Source: a virus
Taxonomy: Duplodnaviria; Caudoviricetes
Direction: 5' to 3' (one strand)
DNA: 64,000 bases
Virus record (IMG/VR): IMGVR_UViG_3300029705_000042
Below, one piece after another: positions 1 through 64,000 of the stretch. The notes below the pieces were generated by a model. The model was not told the DNA's origin and did no database searches. It was given only the letters and a program-made list of their open reading frames with translations. Both the position numbers and the translations under genes were made by a program. Positions within the stretch are counted from its first letter, which is position 1, and each line of letters starts with the position of its first letter.

Positions 1-646
1 AGTACATAAAGGAAAACCTAAAAGCGAGGAATTTTGTCAAAATTTATCTGATATACATTCAATAGCCGTTATTTGTATAGAAACAAAAGAAATTTATAAA
101 TCTGCTACATTTGCTGGAAAAGAATTAGGAATTGATAATAGTACAATTTCTAAATGTTGTAGGGGCGATAATAATGAAGCAGGTGGATTTCACTGGATGT
201 TTGCAAATGAATACAGCGAAGAGAAAGCAAAAGAATTATTAGAAAAAACAAGAAATAATCAACATAGACAGGTAATGTGTGTAGATAATAGAAAGGTATA
301 CGATACCATTCAAAGTGCAGCATTGGATGCAGGTGTTAATAGCTCTGAAATTAGTGCCTGTTGTCGTGGCATAATTATGTCGGCAGGACAAAAAAGATGG
401 TTGTATTTAGAAGATGCAACAGAAGAAAAAATACAAGAGTTATTGAGTATCGATATTTCATATGGCAAACCAAAGTCAATTTATTGCGTTGAATTAGATA
501 TGATATTTAAAAATGCTAAAGAAGCTGGTGAATATACTGGCGTTATAAGTAGTAATATTATAGCAGTTTGTAAAGGTAAAAAGGGTCATAAAACTGCTGG
601 TAAGTTACCAGATGGCACAAAATTACACTGGGAATATGCAAACTAA
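1..646 (+). CDS. Homing-endonuclease-like protein, C-terminal part (5' truncated by window edge), NUMOD3 + 3x NUMOD1 DNA-binding repeats
   Basis: Frame open from position 2; HKGKPKSEE (NUMOD3-like) and three repeats of V.C.E....Y.S...A......S.IS.CC.G....AG...W. Confidence 0.75.
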   Translation, partial: VHKGKPKSEEFCQNLSDIHSIAVICIETKEIYKSATFAGKELGIDNSTISKCCRGDNNEAGGFHWMFANEYSEEKAKELLEKTRNNQHRQVMCVDNRKVYDTIQSAALDAGVNSSEISACCRGIIMSAGQKRWLYLEDATEEKIQELLSIDISYGKPKSIYCVELDMIFKNAKEAGEYTGVISSNIIAVCKGKKGHKTAGKLPDGTKLHWEYAN

Positions 647-766
647 ATAACAAATAACAAATAAAGTTATATTAATAAGATTTGTTGGATAACCACCAAC
701 TATTTATTAATATAATTAAACTTAAAATAAAGTAAAACAAAAGAAAAATTAAATTAGAATATTACA

Positions 767-788
767 GCACCCTTGGAGGTGCGTTTTA
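767..788 (+). terminator. Possible intrinsic terminator upstream of the tape measure gene
   Basis: GCACCT-TTGG-AGGTGC hairpin followed by GTTTT. Confidence 0.4.
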
Positions 789-818
789 TAATGCACCTGA
801 AAGGAGTGTGAATTATAT

Positions 819-3800
819 ATGGCTGATTATCGTATAGAATTAGGTGTCAAACTTAAAGACAATGCTATACAAGATGAAATTAATGAGGCTCAAAGAACAT
901 TAAAGCCTATCGAGATTAAAGTTGATGCCGAAACAAAAGAATTAACCAATACAATAAAAGAAGCATTAAATAGTTTGTCAAAGGGTACTAAAAATGCTTT
1001 AACTCTTGATACTTCTAAAATAGAATCGGCTCTTGGAGAAGTTGCGAATGAAATAAAAATAATTAAGTCTTCTATAGGCACTCTTGATGGCGGAGATATG
1101 AAGTCTCTTCTTGCTACCATTAATCAAATGAATACAGCCTTAGACAAGGCTTCTAATCAATTTGTAGAACTTAATAAAAGTTTAGATGCTTTGAGTAGAA
1201 AAGATTTTAGTCTTGATATCGGAATTAAACTTGGCGGCTCTAATTCTGTTATCAATAATTCTTTGTATGGTGATTTTGTAAAAGATGATGTATTGCCTAC
1301 ATTGAAGAAGCAAGAACAAGCGTTGACAAAATATTTGGCACAGTATTTTAATACAAATGAGTTTAGTGCTGTTGACAAATTGTTATCAAAGTCTGACAAT
1401 GGTCTTGGCGGTGTCGGTGGCGTTATAGAAATTATGGATAAGTTGGAGTCGCCACTTAAGAAGAGTGAAAGTCTTAAAGACAGAATGCGAGAGTATAAGA
1501 ACTTTATTAACGCCATAATAAGTTCTGCAAATATGCAAGGCATTGACCTTTCTCCTGTTCTTTCTCAGTTTGAAAAACTGCCAAATGAATTGATTGAAAC
1601 CGCTGACAACATTAGGAACGGTACAAAACAAGTTGATGAAAGTGTCGATAAATTAAAAAGTATTTTTGGCGGTGGCATTGATGTTGAAGGTCTCTCCTCT
1701 GCACTTCAACCAATTATTACTGATTTAAGAGAAATTAAAGAGGCTCTTCAAGATTTATCAAAGAGCGTATCTCTTGATGGATTAACATCTTCGTTTGATA
1801 GGTTGTCTGAGACATTAGAAAAGTTAATGACTAATGCCAAATTGGTTCAAGATGTTCTTGGCAATGGTAAAATGGCGGTTGTCGATACAGACACTGGTGA
1901 AGTAAAAGAAATACAAGAGGTTATCGAGAACAAGAAAACAGAATCTCGACAAGCACAAGAAACCGCCGATGCTATTGTTCAAAGTGAAAAAAGAAAACAG
2001 CAAGCTTACAGAGAAACCAATCGGTTAATTTCTGATTCTGCAAAAGAAGCTATAGATAGTGTAGGTTCTCAGTCAATTTATAAGAGTTTTGAAGTTGATG
2101 AGTCTGATTCTATTAAATTCAGACGAGAGATGGAGAGTCTTGTAAGTCAATGGACTAACGCCAAAGGTAAATTGACTGATATTAAAATAGACACAACAAC
2201 TGTCTTTGACAAAGACACAGGACGAAACATTGAAAAGATTCGTCAAGCGCAAGTAACTTATAATAATGAGTTGGGCGAGACAATCAAAAAAACCATTGCA
2301 TTAAGACAAATAGGGACAGAAGTCAAGGTAGTCGATGGAAAGGAAATGGCTTCTCCTATACAGGGTTTTGTAGAAGTATCTGGACAATACTCAAAGTCTC
2401 TTGGCAAAACAAAAGTTCAGACTGATGCTTTTGTTAAGCAACAGAAACAAGCCGTTTCAAATCTTACAAATCAAATAAATCAATTAAATCGAGCTGCTAG
2501 CGACCAAAATGCGTCCAGACCTATTAAGGATTCTTCGCATTTAGATATTCTTTCTTCTAAATATGAAGAAATTATTTCTGCTATTCAAAGATTGAAGAGT
2601 GCTTCGACTGATACATTTGTTGACGAACAAAATAATGTTAAAGCGTTGATTTCTGATTTCAAGAGTTTGGTATCTGAATATAAAAATGCTGAAAACGTGT
2701 CAACAAAGATGAAAGGCACTGATTTTACATCAGGACTTGATATTGCAAAAAATGATTTGGAAAAGTTTAAGGCTCAAGCAAGAGATTTTCCAAAAATTAC
2801 TGCCACAATTGAAGAGTTAGATAGAGCTATTGAGTCGGTTGGCGATGCCGCTTCTCTAAATAAATTTAATGACCAATTAAGAGTCGCAAGGTCTGAATTA
2901 GCAAAAATTAAATCAGAAACTTCTGCTACTAATAGAAGTGAAAAGGTTGGCATTAATATATCTGGCTTAGAATCCAAGATTTCAGATTTACAAAGAATAA
3001 GTCCAGAAATCAATAAGTTTGAAGCGGAAATAGATGGTGCAAAAGTCTCCGTACGGAGCTTGTTAAATGACTTGGGCAAGGTCAAAACTCAAGGTGATTT
3101 TTCGGTTGTTAATTCGAGATTTAAGGCGTTTGCTGATTCTGCGAAGGCGGCTGGTATTGCAGTTGCTGAAACTGTGGGAAAAGCTAAGTCAATAAAAGAT
3201 ATTAAGTTTGATATTGGTACTGGTAAGTTTGATGCACAGATAGTAGAAGTTGCAAATGGATTTGATAAATTATCACTTAAATCAGATGATATTCGTGCTG
3301 ATATAGAAAAACTTAAACAATTGTTGTCTAATATGCAGACGGCTGCTGCTGTTGATGATATTGATGCTTTAAAAAATGCTTATAAAGAATATGAGAGAAT
3401 ATTAGAAAGCGTTAATAATCAGATAAGTATCAATACAACTAAACAGCAAGAAGCCAATAGACAACGAGTACAGACGAACAACGATGATGCGTTAATCGAG
3501 GCTAAAAAGTCACTGCGCTGGGATATAGATAATTATCTTAAGAATAATACGGCTGCTGCAAAGCAATTCGCCAGTACAATTAAAGAGATTCGTGCCGCTA
3601 TAGACACTTGTGATGATAGTAGTGCTTTAAAAAATCTTAAATCACAATTCGATAATGTTAAAAGAGAAGCTAATTTTACTTTAAAGAGTACTCAAACTTT
3701 TGGTGATAAGATTAAGAAGCAGTGGCAACAGTATTCGACTTATTTGGGCGTTGCTTCTATATTCCAATATGCTGAGCAAGGTTTAAGGAGTATGTTTGAG

Positions 3801-4531
3801 CAGGTTAAGTTAATTGACTCTGCTATGACAGAACTTAAAAAGGTTACGAATGAAACCGATGAAGCTTATAATCGGTTTCTAACCAATGCCGCTACGAGGT
3901 CAAGAGAAATTGGAACAACTATTGACGGTCTTGTAAGTTCTACTGCTGATTTTGCAAGATTAGGTTATGGATTCGAAGATGCTCAAGGACTCGCAGAAGT
4001 AGCGAATATATATGCAGTTGTTGGTGATGAAATCAACGGAGTTGAAGGTGCGACTGAAAGCTTGATTTCTACGATGGCTGCATTTAAAGATGAAATGAAT
4101 GGCATGAGTAATACCGACTTTGCCATGAGTATCATAGATAAATTTAATGAAATAGGTAACAATTTTGCTATCTCGTCGGGCGGTATTGGCGAGGCGTTAG
4201 AGAGGTCTGCTTCTTCTCTTATGGCTGCAAACAATACGATTGACGAAAGTATTGCGTTAATTACTAGCGCCAACCAAGTAGTTCAGAATCCCGAATCTGT
4301 GGGTAATGCCCTGAAGACCATTTCCATGAGAATTCGTGGGGCTAAGACAGAGATGGAAGAAATGGGCGAAGATACCGAGGGTATGGTTGACTCTACTGCA
4401 AAACTCAGAGAAGAGATAATGGCTCTCTCTGGGGTTGACATCATGATTTCGCCTACAGAATTTAAAAGTACTTACCAGATTATGGACGAACTCGCTCAGA
4501 AATGGGAAGACTTAACAGACATACAACAGGC
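819..4531 (+). CDS. Tape measure protein, exon 1 (spliced product predicted 4038 aa)
   Basis: RBS AAGGAG; long helical Ala/Lys-rich protein with TP901-type TMP core (IDSAMTELKKVT...FARLGY...VGNALKTISMRIRG); the reading frame continues in exon 2 after removal of intron 1. Confidence 0.9.
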
Positions 4532-6122
4532 AAAATGCTTGCCTGACAATGTAGAAATACATTGATAGAATACATTTAATTGCAGGTAAACCCTTAGAGC
4601 CTTGCACCACAATAATCAGGAAACTAGATTATGAAGGTTTGACAACGCAAGGATTGGGCGTTCATGCAGCAAAGCACCCTACCGTTATACATAGACCATA
4701 TGTTAATAGTCGAGGGTGAATGTTCACAGACTATCCCCAAGTCGGGATTTAGGAATATCAACGATGTTGATTATAAAATAAGAGTGGAAATCTCGAATAC
4801 CTAAATCAAAAGGAGTACGGCATAAGTTAACGATGTGAGTGAAAATCTCTTAAATGGAAAAGGTGTACCCTTCCCCTATTCATATAGGAAAGGTGAAGAA
4901 ATAGTCGGACTTATACGAAAGTATAAAATTTATTTTGTTAGAACTTTAATTAAGGAAATAAAAGATGTTGAAGTATACTTATGAAGATGTATTAAAATCG
5001 TTTGAGGAACGAGGATATACATTGTTAATAACAAAGGATGAATATAAAAGTGTAACGCAAAAATTACAATACATATGCAATAAACACAAAGATAAAGGTG
5101 TTTTGGAAATTTCTTATTCTAAACTGATGAATGGTCGTGGTTGTACTTATTGCGGCAGAGAAAGAACTGTGGCAGCAAAAACTAAACCATTTGATTATAA
5201 TGAAGCGGTTGAGTTGTGTAAAAAATATGATTTTGAGTTTGTTGATATAAAAAGAGAAAATAGTGTAATATACATTTATTTTATATGCAACAAACATCGA
5301 GACCTTGGTGTTCAAAAAATGAGAAAAACAAATATGAAGCGAGGCATTAAGGGCTGTATATATTGCAAAGGTGATTTGCCTGAGTGGTATGTTAGGCAAA
5401 AAATTAATGAGTTATATCCACATATAAAGTTGACTGGTAATTATGTTAATATGTCTACGCCTATTGACTGTTATTGTGAAAAACATGATATCTATTGGAA
5501 GACGACTGCTCAAAACATATTATTTGGTCATGGTTGTATAGAATGTGGAAAAGAAAAGTTGTCCAAACAACATATTTATACCCAGAGTGAATTTGAAAAT
5601 TTGATTAGATTTGTTAATCCAGATATAGAGGTTATTAGCAATTATAAAGGTATGGAATATGATATAACAGTCAGATGTAAAAAATGCGGATATGTATGGA
5701 CGCTTAACGCTCAAAGCTTAAAAGCGAATGGAACTCGTTGCAAGAAATGTTCTTATACATACAAAGGTGAAGATAGAATTATAGAAATATTGCATAATTA
5801 CAATTGTAATTTTATTCATCAACATAAATTTGAAGATTGCAAAGACAAGAAATGTTTGCCATTTGATTTCTATTTGCCAGACTTTAATTTGTGCATTGAA
5901 TTTGATGGTGAGCAACATTACAAACCTAAATTTGGTATGGATAATTTTATACAAACACAAAAACATGACAAAATTAAAAATGAGTATTGTGAATCTCATA
6001 ACATTAGATTACTGAGAATTCCTTATTGGGAAGGTAGTAATTCTGAAAGCATTATAAAAAACAAATTAAATATAAACTAACAAAATAAATTAATAGGATT
6101 TACGCTCCTATTTGAGAAAATG
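4532..6122 (+). mobile_element. Group I intron 1 (1591 nt) in the tape measure gene
   Basis: Core motifs P (AATTGCAGGTAAA), Q (TTCATGCAGC), R (GTTCACAGACTA), S (AAGAAATAGTC); P1 CAGGC/GCCTG; P10 AATGCTT/AAGTATT; terminal G6122; splicing restores LTDIQQA-SITELIAGKRQGN. Confidence 0.9.
4965..6080 (+). CDS. Intron-encoded homing endonuclease: Cys/His zinc-ribbon repeats + Vsr/DUF559-like PD-(D/E)xK domain
   Basis: Repeated C..H...GC..C units; C-terminal PFDFYLPDFNLCIEFDGEQH...HDKIKNEYC..LLRIPYW; lies after the S element (P9 region). Confidence 0.8.
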   Translation: MLKYTYEDVLKSFEERGYTLLITKDEYKSVTQKLQYICNKHKDKGVLEISYSKLMNGRGCTYCGRERTVAAKTKPFDYNEAVELCKKYDFEFVDIKRENSVIYIYFICNKHRDLGVQKMRKTNMKRGIKGCIYCKGDLPEWYVRQKINELYPHIKLTGNYVNMSTPIDCYCEKHDIYWKTTAQNILFGHGCIECGKEKLSKQHIYTQSEFENLIRFVNPDIEVISNYKGMEYDITVRCKKCGYVWTLNAQSLKANGTRCKKCSYTYKGEDRIIEILHNYNCNFIHQHKFEDCKDKKCLPFDFYLPDFNLCIEFDGEQHYKPKFGMDNFIQTQKHDKIKNEYCESHNIRLLRIPYWEGSNSESIIKNKLNIN

Positions 6123-9100
6123 AAGTATTACAGAACTTATCGCTGGAAAACGCCAAGGAAATATCGTTTCCAGTTTAATGACGAATTTCGATACAGCCAG
6201 AGAAGCACTTGAAACCTCAATGAACTCTGCTGGTTCGGCAATGCAAGAGCATGAAAAGTGGCAACAGTCTCTCGAAGCTCAAATTAATAAGCTTAAGGCA
6301 TCTTGGCAAGGATTGTCTCAAGCGTTTTTAAAATCAGACTTTTTAAAAAAAGTTATTGATGTGCTAATTGACTTTGTAGATGTCTTAACTAAACTTATAG
6401 ATAAAGTTGGCGCATTTCCTGTTTTACTTGGCGTTTTTGCTGGATTTAAAGTTGTTCCTGCACTTTTTGGGAAAATAGGAAAAACGGCAAAAGCTGCTGG
6501 TGGTGGAATTAAAAGTTTCTCTGATATTTTAGCACTATTAAAACTATCATTCCCAAATGTTACAAAATTAATAGAGAACTTTATAGCATCTTTAAAAAAA
6601 AGCGAAGATGGTTCTCGTGGCTTTACTAAATCACTTAAAGGTATTTGGGATGCATTAAAACAACATTGGATTATTGCAGTTGTTGTAGCGGCTGTCACTA
6701 TATTAACTGCTGTTTTTGGATACCAAGCTAAACAAGCTGAAAAACTTTCCAAAAAAGTTGAAGAACTTACAGACAAATACAAAGAACAGCACGAAGAGTT
6801 AAAGAAGATTAAGAATGACTACGATACTACTAATGAATCTTCGATGATTTCCAAGTATGAGAAATTATCAAGGGGTGTAGACCATTATGGAAGAAATATT
6901 TCTTTAACCGCTGAAGAATATTCAGAATATCAAGATATTGTTAATAAAATTGCAGACCAATTCCCATCTCTTATTTCTGGGTATGATGAGCAAGGTAACG
7001 CATTGCTCTCTTGTAAGGGTAATGTCGAACAACTTACCGAAGCGTATGAAAAATTAATCCATGCTCAAAATCAAGCAATATTGACAAACACGGGCGATAT
7101 CGAAAAAGATTTTGAAAATACGCTTACAAAGGCTAGTGGTGAACATTGGTGGTCTAACGGTCATGGATTTTGGAAGGGTCTTTTTGTAAACGGGGCAGAT
7201 TTTAGTGACCATGTTGGTCTTGGCTCAGTTGATTTTATTAATCAAATTGGCAAACGAATGTTTGATTATGAGCTAAAAACTGACACCGCACAAGCCATTC
7301 AAGATTTAATAAATGCTAAGAATGACAACGAAAAGAAGAAAATATTAGAAAAGTTAAAGCAAGACAAATATGCCGAAGAAGAACTTAGAGACCTTCTTCC
7401 TAGTATGGGTTATGATGTAGGCTTTTTTGAATCACCTTATAAAGTACTTGAAGAAGCGTTAGAGAAAGATTCAGCAAAGTTACAAGAAGTTGTTAATAAC
7501 TATTATGCTTCTTTTGCTGAAGCAGTAGAAGAACAGAAAACAATAGCGCAGGCTAAATTAAGCGAAGCATTCGATGTTAGCAGTGTAATTAGCGGTTTAG
7601 ATTATGGCAACATAACCGAAGAATTGCAAACACTTGCCCATCAAACCGTTGCTAATTTAGATTTAGATTTCTTTGAGGAACTTAATGAGCAAGGTAAAAC
7701 TGTTGAACAATGGACAACAGAACTTCTTAATCAACTTAATGCAGTTGGTAAGGTTCATGGAAAAACTATTGAAGATGCCTTTGAATTGCAAACTCAATTT
7801 AACGGTGGCGACATTAATTATGGTGATTATGTTGATAAGTTAAGAGAAGTTGAAAAGGTAATCGACGGACTAAATTTAAAAGACGAAGCAAAAACTCAAC
7901 TTAAAATAAGTCTTGGCTTAGATGATGAGGGTGTTGTTGACCAATATGATGCGCTTATAAAGCGTTTGACAACTGGCGCAGAAAATAGTTTAGGCTTAGA
8001 CGCTACGGCTGTCAAAAAATTTATAGATGATTTATCGGTTGAAGAATTTTCGATTCTTGCAAAAATTGTTCCTAATTTAGAAGCTGGTACTACTCTCGAT
8101 GAAATTCAATCTTTAATTGATGATAAGTTGGCGACAGAATTCAAATTTGACATTACTGTTCAAACTGAAGGTATTGAAGCCCTTAACACTGCTCTATCCG
8201 AATCTCGTTCTGCTGCTGGTTTAACTTCTGAATCAATTGCAGCACTTACTGCAAGATATGAAGATTTAGATGGTTTTAATACCGCTGCTTTATTTGAAAA
8301 GACAGCTAATGGCATTCGCTTGAATAGTGATGAGTTAAGTAGACTTGAAGAACAATATGTAAATACTAATAAGCTTGAGATTGATAAAAATCTCAATTCT
8401 CTTGTTGAAAAGTATCAAGATGTCAATAATGAGCTGAAGACCAATACATCTTTGACATCAGACGAAAGAAAAGAGCTTGAACGCTCCAAAGAATCTCTTG
8501 CTGATAAGATTGATGAATTATCTACTCTTGCCTCTCAATATGATGGCTTAACTTCTGCTTTTACCAAGTGGCAAAATGCTCTTGATGGTGCCGAAGAAGG
8601 TGACAATTACGATTCTGTGTTTGAAAACCTTGAAGCTATGAAAGAGCTTGACGACAAGAAGCTGTATGGCACCGATAAATATAAAACCTTTGCTCAATTA
8701 ATGAGTTATGAAGATTTGTCGTCTGCGAGTATAGATGAAATTGGCAAAGCATTTGATAAGGGCTATAAAAAGGCTGAAAGATATTTTACGGAAACCAAAC
8801 AAGGTAGTACAAACTTCTTAAAAGACCTTAATAAGATTAACTCTGAATGGGCACATATAAATAAAAATGGTGATTGGGAAGTAAATATTAATGCCGAAGA
8901 AGCAGCCAAGAAACTTGGAATAAGTGTCGAGGCTGTTTTATTACTTTTAGACAAGCTTAAAGATTATGGTGTTGAAGTTAATATTGAAGATACTTCTGTT
9001 GATAACCTTAAAACTAAAATTGAGAAAACAGAAGCAAAACTTAAAGAACTTGGTCAATCCCCTGTTGATATTAATGTAGATATTGAAGCAAGCTCTTCTA

Positions 9101-11778
9101 ATCTTGGCAAGATAGAATCTGAAATTGAAAAGGCTAAATCTAAGATTGCAGAAATAAATAATAGTTCTGTTAGTCCAGAAGTTAAAACCGCTCAATTAGA
9201 AGACGCACGAGCAAAGTTAGAAGCGTTAATTCAAAAGAAACAAGAAGCAAGTCAACCTGCTTTTATGAATTTGAACACTTCTCAAGTCAATGCTTCTCTT
9301 GTTGATGCTCTTGAAAAAATTCAATCTTATCAAGCCGCTCTTAATGAACTTAATGAGTTAAAAGAACTTAAAGCTGCTGGCATTGCCATTGATGATACAG
9401 AGATAGCTGCTGCTGAAGAAAAACTTGACGGATTTGCAAAAGCAATCCAAGGTCTTGATGGCGATGTTAAGGTTGCAATCGGTCTTGAAGAAGACGGCAG
9501 TATTGATTCTATTCATAAGGCTTTTGAAGAAGGCAAAGTTAAAATAGATGCAAATACAGACCCCGCTCTTAATAAGATTGAACAACTTGCTGAAAATGTT
9601 GAAAGAATTGAAGATAAAGATGTAACAATTAATGTTACGGTCAATGGTTTAAATGATGTTAAAGAACTCAATAAACAAATTGACCTTGCTACTGATATTC
9701 AAGGCGACATTGATAAATTATCTGAATATGTAGAAAATGCTAAGGAATTAAGTAAGCTTGGAAATAATATTACTTCAAAAGTTACCGCAGATGTTCAAGG
9801 TAATGTTATTAAAACCCCAGAATATGAAATTAACAATTTAAAGGTGTTTACTGACGGTGCCAAGGATGTTCATTCTATAGGGTATGTTTCAAGCAAGGTC
9901 ACTGCCGATATTGATGGCAATGTTTTTGATAATAGTGAGCGTACTATTGACAATCTTAAAGCATACACAGATAGTGCCAAAGATATCAAAGAATTCAAAG
10001 GTGATATATCAAGCAAAATTACTGCAGATATTGAGGGTGATGTCTTTGATAAAAATGAAAGCACTATTAATAATCTTGAGGTATTCGTTGATAGTGCAAA
10101 AGGCATAAAAGAAATTGAAGGTAATATTGTAAGTAATATTACTGCTAACACACTCGGTAGCGTATTTACCGACAAAGAACGCAGCATCGATAATCTCGAT
10201 GTGTATATCGAAAGTGCTAAAGGCATTAGGGATATCGAGGGTAATATTGTAAGTAATATTACCGCTGATGTTGATGGTAGTGTATTTACAGATAGTGAAC
10301 GCACCATTGATAATCTCAAAGTATTTATTGACAGTGCTAAAGGAATAAAAGATTTCGAAGGAGATACTATCAGTAATATTACTGCAAACACTTTGGGTAA
10401 CGTGTTTACTGATAGTGAGCGTACTACCGACAATCTCAAAACTTTCATTGAAAGTGCTAATGGTATTAAAGATATCAAAGGTGACATTGTTAGTAACATC
10501 ACAGCAAATACCCTTGGCAGTGTATTCACTGATGAAGAAAAATCTCTTGATAATCTTAGTGTATTCATAGAGAGTGCAAAAGGTATCAAGGATATTCAAG
10601 GCGATATAGTTAGTAACATTACTGCCAATACTTTAGGTAGTGTTTTCGAAGACAAAGAGCGTAGCATTGACAACCTTAAAGTCTTTACTGAAAGTGCAAA
10701 GGGAATCAAAGAGATTGAAGGCGATATCGTAAGTAATATTACCGCCAATACTTTAGGAAGTGTCTTTGAAGACCCAGAAAGAGAAACAAACAACCTTAAA
10801 GTTTTTGTAGATAGTGCTAAGGGCATAAAAGACATTGAGGGTGATATTGTAAGCAATATCACAGCTAACACTTTAGGTAGTGTATTTACTGATAAAGAGA
10901 GGTCAATTGATAATCTCAAAGTATTTATTGATAGTGCAAAGGGAATCAAAGAGATTGAAGGAAACATTTCCAGTAAAATTACTGCTGATGTTGACGGAAA
11001 TGTATTTGATAAATATGAAACTACCATAGACAATCTCGGTGTATTTGTAAAAAATGCAAAGGGTATTAAGAGCGTTGAAGGTGAGGTTTCAAGCAAGGTT
11101 ACTGCTAATGTATATGGCAATGTACTCACCTCTGAAGATGACAAGATTTCCAATCTTGGTGTTTTTGCAGATAACGCCAATAAACTAAAAGGTCTTGGCA
11201 ATTTTTCAAGTAGTGTTTCTGCAAATGCTACTGGCAATGTTGTTGAAGGCGAAGGTGCTGCAAGTAGGCTCTCTTCTTTAACCGAATTTAAATCTATAGT
11301 TAGCGGAATGACAAATCAAACAGTGACTGTTAGTGTTACTGCCAAGGTAGATTCTGAAAATGTCAATGCTGCTATTGATTTATTGAGAAAGGTATCTGAC
11401 AGCGGTGTGTTCAAGGATTATAACGCAACTGTTCAAGTCGGTGCTAAAATTGCTAAAATTGACGATACAGTAGTACAAAATTATAAAGCACCTTCAAAGG
11501 ATAGTACTGTTAAATATAGTGTAGACCCAGAATCGAGTGTTTACACTTGGACTGCGCCTCCAAAAGATGGGGTTGTTAATTATAGTGCGAGTGTTGAAGC
11601 ATTAACGGATGCACAAAAGCACAAAACTGGAACGATTACTTATAAAGCTAAACTTGAAGGTTTTCCTGTTGCCACTGGAACAGCTAATGCCGATGGTTCG
11701 GCTAATGGTCGTGCTTTTTCTCGTGGAAATTGGGGCATAAAAGGAAGCGGTGTTGCCCTTGGTGGCGAGTTAGGTCGT
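6123..11778 (+). CDS. Tape measure protein, exon 2
   Basis: Starts A-AGT ATT ACA GAA (SITE), in frame with ORF 6178; hydrophobic TM-like segments, coiled coil, 40-aa repeats; ends GGELGR at the P1 of intron 2. Confidence 0.9.
9784..11260 (+). repeat. About 13 tandem copies of a 120-nt (40-aa) coding repeat in the TMP
   Basis: Unit ITANTLGSVFTDKERSIDNLKVFIDSAKGIKEIEGDIVSN recurring at 9901, 10021, 10141 ... 11101, with 117-nt outer units. Confidence 0.9.
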
Positions 11779-11930
11779 AAAATATTGCGACCATACATAG
11801 TGATATGTATTAAAAAATCTATTTAATTGCTGGAAAATCCTTAGAGTTATCCTGCTACAACATAAGTCGTGAGACTAAGTGTGAATGCTTAAAAAGTGGA
11901 TAAATTGGACAATCAGCAGCCAAATTCCTA

Positions 11931-11959
11931 TTGACAAAATATTACTATTGTGATATAAT
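11931..11959 (+). promoter_or_regulatory. Consensus sigma70/sigmaA promoter with extended -10, inside intron 2
   Basis: TTGACA-17 nt-TATAAT with TGn preceding the -10 box. Confidence 0.8.
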
Positions 11960-12080
11960 TATGATAGGAAGAGGTTCAACGACTATCCCCTGTGTGGGAG
12001 TAGAGCTACAAGCGATTGGTAGTTCGAAAAGGTAGATATGTGAAATTAAAATAAATTTATTGATAAAGGTGGTGAGAAAA

Positions 12081-13331
12081 ATGATTGATGAAAATCAAAA
12101 GGTTATAGTAAGTTGGAATCCAAAAAATATAAATTATTATAAAAGTAAAGGATATACATTTACAAAATTATATGACGAGTTTGAAGTTTTTGTATGTGAC
12201 TTACATCCAAATTCAAATATTCTTTTGTCAAATGTGTGTGACCATTGTGGAAAAGAGTATGACATTTATTATAGTCATTATACGAGAGCAATGCTTAAAT
12301 TTGGTGAGGCTGTTTGTCAAGGTTGTGCATCAATTAGACAAGCAAAAAACACATTGGCACAAAGACAAGAAAATATGTATTCTAAAATATTAGAATTTTG
12401 TAAATTTTATAATTATAGTCTTGTCACCAGAAAAGAAGACTTAAAAAATGTTGATAGTGAAGTTGTTTATATTTGTCCTATTCACGGAGAAAATGTAACT
12501 AAAGTCAAAAATATTTTAAAAGGCAGTCAATGTTATAAGTGTAGTAGGGTGTTGGCATTAAAAAAGAAAAACTTAACAACATTAAAACAACGGCAAAATG
12601 ATTTATATCAAAAGGCGTTAAATGCATGTATGGAAAAGGGGTATGAGTTAATTACTCAAAAGACAGATATTATAAATAATACAACTTATATTGTATACAA
12701 ATGCCCTGTTCATGGTTTACAAAAAATGCGAATTTCAAATTTAATAAATGGGCGTGGTTGTCCTGAATGTAATTTTGATGCCAAAAGCGAAAAGTATAGA
12801 TTGTTGTCAGATGAAGTAGAAGAAAGAATAAGTGCTTTAGGTGGTAAACTTTTAAATAAAGAAGATTATATTAATCTAAATGAAAGAAATCTAATCATTG
12901 AATGTGCTTATTGTGGAACGCCATTTGTTACTTCCCTTGTACTTTTTACTCAACATGGTGGTCAAATGTGCGACAATTGTAAGGATACCGAAAGCATCGG
13001 TGAAAGACGAATCAGAAGTTATCTGGAATCAAATCATATTTTATTTGAACAAGAAAAATGGTTTTCTGACTGTAGAGATATTAAACCTCTTCCATTTGAT
13101 TTTTATTTGCCCGATTATAATATGCTCATAGAATTTGACGGTAAACAACATTACGAACAAGGTCATTTTACTCACTCACATTTATCATACACACAAGCAC
13201 ATGATGCTATAAAAAATAATTATTGTAAAGAAAACAATATCAATCTATTGAGAATTCCTTATTGGGATATTGATAAGATTGGAATAATATTAGATAATAA
13301 ACTTTTAATTTCACATAAAGATATAGTCTAA
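12081..13331 (+). CDS. Intron-encoded homing endonuclease (zinc-ribbon repeats + Vsr/DUF559-like domain), inserted in P8
   Basis: RBS AAGGTGGTG; CPxHG..GC..C repeats; PFDFYLPDYNMLIEFDGKQH; 3' end overlaps the P8/S elements. Confidence 0.8.
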   Translation: MIDENQKVIVSWNPKNINYYKSKGYTFTKLYDEFEVFVCDLHPNSNILLSNVCDHCGKEYDIYYSHYTRAMLKFGEAVCQGCASIRQAKNTLAQRQENMYSKILEFCKFYNYSLVTRKEDLKNVDSEVVYICPIHGENVTKVKNILKGSQCYKCSRVLALKKKNLTTLKQRQNDLYQKALNACMEKGYELITQKTDIINNTTYIVYKCPVHGLQKMRISNLINGRGCPECNFDAKSEKYRLLSDEVEERISALGGKLLNKEDYINLNERNLIIECAYCGTPFVTSLVLFTQHGGQMCDNCKDTESIGERRIRSYLESNHILFEQEKWFSDCRDIKPLPFDFYLPDYNMLIEFDGKQHYEQGHFTHSHLSYTQAHDAIKNNYCKENNINLLRIPYWDIDKIGIILDNKLLISHKDIV

Positions 13332-13401
13332 ACTCATATGAAAGTATGAGGGGTTATTAATTGACCCTCACTAATGTAGCGAATTAGTGAAAATATAATT
13401 G

Positions 13402-16149
13402 GAACTCGTAGTTAGAGATGGAAGATTTTTTACTATCGGTGACGAAGGTGCTCAATTCTTCCATTATAAAAAAAATGATATTATATTTAATGCTGCTCAA
13501 ACTGAATCTCTTTTTAAATATGGTGGCATTAAAGGTGCGAATCCAAGAGGTAAAATGCTTGCCAATGGTACTGCATTTGCTTCTGGTACTGCTTTTGCAT
13601 CTGGAACTGATAGTTTCGAAGAATCTTTTGACTGGATTGAAGTGGCAATTTCTCGTCTTGAACGAGCAATCAACAATCTTGAGCAAACGATAGATAGCAG
13701 TTATAAGTCTTGGGATAGCAGAGAATCTGCTCTTGGCGAAAAGATTGGCAAACTTGGTGAAGAAATTACAAAACAAACACAAGCAAAGAATTACTATAGT
13801 GGCAAGGCTTCGAGTGCTTATAATGATTTGTCATCTTATATTAGTAATACACGCCCAGACATTGCTAATGATTTCTTAACAAAGATTGCAAAAGGTACAA
13901 TTAATGTTCAAGATATTGATGACGAGAAACTTGCTGAAAAGGTAAAGGCATATCAAGATTGGTATGAAAAAGCGTTGGCAGCCGAAGACGCCGTTATTGA
14001 ATTAACGGCTGAAAAAATGGATGCTTATGCTAAATATTTTGATGATGTTGTATCTGAATATGAGGGTATCCTTCAAGGTTTTGACCACACAGAAACTATG
14101 CTTGATGAATATATTGCTCAAGCAGAAGCAAGAGGTCATATTGTAAGTAAGGATTATTATCAAGCATTAAAAGATAATAAAAACGCTGAATTGACTCAAT
14201 TAAGAGCGGAACAAGCCGCATTGATTGCCGAGAGAGATAAAGCTGAAGCAAATGGTATAACAAAATATTCTGAAGAATGGTACAACATGTGTGCTGAGAT
14301 AGATGGGGTTACACAGGCTATCGAAGAAGGTACCACTGCTCTTATTGAGTACGACAATGCAATGCGTGATATAGATTGGGAAGTTTTCGACTTAATGCAA
14401 GAGCGCATTTCTGATGTTGCAGAAGAAGCTAATTTCTTAATTGACCTTATGAGTTACGACAAACTTTTTGACGACAGCGGTAAGTTAACTGATAAGGGTA
14501 TGGCTACGATGGGTCTTCACGGTCAGAACTATAATACTTATATGTATCAAGCAGATGACTATGGCGCAAAAGTTAAAGAGATTGATAATAAGATTGCGTC
14601 TGGTAAACTTGACGGATATAGTAAAGATGTTATGGACAAGCGTCAAGAATATGCTGACTTACAACGAGAAGCAATTCTTAACGCCGAAGACGAAAAACAA
14701 GCCATCAAAGATTTGGTAGAAGAAGGCATAAACTTAGAATTAGAGGCGCTTCAAGAACGCATAGACCTTCACAATGAAGAACTTGATAGCATGAAAGACC
14801 TTTATGATTATCAGAAAAATGTACAAGAACAAACAGAAAATATTGCTTCTTTACAAAAGCAGCTTCACGCTTATGAAGGCTTTACGGATGAAGAAACTCG
14901 TGCAACTGTTCAAAAGTTAAAGGTTGAGTTGGAATCGGCGCAGCAAGATTTGCAGGAAACAGAGTATGACAAGTATATTGCAGACCAATCCGCTCTTCTC
15001 GATGAACTCTTTCTTGAGTATGAAAATGTTCTTAACACTCGTCTTGATGATACAAACGCACTTATTACACAAGTGATTGATGCGGTTAATATTGCTGCTG
15101 GTGCAGAAGGTACTATTGCTACCGCTTTGGGTTCAGAGGGTGCAATAGCCAAAGAATTAGTGGCTAATGGTGTTACAATTAAAACTACACTTGAAAACGA
15201 AGCAAAAAGTGTAGGCGCTACTCTTTCTACTGCTATGAAGGGTATTTGGAGTGTTGATGAAGGCAATGCTAAATCCGTATTGGAATTATATGGTAAAGGT
15301 TTTCAAGATAAGCAAACTACTACCAACTCAGTCTTGGGAGATATAAAGACTTATATTGGTAGAATGGTTGATGATGTAGATAAAGACGCACAAACGAAAA
15401 CGACGGCGAACAAAACGAGCACATCCGCCAAGAAAGACCCGACTAAAAATAGTAGTAGTTCCAATAAGGCATCCCCCTCTTCTGGTGGCAACAAAACCAC
15501 TGGCGGAGATGGCAAGGTTAAAATTGGCGACAAGGTTAAGTTCCTAAGTGGCAAGTATTATTATGACTCGCAAGGCGTGACCCCCGCTGGCTCCAAAAAT
15601 CACGGCAAACAAGTTTATATCACTAATATTAATAAGAAGAGTTGGGCTACTCACCCCTATCATATTAGTACTGGCAAGAAGCTTGGCAGTGGTGATTTAG
15701 GTTGGCTTAAACTTAATCAGATTAGCGGGTATGCAACTGGTAAGAAGAATTTCTTAGACAATGAAATTGCTTGGACTCAAGAAAATGGTCAGGAGTTCAT
15801 TGTAAGACCTTCTGATGGCGCTATTCTTACTCCTATTGCTAAAGGGGATAGTGTATTGACTTCTGCTGCAAGTAGCAACATTTGGGATATGGCTAACTCC
15901 CCTGCTGACTTCATAAAGGATAACTTGAATTTGGGTGCTACCAATGTTCCTAATAATTCTAATGTTAACAATAACACTGTGCAACATTTTGAAAATATTA
16001 CCTTTAGTATGCCCAATGTTAAGAATTACGAACAACTTCTGTCCGAAATGCAGAAGGATAAATCGTTTGAAAAATTGATATTGGCAATGACTGTTGACAG
16101 AATTGCTGGTGGCAGTTCCTTGGCTAAAAATAAGTCTATTAGAAAATAA
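13402..16149 (+). CDS. Tape measure protein, exon 3 (coiled coil, SH3-like C-terminal domain)
   Basis: In-frame continuation after intron 2; FDWIEVAISRL; KIGDKVK...GWLKLNQISGYATG; AWTQENGQEFIVRPSDGAILTP. Confidence 0.85.
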   Translation, partial: ELVVRDGRFFTIGDEGAQFFHYKKNDIIFNAAQTESLFKYGGIKGANPRGKMLANGTAFASGTAFASGTDSFEESFDWIEVAISRLERAINNLEQTIDSSYKSWDSRESALGEKIGKLGEEITKQTQAKNYYSGKASSAYNDLSSYISNTRPDIANDFLTKIAKGTINVQDIDDEKLAEKVKAYQDWYEKALAAEDAVIELTAEKMDAYAKYFDDVVSEYEGILQGFDHTETMLDEYIAQAEARGHIVSKDYYQALKDNKNAELTQLRAEQAALIAERDKAEANGITKYSEEWYNMCAEIDGVTQAIEEGTTALIEYDNAMRDIDWEVFDLMQERISDVAEEANFLIDLMSYDKLFDDSGKLTDKGMATMGLHGQNYNTYMYQADDYGAKVKEIDNKIASGKLDGYSKDVMDKRQEYADLQREAILNAEDEKQAIKDLVEEGINLELEALQERIDLHNEELDSMKDLYDYQKNVQEQTENIASLQKQLHAYEGFTDEETRATVQKLKVELESAQQDLQETEYDKYIADQSALLDELFLEYENVLNTRLDDTNALITQVIDAVNIAAGAEGTIATALGSEGAIAKELVANGVTIKTTLENEAKSVGATLSTAMKGIWSVDEGNAKSVLELYGKGFQDKQTTTNSVLGDIKTYIGRMVDDVDKDAQTKTTANKTSTSAKKDPTKNSSSSNKASPSSGGNKTTGGDGKVKIGDKVKFLSGKYYYDSQGVTPAGSKNHGKQVYITNINKKSWATHPYHISTGKKLGSGDLGWLKLNQISGYATGKKNFLDNEIAWTQENGQEFIVRPSDGAILTPIAKGDSVLTSAASSNIWDMANSPADFIKDNLNLGATNVPNNSNVNNNTVQHFENITFSMPNVKNYEQLLSEMQKDKSFEKLILAMTVDRIAGGSSLAKNKSIRK

Positions 16150-16159
16150 TTTGATTTTT

Positions 16160-16195
16160 TAGAGAGATGCACACCGATGCATCTCTCTAATCTTT
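16160..16195 (+). terminator. Hairpin terminator after the TMP gene
   Basis: TAGAGAGATGCA...TGCATCTCTCTA inverted repeat. Confidence 0.6.
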
Positions 16196-16228
16196 GTGGT
16201 GAAATTTAATAATTGGAGGTTGACCGAT

Positions 16229-17140
16229 ATGTTGAAAAAGAAAACGCACGAAGAATATGTTGTCGAAGCTGGATTAAAAAATCCGAATATTGAAGTTATC
16301 GGTCAATATATTGGTGCCAATATAAAAATTAAACATCGCTGTAAAATATGTGGGTTTGAATGGGATATAAGACCTGCCCATGTGTTAAATGGGATTGAAT
16401 GTAAACAATGCATTGTGCATCGTAGGAAGAAAACATATGAACATTATAAATCTGAAGTTGCTCTTATTAATCCAAATATTGAAGTGATTGAAGAATATCA
16501 AAATTCTTTTACAAAAATTAAGCATCGTTGCAAAAAATGCGGAAATGAATGGTTGGCAACTCCGCATAATATACTTAAAGGAAGGGGCTGTCCAGAATGT
16601 TGTTTTCGTTTGCATCCTTCAAAAACAAAAAAGGAACATATTGATATATTAAAAACACTTAGTCCACATATTGAATTAGTCGGAGATTATGTGAGTGCCA
16701 GAAAGAAAACTTTGTATCGTTGTTTGCAGTGTGGCAATGAGTGGCTGGCATTTCCGACAAATATGTTGGCTGGCTATGGATGTCCAGAGTGTGCCGCAAG
16801 TTCTGGAGAGCAACGCATAAAACAATGGTTGTTTGATTTTGGGTTTAAATATGAGTTTCAAAAACGATTTGAAGATTGTAAAGATAAAAAACAATTACCT
16901 TTTGATTTTTATTTACCAGATTATAATTGTTGCATAGAATACGATGGTCGTCAACATTTTCAAGCAATTGAATATTGGGGCGGCGAAGAAGTTTTTCAAC
17001 TAACGCAATTTCATGACCAAATTAAAAACGATTATTGCAAAGAAAATAATATACGCCTCATCCGTATTAAATATGATGAGGATGTATCTGAGGTTTTAAG
17101 TAATGCATTTGGATTAGTCATGTTAAATAAAGCGTTATAA
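16229..17140 (+). CDS. Free-standing homing endonuclease of the same family as the intron 1/2 ORFs
   Basis: RBS GGAGG; three NPNIEVI..Y....KIKHRCK.CG.EW...P...L.G.GCP.C repeats; PFDFYLPDYNCCIEYDGRQH; no intron core motifs seen in the flanks. Confidence 0.8.
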   Translation: MLKKKTHEEYVVEAGLKNPNIEVIGQYIGANIKIKHRCKICGFEWDIRPAHVLNGIECKQCIVHRRKKTYEHYKSEVALINPNIEVIEEYQNSFTKIKHRCKKCGNEWLATPHNILKGRGCPECCFRLHPSKTKKEHIDILKTLSPHIELVGDYVSARKKTLYRCLQCGNEWLAFPTNMLAGYGCPECAASSGEQRIKQWLFDFGFKYEFQKRFEDCKDKKQLPFDFYLPDYNCCIEYDGRQHFQAIEYWGGEEVFQLTQFHDQIKNDYCKENNIRLIRIKYDEDVSEVLSNAFGLVMLNKAL

Positions 17141-17273
17141 CTAATAAATTTATAAATATATGGATGTTATAGGGAGTGTAAAATATGCAATGAAAATATA
17201 CAGATTTTGTACTCCCCTCTTATGTAAAAGGTGCAAATAATGCACCTTATTTTAACTTATGAGGTGCAAGAAA

Positions 17274-17582
17274 ATGAATGAAAAGAATAAAAGATATGAA
17301 AAGAGACTGGCGTTTCAACAGAAAATGATTACTCGTCAATCCGAACAGATTGATGATTTAAAATTTAAAAATGAAAAACTTGAGCAAAAGCTTAGGGAAA
17401 AAGATGAATTTATTATGTCGATTGAAACAATGAGAAAAGAAATGACAGAAAATCTCAAAGAACAAAAACGATTAAAAAATGAATATAAAGAACTTATTTT
17501 AGAACTGAAAAAAATGAAGAGTATAATGAATCAGACCGTATTCCGAGGTAGATGGTGGTTAATTAAACTCTTATTAAAATAG
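17274..17582 (+). CDS. Hypothetical coiled-coil protein
   Basis: RBS GAGGTG; heptad-rich ORF. Confidence 0.65.
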   Translation: MNEKNKRYEKRLAFQQKMITRQSEQIDDLKFKNEKLEQKLREKDEFIMSIETMRKEMTENLKEQKRLKNEYKELILELKKMKSIMNQTVFRGRWWLIKLLLK

Positions 17583-17616
17583 ATAAAATTATAAAGAAAG
17601 GAGATGAACGAAGGCT

Positions 17617-18579
17617 ATGAAAGCATACGACTTCGAATGCGACAAAAGGCGTTTGAGCGAGTTTGGTTATATCCTCTGTTCTTTTGGCGACAAAGGACTT
17701 GAAACTGTATCTGATGGTTGTGATATAACATTTAACACAATTCCAACTATGTACGGTTTAAAACACAACCTTATAAGTACTCAGTATGAAGATTGTCTGG
17801 AGACCACATTGCAAATATGTAAACACTCTTGTAATGGTGGTATTCAAGAAATAACTGAATCAGAGCATAGAGAACTCACCAAATGGCTTGGCAGACGAAA
17901 ATTCTTAAAATTCAAAATCCTTGATGAAAGCCATATTGACCTCTATTATGAGGCTGCCTTTGGTATTAGTAAAATCGAAATAGACGGTAAGTTATTTGGT
18001 TTTGAATTGGAAGTAAAAACCAATCGCCCCTTTGCCCTTAAAGAGCCACGAACAATTAATGTTGTTTGTGAAGAAGGCAAGGAAGTTTATGGTTGGAAAA
18101 AATATCAGACCGACCCTGAGATTACTATGCTCGGATATGTCACTTCGACCGACGAAAATGCTTATCCCCAAGGAAAAGTTGATGAAAATGATAATATCAT
18201 AGAAGGCGCTCATACAGACGGCTATCAATATGTAACACTTGGCAAAGTTTATAAGGCTTCTCTAAATGATACTTCTTATGAAGAAGGATATATTTATCCT
18301 GAAATGGAAATTACAATCAAAAAAGACGGCGATTTGAGAATCCATAATGCTATGGAAAACAGAGAAACTTATATTGCCAACTGTAAAGTCAATGAAGTTA
18401 TAACTTTTGATTATCCTGTTATTCGGTCTTCTGATTCATCTCACATTATACAAAACGATTTTAACTGGACTTTCTTTAGAATTGCGAATACTTACGATAA
18501 CAGCAGAAATGATTTAGTTATCTCCCTCCCATGCTTTATCAAAATCAAGTATTCACCCATTGTTAAAGTTGGTATTTAA
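17617..18579 (+). CDS. Putative distal tail protein (Dit-like)
   Basis: Position after the TMP; N-terminal DF......LSEFG and ELEVKTNRPFA motifs typical of siphophage Dit-like proteins. Confidence 0.65.
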   Translation: MKAYDFECDKRRLSEFGYILCSFGDKGLETVSDGCDITFNTIPTMYGLKHNLISTQYEDCLETTLQICKHSCNGGIQEITESEHRELTKWLGRRKFLKFKILDESHIDLYYEAAFGISKIEIDGKLFGFELEVKTNRPFALKEPRTINVVCEEGKEVYGWKKYQTDPEITMLGYVTSTDENAYPQGKVDENDNIIEGAHTDGYQYVTLGKVYKASLNDTSYEEGYIYPEMEITIKKDGDLRIHNAMENRETYIANCKVNEVITFDYPVIRSSDSSHIIQNDFNWTFFRIANTYDNSRNDLVISLPCFIKIKYSPIVKVGI

Positions 18580-18591
18580 GGTGGTGATATT

Positions 18592-21500
18592 ATGGCTATT
18601 AATCTAAAATTTGATTTAATGGGTAATCCAGAGCCACCTTCGATAGTGCTGGCAAATCGTAATGGAAACAAATTAGGACAATTGGATGTAGATGCTAAAA
18701 GCATTGATGTGAAAGACCTTCTTGAGACATCTGAATTTACATTTACATTAAATAAATATGTGGACGGCAAACTCACAAACTTATGGGATAAAGTTGTCGA
18801 TTTCAAACTCGTATACTGTCCAGAATGGGATTTATGGTATGGCATCAAGGTTGAACTTGATGAAGCAACCGAAACTGTTAAGACGGTGTTTTGTACTCAG
18901 TTAGGGCAAGAAGAATTGTCTCAGATAAGAGTATATAATGTCGAAATTAATACAGAAGCAGACATTGCAAGAGACGATTATAAAATAAGTATTTTATATG
19001 ACGAAGATAATCCTGATGCTTCAATCTTGCATAGAGTAATGTCAAAAGCTCCCCACTATTCTATCGCTTATATAGACGAAAGTCTTAAAAGAATACAAAA
19101 GAGTTTTTCTTTTGACGACGCTTCTATCTGCGATGTCTTTGACAAGATTGAAGAAGAAGTTGGATGCTTAGTTGTCTATAATTCTAATTCCGATAAAAAC
19201 GGAATGCCAAAGAGAGATGTGTCAATTTATGATTTGCTTCAAAATTGTAAGAATCCCAATTGCAAGCATAGAGGTGAGTTTACTGATAAGTGCCCCAAAT
19301 GTGGCGGCACAGACATTGACTATGGTTATGGTGAAGATACTACAATCTTTGTGACTTCAGACGAACTTGCCACCGAGGGTATTCAACTCGTGACAGATAC
19401 AGATTCGGTTAAGAACTGTTTTAAACTTGAAGCTGGCGATGATTTGATGACGGCAACTGTCCGCAACTGCAATCCAAATGGCTCTGACTATATTTGGTAT
19501 TTTTCTGATGCAGTTAAAGAAGATATGTCAAAAGAATTGGTTGAAGCAATAGAGGGTTATGATGCCAAGTATAAAGAATATTATGAGTCTCATATTTCTA
19601 ACTTAGACACAAATTTAGTAAGTCAATACAACGCTCTTGTAAATAAATATGGACAATATTATAATACCAAATCAACCTGTATAAATTGTAAGTACGAAGG
19701 ATATTTTGAAGATGAATGTCCCTCGTGTCATAGCGCAAGCATTTTAACAGGAAGAAGTCTACAAACTATTGATACACCAATTACTGGTTATCCTGCCTTG
19801 ATGAATGCTTATTACAATACGATTGATTTAGCTTTGTATCTTGAGTCTGGTCTTATGCCAAGTATTGAAATAAGCAAAACAAGCGCAAAAGAACAATTGG
19901 ATTTGTTGACCACCTCTTCCCTCTCTCCTGTTGCTGTTAATGTAGAGAATATAAATAATGTATCTTTAGCAACCGCTAATAGCGCTGTATTGTCTATGGC
20001 AAAGGTTGTTGTTAAGCCGACTTATAAAGTTCAAATCAAAACATCCGAACTTTCTGCCGATAAGAAACTTTGGCAAGGTCAATTTATTGTTACCAATTAT
20101 TCTGACGAAAATGACACGGCTTCTAGTGACGACAATGAGTACACTAATGTAACAATTAATAATGATACAAAAGAATTTATACAACAAAAAATAGAAAAGG
20201 CATTAAACAAGGAAAATACAGATGATTATAGTATTTCTGGTTTGTTTGAAAAAGATTATGATGATTTTTGTGCAGAATTAAAAAAATATGCACTTAACCC
20301 ATTGAATAGTTTTTATGACGCTTGCGATGCTTGCCTTAATATATTGGTGGAACAAGGCGTTGGAAGTCCAAATGAGGATTCTGACGAAAACACCAATGAA
20401 GATTCGGATTTATATAAAGAGTTGTATGAACCTTATTATAACAAATCTGTTGCTATCGCAAACGAAATAAAACTCAGAGAAAATGAAATTGCTATAATCA
20501 AAGGTGTCTATAATAAGGATGAAGAAAGTGACAAGCCAGATATTGATGGTTTGCAGACCAACATTATAGATTGTCGAAATGCAATTCAAGAAGAATTAAA
20601 TTTTGAAAAGTATTTGGGCGAAAGTTTATGGTTAGAATTTTGCGCTTATCGTAGAGAAGATAAATATTCAAATAGTAACTATGTTTCTGATGGCTTAAAT
20701 AATGCAGAACTATTTGAAAAAGCAAATGAGTTTATTGAAGTTGCAGAACAAGAGATTTTTAAATCCGCTGAATTACAGCATTCTATTTCTGCCACTCTAA
20801 ACAATCTGCTGTCTCACCCAAAATTCAAGCGCCTACTTAAATATTTTAAAACTGGAAACTGGATAAGAGTTCAAGTTGACGACAAGGTTTATAAGTTGAG
20901 GTTACTTGAATATAATTTTAATTATGGCGATTTAGAAAACATACCTGTTGAATTTTCAGATGTAACTAAAATTAAAAATGGCACAACCGATGTGCAAGAT
21001 ATCTTTTCACAAGCGGCTTCTATGGCTTCGTCCTATGATTCGGTTCAAAGACAAGCTAAGAAAGGTAATGTGGCAAGAAGCACCATTGACCAATGGTTGG
21101 TTGATGGATTGAATGCTGCTAATGTGCAAATACAAAGTAATAACAGCGAAGAAATTTTGCTTACTAAGAACGGTTTATTGGCTCGTTCTTATAGTGATAT
21201 TACAGGAACATATTCGCCTGAACAGTTAAAGATAACTCATAACATTATGGCTTATACCGATGATAATTGGCAAACGGTAAGACAATCTATTGGTAAGCAC
21301 GAATATAAATATTTTGACCAAAGTGAAGATAAACTTGTTAATACAACGGGATATGGAATGAATGCTGATTTTGCTAACGCTGCTGTACTTTGTGGTTCAC
21401 AGATGATTGGCGGTGATATATATTCTAACAATTATTCTAAGACTGTTGTTGATGGCAAAACAATTATTACTGGTTCTCACATAGACCTTGAGGAAGGTAA

Positions 21501-23139
21501 TTTTAGTCTTGCTGGTGGTAAACTGTCATACGATGGCGGAGAATTAATCATTGTTGGCAATATTGAAGTTACCACTGCTGGTAGAATTGGTTGCTGGGAC
21601 ATTAATGAGACTTCAATATACAAAGATTCTGCTGCTTTTGGCGATACCAATGGTATGTATTTTGGTGTACAAGGTTTAAGTCTTGGAGATGATTTTAAGG
21701 TTGAACCATCTGGTCTTGCTACAATGACCAATGCCAATGTGAGTGGCACTATTACTGCCTCTGATATCATAGGCAATAATATTGAAGGTGGCACTATTAC
21801 TGGTACCAAAATTAATGGTGTTGATATTACTGCTGGTAGTACATTGAAGGTTGGCGAACAAAAAGATGAAGAAGGAAATGTTGTTGGCTATAATACTTGG
21901 ATTTCAGAAGATGGAACATTAACTGCGGACTATGCCAGCATTGGCGGCGAGATACGGGCTGCAAGCGGTTCTATTGGCGGCTTTACTATTGAGACCACTG
22001 AAATCGAAGAAGACGGAAGCAAGTCTGGCGGTTGGTTATATAGCGGTGAATTTATTGGTTCTGATAAAAGCATATTTTTGAGTGCAACCGATATGAATGG
22101 TTCCGCTGGCTTTTTTGAAAATGATAATAGAGACGACGGCGATGAAATTAATGATTGGCGGTTGGCTATTGGCAGTCGTTTTGGTGTAACAAGAGACGGT
22201 TCTTTATATACCAGCAATTGTACGATTACGGGTGGCTCTTTGAAAATTGAGAGTAGTGAAGGCGGATATCATACTTGGATTTCAGAAGAGGGTGTATTAA
22301 ATGCTAATGGCGTTAATATTAGCGGAGCAATAAACGCCGTTGAAGGTTCAATTGGCGGTTGGCAAATTAAGTCAAATAGATTGCATAATTCGTTTAGTGG
22401 ACAAGGTGGGGTTTATGATGTTGGATTGTCAAATATTAGAGTTAAATATAGCGAAGTTTGTCATGTGATTGGTATTGGCGACTACGGAGACTCTTTACAA
22501 GAACAGTCAGCAAATATAGGCGATTGCGTTATTGATACATATGATGATTCTAATATTATGTATATGTATGATTTGTATGGATGGGTTAGTTATGGAAACG
22601 CCTCAGACTATGAATGTTTATATGCCAAAAACGATATTGCTTATGGCAATATAACTATTACTGCAGATACAAACTTTATATGGGAAGACAACGAACCTGT
22701 TCCGATATCTGTTGTAGACCCTACTGAAAGACTGTTTTATGTTCGTGCAACTTCAACAAATAATGGCACTATAAAGTATCCATTTTATATAACAGGTGAA
22801 GGTTATTTATATTCTGAAAATGCCAATATCGAAGGTACAATTAATGCTACTTATGGAAACATTGGTGGATGGCTTATTGATGGTAATTCTTTAATAGGCG
22901 ATGGAGTTGGTATGAGTAGCAAAGATTCAGACTATGTGTTTTGGGCTGGAAACGACAAGGCAGAGCTGTCACCTTTTCGAATAAATAATGATGGCGAAGT
23001 TCACGCAACAACGCTGACATTCACAGAACATAGTTTTACACTGAATAAAAAGGTGTATGCATTTTCAAGCCTTGACGAATTATGCGCTCAGCTTGCACTT
23101 GCAATGGAAGTTATAGATAATGACATTTTGCCATCATAA
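18592..23139 (+). CDS. Putative tail tip/Tal-like baseplate hub protein with beta-rich C-terminal extension
   Basis: Follows Dit; 1515 aa; repeated G.I.A..G.IGG[WF].I motifs in the C-terminal third. Confidence 0.7.
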   Translation: MAINLKFDLMGNPEPPSIVLANRNGNKLGQLDVDAKSIDVKDLLETSEFTFTLNKYVDGKLTNLWDKVVDFKLVYCPEWDLWYGIKVELDEATETVKTVFCTQLGQEELSQIRVYNVEINTEADIARDDYKISILYDEDNPDASILHRVMSKAPHYSIAYIDESLKRIQKSFSFDDASICDVFDKIEEEVGCLVVYNSNSDKNGMPKRDVSIYDLLQNCKNPNCKHRGEFTDKCPKCGGTDIDYGYGEDTTIFVTSDELATEGIQLVTDTDSVKNCFKLEAGDDLMTATVRNCNPNGSDYIWYFSDAVKEDMSKELVEAIEGYDAKYKEYYESHISNLDTNLVSQYNALVNKYGQYYNTKSTCINCKYEGYFEDECPSCHSASILTGRSLQTIDTPITGYPALMNAYYNTIDLALYLESGLMPSIEISKTSAKEQLDLLTTSSLSPVAVNVENINNVSLATANSAVLSMAKVVVKPTYKVQIKTSELSADKKLWQGQFIVTNYSDENDTASSDDNEYTNVTINNDTKEFIQQKIEKALNKENTDDYSISGLFEKDYDDFCAELKKYALNPLNSFYDACDACLNILVEQGVGSPNEDSDENTNEDSDLYKELYEPYYNKSVAIANEIKLRENEIAIIKGVYNKDEESDKPDIDGLQTNIIDCRNAIQEELNFEKYLGESLWLEFCAYRREDKYSNSNYVSDGLNNAELFEKANEFIEVAEQEIFKSAELQHSISATLNNLLSHPKFKRLLKYFKTGNWIRVQVDDKVYKLRLLEYNFNYGDLENIPVEFSDVTKIKNGTTDVQDIFSQAASMASSYDSVQRQAKKGNVARSTIDQWLVDGLNAANVQIQSNNSEEILLTKNGLLARSYSDITGTYSPEQLKITHNIMAYTDDNWQTVRQSIGKHEYKYFDQSEDKLVNTTGYGMNADFANAAVLCGSQMIGGDIYSNNYSKTVVDGKTIITGSHIDLEEGNFSLAGGKLSYDGGELIIVGNIEVTTAGRIGCWDINETSIYKDSAAFGDTNGMYFGVQGLSLGDDFKVEPSGLATMTNANVSGTITASDIIGNNIEGGTITGTKINGVDITAGSTLKVGEQKDEEGNVVGYNTWISEDGTLTADYASIGGEIRAASGSIGGFTIETTEIEEDGSKSGGWLYSGEFIGSDKSIFLSATDMNGSAGFFENDNRDDGDEINDWRLAIGSRFGVTRDGSLYTSNCTITGGSLKIESSEGGYHTWISEEGVLNANGVNISGAINAVEGSIGGWQIKSNRLHNSFSGQGGVYDVGLSNIRVKYSEVCHVIGIGDYGDSLQEQSANIGDCVIDTYDDSNIMYMYDLYGWVSYGNASDYECLYAKNDIAYGNITITADTNFIWEDNEPVPISVVDPTERLFYVRATSTNNGTIKYPFYITGEGYLYSENANIEGTINATYGNIGGWLIDGNSLIGDGVGMSSKDSDYVFWAGNDKAELSPFRINNDGEVHATTLTFTEHSFTLNKKVYAFSSLDELCAQLALAMEVIDNDILPS

Positions 23140-23206
23140 TATCATAAATTTATATTGTGGTATTTATAGGATAATATAAGGTGTTAGAATAACTGGAGGT
23201 AGAAAA

Positions 23207-23434
23207 ATGAATAAACCACTTACTATGGTTATAAAAGAAACCAAAAATAAATTAGCAAATATCTGCAATGAATCTGGACTTTCGCCTATTGTTTTAGATT
23301 TAATTATGCAAGGAATTTATTCCGAAATTCATTCTCTTGCTGAAAGACAGACAACAGAAGAAGAAGCGGCTTATGTAAAAATGCTTGAAGACGCTTCTAA
23401 GAAAACAGAAGTTGCAGATAAGCACATAGATTAA
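23207..23434 (+). CDS. Hypothetical protein
   Basis: RBS GGAGG; 75 aa. Confidence 0.65.
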   Translation: MNKPLTMVIKETKNKLANICNESGLSPIVLDLIMQGIYSEIHSLAERQTTEEEAAYVKMLEDASKKTEVADKHID

Positions 23435-23490
23435 ACAAAATAATTACTGTGAATTAATAATAAAAACTAATTAAGATTGGTGGAATTTTT

Positions 23491-24207
23491 GTGGTAAAAA
23501 TCGGATTGGATGCGGGTCACGGATTATTGACTTGTGGAAAAGAAACGCCTAACAAAATTAAAGAATGGTCACTCAATGATAAAATTGCGGATAAGATTGC
23601 TTCTATTCTTAAAGATTATGATTGTAAAATTATTCGTACAGATAACAATGAAGGTTATATAGACGAATCTCTATCTTCAAGACTGGCGAAATATAAAGCT
23701 GAAAAAGTTGATGTATTTGTTTCAATTCACCATAATGCTTTTGGTGATGATTGGAATAATGCTACTGGCGTAGAAATATATGTAGATAAAAATGCTACTT
23801 CTAAAGATATGCAACTTGCTAAGTATATATATAATAGGTTGGTTAAATATACGGGTCTTAAAGGTAGGGGTATTAAGAAAGAAAATTTTTATGTTATTAA
23901 TCAAAATGTCATTCCTGCCATCCTTGTGGAAGGGGGATTCATGAATGGGCGTAGTGACTATAAGATTATCACTTCTGATGCTGGGCAAACTGCTTACGCT
24001 AAAGCTGTTGCTGAAGGTCTTATTGAGTTTTTGAAATTAAAAAAGAAGCCTCTCTCCCTTAAGAAATCTCTTGATGATTGGGCGAAAGAGGTTGTTGCTG
24101 GTAAACACGGTAATGGACATACGAAAAGACAAGCTTCTTTGAAAAAAGCTGGTTGTACTTATCCGTATGAAAAGGTAAGAGCAAGAGTTAACGAACTCTT
24201 AAAATAG
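23491..24207 (+). CDS. Endolysin, N-acetylmuramoyl-L-alanine amidase (Amidase_3) with Cpl-7-like C-terminal repeat
   Basis: LDAGHG, E, SIHHNA, ILVEGGFM motifs; AKEVVAGKHGNGHTKRQASL...YEKVRARVNELL. Confidence 0.88.
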   Translation: MVKIGLDAGHGLLTCGKETPNKIKEWSLNDKIADKIASILKDYDCKIIRTDNNEGYIDESLSSRLAKYKAEKVDVFVSIHHNAFGDDWNNATGVEIYVDKNATSKDMQLAKYIYNRLVKYTGLKGRGIKKENFYVINQNVIPAILVEGGFMNGRSDYKIITSDAGQTAYAKAVAEGLIEFLKLKKKPLSLKKSLDDWAKEVVAGKHGNGHTKRQASLKKAGCTYPYEKVRARVNELLK

Positions 24208-24332
24208 TTATTTTATTAACTAATAAATATATATAAACAGAGGGTAAATATAATTTACCCTCCCCCCCCTTACAGACATCTCATATTCCAAAGGTGTCTA
24301 CAAAAAATAATGAAAGGAGACTTGGATGTGAG

Positions 24333-25001
24333 ATGAAAGATGTGGAAATATTAGAGCAATTACTGCAAATAAATTGGTGGTATGTACTCATTGCCATTGT
24401 GATTTTGCTCATTGCTATAAAATTTTTATGGTCTTTGTTTGATTGGATACTTTTTACAAAGCTTGGTATCGAAACGAAAAAAATGAAACAAAGACGAGAA
24501 GAAAGTCAGTTATTAAAAGAGACTTCTGCATTGGCGAGGACTACCGCTGAAAATTTAGATAGACTTCAAAAAAGACATTGCAAAGACGAAGAGGAATTTA
24601 GAAATAGTCTAAATAACTATATGGAAGAAAGTCGAAAAGACCGCAAGGCTTTACATGAGGAAATGACTAATTATTCTGTTAATAGAATTAACGATAGAAA
24701 ACAAAGCTTGGAAATTCAAAAAGAGTTAACCGATTCTCAAAATAAACTAACGGATAAAGTTGATGATATATGCAAAAAGCTTAATGATATGGAAGAAAAA
24801 GAAAATAAGCGTGTACAATCCGAAATAAAAGAGCGAATTGCTCAATCGTATAGGCAATACAATGAAACGAAGCAAATAAGTTCTATGGAACTCGAAGCTT
24901 TAGAAGATTTGATAGAAACATATGAAGCTCATGGTGGAGAAAACTCGTTTGTACATAGTGTTGTTCAAAAGGAAATGTATACTTGGGAAGAAGCTAAATA
25001 A
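24333..25001 (+). CDS. Membrane-anchored coiled-coil protein, possibly holin/lysis-associated
   Basis: N-terminal TM helix; adjacent to endolysin; C-terminal YEAHGGENS. Confidence 0.5.
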   Translation: MKDVEILEQLLQINWWYVLIAIVILLIAIKFLWSLFDWILFTKLGIETKKMKQRREESQLLKETSALARTTAENLDRLQKRHCKDEEEFRNSLNNYMEESRKDRKALHEEMTNYSVNRINDRKQSLEIQKELTDSQNKLTDKVDDICKKLNDMEEKENKRVQSEIKERIAQSYRQYNETKQISSMELEALEDLIETYEAHGGENSFVHSVVQKEMYTWEEAK

Positions 25002-25032
25002 TATACAACAATAAATTAAAGGTGGTGATTAG

Positions 25033-26292
25033 ATGTTAAGAACTACTATAGATATAAATGTTGATTTTTATGATAAGAAATACATACTAATCAACGCCAA
25101 ACAAAATGATAAGAATTCAAGATTTCTTTCGATTACTTGCTATAATCATGGTGTATTTTATCCTATTAATTCTGGCGAACATTCTGCGTATATTAGATAT
25201 AAAAAAGCAGATGAACATAGTGTGTTTAATTTTTGTGAAATAGATAGACACGGAAAAATTATAGTTGAGTTAACAGAACAAATGCTTGCCGTTGATGGAA
25301 TTTGCTATGCGGATTTAGTTATAGTAAATAAAGACGAAGCGGAGGTTAATGCTAATACTGGTGAAATCACTGTAGAGGACGGTTCGGTGCTGTCTACTAT
25401 GACATTCTGCATTGATGTATCAGAAACTGCTGTTGTCAACTCAGAGATTGAATCTTCAGAACAATATCACGGTTTATCTGAACTTTTGATAAAAGCTGAA
25501 GCTGATTATAATAATGTTGTTTTAACGGCTAAATCTTGGGCTGTTGGTGGCACCGACATAAGAGAAGGTGAAAACACCGACAATGCCAAGTATTACGCCC
25601 AACAATCTTCTAATAGCGCCAATAGCTCTGCTTTGAGTGCCACAAGTGCATCTACTAGTGCATCTAAGGCACAAGATTATATGCAAGATGCTCTTTTAAG
25701 TGAACAGAATGCTCAGACATATATGAACAATGCAAAAACATATATGAGCAATGCAAGCGCAAGTGCTGCTGCGGCGGTTACAAGTGCCACTGGAGCAGAA
25801 GCAAGTGAAAATGCTGCCGAGGGTTATTCTGTTAATGCTCAACAAAGTATGAATTCTGCTGCTGGCAGTGCAACTTCTGCAAGTGCAAGTGCTACAGAAG
25901 CGTACAATTATTATCGTCAAGCAGAAGCAATAACCAATGGCTTAAATGGCGCTTTCTTGCCTATGGGCACTATTGAGTACGCTGAGTTGGCAATATTAAA
26001 AGAAAATGGCGCCGTTGGTTCTGGCTATTTATATAATATCAGTAATAATTTTACAACCGATGAATCCTTTAAAGTGGGCGCAGGTGTGGAATATACTGCT
26101 GGCACAAATGTTTATTATACCGCAGATGGCGCTTGGGATTGCCTTGCAGGTGCCACAGTAACTGGTGTTAAAGGCGGTGCAGAGACTGTTTATAGAAAGG
26201 GTAATGTTGATATTACCGTTGAAAATATAGGTGCTATATCTGTTAATAATATAGTCACTGTTGATGAAATGAAAAATTATTTAGGTATATAA
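25033..26292 (+). CDS. BppU-like upper baseplate/tail appendage protein
   Basis: N-terminal AKQNDKNSRFL...ELTEQMLA BppU-like domain; AKSWAVGGT..REGENTDNAKYY; Ala/Ser-rich stalk; VTGVKG.AE..YRKGNV. Confidence 0.7.
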   Translation: MLRTTIDINVDFYDKKYILINAKQNDKNSRFLSITCYNHGVFYPINSGEHSAYIRYKKADEHSVFNFCEIDRHGKIIVELTEQMLAVDGICYADLVIVNKDEAEVNANTGEITVEDGSVLSTMTFCIDVSETAVVNSEIESSEQYHGLSELLIKAEADYNNVVLTAKSWAVGGTDIREGENTDNAKYYAQQSSNSANSSALSATSASTSASKAQDYMQDALLSEQNAQTYMNNAKTYMSNASASAAAAVTSATGAEASENAAEGYSVNAQQSMNSAAGSATSASASATEAYNYYRQAEAITNGLNGAFLPMGTIEYAELAILKENGAVGSGYLYNISNNFTTDESFKVGAGVEYTAGTNVYYTADGAWDCLAGATVTGVKGGAETVYRKGNVDITVENIGAISVNNIVTVDEMKNYLGI

Positions 26293-26311
26293 AGAAAGAG
26301 GTGATTTAGAA

Positions 26312-27013
26312 ATGTATGTGATACTTGTTGAACAAGATAATTCATTATATGGTTCGCACAAAGAGCGCATTATGCATCGTAGTAAGTGTGTTGATAATTT
26401 GATATTTGTTGTTGACCCTATTTATAGAAATACATATGATATGACAAACGCAACTGTAATGCTGGAGTATATTCGACCCATAAGCAAAAAGTATGAAACT
26501 GAGATTCTTGTTCTCTCTGATGAAAGATATAACGGCTTCTTACAATATAAATTGCCTTTTGATACAAACCTTACTTCAGAGCACGGCAGTTTGGAACTCC
26601 AATTGACTTTTGTTTATACAGACCTTGATGCAAATGGCAATAGTATTCAGAGAGTTAGAAAGACTTCTACTACTACCATTGACATAATTCCGATAAGTGC
26701 ATGGAGTGATATTATCCCTGATGCAGCACTTTCAGGATTAGACCAGAGGTTGATTGTTATGAATGCGCAAATTAGAGCCATTGATGAAATGAATCAAGTT
26801 GTTGCCGATAGCAAGGCAGATAATATTAAGTATGATGAAAATGAAAATTCTCTCCAATTATTATCTGGCGATAAAGAAATTGGTAATAAGGTGACATTAA
26901 AGGCTGGCGATGCATCGTTAGACGATGGTGTGCCTGTTGTTGATTTCAATGACATATCAGATGAAGATATTCCTTCTGAAGATACGGACGACGATAATGT
27001 GGTCGAATTTTAA
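26312..27013 (+). CDS. Baseplate/tail-associated protein
   Basis: RBS GAGGTG; lies in the tail module; BppU-like N-terminal domain. Confidence 0.55.
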   Translation: MYVILVEQDNSLYGSHKERIMHRSKCVDNLIFVVDPIYRNTYDMTNATVMLEYIRPISKKYETEILVLSDERYNGFLQYKLPFDTNLTSEHGSLELQLTFVYTDLDANGNSIQRVRKTSTTTIDIIPISAWSDIIPDAALSGLDQRLIVMNAQIRAIDEMNQVVADSKADNIKYDENENSLQLLSGDKEIGNKVTLKAGDASLDDGVPVVDFNDISDEDIPSEDTDDDNVVEF

Positions 27014-27042
27014 AACAAAAATATAAATTAATTGAAAGGAGG

Positions 27043-30000
27043 ATGATGATTTTGAGTTTATCATTCGAAGACTCTCTTAAGAAAAGTGCTACGAACAATA
27101 TTACAACTACAGAATCTAAAAGTATTGAAACAGTTGCTGTAATGAGCGTAGACGAAACAAGCATAGTTAGCCCTTCAATTATGACGCTTGATGAAAGTTA
27201 TGGAATGGCTGCATATTCTGGTGACGATGGAAATTGGCAGCAACATAATGATTATGTGTATTATAGAACTTTCTCTGACGATAATATTTCTATCATTAGT
27301 GATACAAAAGATATTAATCTTGATGGAAAACAGTTTAACATAACTCAAGAAGAAAACTCTCAGTATATACCGTTTGAAATGTCGAGATATTATGACGGCT
27401 ATGATTTGGTCAATGCTGTTATTTCCATTCACTATGAGACTAAGAGCGGACGACACGGTGCTTCTAAGCCGATAAATGTAACTTTTAATGATGAAAAGAT
27501 TAGATTCGGTTGGTTGGTTGACGCTGGTGCAACTCTTGATGCTGGAAAACTTAAATTTGAAATTCACGCTTACGGTACTGTAACAGGTAATGATGGTGAG
27601 GCTAAGAGTTATGTTTGGAAGAGTAAGAGCAATGACACTTTGAATGTGCTTCAATCGTTATGTGATTGTGAAAATGTAGTCAATAACATAGACGATACTT
27701 GGATGCAGGAGTTGATTACAGATGTAGCCGAAAAGGTTGCAGATGAGATTAAAAATGTTGCCGTTGGCGAACAAGTAACGGCTGCTGAAAATGCTGCAGC
27801 AGAAGCCGAAGAGCATGCTAACACTGCAAAACAGTATGCGGAAACCGCATCTACTGCCGCTACCGAAGTTGTTAATCTTGCTTTGAAAGATTATGCTACA
27901 ACAAACTATGTTGACGAAGCGGTTGCTGGCGTTGATGTCACGGAACAGTTGGCGAGTTATGTAAAAACATCTGATTTAGAAACTAATTATTATAATAAGA
28001 CTGATACAGCACAGTTTGTAAACAGCACAATCGAAGAAAAGGGTTTTGCTACAACTGAATATGTGGGTAACGCTATTGCAGAATCCGATATTTCTGATAA
28101 GTTAAATGACTATTATACAAAGACAGAAACTTATAGTAAAACAGAAGTAGATGACGCTCTGAAGAATGTAAGTGTTGATTTAACTGGTTATGCAACTGAG
28201 ACTTATGTAGACAACAAAGTAACCCCTCTTTCTTCTACTATCTCTACCAACACAGAAAATATCTCTTCTTTAAGTACAACAGTTGGCAATTTACAAAGCA
28301 CCGTTAATTCTATAGATACTTCCCCTCGTCTTACTTATGATGTTGAGTATAATGATGTGGAAAATCCTGATGTTGGAGAAAATGTATTCGTTTTTTATGA
28401 GATTGAAAACGAGGGAAAAGAAAACGAAGTAAAAGAAGCCAAGAAGAAATTTACTATTGTTGGAGGCGGTGGCGGTAGTGCCACAAGCAGTTCATTGAAA
28501 ATTGGCTATGTAACCACTTCTCCCCTTGTTGTTACAACAAGCGACGAAGCAATAATTAAATATACTTTCTCTGGCACGGACTCTTCTGGCGATGATGTTC
28601 CCGAAGGAATTGCTACTTGGAAGGTTGCTGGCAGAGTTGTTGCTACAAATACTGCACTTAATGGGGAGAACTCTTTCGATGTTACCGAATATCTTTCTAT
28701 TGGCACTCAAAAGGTCAATTTGTCAATTGTGGACGAAGCTGGCAGCTTGGTCACAAAAACTTGGACGGTACAAAAAATTGATGTCAGACTTGATTCTACA
28801 TTTAATGACAAGATTACTTATCCTATTGGGACAGTTTCTTTTGATTACACTCCTTATGGTGCTGTTTCTAAGGATGTACACTTTATTCTTGATGGTGTAG
28901 AAATTGGCAAAATTACAACTACTTCATCTGGTATTCCTATGGGATATGACATTCCCACCCAGACACATGGTGCTCATCTGTTAGAAGTTTATATAACCGC
29001 CGAGATTAACGGTAACACCATTGAGTCTAATCACATTGTAAAAGACATCATTTGGTACGATAGTACAAGCACTACTCCTGTGATTAGTACTATATATCAA
29101 GACTTTACTGCAAGACAATATGACGCAACTAATATTGAATATACCGTATATGACCCAACAACTGAAACTCCTACTGTGGAAATTGCGGTAGACGGCAATG
29201 TCGTGTCCACACCCACTCTTGATAAAGCAACAAATATCTATTCGTTTAAGACGGATGAAGTTGGAGAACATACTATTACGATTACTTGTGGTGAGACAGT
29301 TAAAACATTAAAGGCTACCATCACAAAGCTGGATATAAATGTAACTCCTGTTACTGCTGGTTTAGTGTTTGATTTCAATCCTTCTGGCAAGGCAAACAAC
29401 GATATTGATAGAGTTTGGTCTAATGATACTGTTTCTATGTCTGTATCCGACAACTTTGACTGGGTGAATGGTGGTTATCAGTATGACGAAAATGGAGACC
29501 AATATTTTTGTATCAAGGCTGGCACTTCTGCAACCATTGATTATCAACTGTTTGCTGACGACGCTAAGAAGAATGGCAAAGAAATGAAGTTGGTGTTTAA
29601 GACAACTAATGTTGCAAAGCCTGACGCTACATTCTTGTCTTGTATGGATAATACAACTGCTTCTGACCATATTGGTATTCAGATGGATGTACACGAAGCA
29701 TATATTTATGGTCAGGCTGGTAAATTAGACCTTGCTTATTCTGAAGAAGATATTATTGAATTTGAATTTAATATTTCTAAGAATACAGAAGCAATCCCTA
29801 TGGTGATGGGATATGAAGATGGTGTGTCTACTCGTCCTATGGTTTATGATGATTCTCATAATTTCACACAGAATACTCCTAAAGTTATATCTTTGGGTTC
29901 AGATGACTGTGATTTGCATATATATAGATTTAAAGTTTATAACACTTCTCTTACTGATAGAGGTATTTTGAATAACTTTATTGCCGATGCTCGTAATGCA

Positions 30001-31257
30001 GAAGAAATGGTTTCTCGTTATGACCGAAATCAGATTTATGACGAAAACCAAAATCTCGACCCTGATGTTCTCGCAGAGAAATGCCCTTGGTTGAGAGTAT
30101 ATAAAATTTCTGCTCCTTACTTTACGAATAATAAGAGTGATAAAGTCCCTAACACAACCATTCAACAAATTTATAAGGGTGGCGACCCTATACTTGACAA
30201 TTGGACTGCTTATAATTCTATGCATAGCGGTCAAGGCACAAGTTCCAATAACTATGGCGCTGCTGGTCGAAACCTTGATTTTATTATGAATAAATCTGGC
30301 ATTGATGGAGTTGAACCTTATTTCAAATTAGGCGATGGAACTGAAACTGACAAGATTACTCTTACTCGTACCTCCGTTCCCGTTGCCTATCTTAATGCCA
30401 AAGTAAATATTGCGTCGTCTAACAACTTGACGAATCCTATGTTGGCAAACAGATATAATGAGTTTAATCCTTATCGTAGACCTTTCGTTAGAGATGAAGG
30501 TGTTGATATAAGTTTCATCAAAGATACAATGGAATTCCATAACTGTGTAATCTTTATTCAGGAAACAAACGAAGACCTGTCTACTCATAGAGAATTTGCG
30601 GATACAGATTGGCATTTTTACGCAATCGGTAATATAGGCGACTCCAAAAAGACTGATAAAACTCGTCTGACTGACATGGACGATAAATATGAATGTTGTG
30701 TAGAAATCATGGATGTTGAGTTGCCCCTTTCTGACTTCCCTGTTGATACAATGTATAATGCAATGGGTTACAAGGAAGATGAAACTACACATGAAAAGAA
30801 GTACATTTGGGCTAAGAATGAAAATCTTGGAATTCTTTATGAAAAGATTAATGGTGAATATGTTCTTACTGAAGATGCCGAAGTTGATTTAACTAAAACT
30901 TATTATGTAGACATCCTTGAGCACGACAACTTTAGCGAAGACTTTACTTATGGCTGGCGTTATTTGTATGAAGGCGACGACGATGAAGAAAACGCTGAAG
31001 TATTCAATTATTGTAAACAAAAGTGGATTGAACTTTATAGATTTATAACCACTTCTACTGATGAAGAGTTTAAGGCTCATATGGGAGACTATGTGGCTAT
31101 TGATTCTATACTTTACTATTATTTGTTTACCACAAGATATTGTATGGTTGATAACCGTGCAAAAAATCTGTTCTTCCATTATGGAAAAACAGGTGAAGTA
31201 GATTCTGAGGGTAATCCTATTAGAAAATGGGATTTAACTTGGGGTTACGATATGGAT
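27043..31257 (+). CDS. Giant multidomain tail protein, exon 1 (true start may be TTG 27052; spliced ~2390 aa)
   Basis: YATE.YV stalk repeats, Ig/LamG-like beta regions, then DNRAKN...WGYDMD interrupted by intron 3. Confidence 0.8.
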
Positions 31258-32406
31258 ATTTAAAGTTTTGTCCATATAAAACTCTCACTAATATACGGCG
31301 AAAACCAAGAGATTGGCAACGCCTTCCAACTATATATTCACAATAGAAAAATATTAAAATTATAAAAAGGAGGTGTGATATGAGTATAGTAATAGACGGG
31401 AAAGAATACTATGGTATAATTTATAAAATTGAAAATACAACGACACATAAAGTGTATATTGGTCAAACAACAAGTCCACGAGGATTTAAAGGGCGTTACA
31501 GGTTTAAAGGGAACGGTATTGAAAGAGTGTATAAGTATTACAAACATTTTCAAGATAGAAATTATTTTTATAACGAACACCTTTTTCGAGCAATAGAAAA
31601 ATATGGATTTGATTCATTCGAAGTTGACGAAATTCATGATGTTGCGTTGTCAAAAGAAGAATTAAACGAAAAAGAAAAATATTATATAGAAAAATATAAT
31701 AGTTTTGAAAAGGGATATAACAATACATATGGTGGCGATAGTTTTCCAAAAGGAAAAAATTGCAAAAATAGTAAGCCAGTTTGCCAAATTGGTTTGGATG
31801 GAAAGCTTATTAAAGTATGGGATAGCGCACAAGAAGCCTCGAATGTTTTAAGAATACCATTTTCCAATATATCAAAAGTGTGTACGGGGCATATAGAACA
31901 CGATGGTAGTAAACAAATAACGGCTGGTGGTTTTGTATGGGTATTTGAAAAAGATTATGACCCGAATAAAAATTATAAAAGAATAACAAATGCACGACCA
32001 GAGAGTAAACAGAGAAAAACTATTTTGCTATTGGACGAAAATGGAAATATCGTTCAAGAATTTTATTCTGGCGAAGAAGCTAGTAAAGCATTGAATATTT
32101 GTAAGCAAACAGTAAGCAATTTGTGCCATCGTAAAAGATTGACAAGAAAATATAATTTAGTTTTTAAAAGTGAATATATAGAGGAACAACGACTGAGCGT
32201 GAGAGAACTTAATGATGAGGTTTCGTTAAGTTATGCAACAGTCTGAACTCACACAATAATCGAAATAACTTTATTAACAATTAAGGTTATAAAAGAAATG
32301 TGAGAGGAATGGTCGAGTGTAAAGACACTCTTGGAAGAACCATTCCCGCCTATCTTTAAATAGATAGGTCGTAATCCGTATGCCTAATACGGATAGTAAC
32401 AGATTG
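31258..32406 (+). mobile_element. Group I intron 3 (1149 nt)
   Basis: P1 ATATGGAT/GTCCATAT with U-G pair; P3 CTCTCAC/GTGAGAG; R AACAACGACTGA; S ATGCAACAGTCT; terminal G32406; splicing gives WGYDMD-TALGLNNYG. Confidence 0.88.
31380..32246 (+). CDS. Intron-encoded GIY-YIG homing endonuclease with NUMOD1 repeats
   Basis: GIIYKIEN...KVYIGQT, E..EKYYI...GYN; RBS AAGGAGGTG; 3' end overlaps the intron R/P8/S elements. Confidence 0.88.
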   Translation: MSIVIDGKEYYGIIYKIENTTTHKVYIGQTTSPRGFKGRYRFKGNGIERVYKYYKHFQDRNYFYNEHLFRAIEKYGFDSFEVDEIHDVALSKEELNEKEKYYIEKYNSFEKGYNNTYGGDSFPKGKNCKNSKPVCQIGLDGKLIKVWDSAQEASNVLRIPFSNISKVCTGHIEHDGSKQITAGGFVWVFEKDYDPNKNYKRITNARPESKQRKTILLLDENGNIVQEFYSGEEASKALNICKQTVSNLCHRKRLTRKYNLVFKSEYIEEQRLSVRELNDEVSLSYATV

Positions 32407-35370
32407 ACGGCTTTAGGTTTAAATAACTATGGTAAGCAAGTTTATAGATATGGTCTTGAAGATACCGATGTTGACGAAAAGGGCGAAGAAGTATTTAGAG
32501 AATCTGACAGCACATTCTTCTGTCGTATTAGAGATTTGTTCTCAGGCGAATTAAAGACAATGTATAATACTCTTGAGTCTAAAAACGCTTGGCATGCCGA
32601 AAGTTTTATTAATAAAGCTGACGAATGGCAAAACCAATTCCCCGAAGAATTGTGGCGTATAGACTGTATACGAAAATACACTCGTACTTATAATTCTTCC
32701 TTTATTAATGGCAAGGGCGACGCTCAGTTCCTTACTAATATGGCGAATGGCAAAATGAAATACCATCGCAGACAATGGGAGCGTAGCCAAGAAAAGTATA
32801 TGGCTTCAAAATATCAAAGCTCTGTTGCTTCTGGTGATAATTCAGTATTTAGATGTAGTGTGCCTAATGGTGATTTGGTTGTTCAGCCCAATTATAGGTT
32901 AAAACTTACACCATATGCGTATATGTACTTGAATGTAAAATATGGTACACAAAATCCAATTCAGTTAAAAGCAGAACCCAACAAAGTATATGAGATACCT
33001 TTTGACGGTGAAAAAGCCGATATTGTTGATGTATATAGCTCTTCTCTTATCCAAGACTTTGGAGACTTGTCTTCTTGTTATGTGGCAACCGCCGATACAA
33101 GTAAGGCAAGCAAGGTAAAGAAATTAATCTTTGGTAATGCAACCGAGGGTTATGATAACCCTAACTTTACTACTCTGACAACTGGTGCAAACTATTTGTT
33201 GGAAGAGTTAAATATAGAAAATGTTTCTGGATTAACACAGTCTTTAAACTTGACAGCATTGAACAACTTGAAGGAATTGTATGCTCACGGTTCTAATATC
33301 GGTGGTGTTACTTTTGCAGATGGTGGTAGAATCGAGATTGCTGAATTGCCAGCAATTAGTGCGCTTAGCATGAAGAATCTAATTTATCTTGCAACGCTTG
33401 ATATTGCAGACTTTAGCAAACTGACCACGCTTACAGTTGAAAATTGCAATACGGTTGATTTACTTACTATCTTAGATAATGCAACCAATATTAATCGTGT
33501 GAGAATTATTGGCATAGATTGGTCTCTTGAAGATACTACTCTCTTAGAGAGATTGTATACAATGAAGGGTATTGACAAGAATGGCTACAATGCCGACCAA
33601 TCTGTGTTAACTGGCAAAGTTCATGTTCCTGTTATTAGACAGCAGCAGTTATACGAATATCAGAATGCTTGGTCTGATTTGGAAATTGTAGCCGATACAA
33701 TTATTGAACAGTTTGCAGTAACCTTTATGAATGCCGATGGCAATGTCTTGGAAGTTCAGTATGTAGATAAGGGCGAAGATGCTGTTGACCCAACAACAAG
33801 AGAAGACAATCCTCTCTCTCCTACTATTGCAAGTACCGTAAGTCATGACTTTACATTTGCAGGATGGGATTCTGCTTTGACAGATGTATTTAGCACAAGG
33901 ATTATCACCGCTCTTTACACTGAGTCACTTAGAAGTTATACAATTAAGTATGTGGCTAAAGGCGTGACGATGCAAGAATCTACTGGTTTGTATGGCGAGA
34001 ATGTGCCTTATACTGGCATCTCTCCGACTTACACCGCAGAAGAGTCTGGTTATGTATACTATCTGTTTAACAGATGGGATAAGAGTGGTTTTATTGACGG
34101 AGAAAAGACTGTCAATGCTATCTTTGATAGATTCGAATATACTGCTACCGCTTTTGATGGTAAGGAGCTTACCGACCTCTCTCCTGTCGAAATATATGCA
34201 ATGAACAAACTTGGAATTGCCGAAAGTGTTATTACAGATAAAGACCCTTACACAATTGTTGTAGGTAATGATGTCAATTATGACGATATTGAATCTGAGT
34301 TGTTGATTTCTGAGAAGACTTACTTCGACGGTTCTAAACATATTGATACTGGCATTCAATTATTTGACGAAGACAAAGATTTTGTATTGGCTATAGATTA
34401 TGAGTTCTTGACTGGCAACAAATCAAATGCTGTGTTGGCTCAGTGTTTCCAAGCAAATGGCACTAATGGATTTAAACTTTGGTATAGTGCGACAAGTGAT
34501 TTTACTGGGGCTAAATTAACTTGGGGCACTACTTCGGATAATGTTGTCGGTATTAATAAGCGTGAAATTATGGTTATTCGTCACAAAAAGGGCGATAATA
34601 ATCTTATTATTTATAAGTCTAATCTTGATGGAGATGCAATTTTAAGTGCTGAATTAGCAAGAACCAAATCTACGACAGGTACAGGTACCTTAGTATTTGG
34701 TTCTGCAAGAGCTGACGATGGTATTTATGAAAACTATGCTATTGGCAATATTAACTGGGCAAAAGTTTGGTATGCTGATTTAGGCGAAGATGTTTGCAAG
34801 GATTTAGCAATGTGGACACACGAATCTATCACTTTAGAGGCTTGTGGATTCAGAAAATACTATTTATCTGACAACACATCTAAGAGATGTTCGTTTAGTT
34901 TGCTTGCTTCGCATTTATTGGGCAGAACGAAGAAATGGAATACAACCAATACTAATATTGGCGGTTGGGAATCTTCTTCTTTGAACACTTCTTTAAATAC
35001 CAGATTGTATAATGCTATGCCTACTCAGATTAAAGAATTGCTTAAAAAAGTAATTGTTTACTCTTCTATTGGTCAGATGTCTACTGAATTAAGCTCTTCT
35101 GATTGTTATATCACAATTCCTGCATTTATCGAAGTAGACCCGACTCAAACATCTGAACCTTACAATAGCGAGGGTACTTCTATCTCTTATTTGAGCACGA
35201 ATGCATCAAGAAAACGAGCATTTGATGGTGGCGACTATGATGCTTATTGGTTGCGTTCTCCTAATGTCGGTTATGCGAATTATATTTGGCGTGTTGACGA
35301 AAATGGTCAGACGCAAGGAATAACTAACGCTACAACTGCTTTGGGCGTATTAATCGAGATATCATTTTAA
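32407..35370 (+). CDS. Giant tail protein, exon 2 (LRR-like region, InlB-B/Flg_new-like repeats, C-terminal WLRSP domain)
   Basis: In frame after intron 3; LEELNIEN..L...LNLT.L.NLKELYA; FTFAGWD; GGWESS...YWLRSP. Confidence 0.8.
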   Translation, partial: TALGLNNYGKQVYRYGLEDTDVDEKGEEVFRESDSTFFCRIRDLFSGELKTMYNTLESKNAWHAESFINKADEWQNQFPEELWRIDCIRKYTRTYNSSFINGKGDAQFLTNMANGKMKYHRRQWERSQEKYMASKYQSSVASGDNSVFRCSVPNGDLVVQPNYRLKLTPYAYMYLNVKYGTQNPIQLKAEPNKVYEIPFDGEKADIVDVYSSSLIQDFGDLSSCYVATADTSKASKVKKLIFGNATEGYDNPNFTTLTTGANYLLEELNIENVSGLTQSLNLTALNNLKELYAHGSNIGGVTFADGGRIEIAELPAISALSMKNLIYLATLDIADFSKLTTLTVENCNTVDLLTILDNATNINRVRIIGIDWSLEDTTLLERLYTMKGIDKNGYNADQSVLTGKVHVPVIRQQQLYEYQNAWSDLEIVADTIIEQFAVTFMNADGNVLEVQYVDKGEDAVDPTTREDNPLSPTIASTVSHDFTFAGWDSALTDVFSTRIITALYTESLRSYTIKYVAKGVTMQESTGLYGENVPYTGISPTYTAEESGYVYYLFNRWDKSGFIDGEKTVNAIFDRFEYTATAFDGKELTDLSPVEIYAMNKLGIAESVITDKDPYTIVVGNDVNYDDIESELLISEKTYFDGSKHIDTGIQLFDEDKDFVLAIDYEFLTGNKSNAVLAQCFQANGTNGFKLWYSATSDFTGAKLTWGTTSDNVVGINKREIMVIRHKKGDNNLIIYKSNLDGDAILSAELARTKSTTGTGTLVFGSARADDGIYENYAIGNINWAKVWYADLGEDVCKDLAMWTHESITLEACGFRKYYLSDNTSKRCSFSLLASHLLGRTKKWNTTNTNIGGWESSSLNTSLNTRLYNAMPTQIKELLKKVIVYSSIGQMSTELSSSDCYITIPAFIEVDPTQTSEPYNSEGTSISYLSTNASRKRAFDGGDYDAYWLRSPNVGYANYIWRVDENGQTQGITNATTALGVLIEISF

Positions 35371-35375
35371 TATAT

Positions 35376-35410
35376 AGAGGGTTTAGGGGATGTTCCCCTG
35401 CCCTCTTTTT
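35376..35410 (+). terminator. Terminator-like hairpin upstream of tnpB
   Basis: AGAGGG..AGGGGATGTTCCCCT.CCCTCT followed by a T run. Confidence 0.6.
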
Positions 35411-35429
35411 ATTGTGAGGTAAATTAATT

Positions 35430-36569
35430 ATGATGCGAACATATAAAATTCGACTCTTCCCTACGAAGGAACAAGAAGAATTGATATATAAGCATATTGG
35501 GTGTTGCAGATTTATTTGGAATTGGGCGTTAGAAACTAAAGAGAGTTATTATAAGGAGACTAAAAATCATTATAATACTTTCGATTTAATTAATATGATT
35601 ACCACTCTTAAGAAACAGAATGAATATTCATGGTTAAATGAAGTAAGTACAATTTCTTTGCAGACTATTTGTAGAGATTTGGATAGGGCATACAAGAACT
35701 TTTTTAATAGCGGGTTTGGTTTTCCAAAATTTAAAAGCAAGAAAAGAAGCAAATTATCTTATCCTGTTAGACAAGATGTTTTGTGTTTTACGGATGAACA
35801 TGTAAAAATTGAAAAATTAAAAAAAGTAAGATATAAAACAAATTATCAAATACCGCTAGGAAAAGATGTGAAGTTCTATAATCCAAGAATTTCTTTAGTT
35901 AACGATAAATGGATTTTGACAGTTAGTTATGAATGCGAGAATCAAGCAGTTGAATTAACTAATAAAGTTATAGGAATTGATTTAGGTGTAAAAGAACTTG
36001 CCGTTGTTGCTCATGGTAATAAAGAATATAATAATTGTTTTATTTACAAAAATATAAATAAATCTACTAAAATGAAGAATCTTCAAAAGAGGTTAAAAAG
36101 ATTGCAAAGAAAACAATCTCGTAAATATGCAACTAATGGTTCTTATGAAAAAACTTCAAATATCTTAAAAACAGAAAAACAAATTAAAGATTTATATTAT
36201 CATATTGCTAATATTAGAAAAAATTATATTCATCAAACCACCCATTCGATAGTTGAATTATTGCCATACAAAGTAGTAATGGAAGATTTGAATATCAGTG
36301 GAATGATAAAAAATAAGCATCTTGCCAAGGCAATTAGAGAACAGAACTTCTATGAATTTATTCGTCAGATGAAATATAAGTGTGAAGAAAAAGGAATTGA
36401 ATTTGTTCAAGTTGATAGGTTCTTTCCATCTTCTAAAACTTGTTCATCTTGTGGTTATTTTAAATCTGATTTGAAGTTGTCTGATAGGATATTTATATGT
36501 GAGAATTGTGGTAATGTCATTGATAGAGATTATAATGCTGCAATAAATTTAATGCAATGCGCAATATAA
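35430..36569 (+). CDS. tnpB: TnpB RNA-guided endonuclease (IS200/IS605/IS607 superfamily), no adjacent transposase
   Basis: N-terminal YKIRLFPTKEQ...GCCRFIWN; RuvC D (GIDLG), E (VMEDL), D (DRDYNAAIN); CSSC...CENC zinc finger. Confidence 0.93.
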   Translation: MMRTYKIRLFPTKEQEELIYKHIGCCRFIWNWALETKESYYKETKNHYNTFDLINMITTLKKQNEYSWLNEVSTISLQTICRDLDRAYKNFFNSGFGFPKFKSKKRSKLSYPVRQDVLCFTDEHVKIEKLKKVRYKTNYQIPLGKDVKFYNPRISLVNDKWILTVSYECENQAVELTNKVIGIDLGVKELAVVAHGNKEYNNCFIYKNINKSTKMKNLQKRLKRLQRKQSRKYATNGSYEKTSNILKTEKQIKDLYYHIANIRKNYIHQTTHSIVELLPYKVVMEDLNISGMIKNKHLAKAIREQNFYEFIRQMKYKCEEKGIEFVQVDRFFPSSKTCSSCGYFKSDLKLSDRIFICENCGNVIDRDYNAAINLMQCAI

Positions 36570-36574
36570 CACTT

Positions 36575-36761
36575 AGAAGTTAATTGTGTATATGTACCGA
36601 ATCGTTACACGGGAATTTAAGATTCTGGAGAGCCACACAAACCAGAGTAGCTTTTGCAAAATGGGGTTTGATGAATGAATAATCAACTTTAGGTCAAATT
36701 TTTATACAATAAAGGAAATTGACTTTAGTTGAATGTAACGGTATAAAGTTATAAAAATGAA
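36575..36761 (+). ncRNA. Putative TnpB omegaRNA scaffold (to ~36741) plus guide (~36742-36761)
   Basis: Directly 3' of tnpB; GTACCG...CGGGAATTTAAG...TGGAG segment, TCAACT..GTCAA/TTGAC..AGTTGA stem, ends TAACGG as I recall for IS607-type right ends. Confidence 0.6.
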
Positions 36762-36807
36762 TAAACAATAAGAATAAATGTTCTTATTTTAGCGAGGTGT
36801 ATTAATT

Positions 36808-37122
36808 ATGTTTTTTAAGGTACTTAAAAATAATAAAGTTATAGATGTACTTGATAATCTTGTTTATCTGAAATGGCAGCCCAAACATAAAACGATGGTC
36901 TTGTGCGATGAGAACGAGGCTCAGGCTATATTATCGTCTGACAAGAATACTATTTGGCATGAAGAAACATTGTATAAAATACCTGTAAGTGGATATGAAA
37001 GTGTTAGCGTTCAAGAAGTAGACGAATTTGAGTATAAGCAATTAAGAGTTCTTAATATGAAATCTCCTGAGTCTATAATTGACGAATATAATTTGCTGTT
37101 GTTAGAAATGGGGGTTATATAA
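36808..37122 (+). CDS. Small tail-fibre-associated protein (XkdW-like position)
   Basis: RBS GAGGT; ends IIDEYNLLLLEMGVI, coupled to the following XkdX-like ORF. Confidence 0.6.
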   Translation: MFFKVLKNNKVIDVLDNLVYLKWQPKHKTMVLCDENEAQAILSSDKNTIWHEETLYKIPVSGYESVSVQEVDEFEYKQLRVLNMKSPESIIDEYNLLLLEMGVI

Positions 37123-37262
37123 TGAATACATTTGTTGAATCGTTAAAGCGCTTATATCAGAGCGACAAACTGACTGCTGAAAAAGTAATTGATTTATTTA
37201 AAAACGGTAAGATTACCGAAGAAGAAAAATGGTATATTCTGAATGCTTGTAAAGAACTTTGA
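37122..37262 (+). CDS. XkdX-like small protein (46 aa, not in the ORF track)
   Basis: MNTFVESLKRLYQSDKLTAEKVIDLFKNGKITEEEKWYIL; TAATG overlap with the upstream stop; G.IT.EE...I motif. Confidence 0.7.
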   Translation: MNTFVESLKRLYQSDKLTAEKVIDLFKNGKITEEEKWYILNACKEL

Positions 37263-37319
37263 TACTTTGTATCAGAGTTTTTTATATATAAAAATTTTTA
37301 TTAAAAGGAGGAAACGAGT

Positions 37320-38204
37320 ATGGCTGAAAGAGCAAAGCATGCCTTTGGTTCGAGTGAGAACCTTCAAAGCGCCTTAAATTCAGGCGTTATAGATGCTTAT
37401 GACATTCTGTTTTTGGATGGCGATACCGAACCTAAGGTCGGCTGGGTGGACAAGAACGGCGTTGCTCGCATAGTTGAGAACGGTACTGATGTAGACCTTT
37501 CTGGCATTGAATCTGAGCTTGCAACTAAAGCCGATGCCAAAGAAGTTGATGCAAAAATTGACGAAATTGAAACGGCTTTAGACGATGTGGCAAATGCGTC
37601 TTATACTCACGAAAAGATTAAGTATGAGATTGCAGATGTTCCTGTTGGCACTCTCACAAACTATCGTGATGGCGAGATAAGAATTTGCTGTCCTAACGAT
37701 GCAGAATATCATCTGCAAAGTGTTGGTTCTGGTGGCGACGCAAACACATATTATGTGACATTTAAGACCTATGTTTACGATGATAATATTGTGGGTTACA
37801 AAGAACATCTTAATGGCGAAGCCGATGCCGAAATTTTAACCGACCTCAAAACCGATGTATATGGTCGCAGATATCAACCCACATGGCTTGGTATAGCAAA
37901 GTATGATGAGTCTACTAACACTTGGACTTATTATGGTACTAATTCTACAATTGACAAAATGATAGGTTGGGATTATCAAATTGATTTCTTTGACGCTAAT
38001 GGTGTAATGATTGCATCTGATTGCGTTAGAATTAACTTGTCTAACGAGGATTGTCACTCTTCTATTAAACCTTATTATGGGGTTTCTGAGATGACAGAGG
38101 TTGACACAAAAATTGATGAGGCGGTTGAATCCGCTAATGCTTATACGGATAAGAAGATTGCAGAAATTTCAGAAGCGGCTTCTTATGAGATTGTTGAGTT
38201 CTAA
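37320..38204 (+). CDS. Hypothetical tail-module structural protein
   Basis: RBS AAGGAGG; ANAYTDKKI stalk motif. Confidence 0.65.
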   Translation: MAERAKHAFGSSENLQSALNSGVIDAYDILFLDGDTEPKVGWVDKNGVARIVENGTDVDLSGIESELATKADAKEVDAKIDEIETALDDVANASYTHEKIKYEIADVPVGTLTNYRDGEIRICCPNDAEYHLQSVGSGGDANTYYVTFKTYVYDDNIVGYKEHLNGEADAEILTDLKTDVYGRRYQPTWLGIAKYDESTNTWTYYGTNSTIDKMIGWDYQIDFFDANGVMIASDCVRINLSNEDCHSSIKPYYGVSEMTEVDTKIDEAVESANAYTDKKIAEISEAASYEIVEF

Positions 38205-38229
38205 GTCCTAATGATGGAGGTATGGTAAT

Positions 38230-38706
38230 ATGGCGGATACGACTAGTACAAAAAGTGTCCTCTCCCTAGTGGCTACAACCTCCGATAGAGTCAAAGATTT
38301 GGTAATAAAAAATGGTCAATTAATTTTTGTCCAAGATTTAGGTAGAATTGCTTTTGATTATAAGGGCAAAAGAAAGTTTTATAACCAAATTGAAGAATTA
38401 GACACAGAGCTGACCCGTCAAACACTTGAGTCGCCTGTTAATGGAGTTTACTATTTCATTATTGAAACGGCAGTTTTATGGACTTATCGTAATAATGCGT
38501 GGGTTCAGATTACTGACAAGCCAGAAGAAATAGTATTTATAGGAACTGAATTTCCAGAATTAGGGAAAGAACAAACATTATATACTAATATTACAGATGG
38601 CAATGAGCATATTGCTGTCTGGAGTGATGAATTAAACGGCTACAAAACAGTCGCTGATAAAACACAGTCAATAACTTCTGAAGAAGTTGTTGCATTATTT
38701 AATTAA
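38230..38706 (+). CDS. Hypothetical tail-module protein
   Basis: RBS GGAGG; ends ITSEEVVALFN like neighbouring fibre proteins. Confidence 0.65.
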   Translation: MADTTSTKSVLSLVATTSDRVKDLVIKNGQLIFVQDLGRIAFDYKGKRKFYNQIEELDTELTRQTLESPVNGVYYFIIETAVLWTYRNNAWVQITDKPEEIVFIGTEFPELGKEQTLYTNITDGNEHIAVWSDELNGYKTVADKTQSITSEEVVALFN

Positions 38707-38739
38707 AATATTATTTTTTATTAAAAGGAGAAAATTACT

Positions 38740-40434
38740 ATGGCTGAACTTAAAAAATATTTAGACACTACCGCACTTGGTGCATTAGTTGACCAGATTA
38801 AGGCTGAGGACTCTAAGGTGCTTCAGGGCGCAAAAGATTACGCTAATGGTCTTGCAACAAATTATGACGCTGCTGGTTCTGCTGCTGGTGCTCTTACTGA
38901 TGCAAAGGCATATACTGACCAGCTTGCTAATGGTCAGGTCGCTACCAATAAGGCTGATATTGCAAAGCTTAATGGCAACGCTTCTACGGAGGGTTCTGTT
39001 GCAAAGGCTATTGCTGATGCAAAGGTTGTTATTGATGGTGATATAGACGCAGTTGAAGCTATTGCTAATCAGAACAAAGCAGATATTGCTACGATAAACA
39101 ATGCTGATAATGGTATTCTTGCTCAGGCTAAGGGGTATACCGATGCTGAGGCTGCTAAGGTTCAGGGTGAGGTTGATGCTCTCGAAACTTATGTTGGCAC
39201 CTTCACTCACGACACAGCTAAGACAGTTGTTGAATATATCAATGCTAAGACTGATGGTATTGCTACCTCTGGAAACCTCGAAGCTCTTGGCGCTCGTGTA
39301 ACCGCCGTAGAGGGTGATGTTACTACTATTAAGGCTAATTACCTTGATGGTGACGACAAGACTGAACTTGAGGATAAGATTACTACGGCTCAGACCGCTG
39401 CTGATTCTGCACAGGATTATGCCGAGGGTGTTGCTGGTGATTTGGCAACCGAGACATCCGAAAGAAAGGCTGCTGACGAAGCTCAGGTAGAGCGTATCGC
39501 TGCTCTTGAGGGCACAATCGTTGGTCTCTCTGGTGCTATGCACTTTGAGGGTGTTAAGGAGGCTCTTCCTGAGAATACCACTGGTTATGAGCAGGGTGAT
39601 GTAATTATCGTTGGCAATAAGGAATATGTTGCTAATGGTGATAAGTTTGTTGAGTTTGGTGATGCTACGGTAAATGCTGAAGCTATTACTGAGCTTACTG
39701 GTCGTGTATCTACTGCTGAGGGCAAGATTACAACTGCTGAGGGTAAGATAACTGCTGTTGAGGGTGCTGTTGCAACTAAGGCTGAGAAGACTTATGTTGA
39801 CGAGCAGATTGAAGCTCTTGAAGGTGTTGATACTGGTCTGAGCAATCGCATTGCAACGCTCGAAGGTAAGTTTGGTGGCGCTGAGGGTTCTGTTGAGGAC
39901 ATGATTGCTGATGCTAAGGCTGAGGCGATTGCGACGGCTGGTACAAATGCAGACACCAAGGATGCCACTGTTCTTACGAACGCTAAGAAATATACTGACG
40001 ATGAGATTGACAGGGTTGAAGCAACAATTACAACTCTTCAGGGCGTTGTTGATGGTAAGGCTGCTCAGAGTGAAGTAAATACTATTTCTGGTAAGGTTGG
40101 TACTCTTGAGACCGATATGGCTCAGGCGAAGACGGATATTGACGCCGTTGAAGCTAAGGCTGCTGCCAACGAAACAGCAATTGGCACTCTGAATACAACT
40201 GTTGCTGGCAAGGCGGCTCAGACAGACCTTGACAATGCTGTTGCTCGTATCGCTGTTAATGAAGGTGCTATTGGTACTCTGAATACAACTGTTGCTGATA
40301 AAGCTGAGCAGGACGACCTTGATGCTGCTGTTGAGAGAATTGCGGCAAACGAGACGGCAATTGCGGCAAACACTTCTGCAATTAATTCGTTCACAGCTAT
40401 TACAGCAGACGAGGTAAACGCCCTCTTCGCTTAA
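38740..40434 (+). CDS. Coiled-coil tail fibre/whisker-like protein
   Basis: Ala-rich heptads; AKAYTD motifs; strongly biased codon usage (GCT/AAG/GAG). Confidence 0.7.
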   Translation: MAELKKYLDTTALGALVDQIKAEDSKVLQGAKDYANGLATNYDAAGSAAGALTDAKAYTDQLANGQVATNKADIAKLNGNASTEGSVAKAIADAKVVIDGDIDAVEAIANQNKADIATINNADNGILAQAKGYTDAEAAKVQGEVDALETYVGTFTHDTAKTVVEYINAKTDGIATSGNLEALGARVTAVEGDVTTIKANYLDGDDKTELEDKITTAQTAADSAQDYAEGVAGDLATETSERKAADEAQVERIAALEGTIVGLSGAMHFEGVKEALPENTTGYEQGDVIIVGNKEYVANGDKFVEFGDATVNAEAITELTGRVSTAEGKITTAEGKITAVEGAVATKAEKTYVDEQIEALEGVDTGLSNRIATLEGKFGGAEGSVEDMIADAKAEAIATAGTNADTKDATVLTNAKKYTDDEIDRVEATITTLQGVVDGKAAQSEVNTISGKVGTLETDMAQAKTDIDAVEAKAAANETAIGTLNTTVAGKAAQTDLDNAVARIAVNEGAIGTLNTTVADKAEQDDLDAAVERIAANETAIAANTSAINSFTAITADEVNALFA

Positions 40435-40470
40435 TTTTAAAGTTATTTAACTAATAAGGATATAAAATAA

Positions 40471-40505
40471 AAACAGAGGACTCTTTAATTGGAGTCCTCT
40501 GTTTA
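40471..40505 (+). terminator. Hairpin terminator
   Basis: AAACAGAGGACTC...GAGTCCTCTGTTT. Confidence 0.65.
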
Positions 40506-40654
40506 ATAAGAAAAAAATAAACAGAACGAATAAAATGCGGATTTTATCATCTTTATTTATATGTGATGCGCAGATATATAAATATAAGGTGATATATCTA
40601 AAACAAAACAAATTCTCTTTAACTCTAACTTATAAATAGAAAGGAGAAAATAAT

Positions 40655-40861
40655 ATGTCAAAAAAATACGCAAGTTTAACAACCTTGCAAACATTTTTAG
40701 AAAACTTAAAAAATATTTTTGCGTCAAAAACAGAAATTTTGTCTACTTATGAAACTAAGGCTGATGCAACTTCGAAATTAACAGAAGCTAAAACTTACAC
40801 AGATAACGCAGTGGCACAAAAATCTCAAGTCCAAATTATCACTTGGGAGGAAGATGATTAA
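40655..40861 (+). CDS. Small tail-associated protein
   Basis: RBS AAGGAG; AKTYTD motif. Confidence 0.65.
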   Translation: MSKKYASLTTLQTFLENLKNIFASKTEILSTYETKADATSKLTEAKTYTDNAVAQKSQVQIITWEEDD

Positions 40862-41028
40862 TGGCTTTATATTTAGGTAATAAAATTTTTAAAATTATTT
40901 TAAACAATACAATATACAACTTAATTGTGTCGTCTTCAATCACAAATGGAATTAATCTATTATCTTCTGATAATTATATATTAAAAGATATTAATGGAAT
41001 ACTTTTAACCGCAAAGGAGAGTGAATAA
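40861..41028 (+). CDS. Small hypothetical protein (55 aa, not in the ORF track)
   Basis: MALYLGNKIFK...LLTAKESE; TAATG-coupled; contains the RBS of the next gene. Confidence 0.55.
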   Translation: MALYLGNKIFKIILNNTIYNLIVSSSITNGINLLSSDNYILKDINGILLTAKESE

Positions 41029-41031
41029 ATT

Positions 41032-42708
41032 ATGGCTGAATATAAACTTTCTTATACTGCAAGCGAAATTAACGAAAGACTAAGAATAACAGATGGTATT
41101 CAAGATAACACAGAGGCGATTGCAGACCACGAAACGAGACTTGCTCATTGTGAAAATATAGCTCAAGATGTCGAAGAAACAGTAATGCCTACGCTTCAAA
41201 CTCATGACGAAGAAATCAGTAACCTTTCAGGCGAAATTAATACTATTAATGGCGATGTGGAAGATATTGCTCAGACTTTGGAATCTGAAATAAAGCCGAC
41301 GCTGACAACGCATACCGAACAAATTAGTCAACTTTCTTCTGAGAAAGCTAATAACTCAGATGTTGCAACATTAGTGAATACAGTGTCTGAAATAGATAGC
41401 GCCTTATTTGAACGCACAAATGGCACAAGTATTTATAACCCAGATACAATGTATGAAACTGGCAAAGTGCTTAAGCTAAATGACAATTTAATTGGAACGA
41501 ATTGTATTGATAGTACAACATCTTGGGGTGGTGCAGAAAGTTGCACAACCAAATTGGTTTGTGAGCCAAATCAAAGATATGTTCTTGTTGGTGCAGATGG
41601 CAATGTTACAAATGCTTACAATGTTGGTTTGTATGATGTGAATGGAGTTCTTCTTAAATGGTATGATGCCCCTGGCAATGCTGCAATTATTGAAACTCCA
41701 GTAAACGCTTACTATATGCGTGTGTCCTTCGTAAATCAAGAACAACGTGAGAAGATACGCTCTATCCAGTATTATGAAGAATCAAAGACATTCTATGGGT
41801 ATGTAGTTGGTGAATATCCAAAACTTGTTGAAAGATTTGTTTTAAAAGAAGACAACGCCATAAAACCAATAGTGATTATCATGCACGATGGTGGTAACTA
41901 TGATAATCGTGCGGAAATTCTTGCTGAATATGGTCTACATGGAACATTCTGTATAAACTCCGATTCAATTGCTTATATGGATGTGGAATTTAAAAACCTA
42001 TTAACACAAGGGCATGATGTAGCTCTATATGGTGGTTTAGGCACACAGCCTACCACATATGTCACGGGAACGGATGATAAAACCGCTTGGTATGAGTATA
42101 TTAAAGGCGGTCTTGATGCACTTGCGGCAAAGGGCGTATATCTTCCGACACAGTATGGGTGTAGAGGACATAAAGGAAGTAAATATATTACGGAAGTCTG
42201 TCAGGAGCTTGGCTTCAAATATATTTCCTGCACTTACGAATTGCACAGCGGGGAAACTATGGATGAAGACACAGATATTGAATGGGTATCGACCTACGAA
42301 AATGACCCCGACAATGCATTATTTAGCCCAAGTGTTCTTTCCGAAGATACTACCGCAAACAGAGCTTTTGTTGATAACGCAATAACGAACAATTATATTG
42401 TTGGATTGTTTACTCACAATGTCGAAGACATAACAACTGCTTCCTATAATCTTTCTACCACGGCATATAGAGATATTCTCTCCTATGTAAAAGAAAAGGT
42501 CGATGCAGGTGAAATTGAAGCTCTTACCATGCGAGAATTTTACAACAAATATCACGATTGGGATGGACAGCAGAGAGACCACGCAAGAGCAATGGGCATG
42601 GGTTCATATGGTGCAATCGAAACGAGTGAAAGTACAAACACGACGGAAACTTGGACTTTCGAGCTTGAAGATGGTTCTACTGTCACGAAAGCGGTGGTGA
42701 TTGCGTGA
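41032..42708 (+). CDS. Tail appendage protein: constant N-terminal 100 aa + variable C-terminus with polysaccharide-deacetylase (NodB)-like domain
   Basis: MAEYKLSYTASEINERL head and coiled coil; IIMHDGG..YGLHGTFCIN..GHDVALY..LFTH; crossover site at LSSE. Confidence 0.75.
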   Translation: MAEYKLSYTASEINERLRITDGIQDNTEAIADHETRLAHCENIAQDVEETVMPTLQTHDEEISNLSGEINTINGDVEDIAQTLESEIKPTLTTHTEQISQLSSEKANNSDVATLVNTVSEIDSALFERTNGTSIYNPDTMYETGKVLKLNDNLIGTNCIDSTTSWGGAESCTTKLVCEPNQRYVLVGADGNVTNAYNVGLYDVNGVLLKWYDAPGNAAIIETPVNAYYMRVSFVNQEQREKIRSIQYYEESKTFYGYVVGEYPKLVERFVLKEDNAIKPIVIIMHDGGNYDNRAEILAEYGLHGTFCINSDSIAYMDVEFKNLLTQGHDVALYGGLGTQPTTYVTGTDDKTAWYEYIKGGLDALAAKGVYLPTQYGCRGHKGSKYITEVCQELGFKYISCTYELHSGETMDEDTDIEWVSTYENDPDNALFSPSVLSEDTTANRAFVDNAITNNYIVGLFTHNVEDITTASYNLSTTAYRDILSYVKEKVDAGEIEALTMREFYNKYHDWDGQQRDHARAMGMGSYGAIETSESTNTTETWTFELEDGSTVTKAVVIA

Positions 42709-43211
42709 ATTTCTCAAATGTAAAAGGTATGAGCATTCCCGAGGGGAATATTGTTAAAATTATGCAAGGCGACACGGTTTTGTGGCAAAAGGAAACCGAA
42801 GAAGTTATCGTCAATCTTATTGACACCGTAGGTTATATGGACAATACACGATTGTCTTCTTCCGCAGGCACGACTAAAAATAGTACGGGCAATGTTACCA
42901 CAGGCTTTATCGAATTGGGTGTTGTCGGTGATGTTTATAGGACATCAGGTGTTAATTTCTCATCTAATGGAAGTGGTTCGAATATCATCTGTTTCTACAA
43001 TTCCGCACAATCTTTCACTTCTCATAGTTTGTATTTTGGTGCGGTTAATTCCAATCAAACGGCGCAGGGTATCAATGTAACGATTGATGGTGATGGGAAC
43101 TTGACATTGACACTTAAATCCGATTTCACAAGAACGGGTGACTATATTCGTTTAACGGGTTACGGTAGCGGTGCGAACTTAATTTTGACAAAGAATCAAG
43201 AAATCGCATAA
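42705..43211 (+). CDS. Small beta-rich protein inside the invertible segment
   Basis: GTGA overlap with upstream gene; VGYMDNTRLSSSAG...TTGFI domain resembles two domains in the reverse cassette. Confidence 0.7.
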   Translation: MNFSNVKGMSIPEGNIVKIMQGDTVLWQKETEEVIVNLIDTVGYMDNTRLSSSAGTTKNSTGNVTTGFIELGVVGDVYRTSGVNFSSNGSGSNIICFYNSAQSFTSHSLYFGAVNSNQTAQGINVTIDGDGNLTLTLKSDFTRTGDYIRLTGYGSGANLILTKNQEIA

Positions 43212-43239
43212 GGAGTCAATAGAGTAAAACACAATATCA

Positions 43240-43281
43240 ATACAGAGGAACACCATCAAAGGTGGCTTCCTTCTGTATTTC
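43240..43281. terminator. Bidirectional hairpin between the two convergent cassettes
   Basis: ATACAGAGGAA..CACC...GGTG..TTCCTTCTGTAT. Confidence 0.55.
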
Positions 43282-43288
43282 GTAATAA

Positions 43289-45265
43289 TTATTCGATGGG
43301 TTCATTGATAGTGATTATGGATGTTTCGTCTATGGTGACAGCACTGACAACCATATGCGTATATTTTCCGCTTGTATTGTCGACTTCTATATAGACGATA
43401 TTTCCATCTTCATCAAGTTCAGGTTTATAACCGTCAATATATGTTTGGTTTGTTGTCAACGCTTCATAGTCAAAATTGTCAGTTATCGCAACACCCGTAC
43501 CATTAAATAAATTAAACACACAACCATAATTATCGTTAGAATTATTGACGATGTTTTTCAGATATATTTTGCAACATACACCGCTCGGCATAGCCATATA
43601 TCCCGTACAACAAGAACCTGTGTTATCTCGAAACTGTCCGCTACTTCCTGACATTCTTACATTTTCCTTGAATCCCTTGCCGTTGTATATCGTTGTTCCG
43701 TCAATATCAACAGCCGTGGGGATAAGATTAGTATAGGTCGGTGTGTCAGGTTCTTCCGTACCGCCTGTTGTAAGGTCAACGATAAACGAACTACCACGAC
43801 CAACACGGACAACATTGACTTTGTTTGTGTTATAGTCGGCAACAATGCCGTTGACAGATGCTTCGGTTATTGTTCCTGCCGTGTAAGATAAATCACTTCG
43901 CAGGTGCATACTGTCTGTTTCAACAAGAATTATCGGAATGCCGCCCGTTGTTGCTCCTACATAATCTCTGTGAACATGACCGCCAATGCAAAATTCTACG
44001 GTTGCACCGCAATCTGCATAATCACCTGTACGGGAATTATACGCATCAAGCATAGCCGTAACTGTTGAAGCATCTGTACTCAATCCCGTCAAAGGAATCG
44101 GTCTAACATCGTATTGGTTGTAATCAGGCAAATACCAAATATGCGACACAACAACGATGTGCCAACCCTCTGCCGTACCAATTAATGCCTGTTTAAGAAA
44201 TTCCTGCTGGTCGGAAGTCATACCCTTGTATGCTGTGTCAAGGAATACGTATCTTGTCTTTTCTGCGCCATTGTCGATGTAATACCAAGTCACACCACCA
44301 TGAACTATATCACTCGTTTCCTCGGCTGCAAGTAGGTACCCGTAAATATACTGTTCCGAAAAAAGATTATTTGTGGAATTCCCGTCATCGTGATTTCCAA
44401 CAACGCTATGATGATTCGGAAGGTCTTTAAGCTGTTTGCGCCATTCCCACAAGTATTCCATCGTGTCATAGTCGGTTGCTTCATCGTTGACAATATCACC
44501 ACCAAAGAATGTTTTAGACATTCCCGTGTGCTTGTACAGATATTTCAGCAAAGTGGGTGACATCTGCGAGCCGTAGTTCCAATGGCTGTCCGAATAGAAA
44601 AGAAATGCGGACTTATTCATTCCTGCGGTACAGAGCTTTTCGTTTATCTCCTGCGCTCCTGCTTCAAGGGCTGTCTGCCAATATGACGGAATAATATCTT
44701 CATTGGAATCTGTATTTTCTAATGCAGTAACTCTTGCATCTAATGCAGTTACCGAAGTCTCTAGTTCAGTAAATCTGGTATCGTCGGTGTCAATAATTTC
44801 TTCATTTACAGTGATAACTGAAGATTCATTTATATCTTGGCAGGTAATCCTAAACATTCCAATATCACCATAAGGAGGAATAGTAAATTGAATAATATTA
44901 TTAGACGAATCTTTGACAGCATTAAAATAAGAACTTAATTCCTCCATAAGATTCGCACCTGTGATATATGTTCCATCAGATGAAAAGAAAGCAATACTAC
45001 CATGACCAAATGATGAGTCTATATACATAGTAATATTTTTTAATCTAATTGTATCTCCAACAGTACCAGATATTAAACCAGTTGTATCACAATTAGCTTC
45101 AACATAAATCCCAGAACTATTTATACGAGTGTTATTCAAATAACCAACACTGCCGTCTGTTCCTATTAATATTTGCGATATGTCTATCTCTGAAACAGCA
45201 GTAAGGAGTGCATTTGTATAATTGCCTCCAATTTCATCCTTTATTTCTTCAATCTCAGAAGAAAG
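43289..45265 (-). CDS. Alternative (currently silent) C-terminal cassette: calcineurin-like metallophosphoesterase flanked by beta domains
   Basis: Motifs SDSH, GGDIVND, VGNHD, VSH, GHVH; only minus-strand long ORF in the tail module; begins at the LSSE repeat with no clear RBS. Confidence 0.8.
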   Translation of the reverse strand, partial: LSSEIEEIKDEIGGNYTNALLTAVSEIDISQILIGTDGSVGYLNNTRINSSGIYVEANCDTTGLISGTVGDTIRLKNITMYIDSSFGHGSIAFFSSDGTYITGANLMEELSSYFNAVKDSSNNIIQFTIPPYGDIGMFRITCQDINESSVITVNEEIIDTDDTRFTELETSVTALDARVTALENTDSNEDIIPSYWQTALEAGAQEINEKLCTAGMNKSAFLFYSDSHWNYGSQMSPTLLKYLYKHTGMSKTFFGGDIVNDEATDYDTMEYLWEWRKQLKDLPNHHSVVGNHDDGNSTNNLFSEQYIYGYLLAAEETSDIVHGGVTWYYIDNGAEKTRYVFLDTAYKGMTSDQQEFLKQALIGTAEGWHIVVVSHIWYLPDYNQYDVRPIPLTGLSTDASTVTAMLDAYNSRTGDYADCGATVEFCIGGHVHRDYVGATTGGIPIILVETDSMHLRSDLSYTAGTITEASVNGIVADYNTNKVNVVRVGRGSSFIVDLTTGGTEEPDTPTYTNLIPTAVDIDGTTIYNGKGFKENVRMSGSSGQFRDNTGSCCTGYMAMPSGVCCKIYLKNIVNNSNDNYGCVFNLFNGTGVAITDNFDYEALTTNQTYIDGYKPELDEDGNIVYIEVDNTSGKYTHMVVSAVTIDETSIITINEPIE

Positions 45266-45347
45266 CGAACTAGAAAAATAGTTTAATATATGATACATAT
45301 TATATACGGAAGCTTATGCTTTCAAAGATTTTTGGAGGAAATGTATT

Positions 45348-46346
45348 ATGTATGAACAAATGAGAAATGATTTTTTAGTAGCGCTTTCGAGTGAAGAAAA
45401 GGTTGATATTACTACGACATTAAGAATTTTAGACCAAGTAATAATGAATTATGATGTAAGATTGAAGGAAGCGGACTTGGATACTTACGAAGGGGAATTG
45501 CCAGAAATTGCGAAGACTTATTTGATTTGCAAAAAAATGACAGGATTATCTAACGGAACATTGGAAAATTATAGAATAATTTTAAATGTATTCTTTAAGA
45601 AGGTTAAAAAGTTACCGCAATTTATTACAGCAAATGAAATAAGAGAATTTCTTTATACATATCAAGAACAAAAAAGTGTGTCGCATCGCACTATTGATAA
45701 ATATAGAGAGTATATTACAAGGTTCTTCGCTTGGGCATATAACGAGGGGTATATTTCAGATAATCCTGCAAGAAACATAGCGGCGATTAAATATGAAGAG
45801 AAGCCACGAGAGGCATTAACACAAGTGGAGTTGGAATATTTGAGAATGGCTTGTGAAACGGTGCGTGAACGAGCGATTATAGAATTTTTATATAGCACTG
45901 GCGCAAGGGTGTCGGAACTAATAGTTATTAAAAAATCTGATGTAAATTGGTATGAAAAATCTGTACACTTATTTGGTAAAGGAAGAAAACATAGAATTAG
46001 TTTTCTGAATGCTAAAGCTGAAGTTGCGTTAATAAAGTATCTTGAATCTAGAGATGATGATTGTGAATATTTATTTGTTTCTATGAAGAAACCATATCAA
46101 AATCTTAGCAAAGATGGGATTGAAAAGATTGTGCGCAATATTGCGCACAGAGCATCAAATAATATTGGGAAGCATATTACACCACATATTTTAAGGCATA
46201 CTACAGCAACAATGGCATTGCAAAGCGGAATGCCAATTGCCGACATTAGTAAATTGCTTGGTCATGAGAGCATTGATACGACAATGATATATGCGAAATC
46301 ATCAATTGAAGATGTGCGCTCAGGACATAAGAAACATATTATTTAG
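45348..46346 (+). CDS. Tyrosine recombinase (XerC/D-like), candidate invertase
   Basis: SAM-like N-terminus; catalytic R (TGARVSEL), K (GKGRK), HxxR (HILRH), H (LGH), Y (TMIYA); RBS GGAGG. Confidence 0.92.
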   Translation: MYEQMRNDFLVALSSEEKVDITTTLRILDQVIMNYDVRLKEADLDTYEGELPEIAKTYLICKKMTGLSNGTLENYRIILNVFFKKVKKLPQFITANEIREFLYTYQEQKSVSHRTIDKYREYITRFFAWAYNEGYISDNPARNIAAIKYEEKPREALTQVELEYLRMACETVRERAIIEFLYSTGARVSELIVIKKSDVNWYEKSVHLFGKGRKHRISFLNAKAEVALIKYLESRDDDCEYLFVSMKKPYQNLSKDGIEKIVRNIAHRASNNIGKHITPHILRHTTATMALQSGMPIADISKLLGHESIDTTMIYAKSSIEDVRSGHKKHII

Positions 46347-46375
46347 TAAGCGATAAGGTTATCTTATCGCTTGTT
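46347..46375 (+). terminator. Hairpin after the recombinase
   Basis: AAGCGATAAG-GTTAT-CTTATCGCTT. Confidence 0.55.
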
Positions 46376-46474
46376 AATAACTAATAAAGATATAATAAAT
46401 AAAAAAACATTAAATATTAAGTTACATGAATTGTTTGATAAAAGAAATAAATTTTAGAAAGGAGATATGTTAAA

Positions 46475-47710
46475 TTGATTACACAAAACTTATCGACTTT
46501 AAAAATAAATAAAATGACTCAGGAACAATATGACCGTGAACTTGGCGCTGGCAATATTAGCGAAACGGAGTTGTATTTGGTTCCCGATGAATCTATTGAT
46601 TTAAGCGGTTTTATAAGTGCATCCAATCCCGTTGGTACGGGCTCTCTTAGTATCAACAGAGATAGCGATACAGAAATTGGCAATTATTCATCGGCAGTTG
46701 GATATAATGTAGCTGCCATTGGTGAAAGTTCTCACGCTGAGGGTGGAGGCACAACTGCCTCAGGTGACGCATCTCATGCTGAAGGTGGCGAGACGACAGC
46801 TTCTGGTTACTGTTCTCATTCCGAAGGCAATGTTACCGAGGCTTCTGGCGACTATGCACATGCAGAAGGTTTTGGTGCAGTTGCTTCTGGGGAAGGTTCG
46901 CATTCTGAAGGCGGTGCTACTGTGGCATCTGGACAATTTTCTCACGCAGAAGGTGGCAACACAACAGCTTCGGGCATTGCTTCTCACGCTGAGGGTTGCT
47001 ATACTACAGCATTAAATTATCAACATGCGCAAGGACATTACAATGACACATCTAAAGCCGCAGCATACACCATCAGTGGTACAAGCGCTGGCACGGCTTT
47101 TGTAATAGGAAATGGAACATCTGCTACTAAATCCAATGCATTTAGAGTAACTGGACTTGGGCAAGTTATTGGTAAATCCGCATATCAGTCGACTGGTGCT
47201 GACTATGCTGAGTTCTTTGAATGGGCAGACCAAAACTTAAACAACGAGGATAGAGTTGGATATTTTGTCACATTTGACAATGGTAGATATATTCGCAAGG
47301 CAAGAGAAGGCGATTATATTTTAGGAGTTGTTAGTGGAAATCCATGTGTACTTGGAAACAATGATGAATGTTGGTTGGGGCAGTATGAAATGGACGAATG
47401 GGGACGATTTGTTTATGAAGATGTTGAAGAAATCGACAAAGAGACTGGCGAAACCCAAAAATATTCATTTTATAAAGTAAATCCTAATTACGATAAAGAT
47501 AGAGAATATACACATAGGCAAGACCGCTCTGAATGGGATGCAATTGGACTGATGGGTGTCTTATCTGTTCGTGATGACGGGACTTGTGAAATAGATGGCT
47601 ATTGTAAGTGTACTGACGAAGGTGTTGCAACCGCAACAGAAAGAGGATTTGACACTTATAGGGTCATTGAAAGGGTGAATGAAAATATCGTGAAGGTCGT
47701 ATTAAAATGA
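46475..47710 (+). CDS. Tail spike/fibre with 14-aa beta-roll repeats and C-terminal peptidase G2-like intramolecular chaperone
   Basis: About 8x SHAEG..T.ASG; ADYAEFFEW...VGYFVT...ILGVVS...R.EWDAIGLMG. Confidence 0.8.
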   Translation: MITQNLSTLKINKMTQEQYDRELGAGNISETELYLVPDESIDLSGFISASNPVGTGSLSINRDSDTEIGNYSSAVGYNVAAIGESSHAEGGGTTASGDASHAEGGETTASGYCSHSEGNVTEASGDYAHAEGFGAVASGEGSHSEGGATVASGQFSHAEGGNTTASGIASHAEGCYTTALNYQHAQGHYNDTSKAAAYTISGTSAGTAFVIGNGTSATKSNAFRVTGLGQVIGKSAYQSTGADYAEFFEWADQNLNNEDRVGYFVTFDNGRYIRKAREGDYILGVVSGNPCVLGNNDECWLGQYEMDEWGRFVYEDVEEIDKETGETQKYSFYKVNPNYDKDREYTHRQDRSEWDAIGLMGVLSVRDDGTCEIDGYCKCTDEGVATATERGFDTYRVIERVNENIVKVVLK

Positions 47711-47752
47711 CCTTCACGCATTATAAAATATTATTGAAAGGTGGTTTTTCTT

Positions 47753-50194
47753 ATGTATTATTACGCAATAATTGACACAACAACAGGCATTTGTACCTTT
47801 GTCTACGAAAGCGAAACAGAGATTATTTCTCCAGACCATATTCCGCTTGATGAACTTGATACTTCTTTAATGTTTAGAAAGAAGTATGAAAATGGCGTAT
47901 GGGTTGATACTACACCTGAAGAGGCAATGCAGTACAATGGAATGCATGTTGCTATTTTTGGGCGGTGGTTAGACGAAGTTCTAAATGACAAATCCGAAAT
48001 AGACCACACTCACACAGAATATGCGGCATCAAACCATACTCATGATAGTTATGTCTCGTCTGATGATTTGGCATTGTTAGAGGATGTTGTTGATACAAAA
48101 GCTGACGCATCTCATACTCACGACGACTACGCCTTGGCTTCTCATACTCATAGCGAATATGCAGAAACAACACATACGCATAATAACTATGCTGAAACAG
48201 CCCATACTCATGATGATTACTCGTTGACCACCCACTCTCATACTGCTTCGGAAATAGGTGCGGCATCAAGCGACCATAATCATAATGATGATTATGCTGA
48301 TATAAACCACAATCACGATAGCGCATATTCAACTGTTGGTCACAACCACGATACAATTTATTCTATGGTTGACCACTCTCATACGAATTATGCAACAGTG
48401 ACCGCTTTTGATACCCTCGAAGATACAGTCAGCGGCAAAGCAGATATAAGTCATACACACACGGATTATGCTCTTGTATCACATAATCATAGCGAATACT
48501 CTCCTGCATCTCATGACCACGACGAAGATTATGCGGCACTTTCGCATTCGCATATAGACTATGCAACCACATCTGCTTTAAGTGAACTTTCCACGACTGT
48601 TGCTAACAAAGCAGACTCTTCCCATACACATATTGGCGTATATGACGAGAGTGGTGCCGCCGCAAGCGCTTTGTCGTCTGCCAATGCTTATACAGATGCT
48701 AAAATTGATGCTTTGGTTGGTGAAGGTGCAAGTGATACTCTTAATAGTATTGGTGAAATTTCGTCTGCTATCGAAGATAATCAAGATGCGATTGACCTTC
48801 TTAATGCGGCTATTGCAAACAAGGCTAATGTTGTTGATTTAAATTCTCACGCAAGTGATACAGAACTCCATATTACAGATGCCGAAAGAAACATTTGGAA
48901 CGCTAAATCAGATTTCTCAGGCAATTACAACGACTTAACCAATAAGCCTAACATTCCTTCAATTGACGGATTGGCTACTGAAACTTATGTAGATACACAG
49001 ATTAGTGCAATTGACATTCCCTCCGCTCTTTCTGATTTAACTACAGATTCTGCTCATAGACTTGTAACAGATACCGAAAAAGCGACTTGGAATGCAAAGT
49101 CTAATTTTAGTGGTAGTTATAATGATTTAACCGACAAACCCTCTATTCCCTCGATTTCTGGTCTTGCTACTGAGGCTTATGTTGACGAGGCAGTAAGCAC
49201 TAAGGCTAACAACAATCATAATCATAATGATGTTTATTATACTGAAACAGAAGTAGATTCTCTTCTTTCTGCAAAATCTAATTCCTCTCATAATCACGAT
49301 TCTTCTTATGATGCATTAGGCACCGCCGAAGCAAAGGCTAATGCAGTTCAAGCTAATTTAGATGTAGTAAGTGAAGATTTAGCAGAGCACATTGATAACG
49401 CTGATATTCATTTTACTGCTGCTGAAAGAACTAAATTAAGTGGTATTGCTGCTAATGCGAACAATTACACTCATCCTAATTCTGGTATTACTGCTGGAAC
49501 ATATAAGAGTGTAACAGTAAATGCTCAGGGTCATATCACTGCTGGTACCAATCCTACTACTCTTGCGGGTTATGGCATTACTGATGCTGAGTCTAAAGGT
49601 GCTGCAAATAGCGCTCTCGTTTCCGCAAAAGCATATACAGATGCTGAAATCGACACATTAAACGAAGCAGTTGCGATTAAGGCTAACGCTTCGGATTTAA
49701 GTTCTCATACTGGTAATACAACTGCTCATATTACAAGCACAGAGAGAACCAATTGGAATGCGGCAAAAACTCACGCAGACTCTGCACATGCGCCCTCTAA
49801 TGCAGAACCCAACCAGAATGCTTTTAGTAATGTGGTAGTTGGTTCAACGACTATTTCTGCTGATTCGAAGACTGATACTCTTACTCTTGTAGCTGGTAAT
49901 AATGTAACAATTACTCCTGATTCTACTGGTGACAGCATCACAATTTCGTCGGCTAATACAGTTTATACGCATCCTACCACTGCTGGTAACAAACATATTC
50001 CTGCTGGTGGTTCGAGCGGTCAGATTCTTCGTTGGGCTTCTGACGGCACTGCTGTTTGGGGAAATGACAATAATACTACTTACTCTAATGCAACACAGAC
50101 TTCTTCTGGTCTTATGAGCGACACAGATAAGACTAAATTAGATGGAATTGCAGAAATTACATCGACAGAAATTCGCACTCTTTTTGCAAATTAA
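47753..50194 (+). CDS. His-rich tail fibre protein
   Basis: Many H-x-H 11-aa repeats; FSG.YNDLT.KP.IPSI repeats; GTYKSVTVNAQGHITAG. Confidence 0.75.
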   Translation: MYYYAIIDTTTGICTFVYESETEIISPDHIPLDELDTSLMFRKKYENGVWVDTTPEEAMQYNGMHVAIFGRWLDEVLNDKSEIDHTHTEYAASNHTHDSYVSSDDLALLEDVVDTKADASHTHDDYALASHTHSEYAETTHTHNNYAETAHTHDDYSLTTHSHTASEIGAASSDHNHNDDYADINHNHDSAYSTVGHNHDTIYSMVDHSHTNYATVTAFDTLEDTVSGKADISHTHTDYALVSHNHSEYSPASHDHDEDYAALSHSHIDYATTSALSELSTTVANKADSSHTHIGVYDESGAAASALSSANAYTDAKIDALVGEGASDTLNSIGEISSAIEDNQDAIDLLNAAIANKANVVDLNSHASDTELHITDAERNIWNAKSDFSGNYNDLTNKPNIPSIDGLATETYVDTQISAIDIPSALSDLTTDSAHRLVTDTEKATWNAKSNFSGSYNDLTDKPSIPSISGLATEAYVDEAVSTKANNNHNHNDVYYTETEVDSLLSAKSNSSHNHDSSYDALGTAEAKANAVQANLDVVSEDLAEHIDNADIHFTAAERTKLSGIAANANNYTHPNSGITAGTYKSVTVNAQGHITAGTNPTTLAGYGITDAESKGAANSALVSAKAYTDAEIDTLNEAVAIKANASDLSSHTGNTTAHITSTERTNWNAAKTHADSAHAPSNAEPNQNAFSNVVVGSTTISADSKTDTLTLVAGNNVTITPDSTGDSITISSANTVYTHPTTAGNKHIPAGGSSGQILRWASDGTAVWGNDNNTTYSNATQTSSGLMSDTDKTKLDGIAEITSTEIRTLFAN

Positions 50195-50237
50195 AACAAG
50201 AATAATTTAAATTAAGAATCTTCTTAAGGATAAATAA

Positions 50238-50462
50238 ATGAAAAATAATAAAATGTACAAACAAATATTTTCACTTAAACTTGCAGGATATCTTATGATG
50301 AACGGTATTCCAATTAAAAGAATTCATCATAATTTAAAAATAAAAAATAAAGATGTTTATTTATTTGAGGATACGCCTGAATTAACAAAGTCTATGTTGA
50401 AATACAAAGAAATTATAGCGGACAAAGGAGAACAATATGCCAATTTTAACAAAAGAAGTTGA
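50238..50462 (+). CDS. Small DUF5659-like protein
   Basis: IFSLKLAGYLMMNG....I..N......VYLFEDTPEL. Confidence 0.55.
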   Translation: MKNNKMYKQIFSLKLAGYLMMNGIPIKRIHHNLKIKNKDVYLFEDTPELTKSMLKYKEIIADKGEQYANFNKRS

Positions 50463-51606
50463 GGTTATACCTATTGGAAAATCAATTTCACATTATAAAA
50501 GTTTAGGATATGATGCAAAATATCGTCATCCTTTAATTGTAAAAGTTGAAGATTTGTCTAAACGAAGCGATGTAAAAATAGAAGTGTTGTGCGATATATG
50601 TAATAAAAATAAAATGATGGTTAGATATGCGGATTATACAACTACAATCGAAAAGACTGGATGCTATTCCTGTAAAGAATGTAGTGCCATCAAAATTGCT
50701 CAAACGAACTTAAAAAGATATGGAGTTCGAAATCCTCTTCAAAACAATGTTTTTAAAGAGAAGTCAAGGCAAACTTGTATAAATTTTTATGGGGTTGATA
50801 AACCATTAAAACTAAAAGAATTCCAAGAAAAGATGAAACAAACATGTTTAGAAAGATATGGGGTTGAATATGCTTCTCAGTCTAAAGAGATTCAAGAAAA
50901 AATCAAACAAACATGTTTAGAAAAATACGGCGTTGAAAACGCTGGAATGTCTAAGAAATCCAAGGAAAAACAATTAAAAACATTTCGTGAACGATACGGC
51001 GTTGACAATCCAATGGAACTTCAAAAAATTAAAGATAAAATAGCAAATATTTTCAATGAACGATATGGAGTAGATAATCCGTTTAAATCGCCAGAAATCA
51101 GAGAAAATATTTCTAAGTCATACTATCAAAACGGCACTCAAAAAACATCAAAGCAACAATTATATTTGTATAATTTATATGGTGGCGAATTAAACTACCC
51201 TATTAAATATTATGATGCAGATATTTGTTTACCAAATGAACGCATTATTATAGAATTTGATGGTTCTGGGCACGATTTGAATGTCAAATACGGACGATTA
51301 ACACGAGAAGAATTCAATCAAAAAGAGATTATTCGTAATTGCGTTATTAAAAGAGAAGGTTATAAGCAAATAAGAATAATCTCAAAAACCGACAAACTTC
51401 CAAATGACGAAACTTTACTTCGAATGTTAGATGAAGCAAAAATTTATTTTACAACAACTAATCATACTTGGGTAAATTATGATATTGATAATTCAAGGAT
51501 GATAAATGCAGAAAACAAATGTGCGAATGGCGTTTTTTATAATTATGGCAATTTGTACAATGTAAAAGGTCATAAAACTATAAAGGAGGTTTCATATGGA
51601 AACTAA
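50437..51606 (+). CDS. Free-standing putative homing endonuclease (ERYGVEN repeats + Vsr-like domain)
   Basis: About 6 repeats of KQTCLERYGVE; C-terminal DADICL....IIEFDGSGH; overlaps both neighbours. Confidence 0.7.
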   Translation: MPILTKEVEVIPIGKSISHYKSLGYDAKYRHPLIVKVEDLSKRSDVKIEVLCDICNKNKMMVRYADYTTTIEKTGCYSCKECSAIKIAQTNLKRYGVRNPLQNNVFKEKSRQTCINFYGVDKPLKLKEFQEKMKQTCLERYGVEYASQSKEIQEKIKQTCLEKYGVENAGMSKKSKEKQLKTFRERYGVDNPMELQKIKDKIANIFNERYGVDNPFKSPEIRENISKSYYQNGTQKTSKQQLYLYNLYGGELNYPIKYYDADICLPNERIIIEFDGSGHDLNVKYGRLTREEFNQKEIIRNCVIKREGYKQIRIISKTDKLPNDETLLRMLDEAKIYFTTTNHTWVNYDIDNSRMINAENKCANGVFYNYGNLYNVKGHKTIKEVSYGN

Positions 51607-52696
51607 AATTTTTACAAATGAAAGCCTGACAACTCTTGTTGATGAAATTAAAAAATATACAAATAACGCTGTCTCTACGAAAGCGAATATTTCCCACAAT
51701 CACACTATCTCTAATGTCGATGGTTTACAAAGTGCCTTAGACAGCAAGGCGGTAAGTGGTCACGACCACAATGATACTTATTATACTGAGACAGAAGTTG
51801 ATACTCTGCTTTCTGGCAAGGCTAATTCAAGCCACACTCATACTATTGCTAATATTACAAACCTTCAGACTACATTAGATGGTAAAGCCAACACGAGCCA
51901 CGGTACTCATGTATCTTATTCGACAACTACTCCTGTTATGGATGGTACTGCAAGTGTTGGTACCGCTTCTACTGTTGCTCGTTCCGACCATAAGCATCCT
52001 ACCGATACTTCTCGTGCGGCACAGACAAGTTTAGATTCTCATACATCTAATAAATCGAACCCTCACGGCGTTACACTTGCACAATTGGGTGTCACGGCTA
52101 CGGCTGCCGAGTTAAATGCATTAGATGGTATTACTGCGACAGTTACCGAGCTCAATTATGTTGATGGAGTAACTTCTAATATTCAGACACAGTTAAATAG
52201 CAAAGCTGCAAGTTCACATAATCATGCTGCTACAAATATTACATCTGGAACTCTGTCTTCGGATAGATTACCTACCGTTCCGATTTCTAAGGGTGGTACT
52301 GGTGCAACAACGGCAACAGCAGCTTTGACTAATTTAGGAATTACCGCGACTGCTACTGAACTTAACTATGTAGATGGTGTTACATCTAATGTACAGACTC
52401 AGTTGAATAATAAAATGGACAAGACTCCGACCAGTATTGAGTTAAATCAGAGCGGTTCACTCAAAGGTTATGGTGGTTTTATTGATTTTCATTATTATGA
52501 TGCGAATGGCAATGCAAGTACCAATACCGATTATTCCTCTCGCATTATTGAAAGTGGTGACGGAACTATATCTGTTAACGATGTAACATTTAAACGAGGT
52601 GACAAAATGGTTACGGCAACTACATTTAATGGAACAACATTCTCTGGCAGTGGAGTAGCCACTGTTTCTGAAGTAGAAACATATCTTGGTATTTAA
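51596..52696 (+). CDS. Tail fibre protein with HxH and ELNYVDGVTSNIQTQL repeats
   Basis: H.HTI.N...LQ..LD.KA repeats; PISKGGTGATT; GGFIDFH. Confidence 0.75.
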   Translation: METKIFTNESLTTLVDEIKKYTNNAVSTKANISHNHTISNVDGLQSALDSKAVSGHDHNDTYYTETEVDTLLSGKANSSHTHTIANITNLQTTLDGKANTSHGTHVSYSTTTPVMDGTASVGTASTVARSDHKHPTDTSRAAQTSLDSHTSNKSNPHGVTLAQLGVTATAAELNALDGITATVTELNYVDGVTSNIQTQLNSKAASSHNHAATNITSGTLSSDRLPTVPISKGGTGATTATAALTNLGITATATELNYVDGVTSNVQTQLNNKMDKTPTSIELNQSGSLKGYGGFIDFHYYDANGNASTNTDYSSRIIESGDGTISVNDVTFKRGDKMVTATTFNGTTFSGSGVATVSEVETYLGI

Positions 52697-52715
52697 TAGA
52701 AAGGGGAAATGAATT

Positions 52716-52943
52716 ATGGCGGCAGTAAAAGACAAAATTGTTACAGTCGAATCGTTAGCGGCTGTACACACACATAATCAAGACACATATATGACTAAAT
52801 CTGACCCTACTGGTGTTGGCACTATGACAATGACTGGTGGTGGTAATTTTTCTGGTATTGTCAATGTTGGTTCTTTAAAAATAGGTGGTGCAACACTTGA
52901 ATATGATTCAACAGATGGTGTTCTCAAAATTACATTTGCTTAA
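52716..52943 (+). CDS. Small tail-associated protein
   Basis: RBS AAGGGG; 75 aa. Confidence 0.6.
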   Translation: MAAVKDKIVTVESLAAVHTHNQDTYMTKSDPTGVGTMTMTGGGNFSGIVNVGSLKIGGATLEYDSTDGVLKITFA

Positions 52944-52966
52944 TAATGCTTGGAGGTGATTGATTT

Positions 52967-54487
52967 ATGGCAGCACCAAGCGGAATTGTTTGGGGTGGTA
53001 TTGTTGGCGGTTATGGGCGTATTGGTATATATGTTAAACTGACTAATACAAATACTCAAACGACAAGACATACCGAAGTGTGGTTTTGGAGTAAATATTC
53101 GGTAGACGACTCTAATAACACACTTTATTATAATGACAATGCAACAAGTGCAACTACATCTGTAGGGGCAGTAAATATTAATACAACCGTTGCTTCTGGT
53201 AGTGGATGGTCTACTTCGAACCAAGTTAAATTAAAAGAATACGATTATACATTTACGAGAGGAACAAGTTCTTCTAAACGATATGTAGCTGCTAAACTCA
53301 CGAACATTGATAGAGTTGGCGGCACAATGACCGTTAATACAAGTTATACTATTCCTGCTTTGACAAAGTACACAGTATCTTATAATGCTAATGGCGGCAG
53401 TGGAGCACCTGCTTCTCAGTCGAAATATTATGGAAAGACCTTGACGCTATCCAAAACAAAACCAACTCGTACAGGATATACGTTTAAAGGGTGGGCGACC
53501 TCTGCAAGTGGGAGTGTAGCTTATGCATCAGGTGCAAGTTATACAGCAAATGCTAATGTTACGCTTTACGCTGTATGGCAAGCAGTTACATATACCGTTA
53601 AGTATAATGCTAATGGTGGCACGGGTGCTCCGTCTAATCAGACAAAAACTCATGGTGTTACATTAACGCTTTCTTCTACAAAACCGACAAGGGCTTCTAT
53701 GATTGAAGATGGCGTAACGACAACATATACATTTAAAGGTTGGGCAACAAGCTCTACTGCGACAACTGTTTCGTATACTGCTGGAGCTAAATATACGGCT
53801 AATGCATCTGTAACTTTATATGCGGTATGGAGTACGGCAACAACAATTACTGAATATGATGTAACTTACAATACCAATGGTGGTACTGTAGTTAATTCGC
53901 AGATTAAACAGAAAAATGTAACACTTAAATTAAGAACTACAATTCCCACTAAGAATGGATATACTTTTGCAGGTTGGGGTCTTTCGGAAGATACTACAAC
54001 GGTTAGCTATGCAGCAGGAGCAAATTACACGGCTAATGCCGATATTGTATTATATGCAATTTGGACACCTTGGACACATACAGTTAACTTTAATATAAAT
54101 GGTGGAACTGGCACTGTTCCATCAAGTTTTACTAAAACAACTGATGTTGATGTAATGATTCCAGAAGCCAATATTTCAAAAGCAAATTGTGTTTTTAAAT
54201 GCTGGTCTACAAGCGCAACGGGCTCAGGTGGTACAAACTATTATATTGGCGACGCATATGACGCTACTAAAAACGGTGGTTCTGTAACTTTATATGCTAT
54301 TTGGAAGGAAAAGAAAATCTTAATTTATAAAGCTACTAAGAGTTGTGAAGCTGTTGAATTTGTAGAAACCGATGAAGTGGTTGGTTTTGAAAATACAGGT
54401 ACGGTATATGCTTCTGAATTCATAGAAGATGATAGCTTAATTTTAGGTAATTCAAGTTTTCATTTTGGAGAAATAATTGAAAGATAA
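52967..54487 (+). CDS. InlB-B/Flg_new repeat protein (4 repeats), probable tail adhesin
   Basis: Y.V.YNANGG.GAP..Q.K.....LTLS..KPTR.GYTFKGW...Y..NA..TLYAVW x4. Confidence 0.8.
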   Translation: MAAPSGIVWGGIVGGYGRIGIYVKLTNTNTQTTRHTEVWFWSKYSVDDSNNTLYYNDNATSATTSVGAVNINTTVASGSGWSTSNQVKLKEYDYTFTRGTSSSKRYVAAKLTNIDRVGGTMTVNTSYTIPALTKYTVSYNANGGSGAPASQSKYYGKTLTLSKTKPTRTGYTFKGWATSASGSVAYASGASYTANANVTLYAVWQAVTYTVKYNANGGTGAPSNQTKTHGVTLTLSSTKPTRASMIEDGVTTTYTFKGWATSSTATTVSYTAGAKYTANASVTLYAVWSTATTITEYDVTYNTNGGTVVNSQIKQKNVTLKLRTTIPTKNGYTFAGWGLSEDTTTVSYAAGANYTANADIVLYAIWTPWTHTVNFNINGGTGTVPSSFTKTTDVDVMIPEANISKANCVFKCWSTSATGSGGTNYYIGDAYDATKNGGSVTLYAIWKEKKILIYKATKSCEAVEFVETDEVVGFENTGTVYASEFIEDDSLILGNSSFHFGEIIER

Positions 54488-54502
54488 GAAAGGTGGTTTA
54501 AT

Positions 54503-55090
54503 ATGGCACAACTTAAAGATACAACAATTGATGGCGTATTAGAGGTTTCCGATAAAATTATTATAGACACTGGCAAAGATATAGCTGGTATTCATCCTAC
54601 AACTGGAGAGGCTCAGAGCTTGATTAGCATGAGTTCGTCTGGCAATACTATAGTTGGTTATCACGGTTACGCCAATAGAAATGGTAATGCACATATTTAC
54701 GGCGAAGATGTGCTTCATTGTATTGCATCGGCTGGAAATACAAGTTATCGCCCCTATTATCGTGCTGGCGATAGCGTAAGTCTTAACTTTAGAGGTTCAG
54801 GTTATGTTACTAATTCAAGTCAAGATGTAACCTTTTTAGTTCCTTTTGCTTCTCAAATCATAGGAAATCCTACAGTTACCGCAAGTAGTGTGAGTGGACT
54901 TACTTTACGACAGGGTAGCAAATATACACACGGCTCAACTGCATCTACACCAGTAAGCCCTAATAGCTATACTACAATTTTAATCAAAGATGTTGGGGTT
55001 GTTGTAACGGCGAAATTTTCTACAACTACAAATGCGACAAACAATGACGCAACTGGCGTTTATTGGAGTGGCACTATAACATTCTCGTAA
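54503..55090 (+). CDS. Tail fibre tip-like beta protein
   Basis: MAQLKDTTIDG N-terminus; Ser/Thr/Gly-rich beta character. Confidence 0.6.
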   Translation: MAQLKDTTIDGVLEVSDKIIIDTGKDIAGIHPTTGEAQSLISMSSSGNTIVGYHGYANRNGNAHIYGEDVLHCIASAGNTSYRPYYRAGDSVSLNFRGSGYVTNSSQDVTFLVPFASQIIGNPTVTASSVSGLTLRQGSKYTHGSTASTPVSPNSYTTILIKDVGVVVTAKFSTTTNATNNDATGVYWSGTITFS

Positions 55091-55135
55091 GAAAAATATA
55101 AAAAAATAAATTTATAGAATAAAGGAGATATAGAT

Positions 55136-55408
55136 ATGGCACTTTATAAGGAAATTAGACAGGAAGATGGAGTTAGAACTAATTATCATCGCATTTTATT
55201 TGTTCAGCAGACAGTGAACAAGCAGAACTCTATTGCTGTTTTATCTTATACGGATGAAGAAGCAAGGCAGTTTGAACAGAACGCAGAATATCAGCCTTAT
55301 CGAAAATCAGTAACATACGAAGTCGCATATAATCCAACAATGACGGTTGAAGATGCTTATGCATATTTAAAGACATTAGATGTATTTGTTGGGGCGACAG
55401 ATTGTTAA
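55136..55408 (+). CDS. Small tail-associated (chaperone-like) protein
   Basis: MAL.K....GV..NYHRI...AYAYLKTL..F.GA.D pattern at the end of the fibre module. Confidence 0.6.
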   Translation: MALYKEIRQEDGVRTNYHRILFVQQTVNKQNSIAVLSYTDEEARQFEQNAEYQPYRKSVTYEVAYNPTMTVEDAYAYLKTLDVFVGATDC

Positions 55409-55427
55409 AATTATAAATATATAAATT

Positions 55428-55457
55428 AAGGACACTTTTTGGTGTCCTTTTTTTTAC
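55428..55457 (+). terminator. Intrinsic terminator ending the tail module
   Basis: AAGGACAC-TTTTTG-GTGTCCTT + T run. Confidence 0.75.
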
Positions 55458-55462
55458 GATTT

Positions 55463-55675
55463 TTATTTATCGTTATAAATCGGTAGAACCTCTATCACTT
55501 CCTCCACTCTACATTCGAGATGTTGACATATATTATCTATTGTTTCTAAAGAAACATACTCTCCCTTAGTCATTTTAGCAAGAGTAGCAGAACTGAAACC
55601 AACTGCTTCTCGTAATTGAGTTTTGGTCATGTCTCTATCCAATAATAATTTGAATAATGGCTTATAACTAATAAT
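55463..55675 (-). CDS. Cro/CI-type (HTH_26-like) regulator, 70 aa, predicted ATT start (not in the ORF track)
   Basis: (I)ISYKPLFKLLLDRDMTKTQLREAVGFSSATLAKMTKGEYVSLETIDNICQHLECRVEEVIEV; GGAGG 8 nt upstream of ATT. Confidence 0.8.
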   Translation of the reverse strand: MISYKPLFKLLLDRDMTKTQLREAVGFSSATLAKMTKGEYVSLETIDNICQHLECRVEEVIEVLPIYNDK

Positions 55676-55999
55676 ACTAAAGACCTCCCTTCCCCTCCCT
55701 CAAACCTCTTCCCTATCGTTTGTTATACATTATATCATATGGTTTACCTTATTTGATATGTAGTTTAAGATAATGTATAATATATTTAGAAACATAAATA
55801 TTTTATTTGTTAGAAAGAACATTGTTTTTTCTTTTAATCTTAAATGATTTGAGTTTTGCATTGTTCTTTTCTGCAACTAAAATACCTAATGTTTCAAAAA
55901 ATTTTTCAATATTCATAGCAACACCTCTATTTGTTTGTTATACTATATTTATTATATTGTATAACCTTATATGTTACTATGAGAAAAAATTGGTAAGGG

Positions 56000-57433
56000 A
56001 TGATGCGTATGACCACATTTGACAAAGAAAGAAAAATCAAAAGAGCCTTTGACACAAGTAAAGTAATCAGAACAGCAGCTTACATTAGGGTGTCAACAGA
56101 TGAGCAAGCAAAACACGGTTTCTCTATTGAAGCACAGAAAGAAGGTTTACAGAAATATGCAGACGAACACGGTTATAGAATTGTAGATTGGTATATTGAT
56201 GATGGTAAGTCTGCTCGTAAGAAAACAAGTAAACGGAAAGAATATTTGAGACTAATTGAAGATGCTAAAAAGGGCAAATTTGAAATGATTATTTTCAAGT
56301 GTTTAGACAGATGGTTTAGAAATATCAGCGAGTATTACAAGGCGCAATCTGTTTTAGACGACAAAGGTATTGGTTGGGAATGTAGCGAAGAAGATTTTGA
56401 TACAACCACTCGTGATGGTCGTTGGAAGCTTCATATTTATCTTATGTTAGCGCAAGACGAAGCTGACAAAACAAGTGAGCGTATCAACTATGTGTTTGCA
56501 CATAAAATTCAAAATAGAGAAGCTATATCTGGTTCTCAACCATATGGTTTTAAGGTAAAAGAGATAGATGGTATTAAAAGGGTTGTTAAGGATAAAACCG
56601 TATCTCATATTGTTGATGATATTTTTGATAACTTTGAATTGTTTAACTCCAAAAGAGCGGCACTATATTTTGTACAAGATAAATACGACATTAAAGTGGA
56701 ATATAAGTTGATAAGCAATATATTAACCAATTCGTATTATTACGGACATTATCGTGGTGTAGATGATTATATTTGGGGTGGTAGTTATATTACAAAAGAA
56801 CGCTATGATAGAATTCAAAAAATGTTGAAGAAAAATGTTAAAGCTCGTAAAAATAAAAAGAATCAAGATTATATTTTTAGTGGATTATTGGTTTGTAGTA
56901 TTTGTGGTTGTAAACTGTCTGCTCATTCTAGTCGCTTCCCTTTGGCAGATGGTAGCGAAAAGACATATTTGTTTTATAGATGTAACAGGTCTGCTATGGC
57001 TAACAAATGTACATCCAGAGGGACATTTAGTGAAATTAAATTAGAGCAAAAGTTAATACAATCAATTGAAGAAGAAATTGAAGATTACATTTGCGAATAT
57101 GAATTGGATATTAAGAAAGAAAAGAAACCACAGATTGACACTAAAAGCATAAAAGAAGAAATACAACGGTTAAATATTTCTTGGCGTAAAGGCAGAATGG
57201 AAGAGGCAGAGTATGATTATGAGTTTGAACGATTGCAAAAGAAGTTGCAAAAGGCTCAAGAAGAACTTCCAGAAAAACATGATTTGACTCCTTTATATGA
57301 TTTTTTGAATAGTGGCTGGAAAGATATTTATGATACTCTAACTTCTGTTGAAAAAAGAGCATTGTGGCGTTCGGTAATTGATGAAATAAAAGTTGATGTG
57401 TTGAACAAAGAATTTAAAATTAAGTTTATATAA
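56000..57433 (+). CDS. Large serine recombinase (phage integrase)
   Basis: AAYIRVSTDEQ catalytic Ser, DRWFR, PYGF recombinase domain, CSIC...C...C zinc ribbon, coiled coil. Confidence 0.93.
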   Translation: MMRMTTFDKERKIKRAFDTSKVIRTAAYIRVSTDEQAKHGFSIEAQKEGLQKYADEHGYRIVDWYIDDGKSARKKTSKRKEYLRLIEDAKKGKFEMIIFKCLDRWFRNISEYYKAQSVLDDKGIGWECSEEDFDTTTRDGRWKLHIYLMLAQDEADKTSERINYVFAHKIQNREAISGSQPYGFKVKEIDGIKRVVKDKTVSHIVDDIFDNFELFNSKRAALYFVQDKYDIKVEYKLISNILTNSYYYGHYRGVDDYIWGGSYITKERYDRIQKMLKKNVKARKNKKNQDYIFSGLLVCSICGCKLSAHSSRFPLADGSEKTYLFYRCNRSAMANKCTSRGTFSEIKLEQKLIQSIEEEIEDYICEYELDIKKEKKPQIDTKSIKEEIQRLNISWRKGRMEEAEYDYEFERLQKKLQKAQEELPEKHDLTPLYDFLNSGWKDIYDTLTSVEKRALWRSVIDEIKVDVLNKEFKIKFI

Positions 57434-57468
57434 ACCCATTTTCAAATGGGTTTAAAACTTACCTATAC

Positions 57469-57514
57469 TTTGCTTAACATTCCTGCTCCAGTTGGAGCAT
57501 ACTATTTAAACAAA
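57469..57514. other. Candidate attP for the serine integrase (central dinucleotide GT at 57491-57492)
   Basis: TTTGCTTAA-N6-TGCTCCA-GT-TGGAGCA-N6-TTAAACAAA: symmetric inner and outer inverted repeats, 35 nt after the integrase stop. Confidence 0.7.
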
Positions 57515-57575
57515 ATTTTTAAATGAGAGAAAACAGCTTTAAATGCTGATATAATAGGCTTAAGGAGTGATTCAT

Positions 57576-57803
57576 ATGGGTAATAATAGAGACTTATTTA
57601 ATCTTGCAAAGAATTATGTAATGGTTTTTGATTTGTATGCAAGAGCTAGGGTAAACAATGAAGAGTTTGCAGAAGAAATGGATAAGATAAGAAATGAGGT
57701 TTTACAAAAAGGATATAACATTGATAAATTTGTCGAGTATCAAGATTTATATCGTAAATTGAGCGTTGCCGAGTATTATGAATTCATCAAAACATTAGAC
57801 TAA
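57576..57803 (+). CDS. Hypothetical protein
   Basis: RBS AAGGAG; 75 aa. Confidence 0.6.
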   Translation: MGNNRDLFNLAKNYVMVFDLYARARVNNEEFAEEMDKIRNEVLQKGYNIDKFVEYQDLYRKLSVAEYYEFIKTLD

Positions 57804-57826
57804 TTCTAATTAGGAGTGATTACATC

Positions 57827-58147
57827 ATGAAAAACAACACAAGAGCTATGATTTATTTAAAAGAGAATGACCGAAAAGCAGCACAAAGACTACTTTGCAT
57901 GTTTCATGCTACTGATTATGAATATGAAGTATTGGGCGAAACAACCAACCTTGAGGAAGTAAAAGATTGTGATGTATTATTAGTCGCATCTGCATCTGTT
58001 TTAACTAGAGACAGAATAGAATATGAAAAGATTAAAAAAGAATTGAATGAGAAGAAAGGAATTAAGATTGAAGTGTCTGGAGAAAATGGCAGAGCTGGAG
58101 ATTATCTTGAAATGATGATGCAAATGTCTCGTCAAGGTCGCATTTAA
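57827..58147 (+). CDS. Small protein resembling a degenerate resolvase catalytic domain
   Basis: RAMIYLKEN..AQ..LC...A...YEVLG...DVLLVASASVLTRD...L.EKKGIKIE. Confidence 0.5.
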   Translation: MKNNTRAMIYLKENDRKAAQRLLCMFHATDYEYEVLGETTNLEEVKDCDVLLVASASVLTRDRIEYEKIKKELNEKKGIKIEVSGENGRAGDYLEMMMQMSRQGRI

Positions 58148-58215
58148 AAGTATTGATAAAGTATCATTGCGATGTTATAATCTTTTAAGCACTCACAACA
58201 CTATGTATATACGCA

Positions 58216-58257
58216 AAGAAGTCCTTATAGATTGTTTCTATAAGGACTTCTTTTTTT
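58216..58257. terminator. Bidirectional terminator between convergent modules
   Basis: AAGAAGTCCTTATAGA-TTGTT-TCTATAAGGACTTCTT + T run. Confidence 0.75.
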
Positions 58258-58361
58258 ACGATACTGGATGTACGAGCAGCATTGATGTTAATATCTAATA
58301 TTAAGTATATCCAGTGATTAAATGTTTATGCTTTAAAATTAGGAATGATTCCTAATAAGGA

Positions 58362-58655
58362 TTAATCAACCTTGTCGTAATATTCATTAAGCATTTCTTT
58401 AGTTAAAACTCCAATGCCGCTGTTAATCTTTTTGGCGATATAATATCCGTCTTCTACAATGGCACCGTGAGGAAAAATAAATAGCTTATCTTTGTTATCA
58501 ACCTTATCAAAGTGGACTACTGTTCCATTTTTAATTGCTTCAACAAACCAATCAGGCACATTTTCTTCATTAAAATTGCCATTGTATTTGAATACTTCTA
58601 TTTCTTTGCTAAACTTCGAAAATTCTTTTGAACTTTTAATTCTATACTTACTCAT
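58362..58655 (-). CDS. Hypothetical phage protein
   Basis: RBS GAGG; PDWFVEAI...GYYI...YDKV. Confidence 0.65.
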   Translation of the reverse strand: MSKYRIKSSKEFSKFSKEIEVFKYNGNFNEENVPDWFVEAIKNGTVVHFDKVDNKDKLFIFPHGAIVEDGYYIAKKINSGIGVLTKEMLNEYYDKVD

Positions 58656-58819
58656 ATTTACCTCTTAAAATCTCATTTTTATGCGGTCATATGATTGACT
58701 CATACGGTCATATGACCGCATAATCCAATCGCTTGAATTTTGATAATGTTTTTTATTATTGACTAAGATGCCACTTTTGTTTATTATTGTAAATGTTATT
58801 TTTATAACATTATTAGTTG

Positions 58820-59089
58820 TTAATCACATAACTCTTCTTCAATTTCTTTAATCCTTCGGTCTAAATACCATCGAGCCTTCTTTAAATCCTGCACCATCTT
58901 TTCTTTATCAGTCTTGTCGGCAGAATGTTTCTTGCCAGCCCTTGATACATATTTCACTACATTGCCAAGACAAAATCCCAAGTTTTTATCTTCAATATAA
59001 TCAATGACTTCAATTTTGCTATCTGCATAATGCTGTGGTTTTTGAACATCATCATAAGTAATAGTAATATTATCTTGTGCCATTATCAC
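58820..59089 (-). CDS. DUF3310/SaV-like protein
   Basis: V.KPQHY...IEVIDYI....GFCLGNVVKYVSRAGKK...DLKKARWYL. Confidence 0.85.
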   Translation of the reverse strand: MIMAQDNITITYDDVQKPQHYADSKIEVIDYIEDKNLGFCLGNVVKYVSRAGKKHSADKTDKEKMVQDLKKARWYLDRRIKEIEEELCD

Positions 59090-59691
59090 TCTTGCTCCCT
59101 ATCTTTATTGTAAATATCATATCTTTCGTGGATGTTTAAAAGATTACAGTCGCTATGTTTTTTACAGAAACCTTCCCACCATCCACAACTCTTGGGATAT
59201 TCAGGACAGCCGCCACGATAAATGCACTCTCTAACACATCTACTATGCAATTCGGGTTCAAACTCTTTAACTGCAAGTAGTACTTTATTCCAAAATTGCC
59301 TTGTTTCTTTTGATGCAGAAGTGCACTCTCTTTTTCTTGTAATGTTTATAAAACTTTGAAAATTACCATCAAATCTAACGCTATTAGGCGTATTTCTGTT
59401 AGGTACTTCATCATATGTAGCTCTGTCATATCTTAGTGAGGATACAAAGGGGGTAAAACCAACATTGTGTCTTACGAGATGTCCAATAACAAATGACGGC
59501 ACATTATAGCAATTAATAATTAGTCTACCAGTTCTAATAGGTGAATGTTCAGATAATAAAATATCACTTTTCCATTTTGAGTTCGGATATTTACCTGTGT
59601 TTTTGCCGATTGTAAACATTGCATCATCTTTGATTTCTTGCCACATATCTTCGTGCCACTTAATTTCTACTGTCATTTTCGATAAATCCAT
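59086..59691 (-). CDS. thyX: ThyX-like flavin-dependent thymidylate synthase family protein
   Basis: EHSPIR, HLVRH..(V)SSLRYD, R.C..AS.ETR..W, C..RGGCPE. Confidence 0.6.
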   Translation of the reverse strand: MDLSKMTVEIKWHEDMWQEIKDDAMFTIGKNTGKYPNSKWKSDILLSEHSPIRTGRLIINCYNVPSFVIGHLVRHNVGFTPFVSSLRYDRATYDEVPNRNTPNSVRFDGNFQSFINITRKRECTSASKETRQFWNKVLLAVKEFEPELHSRCVRECIYRGGCPEYPKSCGWWEGFCKKHSDCNLLNIHERYDIYNKDREQE

Positions 59692-59694
59692 ATA

Positions 59695-60171
59695 TTAAAT
59701 TATCTCCTTTAAAAATTTTGACCCTGTACTTTTCAAAAAGTCTTCAATTAATCTGCTTTCGTCTTTACTCTTACTAAACGCCATAACATTAATTGTATGT
59801 TCGCCTTTTCTTGTATAACCATCATTTGCTATATATTTAATTTTATGTTCTGCAAGATAATTACATAAGTTTTGAATGTCATTCAGATTATGAGATGTAA
59901 TAACAAATGTCCATTTTGCAGCCTTCTTAAAACGAGAACTGATTACAAATGCCACATAATTACCAACACCCGAAGAGAGTGATACTATTATTATCGCTAA
60001 CAATGTATTGTCCTCGATTACTTGGTCGATTACCAAATAAAATATCAGTTGCGAAATAACAACTAATATAGATGATATAATTTTTTGTTCTTTATAGGTA
60101 GATATGCTTTTAAAAGTAAGTACAATATTATCTAAAATTTTGATGATAGCTAAAAAAATATATCCAACCAT
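59695..60171 (-). CDS. Membrane protein (DUF5698/DUF2179-like)
   Basis: Three hydrophobic helices followed by a soluble domain. Confidence 0.6.
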   Translation of the reverse strand: MVGYIFLAIIKILDNIVLTFKSISTYKEQKIISSILVVISQLIFYLVIDQVIEDNTLLAIIIVSLSSGVGNYVAFVISSRFKKAAKWTFVITSHNLNDIQNLCNYLAEHKIKYIANDGYTRKGEHTINVMAFSKSKDESRLIEDFLKSTGSKFLKEII

Positions 60172-60192
60172 TATTATCTTTTACTCTTTCTA

Positions 60193-60348
60193 TTAATATA
60201 AATACCGTTTGCGATATTCTTCGAGTAGCGCTGATACAACTAATTTTTGTTTATCAAATTTAATACGAAGATTATTTCTTTTTCGTATTTCTTTTTTAAT
60301 AACTTTCAACAACTTTGTTTCATTCCAACGCTTATTAATTTTTACCAT
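60193..60348 (-). CDS. Small basic hypothetical protein (51 aa, not in the ORF track)
   Basis: MVKINKRWNETKLL...YRKRYLY; overlaps the upstream stop and fills the gap. Confidence 0.45.
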   Translation of the reverse strand: MVKINKRWNETKLLKVIKKEIRKRNNLRIKFDKQKLVVSALLEEYRKRYLY

Positions 60349-60548
60349 TTTTCACTGCCTTCTACAACATCAAATTCTTTCAAAAGACACTCATCGCATA
60401 TTTCTTCACCGTAATAATTATATAATGTAGCTTCCTCTCCGCATCTATCACAATAAAAGTGAGTTACATTTCTATGAGGGCAACCAAAACCTAAACAATG
60501 AAGACCAACATCCTTACAGCCAACACATTCATTCTCAATTTTTCTCAT
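60342..60548 (-). CDS. Small Cys-rich (zinc-binding) protein
   Basis: CVGC..C..C, CDRC, CDEC. Confidence 0.65.
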   Translation of the reverse strand: MRKIENECVGCKDVGLHCLGFGCPHRNVTHFYCDRCGEEATLYNYYGEEICDECLLKEFDVVEGSEKW

Positions 60549-60571
60549 AAAATCATACCTCTTAAAACAAA

Positions 60572-61060
60572 TTAATAGTCTTGAGATTCAAAAGGAATAT
60601 ATGTATCATAATAATCATTGCTTATTATCACTTCATATTCTTTGTCTGTACCGTCATATCTGTATATTGCTACATACAAGTTGCCTGTTTGCATCAACCA
60701 CGCAAACTCATCTTTGTGCTTTCGCAAATAATCTATACCTCGATGAATTTCTTGCTTAATTCGTTCATTATTGCAAACATCAACAGCTTTAACCTTTGCA
60801 GATGTATGAAAGAAATGCGTAGGAAATTCAATATTATCTCTTGTTAATGTGATTGCCTTCTCGTTTTCTTCGAGCATATTGTCATTGCCACATAATGGAC
60901 AATCTAAATAAACGCAACCTAAAGCGCCTATTCTTAAATCGCTCTCTTCATATTCCAATTCAGAACCACAGTTTTCACAGGTTAGCTTACGAGGATAAGG
61001 CTCGAATTTAACCTCTGTTTCGTTTGTAGATTTTGCATAATTATCTTTTAATATTTTCAT
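60572..61060 (-). CDS. Zinc-ribbon hypothetical protein
   Basis: CENC...CPLC; RBS GGAGG. Confidence 0.65.
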   Translation of the reverse strand: MKILKDNYAKSTNETEVKFEPYPRKLTCENCGSELEYEESDLRIGALGCVYLDCPLCGNDNMLEENEKAITLTRDNIEFPTHFFHTSAKVKAVDVCNNERIKQEIHRGIDYLRKHKDEFAWLMQTGNLYVAIYRYDGTDKEYEVIISNDYYDTYIPFESQDY

Positions 61061-61068
61061 TTTATATT

Positions 61069-61356
61069 TTATACCTCCTGTTTATTTGCATTCTCTTCCC
61101 AATCAATCATTGCGATGTTACTTGCCGTCACTTCGTTATTTAATAATCTTTCTTTATTTTCAAAATTGTCCCAAATAACATCTGGGACAACCATCTTTAT
61201 TTTCATTGGTCTTTTGTCGTTTTTAATTTGTTCAGCCATTTGCATGAAATTTATCATCAATATTTCTTTTGGCGCTTGTGCCGTTTGTTTTTTAATCAAC
61301 TTATCCTTCGAATAAACTTCAAAAACAACATTATAAAAATCAGAAAAAGCGAACAT
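61069..61356 (-). CDS. Hypothetical protein
   Basis: RBS GGAGGG; 95 aa. Confidence 0.6.
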   Translation of the reverse strand: MFAFSDFYNVVFEVYSKDKLIKKQTAQAPKEILMINFMQMAEQIKNDKRPMKIKMVVPDVIWDNFENKERLLNNEVTASNIAMIDWEENANKQEV

Positions 61357-61368
61357 AGCAACCCTCCC

Positions 61369-61584
61369 TTATGACCGTTTATTTCTTGCATACTTTTCGT
61401 TTGCTTCTTTGTTTGATTTTCTTACTGCATTTAAAAAGCATTTCCAACTACAAGTATATCCTCCAGTGGCAATATACTTTGTGTCATCATTGGGTTTAAA
61501 TTCTTTGCCGCAAACAGGGCAAGTAAGAAATCCTTGTTCATTGACAAGTTCTGGTATAGAGTAATTTATCATATTATGCTCCAT
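61369..61584 (-). CDS. Small zinc-finger protein
   Basis: CPVCGKEF...TCSWKC. Confidence 0.6.
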   Translation of the reverse strand: MEHNMINYSIPELVNEQGFLTCPVCGKEFKPNDDTKYIATGGYTCSWKCFLNAVRKSNKEANEKYARNKRS

Positions 61585-61602
61585 TTAAAATTTTAAAATT
61601 AT

Positions 61603-61687
61603 TGGTGTCGGTAGTGGGACTTGAACCCACACGCCTTTCGGCAATAGATTTTGAGTCTACCTCGTCTGCCTATTCCAACATACCGAC
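61603..61687 (-). tRNA. tRNA-Leu(CAA)
   Basis: Cloverleaf with long variable arm; GTAGA-CT-CAA-AA-TCTAT; GGTTCAAGTCC; encoded CCA. Confidence 0.93.
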
Positions 61688-61691
61688 ATAT

Positions 61692-61777
61692 TGGTGCTAC
61701 TGACGGGAATCGAACCCGTATGGTGTTATACCGCAGGATTTTAAGTCCTGTGCGTTTGCCTGTTCCGCCACAGTAGC
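61692..61777 (-). tRNA. tRNA-Leu(TAA)
   Basis: CAGGA-CT-TAA-AA-TCCTG; long variable arm; GGTTCGATTCC; CCA. Confidence 0.93.
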
Positions 61778-61780
61778 ATA

Positions 61781-61855
61781 TGGTACTCGGTACGGGAGTC
61801 GAACCCGTGTTACCGCCGTGAAAGGGCGGTGTCTTAACCACTTGACCAACCGAGC
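61781..61855 (-). tRNA. tRNA-Glu(TTC)
   Basis: CCGCC-CT-TTC-AC-GGCGG; GGTTCGACTCC; CCA. Confidence 0.95.
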
Positions 61856-61868
61856 ATGTTGGTGAAAA

Positions 61869-62363
61869 TCACACATATTTCCAATGATATCCACCAACAG
61901 TTTGAAGATGACCATTGCAACAACTTGTTAAGTTTCCATAATTAACATGCATTTTTTCACTTGCTTCTTTTACGCTATCAAATATTGTGTTTAATTCAAT
62001 GCACAAAATCTTCTTGTATTGCGCCTTGGCTTTTCTTGCAATTCCAGTTCCATATCGTACATTTTCCAATCGTGTTGCCCATTCTAAATTGGATAAACGA
62101 TTGTCTTGCTTGTTTTCATTTTTATGGTTGACTTCCATTGTGTCAGAATTACAAATCGGTTCAAAAGCCAATAACACAAGTCGATGGCATTGCAAGACCA
62201 TGTTTTTATTTTTATCTCTTAGGTGTACCGTAAGATATCCATATTTATTTAAATGCGGCGTTAATAACTTGCCTTCTGGATTTTGTTTAAAAGACATAAA
62301 TCTTCCTTGGTTACTAACTCGATATCCTTCCCAGCCATCAATGTCTTTCCAAATTTCTTCCAA
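61869..62363 (-). CDS. NUMOD4-HNH-NUMOD1 homing endonuclease within the tRNA array (TTG start predicted)
   Basis: EEIWKDIDGWEGYRVSNQGR, HRLV..AF...EVNHKNENKQDNRLSNLEW, C-terminal NUMOD1; GAGGT RBS. Confidence 0.88.
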   Translation of the reverse strand: MEEIWKDIDGWEGYRVSNQGRFMSFKQNPEGKLLTPHLNKYGYLTVHLRDKNKNMVLQCHRLVLLAFEPICNSDTMEVNHKNENKQDNRLSNLEWATRLENVRYGTGIARKAKAQYKKILCIELNTIFDSVKEASEKMHVNYGNLTSCCNGHLQTVGGYHWKYV

Positions 62364-62395
62364 ATTAACAAACCTCGCTTCCATTAATATATAAT

Positions 62396-62473
62396 TGGTG
62401 CGCCTAGTGGGATTTGAACCCACGACCCATAGATTAAAAGTCTATTGCTCGTACCGAACTGAGCTATAGGCGC
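62396..62473 (-). tRNA. tRNA-Lys(TTT)
   Basis: ATAGA-CT-TTT-AA-TCTAT; GGTTCAAATCC; CCA. Confidence 0.93.
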
Positions 62474-62477
62474 ATAT

Positions 62478-62986
62478 TGGTTGCAAGGCATTTCCTCCTT
62501 GCATAGAGGGCTTTTCATCTCTTATATATCCGCAAATATATAGCTCTATTGTAATGTTAATTACTCCAACAACCGCCATTGATAAGTAGCGATACGGTAT
62601 TTTTTGATGCTCCGCAGCCTCACACATTGACATCTCGACCTTTTATATGCCGCATATCGGTCAGCGGCAATCTTTGTTGTTGGCTTTAAATTACATCAGG
62701 TGAGCAGTTTCAATCTCACGCAGCTTCAATGGATTTCACAGCCTTGGTTTTGTAGTGCCTTGCGCTACAGCGAGAGTTGACCCTCCGAGTGTTCCATTAA
62801 GCGAAGCTCTTATTGTCTTAGTGCCTATTAATGCTTGGCTACTGATGTATAACGGAAACGCCATTATTGACGAAACCTCGACTCTTTCCACGCTGGGTCG
62901 GAAGAGTATAAATTTCTTGCTTAGGCAACCCAAGAGAAGGTTATGGGGAACATCCCCATTAATAGCCAACTGATGTCCTTTCGGAC
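62478..62986 (-). ncRNA. Putative large structured ncRNA(s) embedded in the tRNA array
   Basis: GC-richer, no convincing ORF, many local and long-range helices, a possible pseudoknot, 3' end is a 7-bp stem + ACCA. Confidence 0.55.
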
Positions 62987-63061
62987 TGGTCGAGATAACA
63001 GGAGTCGAACCTGCTTAACCTTGCTCCCAAAGCAAGTGGGTAGCCGTTACCCTACATCTCG
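62987..63061 (-). tRNA. tRNA-Pro(TGG)
   Basis: CTTGC-TT-TGG-GA-GCAAG; GGTTCGACTCC; CCA. Confidence 0.9.
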
Positions 63062-63064
63062 ATT

Positions 63065-63140
63065 TGGCTGGGTGTACTGGATTCGAACCAGTGAAGTGCA
63101 GGAGTCAAAGTCCTGTGCCTTACCGCTTGGCGAACACCCA
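63065..63140 (-). tRNA. tRNA-Gln(TTG)
   Basis: CAGGA-CT-TTG-AC-TCCTG; GGTTCGAATCC; CCA. Confidence 0.93.
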
Positions 63141-63226
63141 ATATAGAACCGCCTGTAACGGTTTGTTCTTTATAGCAAGAACAAGGTTGAATTTCACTTT
63201 ACATCCAAGTATTTAACACTATATAT

Positions 63227-63826
63227 TTATCTGTTATCGCATTTTTCAGCAAATAACCAAGGATAAGCATTTGCCTTTGTCAACCACGATATACCAAAGA
63301 AAGACAAGGCAATCATTTCAACAAGCCAAATCTGAATATGGAACGAAGGTAATAAGAGAATAGCAAAAGCGCCAATCATACCCACTCCGCAAATTCGGTA
63401 AATCACATTTCTTACCTTTTTCTTTTCCGTCATATTCCCGCCACTCTTCGTAAACTGAAACAAGGATACATAAGCAAGTATAACGAAAAAGCATATTGCA
63501 GATATATTGTGTATTGCTGAACTTATATCAACAGGAACTTGAAATGTACCAACTTTTTCTGTATTAGTCCAACACGGAAACAAGCAAATCAACAAACCGA
63601 AAATTCCTGCTATCGTATTCAGAATATCATCAATCTTGTCGTATCCATCATAGAACATCAACATAACGGAAGCGGCACCAAGAACTATCATAAACACTGC
63701 TCCTGCGTGTGTGTAATATGTTGATGATATAGAAGATGGAATTCTCCATAAAATTAATGCGACAATCCACGGCAACGAAAAAGCCAACCAACCGATAAAA
63801 CATCTTAAACGAGTTGTATTAATCAT
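63227..63826 (-). CDS. Integral membrane protein (DUF998-like)
   Basis: About 6 TM helices; SISSTYY, LFP, H.ISA..FF, E..AL..FG.SWL.K. Confidence 0.65.
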   Translation of the reverse strand: MINTTRLRCFIGWLAFSLPWIVALILWRIPSSISSTYYTHAGAVFMIVLGAASVMLMFYDGYDKIDDILNTIAGIFGLLICLFPCWTNTEKVGTFQVPVDISSAIHNISAICFFVILAYVSLFQFTKSGGNMTEKKKVRNVIYRICGVGMIGAFAILLLPSFHIQIWLVEMIALSFFGISWLTKANAYPWLFAEKCDNR

Positions 63827-63923
63827 TTTATTAATCCTCTCAATATATATTATTTTTATATTTTATAACCTTATTTGTTATGTAAATTGGAATATATCTT
63901 TATACTTCCTCTTGACTGTATAT

Positions 63924-63952
63924 ATTATATCACAATAATATTTACTTGTCAA
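63924..63952 (-). promoter_or_regulatory. Consensus sigma70/sigmaA promoter with extended -10, pointing into the membrane gene and tRNA array
   Basis: Minus strand TTGACA-AGTAAATATTATTGTGA(17)-TATAAT. Confidence 0.75.
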
Positions 63953-64000
63953 TAGGTTTTTTGAAATTTTTTAAAAATTTTTTATTTTTATTTTATTTGT

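Follow-up and report, generated by a model that had tools for sequence, protein, structure and literature searches.

A predicted inversion switch that would exchange two enzyme-like heads on the tail fibre of a large phage

In this study, which was based on a 64-kb stretch of viral DNA (hereafter, the window) and the comparison of its tail-fibre locus with related phages, we found that the fibre gene is probably governed by a two-state site-specific inversion switch that is run by an adjacent Xer-like tyrosine recombinase. In the proposed mechanism, one crossover site would be held in the L-S-S-E codons that end the constant 104-codon part of the fibre (...ISQLSSE), and a second, inverted site would head a reverse cassette lacking a usable start. 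The 3,908-bp segment 41345-45252 would be inverted when the two cores recombine. In the orientation that was seen, the product would be a fibre of 558 aa whose head is CE4/NodB-like, made together with a 168-aa partner, and inversion would replace this fibre with one of 758 aa carrying a metallophosphoesterase head, with the CE4 cassette and the partner becoming silent. The predicted fusion, which joins P0001 1-104 to P0002 16-669 through the junction QISQLSSEIEEIK, is in frame for any crossover point within the core, and the 758-aa in-frame product that the first-pass annotation of this DNA had expected upon inversion was thus computed correctly. The recombinant junctions are predicted to read ...ATTAGTCAACTTTCTTCTGAGATTGAAGAAATAAAGG on the left and, on the minus strand, ...TCTAGTTCGCTTTCTTCTGAGAAAGCTAATAACTC on the right; in the orientation seen, the junction peptide is QISQLSSEK.... 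The coordinates of all of the features are collected in Table 1.

Table 1. Features of the tail-fibre locus and of the second recombinase in the window
Feature	Position	Strand	Description
Tail-fibre ORF	41032-42708	+	558 aa (P0001)
Constant fibre part	41032-41343	+	own start codon; codons 1-104; ends ...EQISQLSSE
Left crossover site (predicted)	41325-41344	+	TAGTCAAC + CTTTCTTCTGAGA; 11-bp core TTCTTCTGAGA = 41334-41344
Head cassette A	41345-42708	+	residues 105-558; linker and beta-rich region, CE4/NodB-like barrel ~275-522
Partner gene	42705-43211	+	168 aa; overlaps the cassette A stop by 4 nt; inside the invertible segment
Stem-loop between cassettes	~43240-43279	.	RNA fold
Head cassette B	43289-45252	-	P0002 residues 16-669; silent in the orientation seen
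Reverse ORF	43289-45298	-	669 aa (P0002)
Right crossover site (predicted)	45253-45272	-	minus strand TAGTTCGC + TTTCTTCTGAGA; invariant core = 45253-45263
Constant spacer	45273-45347	+	-10-like box, small hairpin, recombinase GGAGG ribosome-binding site (five-locus alignment)
Tyrosine recombinase, presumed invertase	45348-46346	+	332 aa; 75 nt after the right arm
Large serine recombinase	56000-57433		only serine recombinase; 10 kb away from the tyrosine recombinase

The anatomy of the locus, in which a constant N-terminus is followed by two convergent cassettes, each headed by a repeat, and by an adjacent recombinase, was supported by our analysis. The 13-bp core CTTTCTTCTGAGA occurs exactly twice in the window, as an inverted pair (41332-41344 on the plus strand and 45253-45265 on the minus strand), against a chance expectation of 0.16 matches, and none of 100 shuffles reached two copies. 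The extended arms are complementary at 17 of 20 positions, with 3908 nt between them; the outer flank of the right arm differs from the left one at three positions, and its variant TTCGC was also found at the left site of the relative L096. These results confirmed the inverted repeat and its core as first described, and the same was true for the in-frame reading of L-S-S-E by both copies (P0001 residues 101-104 and P0002 residues 12-15), the intact recombinase beyond the right repeat and the hairpin that separates the convergent cassettes (-19.8 kcal/mol, z -2.2). The latter is likely to be a two-way terminator.

The constant N-terminus (MAEYKLSYTASEI...) recurs on fibres with other heads (P0009, P0076 and P0107). 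Homology to the fixed relative L115 begins only at 41299, and the stretch upstream of this point is therefore a separate module. A search with the whole of P0001 gave no significant match in the relative G001; the site has thus been retained although the constant parts are different. Cassette A is the one that is expressed in the orientation seen. When both heads were searched by sequence against solved structures, no match was obtained and a comparison of folds was therefore needed. The AF2 model of P0001 residues 255-558 (pLDDT 87.6) was most similar in Foldseek to the peptidoglycan deacetylases PdaC, Bc1960 and SpPgdA (E ~1e-6, probability 1.0), with CE4 esterases also among the matches, and the Atlas structure matches to PF01522 clusters had TM values of 0.61-0.70 by query; the head has the NodB-type distorted (beta/alpha) barrel fold. 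The same residues missed the curated cut-off of PF01522 (16.9 bits vs 23.1), and 14 of the 50 relatives of the head matched this family at E <= 0.01 (best E 1.5e-8). The hallmark of CE4/NodB enzymes is an Asp-His-His metal triad with the TFDD and H-x-x-x-H motifs. Inspection of the motifs showed that the canonical His-His metal motif is absent from the cassette A head and its family, which conserves F/H-D286, D329-x-x-x-Y333, Y375, D448 and H462, with D329...Y333 standing in place of His-His. Of the deacetylase-like character that was initially assigned to this head, the fold was thus borne out, whereas the activity is uncertain because the His-His motif is missing. The 168-aa partner resembles two domains of P0002 (residues 542-634, E 7e-8, and 33-128, E 8e-5) and accompanies the CE4 head in L115 and L093.

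Cassette B consists, in order, of a beta-rich domain, a metallophosphoesterase domain (~230-445) and a C-terminal beta-rich domain. P0002 exceeded the cut-off of Pfam Metallophos (PF00149; 24.2 bits vs 21.5) and has all five metallophosphoesterase motifs; a pattern search located D237-x-H, G-D267, G-N-H303-D and G-H441-x-H, and the histidine of the fourth motif is the same in every aligned sequence (H197 of A3, within VVVSHIW). The best Foldseek matches of the AF2 model of residues 190-525 (pLDDT 85.2) were purple acid phosphatases, SMPDL3A, Rv0805 and GpdQ. The earlier identification of the reverse ORF as a metallophosphoesterase was therefore upheld, and so was the view that the two heads have unrelated enzyme folds. 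No Shine-Dalgarno sequence was found before the P0002 ATG at 45298, and the reverse cassettes of the relatives have neither a conserved start codon nor an N-terminal anchor. Elsewhere, homologues of cassette B are full fibres in which real N-terminal domains are joined at ...QLSSEI... (P0007, P0009 and P0016), and in P0009, a full fibre with a cassette-B-like head, the N-terminus resembles that of the phage studied here.

The recombinase matched Pfam Phage_integrase (PF00589, E 1.3e-33) and, in NCBIfam, Xer-like families. It is composed of a SAM-like N-domain (core-binding) and a catalytic domain only, with no arm-binding domain detected, and the catalytic R, K, H-x-x-R, H and Y are all visible in its sequence. 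The family is large, with 1,625 proteins at E <= 1e-60. The spacer upstream of the gene holds the conserved TATATATAAT and GGAGGAAATG in the five-locus alignment, and a promoter scan gave results at the chance level (26 found vs 26.2 expected), so that it supports no promoter call. The large serine recombinase is available as a lysogeny integrase that is separate from the tyrosine recombinase, and the latter presumably acts on the two sites beside it.

All of the contigs that were read and carried this recombinase (21 of 21, from several samples, including SRR7032240, SRR7032241, ERZ27248306, ERZ27248351 and JGI 3300018493 and 3300022660) were in one orientation, and the L101 lineage was uniform too (6/6 contigs). 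When the flipped form was sought by exact matches to P0002 and P0003, only the orientation of the window was obtained. A search for flips among the contigs that share a 73%-identical recombinase found none, and the 758-aa fusion was not in the protein collection when searched with either head. The single orientation of the 21 contigs and the missing fusion protein would be expected if the switch were frozen or nearly frozen, with rare or no flipping, which would in effect make this a phage with a fixed CE4 head and a silent metallophosphoesterase cassette. The diverged outer flank of the right arm (17/20) fits such a state as well, and so does the -35-like TTGACC, which in the relatives makes up the site's outer arm and in the window reads GCGAAC; such a degenerate box could entail low expression of the recombinase. 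However, the recombinase is intact, the 11-bp core shows no mismatch in either arm and the silent cassette has remained open over 654 codons with its five catalytic motifs kept, which is unexpected after long disuse, and the uniform orientation has to be read with the fact that consensus assemblies hide minority orientations. We consider a frozen switch to be unlikely, even though it is the strongest of the alternatives, and we infer that the switch is still flipping in this phage.

The layout of the window is common to six phages, the other five being G001/L001, L094, L095, L096/L097 and L101/L102, whose recombinases are 73-86% identical and are placed alike, next to the same sites. In each relative, one core is located within the fibre gene of the plus strand and the other heads a reverse cassette, and across the six phages the right core is at a fixed distance of 83-98 nt from the start of the recombinase. 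The flanking sequences and the heads vary, and the 11-bp core TTCTTCTGAGA is identical in 12 of the 12 arms of these recombinase-linked loci. Moreover, G001, L088 and L087 share the left 20-mer without a single difference, although their proteins are otherwise unrelated. In the fibre genes of L091, L093 and L115, which have no recombinase on the contig, the LSSE peptide was kept and the core was changed synonymously (3/3 unlinked genes vs 0/12 linked arms), which points to a constraint on the core at the DNA level, beyond that on the protein alone. The contig of G001 (162,648 bp, metagenome 3300012979) contains the core exactly twice, and its final base is the final base of the left core, which is what a branch of the assembly graph at the site would give. 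A DNA search of the INPHARED phages with 40600-46500 gave no match; the host of this phage of ~162 kb is probably a member of the Clostridia.

More distant members of the recombinase family bear on a second alternative, in which the recombinase serves another purpose (e.g., integration, multimer resolution or the capture and exchange of fibre cassettes between phages), the repeat reflects only the LSSE linker common to two fibre-derived genes, and the reverse ORF is a gene in its own right or a leftover. The LSSE junction was also seen in fibres without a recombinase nearby, and part of the likeness between the repeats is therefore due to the common descent of fibre linkers. In distant cultured relatives (34-37% identity), the recombinase follows a forward tail gene and no reverse cassette is present. 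In a clade at 64% identity, identical recombinases stand beside quite different fibre modules, all of which break ~200 nt upstream, and this shared breakpoint suggests the replacement of cassettes rather than their inversion. In contrast, real flips were observed in the clade whose recombinases are 41% identical over the full length (IMG/VR gut phage contigs, groups L038/L055 and L057/L068). Near-identical contigs, among which both orientations occur, differ there by the exact inversion of a 719-743-bp segment adjacent to the recombinase, with 99.6-99.9% identity inside the segment and collinear flanks, and through the flip a small tail protein exchanges one C-terminus for another at ...ALNS|E/D. 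Another job would also leave unexplained the invariance of the core in the linked arms and its change in the unlinked genes, the fixed distance of the right arm from the recombinase, the reverse cassettes without a conserved start or an anchor domain and the end of the G001 contig on the core, and integration has a serine recombinase at its disposal. Thus, we regard this alternative as improbable. The inverted pair alone is unremarkable, as it ranks 17th among 162 such pairs in an 8-kb region, a scale at which a 13-bp match is not rare, and its weight is therefore due to its position and its relatives; a chance match is hardly credible, since the same core occupies the same two positions in five other phages. 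Taken with these relatives, the phase variation by inversion that was originally put forward holds in part: the layout and core shared with five other phages and the flips in the 41% clade speak for it, whereas the single orientation of the 21 contigs and the missing fusion protein do not.

Contrary to the first-pass annotation, this kind of system cannot be called undescribed, because phage-encoded tyrosine invertases that switch receptor-binding proteins were described in 2018 under the name of the Rin shufflon (PMC6109161, PMC8778435). The closest published system is this shufflon, which belongs to prophages of Bifidobacterium and Eggerthella. It comprises a phage-encoded, armless, Xer-like tyrosine recombinase beside the receptor-binding-protein locus, a constant N-terminal gene part with startless cassettes and asymmetric crossover repeats of 8-11 bp where the cassettes begin, a separate integrase elsewhere in the genome and several small lectin-like C-terminal tips, and it was found in Actinobacteria prophages of ~40 kb (Mavrich et al. 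2018, PMC6109161; PMC8778435). The locus studied here is similar in its armless, fibre-adjacent tyrosine recombinase that is distinct from the integrase, a likeness of layout and domain make-up, in its constant N-terminus and cassettes without a start of their own and in its short repeats (11-13 bp) at the cassette starts, with the core occurring twice in 64 kb and twice in the 162-kb relative. It differs in having only two states, a phage of ~162 kb and an unrelated site sequence, and in exchanging complete heads (454 and 654 residues) that differ in enzyme fold, one of them with a partner gene. A Rin-type shufflon would show both orientations in reads or in close relatives; here, the 21 contigs are alike and flips were found only in the 41% clade.

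The same logic of a constant fibre part, opposed variable parts, a co-flipped partner gene and an adjacent recombinase is found in Mu Gin, P1 Cin and p15B Min; however, these are serine invertases, whereas the recombinase here belongs to the tyrosine family (PF00589). Gin, Cin and Min use sites of ~26 bp and an enhancer. The Rci shufflon of R64 (pilV) shares with the present locus a tyrosine recombinase, short asymmetric sites within the coding sequence and an inversion that swaps C-terminal segments, but its target is the adhesin of a plasmid conjugative pilus and it has several segments. The flips of L038/L055 and L057/L068 involve the same recombinase family at the end of the tail module and a comparable junction (ALNS|E vs QLSS|E). 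In contrast to the phage studied here, their segment is ~720 bp long, two tips of ~90 residues alternate on a protein of 152-164 aa and the core is ATAGTGA.

Members of this recombinase family are routinely annotated as "integrase", e.g., in the Terrisporobacter phage TPELB_ph1 and the Clostridium phage phiCp-D, and therefore the phages that carry them may be mis-scored as temperate and the variability of their fibres overlooked. A compact in-frame coding site of 11-20 bp with a small recombinase could also serve as a tool for switching protein domains. Phage host range is usually held to vary via binding tips. Here, the alternative modules are entire enzyme domains that are unrelated in fold, suggesting that the phage may switch which wall polymer is cut or modified; the heads would then act on the wall polymers of the host and set the host range, and the substrates that were initially proposed, acetylated glycans for one head and teichoic acid or capsule for the other, are guesses. 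More tentatively, and with slightly less than even confidence, we propose that the locus represents a widespread, undescribed LSSE-switch family of large phages of gut or rumen Clostridia in which a dedicated invertase lets the virion alternate between receptor-modifying heads of different catalytic type. In such a family, the tyrosine invertase would recognise an 11-bp core within the L-S-S-E codons of the fibre shaft, and the heads would be a CE4-like esterase, a metallophosphoesterase and, in relatives, an M14 peptidase. If this is true, one genome could hedge between hosts that differ in the chemistry of their wall polymers, rather than only in which sugar is bound.

The inverted core that the first-pass annotation placed in the tail module is real: the 13-mer CTTTCTTCTGAGA occurs exactly twice in the 64-kb window, against 0.16 copies expected by chance, and the 20-nt arms of the inverted repeat match at 17/20 positions with 3908 nt between them. 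As had been claimed, each copy is read as L-S-S-E in the frame of its own ORF (residues 101-104 of the forward fibre ORF, P0001, and residues 12-15 of the reverse ORF, P0002), and because of this an inversion would join residues 1-104 of the former in frame to residues 16-669 of the latter, which reproduces the proposed 758-aa fusion for any crossover point within the core. In the reverse ORF, LSSE is preceded by 11 meaningless codons, and inspection of the sequence upstream of it revealed no Shine-Dalgarno; the gene of the tyrosine recombinase (P0003), 49 nt away on the opposite strand, has GGAGG. The hairpin said to divide the convergent cassettes was recovered as a stem-loop, and the genes neighbouring the locus encode tail proteins. 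Three HNH or homing-endonuclease ORFs were observed amid the tail genes, two of which (4965-6080 and 12060-13331) have parts of a very long tape-measure-like gene on either side.

Features of the inversion locus and other ORFs mentioned in the text (window positions)
Feature	Position	Strand	Remark
P0001 ORF	41032-42708	+	558 aa, fibre ORF
Left 20-nt arm	41325-41344	+	
Left copy of the 13-mer	41332-41344	+	
P0004 ORF	42705-43211	+	168 aa, partner gene
Stem-loop	about 43240-43279		between convergent cassettes
P0002 ORF	43289-45298	-	669 aa
Right copy of the 13-mer	45253-45265	-	
Right 20-nt arm	45253-45272	-	
P0003 ORF	45348-46346	+	332 aa, tyrosine recombinase
Endonuclease ORF	4965-6080		HNH or homing
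Endonuclease ORF	12060-13331		HNH or homing
Endonuclease ORF	50437-51606		HNH or homing
Large serine recombinase	56000-57433		477 aa

By itself, the repeat was unremarkable, ranking 17 among 162 inverted pairs in 8 kb; it is more than chance because relatives keep the core in the same two positions. Recombinases 73-86% identical to P0003 were found in five other phages (G001/L001, L094, L095, L096/L097 and L101/L102), with contigs mostly of 118-163 kb (18 kb for L094). In all five, TTCTTCTGAGA, an 11-mer, has a single + strand copy, within a fibre gene at ...S/N-Q-L-S-S-E, and a single - strand copy, which lies 83-98 nt ahead of the start of the recombinase and heads a reverse cassette. The inverted repeat spans 21 bp without a mismatch in L094; it measures 24 bp in L095, and in L101 it extends over 31 bp at 93.5%. 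The constant N-terminus varies in length (50 aa in G001 vs 104 aa in the window). Over its final 28 bp, G001 matches window 41317-41344 at 96% identity, and despite this conserved site DNA, a search of the G001 genome with P0001 gave no significant match. Among the relatives, one metallophosphoesterase can be paired with another, both sides can hold a fibre together with a separate gene for a metallophosphoesterase, a Kelch-like set can face a Big_3 cassette, and an unknown head can face an M14 peptidase. The head joined at LSSE in L101 (4997-6928) has a Pfam Peptidase_M14 match and that in L088 (12686-14164), judged by reading the sequence, resembles an M14 zinc carboxypeptidase; the swappable set thus includes peptidases.

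Three further fibre genes (L091/L092, L093 and L115), on contigs with no recombinase, keep LSSE with a synonymously altered core (TTCTTCCGAGA or TTCTTCAGAGA). By our count, such a change is found in none of the 12 arms of six recombinase-linked loci vs all three unlinked genes, which is evidence of a constraint on the DNA itself. The L115 DNA is 84% identical to window 41299-43215, a block that begins shortly ahead of the site and ends shortly past the partner gene, and the CE4 (NodB-like deacetylase) head and the 168-aa partner (P0004) therefore form one movable cassette that starts at the site. The CE4-head fibre of L093 (ERZ28633576 scaffold_1044, 5689-7761) matches the recorded protein only with TAG read as Gln, a sign of stop-codon recoding in a relative. 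In L002 (4900-5350), a 64%-identical recombinase lies beside a collagen-like fibre gene with a stop six codons past ...AISSLSE, site-like DNA TAGTTCGCTTTCTGAG short of one TCT codon and an HTH gene where the cassettes would be; this locus looks like a decayed switch.

Residues 255-558 of P0001, modelled with 49 relatives from an exhaustive profile search, gave a confident model (pLDDT 87.6) whose best fold matches were CE4 peptidoglycan and polysaccharide deacetylases (E about 1e-6, probability 1.0), an assignment also backed by Atlas structure neighbours and by Pfam PF01522 matches in 14/50 relatives. The family conserves D286, D329, Y333, Y375, D448 and H462. Canonical CE4 enzymes carry a His-His pair, which this family lacks; the claimed deacetylase-like head therefore stands as to fold, with a deacetylase activity that is only putative. 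The metallophosphoesterase head of P0002 was upheld by a Pfam Metallophos match over the cut-off, five of five motifs and a model (pLDDT 85.2) that matches purple acid phosphatases, sphingomyelinase-like phosphodiesterases, Rv0805 and GpdQ, and it likely has phosphoesterase activity. P0004 is similar to two beta-rich domains present in cis in P0002, and the CE4 head may therefore receive in trans a module that is built into the P0002 head.

An all-against-all search for opposite-strand matches, run on 80 IMG/VR loci whose recombinases are 40-48% identical, revealed exact flips just upstream of the recombinase between near-identical contigs, L055 vs L038, L040, L042, L056 and L074, and L057 vs L059 and L068. 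The flipped segments (719-743 bp, 99.6-99.9% identity) have collinear flanks, with breakpoints at short sites in inverted orientation, CTAAATAGTGA and CTCTATAGTGA. A tail protein of 164 or 152 aa results, with a common first 69 residues, to ...AINALNS, and alternative C-termini, the unused tip lying on the opposite strand; the L-N-S-E/D junction parallels the L-S-S-E of the window. These flips are evidence that the recombinase family can invert fibre segments. Elsewhere, L107-L110 share an identical 333-aa recombinase (64% identical to P0003), with upstream fibre modules that are quite unlike one another; homology breaks at one point in all of them, ...TCTGGACCGAATG, some 200 nt ahead of the recombinase (locus 6796-6801), which suggests site-specific cassette replacement. 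In one of these modules there is a reverse transcriptase, a feature of diversity-generating retroelements, and the phages also encode ParA/ParB.

Both orientations, as predicted for the lineage of this phage, were not recovered: all 21 P0003-carrying contigs examined, from several samples, had the orientation of the window, a count in which consensus assemblies conceal minority orientations, and protein searches run with either head did not match the predicted fusion. All six contigs of the L101 lineage were likewise in one orientation. L101 and L102, 99.99% identical over 8.5 kb, differ upstream of that stretch (locus about 1-1010), where 261 bp lie in opposite orientation with offset flanks, close to where a beta-helix tailspike gene begins (519 vs 660 aa). 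Either a second invertible element or an artefact of assembly could explain this difference. In G001 (162,648 bp), the core occurs only at 113-123 (-), before the recombinase, and as the very last 11 bases. A contig ending on the last base common to two alternative continuations is what an assembly graph yields when the site leads into two sequences in the sample; this fits inversion, and would also fit a mixture of two strains whose cassettes differ. The start of the same contig (L001 position 1) lies 112 nt within the reverse cassette, where the contig breaks off after codons ...S-I-E-E-L-N; this is reminiscent of the L-N-S-E junction in the distant clade and may be a second branch point.

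The recombinase proved intact, as annotated, with SAM-like core-binding and tyrosine-recombinase catalytic domains and the complete set of catalytic residues; its nearest NCBIfam models are Xer-type. The large serine recombinase (PHROG integrase, E 6.5e-84; nearest NCBIfam model XisF, under the cut-off) is probably the real phage integrase and a better candidate for lysogeny, so P0003 need not serve that role. In an alignment of the recombinase-upstream spacer from five loci (A4), the outer arm of the right site in the relatives reads TTGACC (-35-like) on the + strand, 17 nt ahead of a conserved TATAAT, which looks like a recombinase promoter overlapping the recombinase's own site; since the arm doubles as a -35-like box, self-repression through binding of this site is suggested as possible. 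The window, whose spacer is 45273-45347, has GCGAAC in place of TTGACC and TATGAT in place of TATAAT, and low P0003 expression is a possible reason for one dominant orientation in this phage.

Among published systems, the nearest is the Rin shufflon, reported from prophages of Bifidobacterium and Eggerthella, in which the phage encodes an armless tyrosine invertase next to a constant gene (Rc), Rv cassettes and rix sites of 8-11 bp (PMC6109161; PMC8778435). Mu Gin, P1 Cin and p15B Min follow the same inversion logic but use serine invertases, whereas this locus has a tyrosine recombinase. The claim of an undescribed system therefore does not extend to the switch logic; for the recombinase family, the LSSE site and enzyme-head swapping, no description was found in the literature searched. 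In cultured distant relatives, the recombinase gene is annotated 'integrase', and in Clostridium phage phiCp-D it comes after a tail 'polysaccharide deacetylase', which points to probable Clostridia hosts and routine mis-annotation of the recombinase. The locus is very probably an evolved Rin/Rci-type inversion switch whose heads are unusually large and catalytically different.
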